Source: Pyrobaculum calidifontis JCM 11548
GTDB lineage: Archaea; Thermoproteota; Thermoprotei; Thermoproteales; Thermoproteaceae
NCBI RefSeq assembly: GCF_000015805.1
Contig: NC_009073.1
Location: 90,001 to 122,000, forward strand
Reading direction: 5' to 3'
DNA: 32,000 nt
The notes under the pieces were generated by a model that was not told where the DNA came from, did not search any database, and saw nothing but the letters and a program-made list of their open reading frames with translations. Position 1 is the first letter of the stretch, and every line of letters starts with the position of its first letter. Shown piece by piece: positions 1 to 32,000 of the stretch. Position numbers and translations under genes: made by a program.

Positions 1-228
1 CGACTGGGGATAAAGGCATGGCCCACATACGCCAACTTCATCTTAGTCAAGGGCCCCCCTGGCCTCGCCGCCGTGCTGAGGGAGTACGGCGTGTGGGTGA
101 GAGACGAGGAGCAGAGGCTGGGCCCCGGCCACGTGCGAATAACAGTGGGCACGCCTGAGATAAACGCCCAGCTCGTCAGAACGCTGAAGACTGTGCTTAA
201 AGCTTCTCTACCTCAGCCGTCAGCTTAG
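1..228 (+). CDS. hisC: C-terminal fragment of a class I/II PLP aminotransferase, most like histidinol-phosphate aminotransferase (5' end outside window)
   Basis: Frame 1 is open from base 1. Translation ...ANFILVKGPPGLAAVLREYGVWVRDEEQRLGPGHVRITVGTPEINAQLVRTLKTVLKAS..., stop TAG 226-228. The ANF(I/V)LVK ... VRD ... (I/L)RITVGTPEEN pattern is typical of HisC C-termini. Confidence 0.6.
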   Translation, partial: RLGIKAWPTYANFILVKGPPGLAAVLREYGVWVRDEEQRLGPGHVRITVGTPEINAQLVRTLKTVLKASLPQPSA

Positions 229-2779
229 CCAGCCTCCTCCGCCTAATAAACCAGACGAGAAACGCGGCGCCGGCCGCCCCGCCCCCTACAGCCACCAGGG
301 GGACCGGGTCTAGGCTCCACACAGCCTCAAAAGTGGTAGACGCGACGACAACGGGCATCTGTGGATAGTTGTAGACGGTGCCAGTGGCCTTGTCCCGCCA
401 GCCGGCGAACACCCAGTGCAAAGGCGGCGGGGACCAGACGTCCATGGGCGTGGGCACGACGCCGGCCACGCCGCCCTCGTCTACCCACATCTGTGGGGGC
501 ACTTGGCCGTAGGCCGAGGTGAAGTAGACGAGGTACTGCCTCTTCGTGGTGTACGTTATATTCAGCGGTCTGTCCACCCGCACTACCAGCGGCACCTGCG
601 AGCCGGCGGGTCGCCCGTTTATGACCCACTGGGCGAGCACTGTGCGGACGTTGCCCCTGGACTCTATGGGCGTGGGGATAGACACAGTGACGTTGGCCCC
701 CCTCTCCACCCACGTGGCGTTAGGCGGATTGGCCACGTATGCCGGCGGCGCCGTCCACACTCTGTACTGAACCACGTACTTCGGCCTAAGCGAGAGCGGG
801 CCTTGCACAGTCCGCACAACCTCAAGCGCCCGCTCCTCAGGCGTAAACTCCAGCCCAGCCCACCCCACAAAGGCCAGCCTAGTCCCATTCCTAAAGTCGT
901 AGAACTCAGGCGCCTTAAACACCACGGTAGACCCCACGTCGGCCCACAGCTGCGTAGAGCCGTTGACAGAGGCAGGCCAGGAGGTGGAGACCAGGGCCTG
1001 CGGCACGTACACCCCCTGCGCGGAGACCGGGTAGGCGGAGACCTCGGGCGCGGGGCCGGAGGCCACCACGTTCCCAGAGCCGTCGAAGACCACCACTAGG
1101 TCGAGCCTAAGCCTAGCAGTGGCGTTTATCTGGACGTACGGCGGTAGCTCCACCCTGTAAACTGCCTTAACGGACACCGGCTTATCCACGTTCACCGTCA
1201 GAGAGGGCGTCGGCACGTCCAGCCTCCTCCCATCCACCACCCAGCCCACCAGCCGCAAGACGCCGGTCGACACAGGCGAGTTGTAGACGGGGATCTCCAC
1301 CCTAGGCTCGGCGTAAAACGCCGCAGGGCCGCTAGCCCAGGCCGGCCCTCTGACAAGGCCCGCGGGCTCCACAGAGATGCGGTACTCCAAGGCGTACCGC
1401 ACTGGCACATGCTCCGCCAAGTCGCCAGTGACCTCGAGCGTGACGTTCCTCAGAGGCCTACACCTCACGTCTCCAAGGTACTTAAACTGGGGCTCCACCG
1501 ATATCTTGCTTACTGGCACCAACACGTCCTGCGCCCCAGACACCGAGTAGGCGTAGACGGCCTCGCCTGCCCTCACCACAACGTCCACCGGGAGGCATTG
1601 CTGTGGCGCGTCGGGGACAATTCTAACGCTGGCAAGTCTAACCGGCGTGACGGAGTCCCAAGTCTCGTAGGCGAGGGCCCTCCCGTTAAACGACGCGGCA
1701 AGAGAAGTGACCGGCCTGCCCGCGGAGATCCGCGCCACCTCCCTCCCCTCTTTAAACACCACTACGTGTCCCCCGAGAGTTCCCACGGCGACTATAGACC
1801 CGTCCCCCGAGGAGTAGACGGAGAGCGGGGGAGCGGGGAGGGGAGCCCTCCACGCGACGGACCCCCTCCTAATGGCCACAAGCTCGCCGAAGGTCCCCAC
1901 GAAGACCCACTCCCCATTCTGACTAACGGCAAAGGGCACCCGAGGCGTGTCAATGCCGTACTCCACTGCGACGGCGGGAGCAAACTCTAGCCCATACGGC
2001 GCCACGTACACCTTCGGCACATCGACCTTGGAAAAACACGCCGCCACAGGCGAGCCGTCCAAAAGCACAGCCAGACCAAGCACAGAGCCCGGACAAGAGA
2101 AGACCTTGGACACGGAGGAGCCCTCCACTTTGTACACCTCGCCCCCCATGGTGCCCGCATACAGCGCGCCGCCGTCCCGCGAATAGGCCAGCGCAGTCAC
2201 CGGCGACGGGAGAGAGGCCTTAGAGACAACTTTCCCATTCCTCAGCACGTACACCTCACCCCCCATAGTGCCCACAGCCACGTCCACACAGTTTGTGGCC
2301 ACTGCGGTGGCGTTTACCTGCGGCCCGAGGGAGGTGGCCCACAGAGGGTAGCCATAGGGCGTGTGCAGAGAGACAAGAGTCGACTTGTACACCCCCGCCA
2401 AGGCCACCGGGGGCAACGGAAGCGTGAGGTTGAGTATAATAGGAACAGTCTTCGACGTAAGCGAGACGCCGTACTGCCTCAACGCATTTATCAAGTCGTC
2501 TGATAGCGTGGCTGTTGTGGGTATCGATATCGTGACGGCAACCCCCTGCGTCTGCGTGTAGTAGACGTACGGCCTATTCGCCACAGCGAAGCACTTGCCC
2601 ACCGCGTCGGTGGCCACGAGCGGGAAAACCGCGTCTAGAGAAAACAGCGAAGCCCCATCTGCGCCGAGAACTCTGACCGCGCCGGGGGACGCCCAGTAGA
2701 AGGTGTCCAGCGCCTCCGTGGGCAAGACGTAGGCAAGGCCCACAGCCGCCAAGACCAGAACCACAAGAAGAAGTCTCAT
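197..2779 (-). CDS. Large secreted/membrane-anchored surface protein: beta-propeller-like repeats plus repeated beta domains and a C-terminal TM anchor
   Basis: 860-aa ORF with ATG at 2779. TATA-like AAATTTATATAC at 2796-2807. Signal-like N-terminus MRLLLVVLVLAAVGLAYV. Four ~40-aa blades with GT(M/L/F)GGEVY-type motifs. C-terminal repeats with (F/V)xGW motifs (LRLVGWVVDG, LAFVGWAG, WVFAGWRD). C-terminal TM plus basic tail (AAGAAFLVWFIRRRRL). Nine N-x-S/T sequons. Confidence 0.85.
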   Translation of the reverse strand: MRLLLVVLVLAAVGLAYVLPTEALDTFYWASPGAVRVLGADGASLFSLDAVFPLVATDAVGKCFAVANRPYVYYTQTQGVAVTISIPTTATLSDDLINALRQYGVSLTSKTVPIILNLTLPLPPVALAGVYKSTLVSLHTPYGYPLWATSLGPQVNATAVATNCVDVAVGTMGGEVYVLRNGKVVSKASLPSPVTALAYSRDGGALYAGTMGGEVYKVEGSSVSKVFSCPGSVLGLAVLLDGSPVAACFSKVDVPKVYVAPYGLEFAPAVAVEYGIDTPRVPFAVSQNGEWVFVGTFGELVAIRRGSVAWRAPLPAPPLSVYSSGDGSIVAVGTLGGHVVVFKEGREVARISAGRPVTSLAASFNGRALAYETWDSVTPVRLASVRIVPDAPQQCLPVDVVVRAGEAVYAYSVSGAQDVLVPVSKISVEPQFKYLGDVRCRPLRNVTLEVTGDLAEHVPVRYALEYRISVEPAGLVRGPAWASGPAAFYAEPRVEIPVYNSPVSTGVLRLVGWVVDGRRLDVPTPSLTVNVDKPVSVKAVYRVELPPYVQINATARLRLDLVVVFDGSGNVVASGPAPEVSAYPVSAQGVYVPQALVSTSWPASVNGSTQLWADVGSTVVFKAPEFYDFRNGTRLAFVGWAGLEFTPEERALEVVRTVQGPLSLRPKYVVQYRVWTAPPAYVANPPNATWVERGANVTVSIPTPIESRGNVRTVLAQWVINGRPAGSQVPLVVRVDRPLNITYTTKRQYLVYFTSAYGQVPPQMWVDEGGVAGVVPTPMDVWSPPPLHWVFAGWRDKATGTVYNYPQMPVVVASTTFEAVWSLDPVPLVAVGGGAAGAAFLVWFIRRRRLAKLTAEVEKL

Positions 2780-2868
2780 AGGAGCCCCAACTCACAAATT
2801 TATATACGCTACGGTGTGCAACGCCAGGGACAACGCCGCCTAGACCACTAAAGACACGTTAGCCCTCC

Positions 2869-3057
2869 TCATAAGCTCCCTAAAATCCTCGAGGTCAAGC
2901 CCGGCGAAAAAGCCGCCCGCCTAATATCCCCCGTCTCAATATAGTAAAGGAGGGCCGCCTTAAGCCGGGGAGGCAGACTCTCAATAAACGCCCAATCCGC
3001 GTACCGCTTTCTAGCCTCTTTCTCGGCCTCAACCCATTTTTCCAATGACAAAGACAA
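2869..3057 (-). CDS. Small hypothetical protein, possible truncated HTH/antitoxin-like protein (see T5-run finding)
   Basis: 62-aa ORF MSLSLEKWVEAEKEARKRYADWAFIESLPPRLKAALLYYIETGDIRRAA... Weak TATA-like TTTTTACA about 20-30 nt upstream on the minus strand. Divergent from the PaREP1 pseudogene. Confidence 0.45.
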   Translation of the reverse strand: MSLSLEKWVEAEKEARKRYADWAFIESLPPRLKAALLYYIETGDIRRAAFSPGLTSRILGSL

Positions 3058-3097
3058 ATTAAGAATGTAAGTTGTAAAAACGCCAATGGAACTGGCA

Positions 3098-3111
3098 ATT
3101 GGGCGCCCAAT
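3098..3111. promoter_or_regulatory. Perfect 14-bp palindrome ATTGGGCGCCCAAT in a divergent intergenic region (candidate operator)
   Basis: Read directly: attgggc|gcccaat. It lies between the minus-strand start at 3057 and the plus-strand ATG at 3136. Confidence 0.4.
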
Positions 3112-3135
3112 CCCCTAAGCCCTCCTCTGCAGATT

Positions 3136-3633
3136 ATGCTTCTGCCCGCCTTCTTGAGGCGGTTGGCGGAGGCCAAGCGGGCGTTGGAGTTCCTACGCCG
3201 AGACTTAACACGCAACACGGCTGGTAAGGCCCTCCAAGCGTGGAGAGCCGCCCTAGCCGCTTTGCTTAGGCTGTAGCTGGACAAGCTCAAGACCCTGGCC
3301 AAGACGGAGGAAGAGCTGCGTTGGCTAGAAGAGAGGGCAGTCTTCCTTGTCCCCACTACTAAGATGGTGCCCCTCTCCCAGCTGTTGGAAGAGGCGGGGC
3401 ACGAAGGCGTCTTGTCGGACACAAGCCTCGCGCTAGACCTCCACGACTATCAATGCCACGGGCCCGACCCCGACATGGCGTTGAGCAAGTACAGGACGAG
3501 GGAGGAGGCCGCCGCGGCCGTCAAGGTCTTGCTGAGGCGCGTGGCTGCGCGCATAGGCGAGGCCCGCCCCCGCTCGGCGGAGGTAGAAAAGGCGATGAAG
3601 AAGCTAGAGGAGGAGCTGAGCCGCGTCGCCTAG
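3136..3633 (+). pseudogene. PaREP1-family gene interrupted by an in-frame TAG (3274-3276)
   Basis: ATG 3136 is in the same frame as ORF 3364-3633. Translation MLLPAFLRRLAEAKRALEFLRRDLTRNTAGKALQAWRAALAALLRL*LDKLKTLAKTEEELRWLEERAVFLVPTTKMVPLSQLLEEAGHEGVLSDTSLALDLHDYQCHGPDPD... It shares the AG(K/R)AxQAWxAxLAAL and AL(D/N)LH(D/E)YQxxGPD motifs with the intact paralog at 25909-26409. Confidence 0.75.
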
Positions 3634-4565
3634 AGGGGGAGGGGCGTGAGCTCCCTAGACGCCTCGATTAGCCACACCCCCAGCTCCCTCGCCTTCTCAA
3701 CCGCCTCCGGCGACGCGTCCATGCAGTAGAACACCTTGACCACCCGCCCCTGGAACTTCTCGGGCCACATCCTCACAGCCTCCTCCACCCTAGCCACAAG
3801 CCTCTCCACAGCCCCGGCGCTAGCCCTAAGCTTCACCTCGCCCACCACGGTCACGCCCCCCGCCGCGCAGTACACGTCAAACTCGTACTCCCCATCCAAG
3901 CGGAGCCTAGACGCCCTGCACAACACACCCCGCTGCTTCAAAAACCACACCACATAGTCACGAGCCACCTCCTCCAAAGACAAAGCAATGTCCTCCACCT
4001 GCTCCTTAGTAGCCATCTTATTCTCCAGCCGCCTTATATCCTCCTTAGTGGCAAAGCGTTCCAAGTCCTCCTTCGTCGCAAATTTTTGCAAGTCTTCCTT
4101 CGTCGCCATTCTAGCCTCTAAGGCTTTTAAATCCTCCTTAGTAGCCATACTCTCCTCCAGGCGCCTTACCTCTTCCCTCACCACCGCCACGTCTTCCCTT
4201 GTGGCAAATCGCTGTAGATCCTCTTTAGTGGCGAAACGCTCCAAGTCCTCCTTTGTGGCCATTCTGGCCTCTAGGGCCTTGATGTCGTCTTTTGTCGCCA
4301 TGCGGGCTTCCAAGGCCCTTAAGTCTTCTTTAGTCGCCATTTTTGTCTCCAACATCTTGATGTCCTCTTTCGTGGCCACGTTTAGCGGTATTGTGATCAT
4401 AGCCGCCAGCTCGGCGGCAAGCCTAGCCCTAGCCCTCGGGCTCCTCAGCAGGGTCTCCACAAGCTCCTCAGCCCCACTATCGCCAATAGCCTCTAGCAGA
4501 ACCCCTCTGAGAAACTCCCTATCCTCCTCCGCCAGCCGCTTGAGAAGTCTCTTAAACTCCTCCAC
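3630..4565 (-). CDS. Coiled-coil (ATKEDL-repeat) protein with C-terminal PD-(D/E)XK nuclease-like domain (DUF3782/DUF1626-like Pyrobaculum family)
   Basis: The ORF track gives 3630-4613 (TTG start). A TATA box CTATAAAGTTATTTTTATAC lies inside that extension (about 4578-4601). A GTG at 4565 sits ~25 nt downstream and gives (M)EEFKRLLKRLAEEDREF, which aligns with MEFAQLKAAILKLLREDEEF of the paralog at 12751. The C-terminus carries FDVY...VVGEVK (D...ExK). Confidence 0.8.
   Translation of the reverse strand: MEEFKRLLKRLAEEDREFLRGVLLEAIGDSGAEELVETLLRSPRARARLAAELAAMITIPLNVATKEDIKMLETKMATKEDLRALEARMATKDDIKALEARMATKEDLERFATKEDLQRFATREDVAVVREEVRRLEESMATKEDLKALEARMATKEDLQKFATKEDLERFATKEDIRRLENKMATKEQVEDIALSLEEVARDYVVWFLKQRGVLCRASRLRLDGEYEFDVYCAAGGVTVVGEVKLRASAGAVERLVARVEEAVRMWPEKFQGRVVKVFYCMDASPEAVEKARELGVWLIEASRELTPLPL
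3987..4376 (-). repeat. In-frame coding tandem repeat: 11 ATK(E/D)D(L/I)-type units of 9 or 13 codons
   Basis: Protein residues ~80-209: ATKEDIKMLETKM ATKEDLRALEARM ATKDDIKALEARM ATKEDLERF ATKEDLQRF ATREDV... ATKEDLKALEARM ATKEDLQKF ATKEDLERF ATKEDIRRLENKM ATKEQV. The DNA shows repeated tcctccttagtggc / tcctccttcgtcgc motifs. Confidence 0.9.
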
Positions 4566-4690
4566 AACACTTACGAGAGGTATAAAAATAACTTTATAGC
4601 CACTGGAGATCAAGCCCGATTACGGCGAAGCCGCCAGGTGCTCGTAGCGACATATAACGCAGGGCATAAATTACTACCCCATGTAGCGAC

Positions 4691-5044
4691 GTGGCACGGC
4701 GAGGAAGCGGACGGATAACGTGGGGCGACGTGAGGCGGGGCATAGTGTGGTTCTTCGTTACTATCTTCTTCGCCGCGTTTACCTGGTTTATTGTAACGGC
4801 CTTCTTCAATTACTACTACACGCTTAATGTGACGCAGTATGTAGTCAACTTCCTTGATCGCCTCGTCGGCCAAGGCCTCGCCCTTAATTACACATGCAGT
4901 GCAAGCCCCTGTAGAATCGACCTAGGCCCAGGTGACAAGGTGCTGAACTTCACCGTAGAGAACCCCACCTCGTCGCCACTGGTTGTACTACTAAGAGGGG
5001 AAGGCGGAGCCGTTGCAACCGCCGCTGTGCACGGTTCAAACTGA
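4691..5044 (+). CDS. Cassette copy A, fragment 1/3: N-terminal TM helix plus extracellular domain of an uncharacterised membrane protein
   Basis: GTG 4691 lies ~22 nt downstream of TATA-like CATAAATTA (4665-4673). Homologous to the N-terminus of 6892-8007 (VLNFTVENPTSSPLVVLL vs VLNIAVDNPSVYPLVLLA, conserved Cys pair). The frame ends at TGA 5042 while homology continues in another frame. Confidence 0.7.
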   Translation: MARRGSGRITWGDVRRGIVWFFVTIFFAAFTWFIVTAFFNYYYTLNVTQYVVNFLDRLVGQGLALNYTCSASPCRIDLGPGDKVLNFTVENPTSSPLVVLLRGEGGAVATAAVHGSN

Positions 5045-5094
5045 TAATACGTTTCACAAAGTCTCTTGAGGCAGAGTTTTATCCAACAAATGCG

Positions 5095-5622
5095 TTGACC
5101 ATCGTCAATCCCACGGAAATAGGGGTAAACGAATCCACGACTGCAGAAGTGGAGGTGGTGCCCCTCTTAAGCGTTAACACCTTCTTACTTGTGACCTCTA
5201 CCGTTATAGGCGTTTTAACTTCATCGCTTGTATACAACCACATAGCCAAAAAACCTCTCGCAAAGATCTACAACGGGGGACCGATAAGGTGGGGTATTAT
5301 ATTGATAATGACGCCACTACTGTTCTTTATCACTGGTTACATTGTAGTATATTTTACGAGAGCACATGACGTGAGACTACTTCTGGCATATCTATTAATT
5401 AAAATGCTCTACCCGCTCATGTTTATATACGGCAAGCTCTTTGTACTAAAAAGTGGGCTCTCCCTACACGCAAAAGCTAGCGTCTTCCATATTGTAGATA
5501 TATCTTGGGTGCTCTGGATTGTTCACTGGGCCTTTGACCCCCTAACCGCCCTCTCCTTCATGGGACAGAATAATACAGCCAGCTGCAAGTCTCGCATTTC
5601 TTATCATTACTCACAGTATTAA
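5095..5622 (+). CDS. Cassette copy A, fragment 2/3: polytopic TM core (frame is open from ~5035)
   Basis: Aligns with the central part of 6892-8007: HIAKKPLAKIYNG vs HFAKKPLAKMYHE, and VHWAFDPLT is identical. This segment is markedly AT-rich compared with its flanks. Confidence 0.7.
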   Translation: MTIVNPTEIGVNESTTAEVEVVPLLSVNTFLLVTSTVIGVLTSSLVYNHIAKKPLAKIYNGGPIRWGIILIMTPLLFFITGYIVVYFTRAHDVRLLLAYLLIKMLYPLMFIYGKLFVLKSGLSLHAKASVFHIVDISWVLWIVHWAFDPLTALSFMGQNNTASCKSRISYHYSQY

Positions 5623-5651
5623 TCTCTGCCACTCCATTTGTCTTACCATTA

Positions 5652-6278
5652 ATGCTCCCCCTATTTAGGCTCAGGACGCTACTCCTCTTCATGCCCTTCG
5701 CTCTCAACTACGAGCTGGCGGCGAGGGAGGAGTTCTGCAGGCGGACACGGAGCCGTCTCGTCGCCGTGGCGCTTGAGGCAGAGGGGAGGGTCTACAGGGG
5801 CGTGGTGACGGCCTGCGACGGGGACGTGGTAGTCGTAGAGGGCAAGGAGGGGGAGTACGTGGTGCCGTGGAGCAAGGTGGACCACGTGCTGGAGGCCAGG
5901 GAGGTGGCAGACCTCGGGAGGGGCGAGGCCAAGGCCCTGCTGAAGAGGGCTGGGAGGGGAAGCGTCGTGGTTGTGCATAGGGGAGGCGCCGCGCCATACC
6001 TCTACATATGCGCCGAGGGGAGGGACTGCGAAATAGCCTTCGAGGGGAGACTTCCCGTTGCCGGCGGAGAGGCCGTGGGGCGGGGAAGCGCCGTGGTGAA
6101 GTGCGGCGGCAAGAAGGTGCGCCTAGACGCGGCGCCAGGCGACGCGGCGGAGGGCACAGCCCACTACACATGCCCCACGAGATTCAAAGTCGCCGTGGTG
6201 GCCCTTGGCCCCACCCGCGTAGAGCCAAGAGGGTGCTGGCCAGCAGAGGAGTCGCCCTACGTCATAGAAAAGGCGTAG
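5652..6278 (+). CDS. Cassette copy A, fragment 3/3: last TM helix plus ~190-aa cytoplasmic beta-rich / Cys-containing tail (frame is open from 5574)
   Basis: LPLFRLRTLLLFMPFALNYELAAREEF aligns with LPFFRLRTLLLLVPFALNAELAARREL of copy B. GRVYRGVVTACDGDVVVVEGKEGEYVVPWSKVDHV aligns with copy B across its frameshift. Confidence 0.75.
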   Translation: MLPLFRLRTLLLFMPFALNYELAAREEFCRRTRSRLVAVALEAEGRVYRGVVTACDGDVVVVEGKEGEYVVPWSKVDHVLEAREVADLGRGEAKALLKRAGRGSVVVVHRGGAAPYLYICAEGRDCEIAFEGRLPVAGGEAVGRGSAVVKCGGKKVRLDAAPGDAAEGTAHYTCPTRFKVAVVALGPTRVEPRGCWPAEESPYVIEKA

Positions 6279-6355
6279 AGCGGCAGAGGAGTCGATATAC
6301 CGTTAAAGCTTATGAGCCCCCTCGTGGTATAAGCCACTACTCTATAGTGTCAGGA

Positions 6356-6724
6356 TTATTTAGGTTGTACAGTGGCTGTGAATAGGGCGACTGCGCCGTT
6401 GCCAAGGATCACGCGGCCAGAAACCACTTGGCCTGGGGTAAGCTCCACGTCTATCTTGCCCTTAATAGTGTCGGGCCCTGTAACGACTTTTGTCAAAGGT
6501 TTCTGGATGCCGGCGATTTCCACGCTGAGAACCTCTACTCGGCCCACGACCTGCGGCACCACCTTCAGCTCAAACGACCCGTCCTCGTACACCTTTGCCT
6601 CTTGCACTACCAATACCCCGCTTGGTTGCCTAGCTGTTGCAAATGCGGTATAGATGTAGCCGCCTACGGCGATTGCCACCACCAACACTAATGCCAGTAT
6701 TACCGCGACTTCAAGAGATGTCAT
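6356..6724 (-). CDS. Type-IV-pilin-like small protein (copy A), with no leader peptide
   Basis: 122 aa, MTSLEVAVILALVLVVAIAVGGYIYTAF... Paralog of 8585-9031, sharing the N-terminal helix and the C-terminal GQV(V/L)SGRV(I/V)L..GAVA.FTATV. An in-frame TAA lies 8 codons upstream with no alternative start. Confidence 0.8.
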   Translation of the reverse strand: MTSLEVAVILALVLVVAIAVGGYIYTAFATARQPSGVLVVQEAKVYEDGSFELKVVPQVVGRVEVLSVEIAGIQKPLTKVVTGPDTIKGKIDVELTPGQVVSGRVILGNGAVALFTATVQPK

Positions 6725-6891
6725 ATACCGTTCAACGTACCCTACTTAAGTGTTTTTCGCATAATTACGGCGGACGCCCCACCCTGTCGATGCCCAGCGC
6801 CGCTAAAAGATCTAAAGAGCTGTAGCCCATGGGAAATGCCCGGGATGTCGCCACCGTCACATAGTTATAAAATCTCGTGGCAACGTTACCC

Positions 6892-8007
6892 ATGGGGAAG
6901 AGCTTAGTCGCTGTCGCCATTGTCGCAGTGCTGTATTTTTCGCTCTCGCTCTGGTTTGCCATAACCGTGTTTTCAACCTATGCCTCGACGTACAACACGA
7001 CCAAGTACATCACTGAGGTATTGAGCGCCATTGATGGACACCGCCCATCTTCAATACACTCCTGCTTGACCTCATGCAATGTCGCAATGGGGGGCCCTCA
7101 CGTCCTAAACATTGCGGTGGACAACCCCTCCGTGTACCCCCTTGTGCTACTGGCGCGAGAGACACGCGGCAACGCCACAGTCGCAGTAGTGGCCTACGGC
7201 GCTCCCGCTATTTCAATAGAGTTCAACAACACGCTAGTAGTAACACCCTACCCCACGCACCCCCTCGTGGTTGCAAAGCCCCGGTACATAATAGCGGACA
7301 AGTCAGCGAGCGCCAACGTAGAGACGTTGCAGATCTTAGACGCAAACATGGCCGTGGCGACCCTCTCGCTGTTGGCTGGTGTAATCGCATCAGCGCTCGC
7401 CTCAAGCCACTTTGCCAAAAAGCCCCTTGCGAAAATGTACCACGAGCTTTACACAGCCCCGTGGAGACACCTGCTGTTCCCCTCGCTACTTGCGGCAGGG
7501 CCAGCAATCCCCATCGCTCTCGCCCTCTACCAAGCAATGCGTCCATCGCTGGGGGCGTACCTCCTCGTCGTGGGGCTAAAGCTCGTCTACCCTCTCTTAC
7601 ACGCTCTCTTCAAGGCCTACGTCTTGTCCAAGAGGCTCAGCCTTGCGGACAAGGTCGGCGTCTTGCACACCGCCGATCTCTTCCTAGTGTTCTGGGTAGT
7701 CCACTGGGCGTTTGACCCCCTCACGAACGTAGTGGCGGCAAACTGGGAGTTAGCGTATATGCTGGCCAGCATCGCCTACGCCGCCTCGACGTTTCTACTC
7801 GTCGTCGCCACATTTCTGCTCCCAGCCGCGTTGTTGCCCTTCTTTAGGCTGAGGACGCTACTCCTCCTCGTCCCCTTCGCCCTCAACGCAGAGCTCGCGG
7901 CCAGGAGAGAGCTCTGCCAACGGGCGCGCGGCTCCCTCCTGTGCGTTACTTTGACGGCAGACGGCGAGAGGCACAGCGGCGTAGTACCGCATGCAACGAT
8001 GACGTAA
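6892..8007 (+). CDS. Cassette copy B: uncharacterised polytopic membrane protein, truncated by a frameshift at ~7986
   Basis: The ORF track gives 6877-8007. ATG 6892 lies ~24 nt downstream of TATA-like AGTTATAAAATC (6863-6874). One ORF covers what is split into three fragments in copy A. The frame ends ...GERHSGVVPHATMT* while homology to copy A continues in frame 0. Confidence 0.75.
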   Translation: MGKSLVAVAIVAVLYFSLSLWFAITVFSTYASTYNTTKYITEVLSAIDGHRPSSIHSCLTSCNVAMGGPHVLNIAVDNPSVYPLVLLARETRGNATVAVVAYGAPAISIEFNNTLVVTPYPTHPLVVAKPRYIIADKSASANVETLQILDANMAVATLSLLAGVIASALASSHFAKKPLAKMYHELYTAPWRHLLFPSLLAAGPAIPIALALYQAMRPSLGAYLLVVGLKLVYPLLHALFKAYVLSKRLSLADKVGVLHTADLFLVFWVVHWAFDPLTNVVAANWELAYMLASIAYAASTFLLVVATFLLPAALLPFFRLRTLLLLVPFALNAELAARRELCQRARGSLLCVTLTADGERHSGVVPHATMT

Positions 8008-8462
8008 TTGTGTTAGAGGAAGAAGGGGAGCACGCCCTGCCATGGGGCCGAGTGGACACAGTCACCGCCGTGAAAGAGGTTGCGGAAATAGGCCGAGAGG
8101 AGGCGAAGGCCCTCCTCGCTAAGCTGAGAAATGAGCTCATGCGCAAAGTGGGGCTCAAGGCCGCGACTAAGGGGTACATAGTCGTCGTCAAGAGGGCCGC
8201 TCCACATGACTATATATAGGTCTATGTGGACGGCGGCGGGTGCCGAGCGTCCTTCGACGGTAGGTTGCCCACAGTCGCCAAAGAGGCCGTGGGGAAGGGC
8301 GGCTTCACCGTTGAGTGCCACGGCAAGTCCATATGCATGGACGTTACGCTGGCGCAGTCCAGCGATGACGTCATGTGCTACAAGTGTAAAGCCGACTTAG
8401 TCATCGTCGCCCAAGGCCCCAATAACCCCACCCCCACAGACGAGGAGTGCAATGTGCGTTAG
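7986..8462 (+). pseudogene. Cassette copy B, C-terminal cytoplasmic tail: out of frame with 6892-8007 and carrying an in-frame TAG (8217-8219)
   Basis: Frame 0 reads TACNDDVIVLEEEGEHALPWGRVDTVTAVKEVAEIGREEAKALL...VVVKRAAPHDYI*VYVDGGGCRASFDGRLPTVAKEAVGKGGFTVECHGK... This is colinear with copy A (APYLYICAEGRDCEIAFEGRLPVAGGEAVGRGSAVVKCGGK). The TAG aligns with a Tyr codon of copy A. Confidence 0.7.
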
Positions 8463-8584
8463 ATGCCTCACGCCGCTAAAGCACACCACAGCGCAGGCCG
8501 CACACACCGCCCGCCGAGCCATGCCTACGGTGGAGTAAGCGAGGCACACCACAAAATATTTATTAAACCACGTTTCAAACGCAC

Positions 8585-9031
8585 ATGCCAAAGGCAAAAG
8601 GTATGACATCCCTAGAGGTGGCAATAATAGTCGCAATAGTGCTAGTAATCGCGATAGCGGTTGGCTGGTACCTATACACCACATTCTCCTCAGCCTCACA
8701 ACAAAGCGGAATTACAGTGACCGAAGCAACTATCTATGCCTCAACCAGTGGTAGTACAACTACATACACACTTGTCATGAGACTAACACCCCAAGGAGCA
8801 GCTCAAGTTGCAATAGACAGAATAGAGATAGCGGGAAAACAAATGAAATGCACCAGCGGGAATATTATACAGAGTCCTGGAGAGTATTATGTTACGCTAA
8901 GTGGTATAACGTTGTCTGTCGGCCAAGTGTTGTCGGGCAGAGTGGTACTGCAATCTGGCGCTGTGGCGCCATTTACAGCAACTGTAGTAGCTGGCACGTA
9001 TACGGGTAGCAATCAAATCGTCTGTAGCTAA
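8585..9031 (+). CDS. Type-IV-pilin-like small protein (copy B) with class III signal peptide
   Basis: 148 aa, MPKAKG|MTSLEVAIIVAIVLVIAIAVGWYLYTTF: short basic leader, K-G, then a hydrophobic helix with Glu at +5. TATA-like AAAATATTTATTAAA at 8552-8566. AT-rich codon usage. Confidence 0.85.
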   Translation: MPKAKGMTSLEVAIIVAIVLVIAIAVGWYLYTTFSSASQQSGITVTEATIYASTSGSTTTYTLVMRLTPQGAAQVAIDRIEIAGKQMKCTSGNIIQSPGEYYVTLSGITLSVGQVLSGRVVLQSGAVAPFTATVVAGTYTGSNQIVCS

Positions 9032-9056
9032 GGTTAGACCCGGCTAAGTCCACTCA

Positions 9057-9073
9057 TTTTTTCATATCTTTTT
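9057..9073 (+). terminator. Oligo-T tracts (T6 at 9057-9062, T5 at 9069-9073) downstream of the pilin-like gene
   Basis: cattttttcatatctttttc lies 25-40 nt after the TAA at 9029-9031. Archaeal termination is typically at T-runs. Confidence 0.5.
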
Positions 9074-9192
9074 CTTCTGAGGGTCTTCCTTAATGGTGAT
9101 TATTCCGTTCGTAGTGCTTACAGGTGAAAGTTCTGGAAGTCTACGTAATGCTTGCCGTTTCTGAGTACGTTAAAACTTATGTGTAACTACGC

Positions 9193-10434
9193 CTACTCTA
9201 TCCATTGGACGTTTTGGGGTGTGTAGTGGTTGGGTAGTGTGGTGTCTAGGTTGGGTGGTTTTAGTAGGTGACGCCACTCGGCTGGGCGGGGGAGTATATA
9301 CTCGCTGGGGGTCACGTCGAGCACCCACAGGGTCTCCGCGACGTAGTATATAGTTCCGCATTTGCGGCACTTCCAGCCTTTTCCTCTGCCGAGGCTTTCT
9401 AGGGAGCCTCCGCAGTGGGGGCACCTCTGCCTGATCTTGACGTAGCGGCCGTGGATGTGGGCGCGTTCGACGTATAGGTATAGCGACCCGTGTCTGGGCT
9501 TTAGGCCGCCGTAGAGCTCGACGTAGCACCCGACGCACTTCTCCAACGCCGTGGCTAGTGGGCCTAGGTGGCGGTAGGCGGCGAAGGGGAGGCCGGTGTC
9601 TAGCCGGCCGACGACGTGGCGGGCCTTGGTGCGCCTGGCCTCGGCGATTATGCCCTTGGCGATGTAGTAGGAGTAGGGGTGGGGCTCGTCGTATATTACG
9701 CCGTGGCGCAGGTGGGCGTCTGTGGCTTGGTTTGTGCGGAAGATGGCCCACCCCGCCGGCCGGTACCCCTGCCCCTCTAGGAGGGCCTTGGCGTAGAGGA
9801 GATGGTGTGGGGTGAGGCCTCTGATGCCGTAGTAGACTGGGTCGGGGCCCCTCGGCTGTATCAGGACTCTGCGGCGGTCTAGGTTGTGGAAGGTGAAGGG
9901 GTAGGTGAGGGCCTCCATTGCCTTCACTAGGCTCGGCGGTATCTCGGCTCGGTCTCCCTCGCGGTAGGCCAACAGCTCGAAGGTGGACTCGCGTAAGTCG
10001 GCGCCGATGGCGGCCACTGCGCCTATTTTCCCCCTGCCGCCCCACGTGGTTGCCCCGGCCCGCTCCGCGGCGCTTAGGCTGACCACCTGGGTTAGGGCCA
10101 TGCGGTAGAGGACTTTGGCCCTCTCGGGGACCTCCCCAACGGCCATGGCGATGCCGGGGTCTGTCTTCCCCTCCCGCCTGGCCAGCGCCGTGACTACCTC
10201 CACGGCGAGTCTCCAGAGCTCGTCGGGGTCTGGCACGTCCAGCGCCAGGGCCACCGCGGCGTTGCCCCTGGTCTTGAAGGGGATGTTGGGGTTTAGCCGA
10301 ACCAGGCGGGGGAAGTCGAGGAAGGCCTGGGGGCCCCACCTCTTCAGCACCTCTTTTGCGAGGACGTAGGCCACGTAGGTGGTGCAGCCCCCGCCGTGGC
10401 TGTCTGTGTCGTCGATTCCCAAGAAGACGCGCAC
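9193..10434 (-). CDS. tiaS: tRNA(Ile2) 2-agmatinylcytidine synthetase TiaS
   Basis: 413 aa. N-terminal FLGIDDTDSHGGGCTTY motif and C-terminal zinc ribbon CPHCGGSLESLGRGKGWKCRKCG, matching the TiaS/DUF1743 architecture. GTG 10434 with a TATA-like CACTTAAAC ~22 nt upstream. Confidence 0.85.
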   Translation of the reverse strand: MRVFLGIDDTDSHGGGCTTYVAYVLAKEVLKRWGPQAFLDFPRLVRLNPNIPFKTRGNAAVALALDVPDPDELWRLAVEVVTALARREGKTDPGIAMAVGEVPERAKVLYRMALTQVVSLSAAERAGATTWGGRGKIGAVAAIGADLRESTFELLAYREGDRAEIPPSLVKAMEALTYPFTFHNLDRRRVLIQPRGPDPVYYGIRGLTPHHLLYAKALLEGQGYRPAGWAIFRTNQATDAHLRHGVIYDEPHPYSYYIAKGIIAEARRTKARHVVGRLDTGLPFAAYRHLGPLATALEKCVGCYVELYGGLKPRHGSLYLYVERAHIHGRYVKIRQRCPHCGGSLESLGRGKGWKCRKCGTIYYVAETLWVLDVTPSEYILPRPAEWRHLLKPPNLDTTLPNHYTPQNVQWIE

Positions 10435-10650
10435 GTAGACAAGGGGCGGGGGGTTTAAGTGCCTACAGCCGCCCCTCGCGGCGGCCTTGGCCCGTCGCCC
10501 CGCCTCTACTCCACAGTTGCCAACATTGTTTAGAAGCTTCTCTACCTCTCTAAACGCAGATATGCTGTTCAGAAGACGCTACTGTTGTTCCTTCGGCGAG
10601 AGATTGTTTAAGAATCCGTGCATCTGATTTACTTGCTGAAAGCGGATGAA

Positions 10651-10712
10651 GGGCTCAGTCCGGCCAGGCCGGTCACAGGTCCGCACGCGTCCAGATTCCT
10701 ACATCATCGCCC
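10651..10712 (-). ncRNA. C/D box sRNA candidate (62 nt)
   Basis: Minus-strand sequence GGGC G ATGATGT AGGAATCTGGAC GCGT GCGGACC TGTGACC GGCCTGGCCGGA CTGA GCCC. That is a 4-bp terminal stem GGGC/GCCC, C box ATGATGT, 12-nt guide, degenerate D', 7-nt spacer, C'-like TGTGACC, 12-nt guide and D box CTGA. The spacing fits the canonical archaeal layout exactly. A TATA-like TTATACA lies ~24 nt upstream. Confidence 0.6.
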
Positions 10713-10732
10713 AAAATTGATCCTGTGTGGCC

Positions 10733-10739
10733 TGTATAA
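10733..10739 (-). promoter_or_regulatory. TATA-like box (TTATACA on minus strand) for the C/D sRNA candidate
   Basis: Plus-strand tgtataa at 10733-10739, 21-27 nt upstream of the proposed sRNA 5' end at 10712. Confidence 0.45.
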
Positions 10740-11414
10740 CGTGTGCAATTACTAGGAAAGTGTGGCTGGCTGCGGTGGAGCGGGATATACGCCAAACTTA
10801 ATGCCAGTGATGTCTTACAGTAAATCAGCAAACCTATACATTGTTTATCTCCCTCTGCCCTAGGCAATCTGGAGAAACGGCCCGTTTACCTGGGCGGGGA
10901 ATATCCGTTGGGGTCGTGTCGGATGTCCACTGGATTTCTGTGGCGTGGTATATAGCGTCGCCCCTCTCCACAGCGGTCCTTGCCCTCTTTAGCTCTGCCT
11001 TGAGAAGAGCCGTCCCCACTGGTACTTGACGGTTTCTGTGAACGCCGTGCCGTGGGCTTCGCAAGTGCCTCTCCTCTGGCCTCTTTAGCCTACACATGGC
11101 GGGGCCCGCCTTTAGGTCAGATTCTCTCGCCGTTCTCCCGCCGAAGCGGCGGCGCCTTTAACCCATCGGCGCGCCGTAGTTGAAAAGCGGGGTTCTAAGG
11201 TGGTACAAATAGTGAACACGAGGTAAAGTGAACGCGGCTGTTAAGTCTGAAGAGATGCGTATTTCAGTGACCCCCTCACTTCTACCCTGTCTACACTTGT
11301 TTTAAACCGTGTACTACGCAGTGGCACGTATCTGCGCTCCGAGGAGTTGGCCATGGAGGGGGAAGAAACTTGACTGCAAAAGGGGGACGTCCTTGCATTT
11401 CGGAAAGACTCATC

Positions 11415-11485
11415 GGGGGAGGGGACGATGAAGGACTTGGCAAGGAGTTCCTGCCCGAAACCAGGCCAGCTGACCCCCCCTCTCC
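11415..11485 (+). ncRNA. Second, weaker C/D box sRNA candidate
   Basis: GGGGGAGGGG ACGATGA AGGACTTGGCAA GGAG TTC CTGCCCG AAACCAGGCCAG CTGA CCCCCCCTCTCC. C box ACGATGA (one mismatch), D box CTGA, 38 nt between them (12+4+3+7+12), and a long G/C terminal stem. C'/D' are poor and no clear TATA is seen. Confidence 0.35.
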
Positions 11486-11805
11486 ATATATACTATTTGC
11501 GGATTTAGAAAAATTTTCTCCTTTTCTCCGCTAACGCAGTATTCGACTTTGAGCGTTAGTTTACAGTCGCCTTGGCGGCGGCTGTGCGCTAATTCCAGCC
11601 TCCTTAGCCTTAGTATCATCTCGGTGGGGGGTTTGGAGGGTCTGGGAAGCGTTCTTTAGGATAGGGGGCCTAGTGCGAGGAATTTGTCTATGGTCCCGTC
11701 TTGTGGCTCCTCCGCACAGGAGTGGTGTGGGGGCTTGTCTATCCAGTATGTCCCCTTGGCTAAGACGTAGCTCTCTCCGCCTTGTGCGACGTGTATAAGG
11801 CCGCT

Positions 11806-12618
11806 CTACAGATAGGGCCTGTACCATGGGTCTCTTAGGGAGGGGCGCTGGGTGGAGGAGGTTTCGCCTACCCAGGTCTGGCCTTTTACGGCGGCTTGTG
11901 CCACATTTCTTATGTCTAGGGGTAGGGATGGGCCGTAGTGGGCTAGGGTGTCGTTTGGCGTGGCTACGTGTGGGCGGCTTTTTAGGAGTTGGTGCTCCGC
12001 GGGGGCGAGGGCTTTGCCCCGCGCCTCGTATATGACGAAGTTGGCCTCGTGGAGCTCTTTGGGTGGGTCTTGGCTGTGTTTGAAGACGCAGGGTGGGGTC
12101 TTCGCGTATTTTAGGCCGGCGGCTGTGAGGGCGTCTGCGAGGTAGGAGTTTCTGCAGGCGAGGTCGTACACGCCGAGGTTTATCACGGCGACTACTCCTT
12201 CGAGGATTGGGGGGCCTCTTAGGAGGTCTTTGTACACCCCCGCTATCCAGTCTCCCTGCTCGTCTTTGTCGAAGAGGCGGGCGAAGAATCGGAAGATTGC
12301 GGCCACGTGGTCGACGCTGGTGGGGGTCGGCACTGCCACCACCGCATTGGCGGCCGTGGCGGCTTTGTCCAAGAGGTGAGTCTGGACTGGGTGGTAGAGT
12401 ATGACGAGGTCGGGCCCCATCCTCTTGACGGCGTCGAAGTTCATGTCTACGAAGGTGCCTACTATGGGGGCCTTCATGAGCTCCCGGGGGCGGTAGGTGA
12501 AGGCGTCGCGGCCCGCCAGCTCGACGCCCAGCAGGGCCAGGAACTCGTTTACCGAGGGGTTCAGCGACACTACCCTCTTAGGCACCCCGTCTACCTCGCC
12601 GCGGAGAATCACGGCCAT
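11806..12618 (-). CDS. BtuF/FhuD-type (TroA-like) periplasmic-binding-protein-fold protein without a signal peptide
   Basis: The ORF track gives 11806-12744. ATG 12618 (MAVILRGEVDGVPKRVVSLNPSVNEFLALLG...MGPDLVILY) lies ~19 nt downstream of TATA CAATTATAAAAAG (plus 12632-12642). The upstream extension is Pro/Arg-rich junk. Confidence 0.7.
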   Translation of the reverse strand: MAVILRGEVDGVPKRVVSLNPSVNEFLALLGVELAGRDAFTYRPRELMKAPIVGTFVDMNFDAVKRMGPDLVILYHPVQTHLLDKAATAANAVVAVPTPTSVDHVAAIFRFFARLFDKDEQGDWIAGVYKDLLRGPPILEGVVAVINLGVYDLACRNSYLADALTAAGLKYAKTPPCVFKHSQDPPKELHEANFVIYEARGKALAPAEHQLLKSRPHVATPNDTLAHYGPSLPLDIRNVAQAAVKGQTWVGETSSTQRPSLRDPWYRPYL

Positions 12619-12750
12619 GCCCGCTCTCCACTTTTTATAATTGTCCTCGCACAAGCGCGCCTTGCTGGCGGCTGTACGTCCCCGGGGACCGGTTTGAGGC
12701 TGAGGAGTTCGGGGGCCGTAAGGCATAAATAGTGCGGAGGGCATTTTGTC

Positions 12751-13370
12751 GTGGAGTTTGCCCAGCTTAAGGCCGCTATTTTGAAGTTGCTGAGGGAGGA
12801 TGAGGAGTTTAGGTACGCAGTGGGTGGGCTAATTGGGTTGGAGGAGATTCTGAGGAGGCTGGACCGCCACGGGGAGGAGTTGGTGAAAATTTGGGAAGAG
12901 CTGGCAAGGCTGAGAGAAGACATGAACAAGGGGTTCGCGCAACACGAGGAGGAGTTGGCCAAGCTTAGGGCTGAGACAGAGAGGGTGTTTCGCCGTCTTG
13001 ACGCGCTTGGCGCTAGGTGGGGGGTGATGAGCGAGGCGGCGTTTCGGGAGGGCCTTCGGGGCGTTGACGAGAGAGAGAGCTCGGTCTCAGAGTGGAGCGT
13101 TGGACGGCGTACGACGGGGAGGGGAGGGTGTTCGGCTTCCCCAGCGAGGTGGAGGTGGATCTCGCCGTTAAAGATGGCAAAGTTATTCTTATCGAGATTA
13201 CGTCCCACGCCAGGGCGCCCGACGTGACTATCTTCAGGAGGAAGGCCGACCTATACGCCGAAAAAGAGGGCAGAAGGCCAGACAGGCTGATAATAATCAC
13301 CCCCTACGCCGAAGAAGACGCGAAGAAGGCCGCAGAGAGGTTTGGAGTCGAGATTTACACGGGGGTGTAG
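12751..13370 (+). pseudogene. Frameshifted paralog of 3630-4565 (coiled-coil + PD-(D/E)XK-like, DUF3782/DUF1626-like)
   Basis: GTG 12751 follows TATA GCATAAATAG. Frame 1 reads ...FREGLRGVDERESSVSEW... and runs into junk. Frame 0 from ~13068 reads RERELGLRVERWTAYDGEGRVFGFPSEVEVDLAVKDGKVILIEITSHA...IIITPYAEEDAKKAAERFGVEIYTGV*. The junction is a (GA)5 tract at 13069-13078. Confidence 0.8.
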
Positions 13371-13450
13371 GCGCCGCGGCGGCGTTGCGAATTTAACGTT
13401 AGATTCCCCGTTGTATAATCGGGGACCTTAATAGCCTAAGCTTGGGGTGA

Positions 13451-14110
13451 CCTTATGTTGTCTCTAGGCTTGGTGAGGAGGAGTTGGACCTGTTGACTTC
13501 GCAAGTGGGGCCAGATAAGGCGGCGGTGATAGACAGTGCGCTTTCTGCTGTGGCTGGGGAAAGATATGCCGTGCTCGAAGTTGTTGAGAGTTTATGGGGG
13601 CGATGCGGAGGGAGCGGTGGGTCACCTTAAGTGGATTAAGCCTTGTGTCTCTGACTGGCATGTGGACAGAGCTGTTTCTCTTCTGAAGAGACTTGGGCTG
13701 TATGCAGAGGCCCAGAGCGCATTTGGATGGCGGTGCCGTTGTAGATAGAGGCCTTTAACGCAATTGCCAGAGGTTTGTTCAAAGCGTCTTTGTTAAACTC
13801 TGGATCTGTCAGCAGTGCAGAGATATACGCGCTTGAGAAGCCGCCGACGAGCAACTGGCGCCCTGTCGAGGCGCTTATGTCGAACGGGGTCGAGGTTTAC
13901 CTCCCTACGATGGAAGAGATGGTGTTGTATCTAATTACTACAACAGGCTTTAGTAAATTAGCCGAGTTTGATCCTAATGGTATTGTGATAGTCTCATATG
14001 CGCTGGCGGATCGGCTGTGCTCATATCCTCTCACCAAGGCGCTTCTCAGTAGTAGAGAGCTCAGGGTAGGGAGGCTGAGGGTGCTGTCGCCTGGCGAGGT
14101 AGAGGGGGGC
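13451..14110 (+). pseudogene. Possible decayed gene: three protein-like segments in frames 2 / 0 / 2 with an in-frame TAG
   Basis: Segments are LGEEELDLLTSQVGPDKAAVIDSALSAVAGERYAVLEVVESLWG (frame 2), GDAEGAVGHLKWIKPCVSDWHVDRAVSLLKRLGLYAEAQSAFG (frame 0), and IEAFNAIARGLFKASLL...VEVYLPTMEEMVLYLITTTGFSKLAEFDPNGIVIVSYALADRL...RVLSPGEVEGG (frame 2, after TAG 13742-13744). No family recognised. The 3' part of ORF 13775-14371 is antisense shadow of 14336-14617. Confidence 0.3.
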
Positions 14111-14335
14111 GCCGCGTACCCCCGCTTCTGTTGGGGTATTGATCTTGCCCCCTACCCGGGCCTCGCCGCGGTCTCATTGGCCCTGTTTGGGGGCCGCGTC
14201 CCCGGCTGGTTTTTACCCCCGCCTTTCGGCGGCCCGCCGGGGACCTCCGCGGGCGGGCGGGAGGTTCCAGGGGCGGCCCGTCTCCGGGCTTGCCCCGTTC
14301 CCCTCGGCGCCCCGCCTCTCTGTGGGTGTGGGTTT

Positions 14336-22071: not shown

Positions 22072-25000
22072 AAAGGTCTTGGTAATAGGCTCGGGGGCCA
22101 TTAAGGTGGCCGAGGCGGCGGAGTTCGACTACTCTGGCTCACAGGCGCTTAAGGCGTTTAAGGAGGAGGGGATTGAGACAGTGCTAGTGAACCCCAACAT
22201 AGCCACGATACAGACCTCCAAGATTTTGGCGGACAGGGTCTACTTCATCCCCATCCAAAGGCCGTTTTTAGAGGGGGTTTTAGAGAAGGAGAGGCCTGAC
22301 GCAGTTGCCTGCGGCTTCGGGGGCCAGACCGCGCTGTCAGCATGTGTAGAGTTAGACGAATCAGGCGCCTTGGCCAAATACGGCGTGAGAGTGATCGGCA
22401 CGCCTGTGAGGGGGATAAGGAGGGCCTTGTCGCGGGACTTGTTCCAAAGGGCGATGAGGGAGGCGGGGATCCCCACCCCTCCCAGCAAGCCGGCGCGGTC
22501 GCCCGAGGAGGCTCTCGCGGTGGCGGCTGAGATCGGGTACCCCGTGGTGGTGAGAGTGAGCTTCAACCTCGGCGGCGCGGGGGCCTTTGTGGCAAAGACC
22601 GAGGAGGCGCTTAGGGCCAGGGTGTACAAGGCCTTTGCCCAGTCGGCCATAGGCGAGGTGTTGGTGGAGAAGTACTTAGAGGGGTGGAAGGAGGTGGAGT
22701 TTGAAGTGGTGCGCGACTCATACGACAACGTCGCGGCGGTGGTCTGCATGGAGAACGTGGACCCCATGGGGGTGCACACGGGCGACTCCATCGTGGTGGC
22801 GCCCTGCCTCACTCTGACCGACGAGGAGTACCAGAAGGCCAGGGACATCTCCATTGGGGTGGCGAGGGCGATTGAGCTAGTGGGCGAGGGGAACGTACAA
22901 GTGGCCGTCAACTACGCTGGGCCAGAGCAGTACGCCATTGAGACTAACCCGCGTATGTCTCGCTCAAGCGCCTTGGCCTCCAAGGCCTCTGGCTACCCCC
23001 TGGCCTACATAGCGGCTAAGCTGGCCCTGGGCTACCGCCTAGACGAAGTGTTAAACCAAGTGACCAGGCGCACAGTGGCTGCCTTTGAGCCCGCGCTGGA
23101 CTACATAGTGGTTAAGCACCCCAGGTGGGAGAACGACCGCTTCGGCGTCGTGGAGGGGCTTGGCCCCGAGATGATGTCCATCGGCGAGGCCATGGGAATT
23201 GGGAGAACTCTTGAGGAGGCTTGGCAAAAGGCCGTGAGAATGATCGACATTGGGGAGCCGGGGCTTGTGGGCGGGAGAATGTTCGACGAGCTTACGCTGG
23301 AGGAAGCGGAGAGGTGTCTCGCCGAGTATAGGCCATACTGGCCCATATGCGCCGCCAAGGCCATGTACCTCGGCGTCCCCCTGGAGCGGGTCTATCAATA
23401 CGTCAAAGTGGACAAGTTCTTCCTAAGGGCCATTCAGCGCGTGGTGGAGTTCTACAAGAGGATGGAGAGAGGCGAGGCGGATCTTGAGGAGGCGAAGGTG
23501 CTGGGCTTCTCCGACGAGCAGATCGCGAAGGCCCTCCGCATAGGCGTGGAGGAGGTTAGGAAGATGCGGAGGAGGCCCGTGGTGAAGAAGATAGACACGC
23601 TGGCGGGGGAGTGGCCTGCCGAGACTAACTACCTATACCTCACCTACGGCGGCTACTACGACGACGCGGCTCCCAAGGCCGACTTCCTCGTGGTGGGCGC
23701 AGGGGTGTTTAGAATTGGGGTAAGCGTCGAGTTCGACTGGTCCACGGTGAACTTGGCAGTGGAGCTGAGGAACCGCGGGCATAGAGTGGCCATCTTGAAC
23801 TACAACCCCGAGACTGTCTCCACGGACTGGGACGTGGTGGACAAGCTCTACTTCGACGAGATAACCGTGGAGAGGGTGTTGGACGTTGTGGAGAAGGAGG
23901 GGGGAGACGTCGCGGTGGTGTTGTACGCAGGCGGCCAAATAGGCCAGCGCCTATACGTGCCGCTTGAGAGAGCTGGCGTCAAAATAGGGGGGACACGGGC
24001 CAGCTCTATAGACGCCGCAGAGGATAGGTACAAGTTCTCCAAGCTCTTAGACAAGTTGGGCATTAGGCAACCGCCCTGGTTCACGGCCACGTCGATAGAC
24101 GAGGCGTTGAAGCTCGCCGAGGAGCTCGGCTACCCCGTCCTCGTGCGGCCGAGCTACGTGCTGGGCGGGACCTACATGGCCGCGGTGTACAGCCCCGGGG
24201 AGCTTGCCGAGTTTTTAACCAAGGCCGCCAAGGTCAGCGGGCGTTACCCCGTGGTCGTGTCTAAGTTCATGCCCTGGGGCATAGAGGCAGAGGTGGACGC
24301 GGTGTCAGACGGGCGTAGGCTCGTTGCTACGCCCATAGAGCACGTGGAGCCCCCCGGCGTCCACTCCGGCGACTCCACCATGGTCCTCCCCCCGAGGAGG
24401 CTGGGCGACTCGGCGATCAAGAAGATGATCGACGTAGTGCACTCGCTGGCCAGAGAGCTGGAGGTCAGGGGGCCTATGAACGTACAATTCCTCGTAAACG
24501 ACGACGTGTACGTCATAGAGGCAAACCTCAGGGTAAGCCGCTCCATGCCCTTTGTGAGCAAGGCCACGGGGGTCAACTACATGTCCCTAGTGGCCGACGT
24601 GTTGACCAACGGCAGATTGGCCACAGACGAGGAGGTGGTGGCGCTTAGGCCCACTAAGTGGTGGGTCAAGTCGCCGCAGTTCTCCTGGTCTAGGCTCAGG
24701 GGGGCCTACCCCCGCCTAGGCCCCGTCATGTACAGCACGGGGGAAGTGGCCGCAAATGGGAAGACGTTTGAAGAGGCGCTCCTCAAAAGCTGGCTCTCGG
24801 CAACGCCAAACAAAATACCGCAGAAGACGGCCCTAGTCTACACCTACGACGAGAGAGATGCGGAGAAAATGAGACACGCCGCCTCTCTGCTCTCCACGAG
24901 GCTGGAGGTGTACAAGCCGGAGGAGTTGGGCGAGAAGGTGGTAGAGCTCCTCAAGTGGAGGAAGATAGACATAGTGATGACGAGCGGCTATACGCCCCAG

Positions 25001-25135
25001 AGAGACTACACAATTAGAAGAACCGCCGCAGACACTAACACGCCGCTTGTCCTCGACGCCACGCTGGCGGTGGAGTTGGCCAATGCCTTCCTCTGGTACT
25101 ACAACGGCGGGAGGCTGGAGGTAGAGCCATGGTAG
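22058..25135 (+). CDS. carB: Carbamoyl-phosphate synthase large subunit
   Basis: 1025 aa with duplicated ATP-grasp halves (VLVIGSGAIKVAEAAEFDYSGSQA... and FLVVGAGVFRIGVSVEFDWS...). ATG 22058 overlaps the carA end by 14 nt. Confidence 0.95.
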   Translation: MPDIRKVLVIGSGAIKVAEAAEFDYSGSQALKAFKEEGIETVLVNPNIATIQTSKILADRVYFIPIQRPFLEGVLEKERPDAVACGFGGQTALSACVELDESGALAKYGVRVIGTPVRGIRRALSRDLFQRAMREAGIPTPPSKPARSPEEALAVAAEIGYPVVVRVSFNLGGAGAFVAKTEEALRARVYKAFAQSAIGEVLVEKYLEGWKEVEFEVVRDSYDNVAAVVCMENVDPMGVHTGDSIVVAPCLTLTDEEYQKARDISIGVARAIELVGEGNVQVAVNYAGPEQYAIETNPRMSRSSALASKASGYPLAYIAAKLALGYRLDEVLNQVTRRTVAAFEPALDYIVVKHPRWENDRFGVVEGLGPEMMSIGEAMGIGRTLEEAWQKAVRMIDIGEPGLVGGRMFDELTLEEAERCLAEYRPYWPICAAKAMYLGVPLERVYQYVKVDKFFLRAIQRVVEFYKRMERGEADLEEAKVLGFSDEQIAKALRIGVEEVRKMRRRPVVKKIDTLAGEWPAETNYLYLTYGGYYDDAAPKADFLVVGAGVFRIGVSVEFDWSTVNLAVELRNRGHRVAILNYNPETVSTDWDVVDKLYFDEITVERVLDVVEKEGGDVAVVLYAGGQIGQRLYVPLERAGVKIGGTRASSIDAAEDRYKFSKLLDKLGIRQPPWFTATSIDEALKLAEELGYPVLVRPSYVLGGTYMAAVYSPGELAEFLTKAAKVSGRYPVVVSKFMPWGIEAEVDAVSDGRRLVATPIEHVEPPGVHSGDSTMVLPPRRLGDSAIKKMIDVVHSLARELEVRGPMNVQFLVNDDVYVIEANLRVSRSMPFVSKATGVNYMSLVADVLTNGRLATDEEVVALRPTKWWVKSPQFSWSRLRGAYPRLGPVMYSTGEVAANGKTFEEALLKSWLSATPNKIPQKTALVYTYDERDAEKMRHAASLLSTRLEVYKPEELGEKVVELLKWRKIDIVMTSGYTPQRDYTIRRTAADTNTPLVLDATLAVELANAFLWYYNGGRLEVEPW

Positions 25136-25923
25136 CACTAGCGTACGACGTGGTCAGAGAGGAGGAGAGGGCGTTGATAAAGGCAGCAGCGTCTCTGGGC
25201 GTGGGACTGAGGCTGGTGGAAATTGGCGACGTCCTCGTGCTAGACGCGTGGGAGCCAGATGTCTACCTAGTGCGCACCCTCAGCCACAACAAGGGGATAA
25301 TCTTCGCGTCGGCTGTGGAGAGCCGCGGCGGCGTCGCTGTGAACTCCTCAGCCGCCTTAGCCACGTCGTGGAATAAAGCGCTTACGCTGACTAAGTTACT
25401 CGCCGCAGGGCTCCCAGTGCCCAAAAGCTTCGTCCTCTTCGGCAAGGCTCCCCTAGACGTGGAGGGGAGGAAGATTGTCAAAGCCGTGAGCGGGAGCTGG
25501 GGGCGGAAAGTGTCGCTGGTAACATCGCGGGAGGAGCTAGAGGTTCTCCTAAAGTCGGCAGAGGGCGAAGTGCTGTTGCTACAAGAGGCGGTGGGAACAG
25601 GCGAGGACATACGCGTGTTCGTAATAGGCGACAGGGCGGTGGCCGCCATGCGGAGAATTCCGCCAAGCGGAGACTGGAGAAGCAACGCAGCGCGCGGCGG
25701 CACTACACTGCCGCAACCCATAGACGGCGAGTTGGAAAAGCTCGCGGTAAAGGCCGCAAAGGCCGTGGGAGCCTACTACGCAGGAGTAGACATCCTAGTG
25801 GGCGACAGGTACTACGTCAACGAGGTAAACGGCATCCCAGAGTTCAAAGCCCTCATGAGAACCACCGGCATCGACGTAGCCAAGGAGCTCGTTCTAGCCG
25901 TCCACGAACTAGCCAAGAGGTGA
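25129..25923 (+). CDS. RimK/LysX/ArgX-family ATP-grasp ligase
   Basis: 264 aa. ATP-grasp pattern (KAVSGSWGRKVSLV, EDIRVFVIGDRAVAAMRR, GDWRSNAARGG, YAGVDIL...YVNEVNGIPEF). ATG 25129 overlaps the carB stop at 25133-25135. Confidence 0.8.
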   Translation: MVALAYDVVREEERALIKAAASLGVGLRLVEIGDVLVLDAWEPDVYLVRTLSHNKGIIFASAVESRGGVAVNSSAALATSWNKALTLTKLLAAGLPVPKSFVLFGKAPLDVEGRKIVKAVSGSWGRKVSLVTSREELEVLLKSAEGEVLLLQEAVGTGEDIRVFVIGDRAVAAMRRIPPSGDWRSNAARGGTTLPQPIDGELEKLAVKAAKAVGAYYAGVDILVGDRYYVNEVNGIPEFKALMRTTGIDVAKELVLAVHELAKR

Positions 25924-26409
25924 CTCAAAAACCCTCCTCTTCACCTCCTCGACGCCCTTCAATAGCCTCTCTATGTCCTCTTTCGCGTACTCGTCGCTGG
26001 GGTAGCGGCTGGATACGCCCTCTCTATCTGGGCCATTGTATTGATACTCATGTAAATTTAGCGCCACGTCTGTGTACATTAGGACATCGCGCCCAAACAC
26101 CCTGGCTAAGACCTGCGCCACCGGCCTCACCCGGCTGGAGGGCATAAAGGCAATGACCCAGTCCACCTCGCTTATCCTAGCCCCGCTCCTCAGTCTCTTC
26201 ATGCCGGTGTAGACCTTGGCTAACTCGTCCCTAGCCCTGGCCGCGAGAGCCGCCAACAAGGCCTTCCACGCTTGGTAGGCTCTCCCAGCGGCATTGCGTA
26301 TGAGGCCCTCCTCTAAGAATTTAGCCGCCAACTCAGCCTCATAGCTGGCCTCTAAGAGCCTCGCCCTCATGTACCCAGCCTCGTTGCGCCAAGGCTTAAC
26401 AAGCTCCAC
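25909..26409 (-). CDS. PaREP1-family protein (intact)
   Basis: 166 aa. AGRAYQAWKALLAALAA and ALNLHEYQYNGPD motifs. GTG 26409 lies 15-25 nt downstream of ATTTAAAATA. Confidence 0.8.
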   Translation of the reverse strand: MELVKPWRNEAGYMRARLLEASYEAELAAKFLEEGLIRNAAGRAYQAWKALLAALAARARDELAKVYTGMKRLRSGARISEVDWVIAFMPSSRVRPVAQVLARVFGRDVLMYTDVALNLHEYQYNGPDREGVSSRYPSDEYAKEDIERLLKGVEEVKRRVFESPLG

Positions 26410-26438
26410 CCCTCTTTGTGGCTGGCTATTTTAAATCT

Positions 26439-27410
26439 TTAGAAGAGGGAGAAGAGTTTGTCTTCGACGTATGGCTCATGGATCTTCTCCCCGGAGATGT
26501 CCACTAGGTAGTCTGACTTCTCTACTACTCGGCCAATTACCGCGTGGGGGACGCCGAGGCCCCTAAGCTTGTTGAGGGCCGCGTCGAGTTGGTTGGGCGG
26601 CACTGTGGCGAGTAGGACGCCCGAGCTAAGGGTCTTCAAGGGGTCTATTCCAAAGGCTCTGCACAGCGCCTCTATCTCAGGCCTAGTCAACACGGCGCCT
26701 CTGTCCACTACTATGGAGACGCCCGATGCGTAGGCGATTTCCGCGAGACCCCCGGCCACGCCGCCCTCCGTGGGGTCGTGCATAGAAGTGGCGAAATCGG
26801 CCAGCGCCAGTGCCTCCCTTATCACCGAAATGTTGAAAGACTTGGCCGCCTCAACGGCGGACTTGTCCACCCCCCTGCGGACGGCCTCCTCTCCGAAGTC
26901 TGTTGCGAGTATAGACGCCGCCTCTTGCCCAGCGTACTTCGTCATAAGGACGTAGTCCCCCGGCCTCGCCCCGCCGGTCGTCACGTAGCGCCTCCCCACC
27001 CCCATCGCCGTGGCCACGACCACCGGCCTAGTAACCGCCGTGGTGACCTCCGTGTGGCCGCCCACCACCGCCACGCCAATTTCCCTCGCGGCCTCGTCTA
27101 TCTGCCGCGCAATTTCGTCCAAATCGCCCTCGCCCGCCGCCGACGGAAGGAATATCGAAACCGAAAGCCACATGGGCTCCACCCCCCTCACCGCAACGTC
27201 GTTCGTGGAGACAAACACCGCCAGCCTGCCGACGAGTTTCACAGAGCCAGAGATGGGGTCTGTGTGGACGACCAAATAGGCGCCGCCCAGATCTATTATT
27301 GCCGCGTCTTCGCCGACGGCGGGGCCTACCACCACCTCTCTCCGCCACGCGCCGCGCCTAGCGAGCACCAACTGCCGGAGCAGTTGGGGATGTAGCTTTC
27401 CCACTTTCAT
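26439..27410 (-). CDS. AIR-synthase-related protein (PurM/ThiL/HypE superfamily)
   Basis: 323 aa. MKVGKL...GPAVGEDAAIIDLGGAYLVVHTDP...VVGGHTE...GDYVLMTK...MHDPTEGGVAGGL pattern. It lacks the C-terminal Cys motif of true HypE. Confidence 0.75.
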   Translation of the reverse strand: MKVGKLHPQLLRQLVLARRGAWRREVVVGPAVGEDAAIIDLGGAYLVVHTDPISGSVKLVGRLAVFVSTNDVAVRGVEPMWLSVSIFLPSAAGEGDLDEIARQIDEAAREIGVAVVGGHTEVTTAVTRPVVVATAMGVGRRYVTTGGARPGDYVLMTKYAGQEAASILATDFGEEAVRRGVDKSAVEAAKSFNISVIREALALADFATSMHDPTEGGVAGGLAEIAYASGVSIVVDRGAVLTRPEIEALCRAFGIDPLKTLSSGVLLATVPPNQLDAALNKLRGLGVPHAVIGRVVEKSDYLVDISGEKIHEPYVEDKLFSLF

Positions 27411-27436
27411 TAAATATGCGTTTTTTCCACCTCTTA

Positions 27437-28345
27437 ATGGACTTTTCTGGAAGCTGGCTGAAGGTAGAACCGGAGCTCGTGAAGTCGGTTCACAGAGCCG
27501 TGCTAGAGAAGTGGGGAGCCAAGGCGCTTCAATACACAGACCCCGCGGGGGCGCCAGAGCCGCGCCGGGCGCTCGAAGAGCTCGTAGGCGGGCTGGGGCT
27601 GACTGGGTTTAGGGCGTTTTTCACAAACGGCCTTGGAGACAGCCTAAGGATCCTTGCTTTTGCCCACTTGGAGAAGCCCTGCGTCCGCCTGGAGGACCCC
27701 ACGTCGCAGGAGGCCCTCCGGGCCTTTGAACACTGTGCCGACTCGCGCCTGGCGTATATACAGCCCATTTGGCGCAACCCCGACGGCTACACCTACAGCG
27801 AGGATGAGATCAAGAGGGTGGCATCTGAGGTCCCGTTGGTGGTATACGACTTGACGTACGGCCTCCTCTCCGGCCGCAGAGTCCCCATCTACGGGTCTGC
27901 GGTGGCTGTGGCCTCTTTCCACGCTTTGTTCCCCGGCCTCGCCTTGGGGTTCATCGCGGCGCCAGAGGAGCTGTACGAAGTATACCTCGAATACGTGCAG
28001 TCGGCGTACCTCCACCCGCCCACCTATCTCCAGTACCTCTTCTACACGGCACTGAAGGAGGGGGCCGTTGGCGAAGTCTTCGCCTCCCTAAAAAGGCGGG
28101 CGCGGGCGGTCGAGGAGCTTCTCGGCGTAGTCGCCACACCATACTTCGCGTGGGTTGAGGCTAGGAATCCGGAAATCTTTTTAAAACACGGCGCCGTCCC
28201 TGGCGGTGAGTTCACAAGAAGGCGCAGACTCGGCAAATGCCTACGCCTGGGCCTCACTAGTGCGACAGAGGAGGAGATTGCCCGCTTCTTCTCCTCGCTT
28301 CCTCCAGAAGAACTTCAAGACGTTGGCCATTGCAGAGAGCTTTAA
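27437..28345 (+). CDS. Class I/II aminotransferase-fold protein lacking the PLP-binding lysine (probable pseudoenzyme)
   Basis: The ORF track starts at 27416. ATG 27437 (MDFSGSW...) lies 24 nt downstream of TTAAATA (27410-27416). [20 protein letters not shown] and [14 protein letters not shown] replace the usual NPTG / D.(A/T)Y / SFSKxxxPGLRLG motifs. Confidence 0.75.
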
Positions 28346-28871
28346 GGTTGAAGACGGTTTCTCAGTTCTGGCGGGGGTCGTGGCGAGGAGAGACGGCACG
28401 GTGGAGGCAGTGGCCGTGGACACGGCCACCGTGGGAGGCACAGACGCCACAGAGGCCGCTGTGCGAATAGCGGAGAGGCTCCTCAAGCCCGACGTGAGCA
28501 TAATCATGCTGGACGGCTGTGTGGTGTCTTTCTACAACTGGATAGACGGCGAGGCGCTGTGGCGCCGCTTCGGCGTGCCAGTGGCATGCTACGTGTTTGA
28601 AGACCCCGAGGGCCGCGTCGAGGAGGCGGTGAAGAAGCTCTTCAAAGACTGGGAACTGAGGATTGAGGCCATTAGGAGGCTGGGCTGGCCGACGCCCTAC
28701 TACACAAAGAGTGGGTACAAGATATACATCAGGTCCTGGGGCATTGACCCAGCAGACGCCGGGCGGGCCGCCGAGCTCTGCGCAAAATTCGGCAAATGGC
28801 CAGAGCCTATCCGCGTGGCGCAGCTGGTGGCAAGCGGAGTGAGAGAGTACCTAAGCCGCAGAAGCCGGTAA
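28323..28871 (+). CDS. DUF99/UPF0215-family protein (endonuclease V-like fold)
   Basis: [32 protein letters not shown]...[16 protein letters not shown]... is typical of DUF99. The start is uncertain: TTG 28323 is the first start-type codon just before the conserved core, while ATG 28206 would overlap the upstream gene by 140 nt. Confidence 0.7.
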
Positions 28872-29004
28872 GCCAGGCCCGCCACGCGCACTCTGTTCGA
28901 GGCATTCCGCGCACTGCAGACGCCGTGTACAGCCTCTGCTGGCCACGGCGAGGTTGTGCGTCTGTTCACCATTAACGTTTAAAAGAGCCTGTAGATGCGC
29001 GCTT

Positions 29005-30099
29005 ATGGTAACGAGGAGGAAGTTGCTCATAGCGGCTGGAGGTGCCGTGGTGGCGGTGGCGTTGGGAGCCATAGGCTTCTCCATGTTGCAACGGCCTAGG
29101 CTCGCCGTCTACAACTACTCTTACTACATAGACAAGGATCTGTTGAAGGAGTTTGAGAGGGAATTCGGCGTGGAGGTGATTTACAGAGAGTTCGAAAGCG
29201 GGGAGGAGGCCTACTCCGCCCTGCTCCGGGGAGGAGGGGGGTACGACCTCGTGGTTGTCCCCGACACGTATCTGAAAGATGTAATAGCGGGGGGCTACGT
29301 GAGAAAGATAGATCACGGCAAGCTCTCCAACCTTGGCAACGTCGCGCCTGAGTTTTTTGAGAATCCAAACGACCGTGGGCTTCAGTACTCCATCCCCTAC
29401 GCCTTCGGCATCACGGGCTTCGCCGTCAACTACTACGCCATGAGGGGGGTGGACAGGCGGCTGGACAGCTGGTCCGACCTCTTCGACTTCGGCCTCTTGG
29501 AAAAGATGCGCGACAGAGTGGCCATGTTGGAGGAGTTCATAGAGCCCGTCATGGCGGCGAAGTATGCCCTCGGCATAGATCCAGACGACTGGAGCGATGC
29601 CGCGGTGAACAAGGTGGTAGACTTGCTCAAGCGGCAGAAGGACTACATAAGGGGGTACTTGGGCGTAAGCCAGATAGTGGACGCCCTAGCCGCCGGAGAG
29701 CTGTGGGTTTCCCAGATATGGTCTGGCGACGCCGCAACGGCCAGAGACAAATTTGTAAATTTAGCAGGAGAGGTCAATCGCGACAAGTTTGAATACGTCC
29801 TCCCAAGGCCCAAGACGCATAGGTGGGTAGACTTCATGGTGATCCCTCGCGACGCAAAAAACGTAGATGCCGCATACGCCTTCATAGACTTTGTCCTCAG
29901 GCCGGAAAACGCGGCTAGGATAACGCTGGCCTCTTACTACCCCACGGCGGTCAAGAAGCAGTTAGTGGCCAAGTACCTCCCTGCCGACGTGTTAGAGGAC
30001 CCCGCAGTGTACCCGCCCGAGGGCGCTAACCTAATATACTTGAACTACACCAAGGAGCTCTTAGATGCAGTAGAGAGGATAAGGGCCGCTGTCAGATAA
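29005..30099 (+). CDS. PotD-like spermidine/putrescine ABC-transporter substrate-binding protein (orphan)
   Basis: ATG 29005 (MVTRRKLLIAAGGAVVAVALGAIGF: twin-Arg plus hydrophobic anchor) lies ~22-28 nt downstream of CGTTTAAAAGAG. PotD-type body (YNYSYYID..L..FE...G..V....F.S.EE..., QIWSGDA). Confidence 0.8.
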   Translation: MVTRRKLLIAAGGAVVAVALGAIGFSMLQRPRLAVYNYSYYIDKDLLKEFEREFGVEVIYREFESGEEAYSALLRGGGGYDLVVVPDTYLKDVIAGGYVRKIDHGKLSNLGNVAPEFFENPNDRGLQYSIPYAFGITGFAVNYYAMRGVDRRLDSWSDLFDFGLLEKMRDRVAMLEEFIEPVMAAKYALGIDPDDWSDAAVNKVVDLLKRQKDYIRGYLGVSQIVDALAAGELWVSQIWSGDAATARDKFVNLAGEVNRDKFEYVLPRPKTHRWVDFMVIPRDAKNVDAAYAFIDFVLRPENAARITLASYYPTAVKKQLVAKYLPADVLEDPAVYPPEGANLIYLNYTKELLDAVERIRAAVR

Positions 30100-30125
30100 G
30101 CGCTACGGAGGATTTTTTAAATTGG

Positions 30126-30299
30126 ATGTACGGCGTGTTCGTGGCGTTGGTGTTGGAGGTGTTGGGTCCTCACGCCTACGGGCTTTGGAAATATGGCGTA
30201 GGGCCCACCGACGACGTTGAGACAGCCATCGCCAAGCTGAGGGCCACAGCGCCGCACTTGGCCAAGTTCTTAAGCGAGGTGGCGCAGCGAAGGCTTTAA
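30126..30299 (+). CDS. Possible small protein (57 aa), below the ORF-track size cutoff
   Basis: MYGVFVALVLEVLGPHAYGLWKYGVGPTDDVETAIAKLRATAPHLAKFLSEVAQRRL*. Strongly G/C-ending codons like neighbouring genes. The opposite-strand 66-aa ORF is Arg/Pro/Trp-rich junk. An AT-rich box TTTTTTAAATT (30113-30123) sits too close to the ATG. Confidence 0.3.
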   Translation: MYGVFVALVLEVLGPHAYGLWKYGVGPTDDVETAIAKLRATAPHLAKFLSEVAQRRL

Positions 30300-30320
30300 A
30301 CAAGCTTTTTTCTCTCTTGC

Positions 30321-30842
30321 ATGTCTCACGAGCTTCACAGAGCTCAGGGGCCTAAAAGCGCTAGGTTTTATGTCGTCACGGTCAGCACGTCGCGTTTTCA
30401 AGAGAAGGTGCGGGGCGGCTCTCCTAGGGACGAGTCGGGGGACGTGGCCGTTGAGATGATAACCTCAGCGGGCCACGCGGTGGTTGGACGCGACCTGCTC
30501 CCCGACGACGTGACGGCGATTAGGAAGAAGGCGTTTGAGCTCATGGCGAGAGACGACGTAGACATCGTGGTGTTCACCGGCGGCACAGGTTTGACGAAGA
30601 GCGACGTGACCATCGAGGCGTTGAGGCCCCTCTTCGAGAAAGAGATAGAGGGCTTCGGCGATGTCTTCCGCTTCTACAGCATACAAGAGGTAGGCACAGC
30701 GGCATTTTTAACGAGGGCCACGGCCGGCGTTGTAAAAGGCAAAGTGTTCGTCCTCCTCCCCGGCTCTCCCAACGCCGTCAAGACTGGCTTGAGGATACTG
30801 CTGGGGGAGGTCTCCCACCTCCTCTACCTAGTGAGGCAGTGA
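30321..30842 (+). CDS. moaB: Molybdenum cofactor biosynthesis protein B (MoaB/MogA family)
   Basis: 173 aa. VVTVSTSR...DESGD...VDIVVFTGGTGLTKSDVTIEA...GFGDVFR...LLPGSPNAV pattern. Confidence 0.85.
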   Translation: MSHELHRAQGPKSARFYVVTVSTSRFQEKVRGGSPRDESGDVAVEMITSAGHAVVGRDLLPDDVTAIRKKAFELMARDDVDIVVFTGGTGLTKSDVTIEALRPLFEKEIEGFGDVFRFYSIQEVGTAAFLTRATAGVVKGKVFVLLPGSPNAVKTGLRILLGEVSHLLYLVRQ

Positions 30843-31369
30843 AGCAGATAGCTGTAGCCATCCACAGCGGCCGCGTAGAGGGGCTGGGCGAAAAGGCCGC
30901 AAAGTTCGTAGACGCCCTCGCCGAGGCGTGTCCAGACGCCGTACTGCTCGTCGGAGGATACTGGGGCCATATGGTAGACGTGGTAGACGCGGCGCTGAGG
31001 AGGGGGCTTAGGGTGGTGGTCTTCCTGCCCATGGAGAGGGAAGACGTGGCGCTCCCAAAGGGCGTAATAGTGGTTAGGACGGGTTGCGAGTTCCGGTGTA
31101 GGTCGGTTCAAATGGTGAGGTCTGCCGACGCGGTGGCAGTCCTCGGCGGCGGCGTTGGGACCATGATTGAGGCGCTCATGGCTTACGCCATGGGCAAGCC
31201 GCTCTTTGTCCTCGTCGGCACTGGCGCTTACAGCGATAGGTTGCGGGAGGCCTACCCGCGGCACTTCGACGAGAGAAAGGCCGTGGACGTGGTGTACGTA
31301 GAGAGCCCAGAGGAGCTGGCCCGGGCGGTCTGCGCGGCGGGGCCCGGCGTGGCGGCGAAATTTGGCTAA
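30839..31369 (+). CDS. TIGR00725 / LOG-like (SLOG Rossmann) family protein
   Basis: 176 aa. IAVAIHSG...LLVGGYWGHM...ADAVAVLGGGVGTMIEALMAYAMGKPLFVL. GTG 30839 overlaps the moaB stop (GTGA). Confidence 0.7.
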   Translation: MKQIAVAIHSGRVEGLGEKAAKFVDALAEACPDAVLLVGGYWGHMVDVVDAALRRGLRVVVFLPMEREDVALPKGVIVVRTGCEFRCRSVQMVRSADAVAVLGGGVGTMIEALMAYAMGKPLFVLVGTGAYSDRLREAYPRHFDERKAVDVVYVESPEELARAVCAAGPGVAAKFG

Positions 31370-31998
31370 ACGCCGCCGTGAGCCATGGCGAAGGCGATAA
31401 AGTTCTGTGTAAAATGTATCAACACGGAGGAGATTAGACCGTGTTTGTGGTATGCGTAAGCCAGCGCGAGGGAGATGACGAAGATGGGGAGGGCGCCGAG
31501 CCCTGGGCTGTGGAGCACTGCGAATAGCGCCGAGGACACGAGGTAGGCCGCGACTGTGCCGACCTTTCTTTTCACTTCCTCAAAGAGCATGCCGCGGAAG
31601 AGGGTCTCTTCCACCAGCGGTGCAAGGATAAGGGCTTGCGCTCCGACTGCAACAGTCCCGAGGGGACATGTGGCAGCTCTTGCGAAGAACTCGGCTTGTG
31701 CCCTCTGTAGCCGCTGGAATTCGGCCCCTATCGGCGGTATTGCGGCGATTAGTCCCGCGGCTATGAGGGCTAAGAAGTAAGCGGCGAAAGCAAGCGGGAA
31801 AGCTCTGCTTAACCTCCATTGGGTGAGTAGTCCAGCGGGAAGGAACGCGGCGTAGATCACTGCGCCTATGTAGAGGCCTAGGCAGATCGGCGGCTTGGCA
31901 AAGTACATGGCGAAGACGGCCGCCGTGAAGGCCAGCGGGATTGCCCACCGCAGTCGTAATACTTGGCTAACTCTTGCATCGTTTTTTAAGGTGGACAC
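31366..31998 (-). CDS. CPBP-family intramembrane glutamic endopeptidase (CAAX protease/Abi)
   Basis: Motifs PLVEETLFRG, FAVLHS and HFTQN in a polytopic membrane protein. GTG 31998 is 2 nt from the window edge, so the true start could lie outside. Confidence 0.8.
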   Translation of the reverse strand: MSTLKNDARVSQVLRLRWAIPLAFTAAVFAMYFAKPPICLGLYIGAVIYAAFLPAGLLTQWRLSRAFPLAFAAYFLALIAAGLIAAIPPIGAEFQRLQRAQAEFFARAATCPLGTVAVGAQALILAPLVEETLFRGMLFEEVKRKVGTVAAYLVSSALFAVLHSPGLGALPIFVISLALAYAYHKHGLISSVLIHFTQNFIAFAMAHGGV

Positions 31999-32000
31999 TA

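What the first reader, a model, noticed from the sequence alone, without database searches (positions are those of the whole stretch)
4691..9031. Tandemly duplicated cassette: unrecognised polytopic membrane protein followed by a type-IV-pilin-like small protein
Copy A is made of ORFs 4691-5044, 5095-5622 and 5652-6278 plus the small gene 6356-6724 (minus strand). Copy B is 6892-8007 and 7986-8462 plus the small gene 8585-9031 (plus strand). When the pieces are joined conceptually, both large genes encode the same ~520-530 aa architecture. It starts with an N-terminal TM helix. Next comes a ~100-aa outside domain with a conserved Cys pair and VLN(F/I)xV(E/D)NPxxxPLV(V/L)LL. Then come 4-5 TM helices with conserved polar residues inside hydrophobic stretches: H(I/F)AKKPLAK(I/M)Y, (F/L)HxxD, an identical VHWAFDPLT, and LP(L/F)FRLRTLLL. 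Last is a ~190-aa cytoplasmic tail that begins with an Sm/SH3-like beta pattern and ends in a Cys-containing segment (F(E/D)GRLP, V(K/E)C(G/H)GK). I cannot assign it to any named family. The invariant His/Asp residues inside TM segments suggest a membrane-embedded active or metal site. The repeated pairing with a pilin-like gene suggests a functional unit such as a pilin/pseudopilin handling or anchoring module. That link is inference only.
Basis: partly seen in the sequence, partly recalled or inferred. Interest (0 to 1): 0.75.

Follow-up and report, generated by a model that had tools for sequence, protein, structure and literature searches.

The report
Dead orphan membrane genes beside pilins
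Two neighbouring genes for an uncharacterised, very rare membrane protein are both broken in this Pyrobaculum calidifontis genome, and their placement next to two type IV pilin genes (one already structurally known) is a local quirk of a fast-changing genomic island, not a conserved pilus module.

Summary
The window is Pyrobaculum calidifontis. Region 4691-9031 holds two paralogous ~530-aa membrane-protein genes (tblastx E 3e-60) and two paralogous small genes.

The small genes are archaeal type IV pilins. 8585-9031 is the ortholog of the solved P. arsenaticum pilin Par_PilA (PDB 6W8U, E 7.5e-48). 6356-6724(-) is an intact paralog with no leader peptide.

Both large genes are pseudogenes here, with three independent lesions each. 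Related hot-spring populations carry intact copies (518-549 aa, dN/dS about 0.25).

The protein has an N-terminal anchor, a beta-sandwich ectodomain, five TM helices, an Sm/Hfq-like barrel and a Cys-rich beta domain. It matches no Pfam, NCBIfam, PHROG, PADLOC or PDB family. Only 26 relatives turned up among 1.84 billion representative proteins.

The proposed pilin-handling link is not supported. Four other Pyrobaculum pilA loci lack the gene. Distant homologs sit beside a plasmid-like HerA/TraG-type ATPase operon, with no pilins. The "invariant" His residues are not conserved.

The family is AT-rich in GC-rich genomes, hypervariable between conserved flanks, and repeatedly inactivated. This points to a dispensable, probably mobile-element-derived envelope protein of unknown biochemistry. 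Interest is moderate.

The parts
4691..6278 (+). Copy A: pseudogene of the orphan ~530-aa membrane protein. Approximate layout: N-terminal TM and beta-sandwich ectodomain 4691-5170, TM module 5170-5750, Sm/Hfq-like barrel 5760-5903, C-terminal beta/Cys domain 5961-6230.
   Evidence: Read in three frames. Lesions against L006: 4-bp deletion after 5039, 5-bp deletion after 5560, +1 at 5609. Intact orthologs exist: P0130, P0155, P0156. AF2 models. The central part is 43% GC against 55-67% at the ends, and only about 34% aa identical to the alternative allele in L004/L005.
6356..6724 (-). pilA': intact type IV pilin paralog with no leader peptide. It starts directly at MTSLE, and has no Cys pair and no C-terminal extension.
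   Evidence: phmmer against PDB 6W8U, E 9e-21. An in-frame TAA lies 8 codons upstream of the ATG with no alternative start. It is intact and conserved in L004, L005 and L006, with dN/dS 0.29-0.48.
6892..8538 (+). Copy B: pseudogene of the same family. Approximate layout: ectodomain 7024-7326, TM module 7330-7920, Sm-like barrel 7925-8095, C-terminal domain to 8538.
   Evidence: 1-bp deletion at 7986, TAG at 8217-8219 and +1 at 8451, judged against L004, L005 and L006. An intact 549-aa ortholog sits at L006 9552-11201. P0002, P0003, P0008 and P0009 read through the lesion sites.
8553..8567 (+). A/T-rich TATA-like box (AAAATATTTATTAAA), 18-32 nt upstream of the pilA ATG and inside the 3' region after copy B.
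   Evidence: Read directly from the sequence. The box is conserved in L005 and L006. That pilA has its own promoter is inference.
8585..9031 (+). pilA: intact ortholog of the P. arsenaticum major type IV pilin Par_PilA. Leader MPKAKG, mature N-terminus MTSLE, and two Cys at the positions of the disulfide.
   Evidence: phmmer against PDB 6W8U, E 7.5e-48, aligned from mature residue 1. Weak Class III signal peptide match PF04021. PMC7347861. 294 homologs, mostly from metagenomes, the named ones Pyrobaculum.
3630..4613 (-). DUF8196-type protein with ATKEDL coiled-coil repeats: the intact, conserved left-hand neighbour of copy A within the island.
   Evidence: Orthologs are annotated PF26618 in L004, L005 and L006. 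Length varies 273-356 aa between populations.
3112..3633 (+). PaREP1 pseudogene (in-frame TAG where L005 has Glu): part of the same decaying island.
197..2779 (-). 860-aa beta-propeller protein with a signal peptide. This is the gene that actually accompanies pilA in other Pyrobaculum lineages.
   Evidence: Orthologs (42-59% identity) lie directly downstream of pilA in L012 and L015 and about 1.8 kb downstream in P. aerophilum L001. Weak beta-propeller Pfam hits.

Best explanation
Region 4691-9031 is the core of a hypervariable accessory island in P. calidifontis.

**Contents.**
- pilA: the intact, separately promoted ortholog of the characterised Par_PilA type IV pilin.
- pilA': an intact paralog with no leader peptide.
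- Two paralogous genes for an orphan ~530-aa envelope protein. Both are inactivated in this strain, with three independent lesions each.

**The protein in relatives where it is intact.** It is built of an N-in signal-anchor helix and an extracellular, sequon-rich beta-sandwich with one Cys pair. Five TM helices follow, carrying a conserved Y-D...W...W..(N/D)P motif. A long helix (PFxLNxELxAR) leads into a cytoplasmic Sm/Hfq-like barrel. Last comes a beta-rich Cys domain, which is fused in this lineage but encoded by a separate downstream gene in the distant lineage.

**Shown.**
- The family is extremely rare.
- It is compositionally foreign: 40-44% GC in roughly 60% GC flanks.
- It behaves as a hypervariable cassette between conserved flanks.
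- In its other lineage it lies next to a plasmid-like operon with a membrane-anchored HerA/TraG-type ATPase.
- It was under purifying selection until recently, and is repeatedly and independently pseudogenised.

**Inferred (most likely reading).** It is a dispensable, mobile-element-derived envelope protein. It probably oligomerises through its Sm-like domain and acts in interactions with foreign elements, such as exclusion or entry of viruses or plasmids. It is not a pilin-processing or pilus-assembly component. Its pairing with pilin genes would then be lineage-specific co-location in a surface-structure island.
For: **Identity and lesions.**

**Pilins.**

**No family match.** Pfam, NCBIfam, PHROGs, PADLOC and a PDB profile search all found nothing. 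tblastn against phage and plasmid collections and a viral-contig scan were also negative.

**Rarity.** 26 hits at E<=1e-3 in 1.84e9 representatives. Only P. calidifontis appears among NCBI-sourced hits. Two genome scans gave no relative.

**Structure.** AF2 full length has pLDDT 67.6, with ectodomain and cytoplasmic domains at 75-90. The C-terminal 208 aa has pLDDT 80. Foldseek top hits are Hfq.

**Topology.** Sequons and Cys positions are.

**Selection.** dN/dS is about 0.25 for the large genes. The island is far more diverged than its flanks: 73-90% against about 95% nt identity, and pilA dN is 0.26-0.37 against 0.02-0.03 for TiaS and the propeller.

**Independent lesions.** Five of eight large-gene copies in four populations carry lesions, and some intact copy exists for each paralog.

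**Mosaic alleles.** Copy A's central cassette is about 34% aa identical between alleles, while the gene ends are 77-89% identical.

**Distant clade.**
- The genes are AT-rich islets.
- Flank proteins are 76-92% identical, against 39-47% for the membrane protein.
- The neighbouring operon holds a DUF87/HerA/TrwB/TraG-like ATPase, a RadA-like gene and an M48-like peptidase.
- The C-terminal domain is a separate ORF.

**Other dead genes in the same island.**
Against: - No biochemical function is demonstrated, and nothing links the protein directly to exclusion, entry or defence. PADLOC and PHROGs are silent.
- The mobile-element reading of L016 rests on one 15-kb stretch. No integrase or att sites were seen, and there is no nearby tRNA.
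- Low GC is partly expected for an Ile/Leu/Phe-rich membrane protein.
- The TM part of the model is poor (pLDDT 40-60), and oligomerisation was not modelled.
- Some evidence keeps a pilus link alive. The large-gene/pilin pair appears to have duplicated together (about 40% identity for both pairs). The synteny is kept in all four P. calidifontis-type populations. In L005, copy B and pilA are both broken.
- General decay of the island in this strain (PaREP1 and a small ORF are also dead) means the losses may reflect relaxed selection rather than selection for loss.
Confidence: 0.6

Rival explanations
1. The large protein would be an accessory factor of the PilA-type pilus, such as a membrane anchor, a base component, or a pilin-handling or sensing protein. 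Each paralog would serve its adjacent pilin.
For: - The gene order A-pilA'-B-pilA is kept in all four related populations.
- Both pairs diverge by about 40%, consistent with co-duplication.
- In L005 both copy B and pilA are frameshifted.
- No PilA-type pilus is among the filaments reported from P. calidifontis: flagellar-like T4P from another locus, bundling pili and Ted pili (PMC10334743, PMC9245690, PMC9905601). That would fit loss of an accessory factor.
Against: - pilA loci in P. aerophilum and three other Pyrobaculum populations lack any homolog.
- The family is undetectable in other named genomes. P. arsenaticum assembles Par_PilA pili (PMC7347861), though its genome was not searched directly.
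- Contigs carrying distant homologs have no pilins.
- pilA appears to have its own TATA-like promoter.
- There is no similarity to PilC/FlaJ or to prepilin peptidases.
- All the synteny comes from one lineage, so it counts as a single evolutionary observation.
Confidence: 0.15
2. The large protein would be a surface receptor or entry factor used by Pyrobaculum viruses, working alongside the PilA pilus that PFV2 binds. Its allelic diversity and repeated inactivation would then be escape from infection.
For: - It has an exposed Ig-like ectodomain with sequons.
- It lies beside pilA, a documented virus receptor (PMC7347861), and pilA is itself hypervariable here.
- Lesions are independent in several populations.
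- Deeply diverged alleles sit in otherwise about 95% identical backbones.
Against: - The most variable part is the TM3-TM4 region, not the ectodomain. In the distant clade the ectodomain is the best-conserved part, 60-68% identical.
- Other, non-surface genes of the island are also dead in this strain.
- There are no virus data for P. calidifontis in hand.
Confidence: 0.12
3. It would be an MscS-like or other ring-forming channel: a TM bundle followed by an Sm-fold beta domain that forms a cytoplasmic ring, serving as an ordinary housekeeping osmotic valve.
For: The Sm-like barrel sits directly after the last TM helix, as in MscS (architecture from general knowledge). The fold is supported.
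Against:
- There is no Pfam MS_channel hit.
- The barrel is preceded by an Hfq-type N-terminal helix.
- The narrow distribution, foreign composition and dispensability do not fit a housekeeping channel.
Confidence: 0.05
4. The frame breaks would be artefacts or programmed recoding, and the genes would be functional in P. calidifontis.
For: Pyrobaculum genomes are known for frameshift-prone repeats (general knowledge). One lesion in relative L006 lies in an A6 run.
Against: - There are six lesions of five different kinds (-4, -5, +1, -1, a nonsense codon, +1), and none lies in a long homopolymer or a conserved slippery site.
- Orthologs are uninterrupted at each site.
- The same truncated products are recovered on 10-11 contigs from independent sources.
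Confidence: 0.03

Closest known systems
Par_PilA, major type IV pilin of Pyrobaculum arsenaticum (PDB 6W8U; Wang et al. 2020, PMC7347861)
   Same: The gene at 8585-9031 aligns from mature residue 1 (MTSLE...) over the whole pilin at E 7.5e-48. It has a short basic leader ending in Gly and a Cys at the position of Cys80. The gene at 6356-6724 is a paralog (E 9e-21).
   Different: The paralog has no leader peptide, no Cys pair and no C-terminal extension. Nothing in the published description involves a neighbouring polytopic membrane protein.
Sm/LSm/Hfq fold (for example Hfq, PDB 1KQ1 and 5SZD)
   Same: The predicted cytoplasmic domain is an N-terminal helix plus a five-stranded bent barrel. Hfq chains are the top Foldseek hits (probability about 1.0, target TM-score mostly 0.5-0.65). 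The sequence aligns in register with the Sm1 motif (V.V.L...G....G.V..CD.D.IVV).
   Different: Sequence-level support is not significant (hmmsearch E 1.2, hhalign E 0.067). The domain is tethered to a six-TM membrane protein and is followed by an extra beta domain. RNA binding and ring formation are untested.
MscS-family mechanosensitive channels
   Same: The order of parts is the same: TM helices, then an Sm-fold beta domain, then a further C-terminal domain.
   Different: No profile similarity. This protein has an extra N-terminal anchor and an Ig-like ectodomain. It is narrowly distributed and dispensable.
CedA/TedA (VirB6-like) channel working with CedB/TedB (VirB4/HerA-like ATPase) of crenarchaeal DNA-transfer systems (PMC9905601)
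   Same: In contig L016 the distant homolog, a polytopic membrane protein, lies beside an operon encoding a membrane-anchored HerA/TraG/TrwB-like ATPase and a RadA-like protein.
   Different: No sequence match to TrbL/VirB6 models. CedA/TedA have no Ig-like ectodomain and no Sm-like tail. P. calidifontis has its own Ted locus elsewhere (Pcal_0765/0766). The adjacency is seen in one long contig only, and the genes are divergently oriented.
Membrane effectors of short-pAgo abortive-infection systems (SiAgo-Aga1-Aga2 of Sulfolobus islandicus; bioRxiv 10.1101/2021.12.09.471704)
   Same: In L016 a short pAgo (PADLOC E 9e-12) lies two genes downstream of the homolog, in the same AT-rich islet.
   Different: SiAga2 has two TM regions and a lipid-binding basic pocket, which is a very different architecture. 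The other contigs of the clade show no pAgo. There is no PADLOC hit for the membrane protein.

Membership tests
Archaeal type IV pilin (Par_PilA family; class III signal peptide) | Significant sequence homology to a pilin shown to form a type IV pilus | tested here: met
   8585-9031 against 6W8U, E 7.5e-48. 6356-6724 against 6W8U, E 9e-21.
Archaeal type IV pilin (Par_PilA family; class III signal peptide) | Short basic leader ending in Gly, followed by a hydrophobic N-terminal helix (the prepilin peptidase site) | tested here: met
   Met for 8585-9031: MPKAKG|MTSLEVAIIVAIVLVIAIAV, with weak PF04021 support at E 0.0034. NOT met for 6356-6724. That ORF starts at MTSLE, with a TAA 8 codons upstream and no alternative start.
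Archaeal type IV pilin (Par_PilA family; class III signal peptide) | Assembly into a filament | not testable with these tools
   No PilA-type pilus is among the filaments reported from P. calidifontis in the papers read.
Type IV pilus platform protein (PilC/FlaJ/TadC, T2SSF domain), considered for the large protein | Match to the T2SSF domain (PF00482), usually duplicated | tested here: not met
   No Pfam or NCBIfam hit at E<=1 for any fragment, or at E<=0.1 for intact homologs.
Prepilin peptidase (PibD/FlaK, Peptidase_A24), considered for the large protein | Match to the A24 model and two catalytic Asp in TM segments | tested here: not met
   No Pfam hit. Only one invariant Asp (D272) is present in the membrane module.
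Sm/LSm/Hfq fold, cytoplasmic domain of the large protein | N-terminal helix plus a five-stranded bent beta-barrel | tested here: met
   AF2 pLDDT is about 80-90 in this domain. Foldseek top hits are Hfq, probability 0.96-1.0 and target TM-score 0.47-0.65, but E is only 0.03-0.1.
Sm/LSm/Hfq fold, cytoplasmic domain of the large protein | Significant sequence or profile similarity to Sm/Hfq families | tested here: inconclusive
   hmmsearch against PDB gave Hfq at E 1.2. hhalign against E. coli Hfq gave E 0.067. No Pfam LSM or Hfq hit.
Sm/LSm/Hfq fold, cytoplasmic domain of the large protein | Hexameric or heptameric ring; RNA binding | not testable with these tools
   No multimer prediction was available.
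MscS-like channel | Profile similarity of the pore helix and beta domain to MscS | tested here: not met
   hhalign probability 0.03% against E. coli MscS. No PF00924 hit.
VirB6/TrbL/CedA/TedA channel | Profile similarity to VirB6-like proteins; genetic linkage to a VirB4/HerA-like ATPase and a VirB2-like pilin | tested here: inconclusive
   No Pfam or PDB-profile hit. Linkage to a HerA/TraG-like ATPase is seen only in L016. No VirB2-like pilin was recognised. HHpred against TedA could not be run.
Known anti-phage defence proteins (PADLOC) and viral protein families (PHROGs) | Match to any model | tested here: not met
   No hit for P0130, L006 copy B, the L011 homolog or the L016 homolog.

The most novel reading that the evidence does not exclude
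The large protein would found a new class of hypervariable, mobile-element-borne envelope proteins in Thermoproteales. An Ig-like ectodomain and a cassette-swappable TM module would be coupled to a cytoplasmic, nucleic-acid-binding Sm ring. It would act as an allele-specific gate for foreign DNA, virus or plasmid exclusion or entry, functionally tied to pili or DNA-transfer machinery. That would explain its position next to pilA in one lineage and next to a HerA/TraG-type ATPase operon and a short pAgo in another.
Probability: 0.15. Interest if true: 0.75.

Novelty: new variant of a known kind. Interest (0 to 1): 0.4.

Why it matters
The pilin genes add nothing new: they are orthologs and paralogs of a solved pilin.

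The large genes matter in three modest ways.
- They define an orphan envelope-protein family, made of recognisable folds in an undescribed combination. It would be invisible to annotation in the type strain because both copies are dead.
- The locus is a clear example of a hypervariable surface island in a hyperthermophilic archaeon. It shows mosaic alleles, foreign base composition and repeated independent gene death next to a known virus-receptor pilin. This bears on virus-host dynamics in hot springs.
- A membrane-tethered Sm-like domain, if real, would be an unusual use of that fold.

None of this is yet tied to a function. In this genome the feature is non-functional.

Tried and rejected
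- **Family searches.** Pfam, NCBIfam, PHROGs and PADLOC scans of fragments, intact orthologs and distant homologs found nothing.
- **PDB sequence and profile search.** Only sub-threshold Hfq and S1 matches.
- **Foldseek against PDB and BFVD.** Only domain-level, weak matches: Hfq for the barrel and CnaB/Ig-like domains for the ectodomain. The C-terminal beta domain matched nothing.
- **MscS hypothesis.** Rejected by hhalign.
- **Viral or plasmid origin by direct similarity.** No megablast or tblastn hit in the phage or plasmid collections, and none in IMG/VR.
- **Genome scans.** The metagenome scan added only L011.
- **Phase variation by homopolymer slippage.** Rejected for this strain, because none of the lesions lies in a long run.
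- **Integration at a tRNA.** No tRNA genes in the window or in the related loci.
- **Co-segregation of alleles.** Copy-A alleles do not co-segregate with pilA' alleles. The window groups with L006 for copy A but with L004 for pilA'.
- **P0059 look-up.** The P. ferrireducens pilin context look-up failed.

Full report
**1. What is in the sequence**

The window is from Pyrobaculum calidifontis. The 371-aa product of 6892-8007 is 100% identical to an NCBI P. calidifontis protein on a 2,009,313-bp contig.

The two large regions are genuine paralogs. tblastx gives a summed E of 2.8e-60, and the repaired proteins are about 40% identical. Every quoted motif is present in both copies.

**2. Both large genes are dead in this strain**

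I aligned the DNA to syntenic loci from three related hot-spring populations: L004 (JGI 3300005801), L005/L010 (ENA ERZ1684501) and L006/L007 (JGI 3300005798). This shows three lesions in each copy.
- Copy A: a 4-bp deletion after 5039, a 5-bp deletion after 5560 and a +1 insertion at 5609.
- Copy B: a 1-bp deletion at 7986, an in-frame TAG at 8217-8219 where all orthologs have Tyr, and a +1 insertion at 8451. The repaired copy B runs 6892-8538.

None of the lesions lies in a long homopolymer. The same truncated products are found on 10-11 contigs from independent sources. Artefact and programmed recoding are therefore very unlikely.

No intact third copy from P. calidifontis appeared in any search.

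**3. The genes were functional until recently and are lost repeatedly**

Intact orthologs exist.
- A-type: P0130 (531 aa), P0155 (532 aa), P0156 (518 aa) and others.
- B-type: 549 aa in L006.

Pairwise dN/dS is about 0.25 for both paralogs.

The related populations carry their own, different lesions:

| Population | Copy A | Copy B |
|---|---|---|
| L004 | intact | +1 insertion near residue 465 |
| L005 | intact | 7-bp deletion and 1-bp deletion |
| L006/L007 | -1 in an A6 run | intact |

Five of eight copies in four populations therefore carry lesions, each from a separate event.

In the window other island genes are dead too. These are a PaREP1 copy with an in-frame TAG and a small ORF with a frameshift. 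General relaxation of selection on the island in this strain is thus as good an explanation as targeted loss.

**4. The small genes are true type IV pilins, and one is already known**

The product of 8585-9031 matches the cryo-EM-solved P. arsenaticum pilin (PDB 6W8U) at E 7.5e-48, aligned from the mature N-terminus MTSLE. Its six-residue leader MPKAKG corresponds to the cleaved signal sequence described for Par_PilA. That pilus is the receptor of the virus PFV2 (PMC7347861). An A/T-rich TATA-like box lies 18-32 nt upstream of the ATG, so pilA probably has its own promoter.

The minus-strand gene 6356-6724 is a diverged paralog (E 9e-21). It cannot have a leader, because a TAA lies eight codons upstream and there is no alternative start. 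It also lacks the Cys pair. It is nevertheless intact and conserved in all four populations, with dN/dS 0.29-0.48. Leaderless pilin-like paralogs also lie beside pilA in unrelated loci (L014, L012).

**5. The large protein**

No Pfam, NCBIfam, PHROG or PADLOC model matches any fragment, intact ortholog or distant homolog. A profile search of PDB sequences finds nothing significant.

An exhaustive HMMER profile search of 1.84 billion representative proteins gives only 26 hits at E<=1e-3. Two motif-driven scans of 185,579 genomes give no confirmed relative. Phage, plasmid and IMG/VR searches are negative.

AlphaFold2 gives a full-length pLDDT of 67.6. The ectodomain and cytoplasmic domains score 75-90, and the TM region only 40-60. 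The C-terminal 208 aa modelled alone scores 80. Together with hydropathy, sequon and Cys analysis, the layout is:
- a basic N-terminus and TM1;
- a roughly 100-aa beta-sandwich ectodomain with a Cys pair and several N-x-S/T sequons;
- five TM helices;
- a long helix carrying PFxLNxELxAR;
- a barrel whose best Foldseek matches are all Hfq (probability about 1.0, target TM-score 0.5-0.65, E 0.03-0.1);
- a beta-rich, Cys-containing domain with no structural match.

Sequence support for the Sm assignment is sub-threshold but in register with the Sm1 motif. An MscS relationship was tested and rejected.

Across the whole family only D272, W278, W282, P286 and the juxtamembrane F/N/E/A/R residues of PFxLNxELxAR are invariant.

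**6. Is it a pilin module?**

From the pilin side:
- pilA loci in P. aerophilum (L001) and in three other Pyrobaculum populations (L012, L014, L015) contain no homolog of the large gene.
- In three of these four loci, pilA is instead followed by an ortholog of the 860-aa signal-peptide beta-propeller protein that lies at 197-2779(-) in the window.

From the large-protein side:
- The distant clade comprises P0136, P0138, P0142, P0143, P0145, P0147, P0148 and P0151, at 19-25% identity and 244-527 aa.
- These proteins keep the ectodomain, TM module and Sm-like barrel. In L008, L011 and L017 the C-terminal Cys domain is encoded by a separate downstream ORF.
- None of the five contigs shows a pilin gene in the available flanks.

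The family was not found in any other named organism, and P. arsenaticum assembles Par_PilA pili. I did not search the P. arsenaticum genome directly.

The A-pilA'-B-pilA arrangement is conserved only within the P. calidifontis lineage, which is a single evolutionary observation. The pilin and large-gene pairs diverge by similar amounts, which suggests co-duplication. In L005, copy B and pilA are both frameshifted. These are the only points in favour of a functional link.

**7. What the comparative data point to instead**

- **A hypervariable island.** The finding sits in a hypervariable island within a conserved backbone. Flanks are about 95% nt identical to L010, while 3000-9500 is 73-90% identical with gaps. 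pilA dN is 0.26-0.37, against 0.02-0.03 for the flanking TiaS and propeller genes.
- **A mosaic copy A.** Its ends are 77-89% aa identical between populations. Its central part (residues about 116-330) occurs as two alleles only about 34% identical, as far apart as A is from B. The window's allele is 43% GC, against 55-67% at the gene ends.
- **The same pattern in the distant clade.** The genes are 40-44% GC islets in roughly 60% GC flanks. Neighbouring proteins are 76-92% identical between contigs, while the membrane protein is 39-47% identical. The TM3-TM4 region is the most variable part.
- **A plasmid-like neighbourhood in L016.** The divergent upstream operon encodes a membrane-anchored DUF87/HerA/TrwB/TraG-like ATPase, an M48-like peptidase, a RadA-like protein and several unknowns. 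A short pAgo lies two genes downstream. Fragments of two genes of this operon occur near the island in L006.

Together these features fit a dispensable, horizontally moving envelope gene engaged in some variable interaction. They do not fit a core pilus component.

**8. Mechanism, with shown and inferred steps**

- **Shown:** domain order, topology signals, conservation pattern, rarity, composition, hypervariability, neighbourhoods and pseudogenisation.
- **Inferred:**
  - The Sm-like domains oligomerise into a cytoplasmic ring beneath a TM assembly.
  - The protein takes part in exclusion or entry of viruses or plasmids, or in another self/non-self function.
  - Its loss is tolerated or favoured.

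I give about 0.8 to the structural and evolutionary description and about 0.3 to the functional guess. The pilus-accessory rival gets 0.15, the virus-receptor rival 0.12 and an MscS-like channel 0.05. Artefact or recoding gets 0.03.

**9. Novelty and verdict**

The pilins are already known. The large genes belong to an undescribed orphan family built from familiar folds in a new combination. In this genome they are pseudogenes, and no new system is demonstrated.

Interest is moderate (0.4). The proposed pilin-handling unit and the His/Asp active site are not supported.

Noticed in passing
window 197-2779 (-): An 860-aa beta-propeller protein with a signal peptide. Orthologs (42-59% identity) lie just downstream of pilA in L012 and L015, and about 1.8 kb downstream in P. 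aerophilum (L001). This makes it the conserved pilA neighbour in the genus and a candidate pilus-associated or adhesin protein. In P. calidifontis it is separated from pilA' by about 3.6 kb of island material.
   Followed up: partly
window 3112-3633 (+) and 2843-3075 (-): A PaREP1 copy with an in-frame TAG (Glu in L005) and no clear start, and a 73-83-aa conserved small ORF with a frameshift near 2899. These are further dead genes in the same island.
   Followed up: partly
window 3630-4613 (-): A DUF8196-type protein with tandem ATKEDL-containing coiled-coil repeats and a C-terminal globular domain. Its length varies between populations (273, 307, 327 and 356 aa), presumably through repeat-number change. 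A related 411-aa protein lies upstream of pilA in P. aerophilum (L001 4068-5303).
   Followed up: no
L016 12127-13494 (+), with neighbours 11646-12020 and 13632-14162: A short prokaryotic Argonaute (PADLOC pAgo E 9e-12) sits in the same AT-rich islet as the distant large-protein homolog. This may be an uncharacterised pAgo system of a Pyrobaculum-like host.
   Followed up: partly
L016 1012-9798 (-): An operon-like run of 11 genes. It includes a 644-aa ATPase with N-terminal TM helices and DUF87/HerA/TrwB/TraG-like motifs, an M48-like membrane peptidase and a RadA/Rad51-like protein. It looks like an integrated plasmid or conjugation-type element. Its first two genes (264 and 286 aa) are the conserved neighbours of the distant homologs in L008, L011 and L017.
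   Followed up: partly
L005 11817-12267: pilA itself is frameshifted after residue 21 in this population. Its globular domain is only about 40% identical to the window's pilA. pilA is the most diverged gene of the island (dN 0.26-0.37, dS above 1 between populations whose flanks are about 95% identical).
   Followed up: partly
L014 5476-5838 (+) and L012 5528-5839 (+): Further pilin-like paralogs lie immediately upstream of pilA in loci that lack the large gene. The L014 one starts directly at MSSLQLAALLAIILVIAF, with no leader. A pilin-like partner may be a general feature of Pyrobaculum pilA loci.
   Followed up: no
window 5035-5650 versus L004/L005 copy A: The central cassette of copy A exists as two alleles about 34% aa identical, inside a gene whose ends are 77-89% identical. 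The window and L006 share the low-GC (43%) allele, and both carry lesions. L004 and L005 share the other allele, and both are intact.
   Followed up: yes
window 9193-10434 (-): An intact TiaS gene (tRNA-Ile2 agmatidine synthetase; Pfam TiaS domains E 1e-11 to 7e-29) forms the conserved right-hand border of the island.
   Followed up: no
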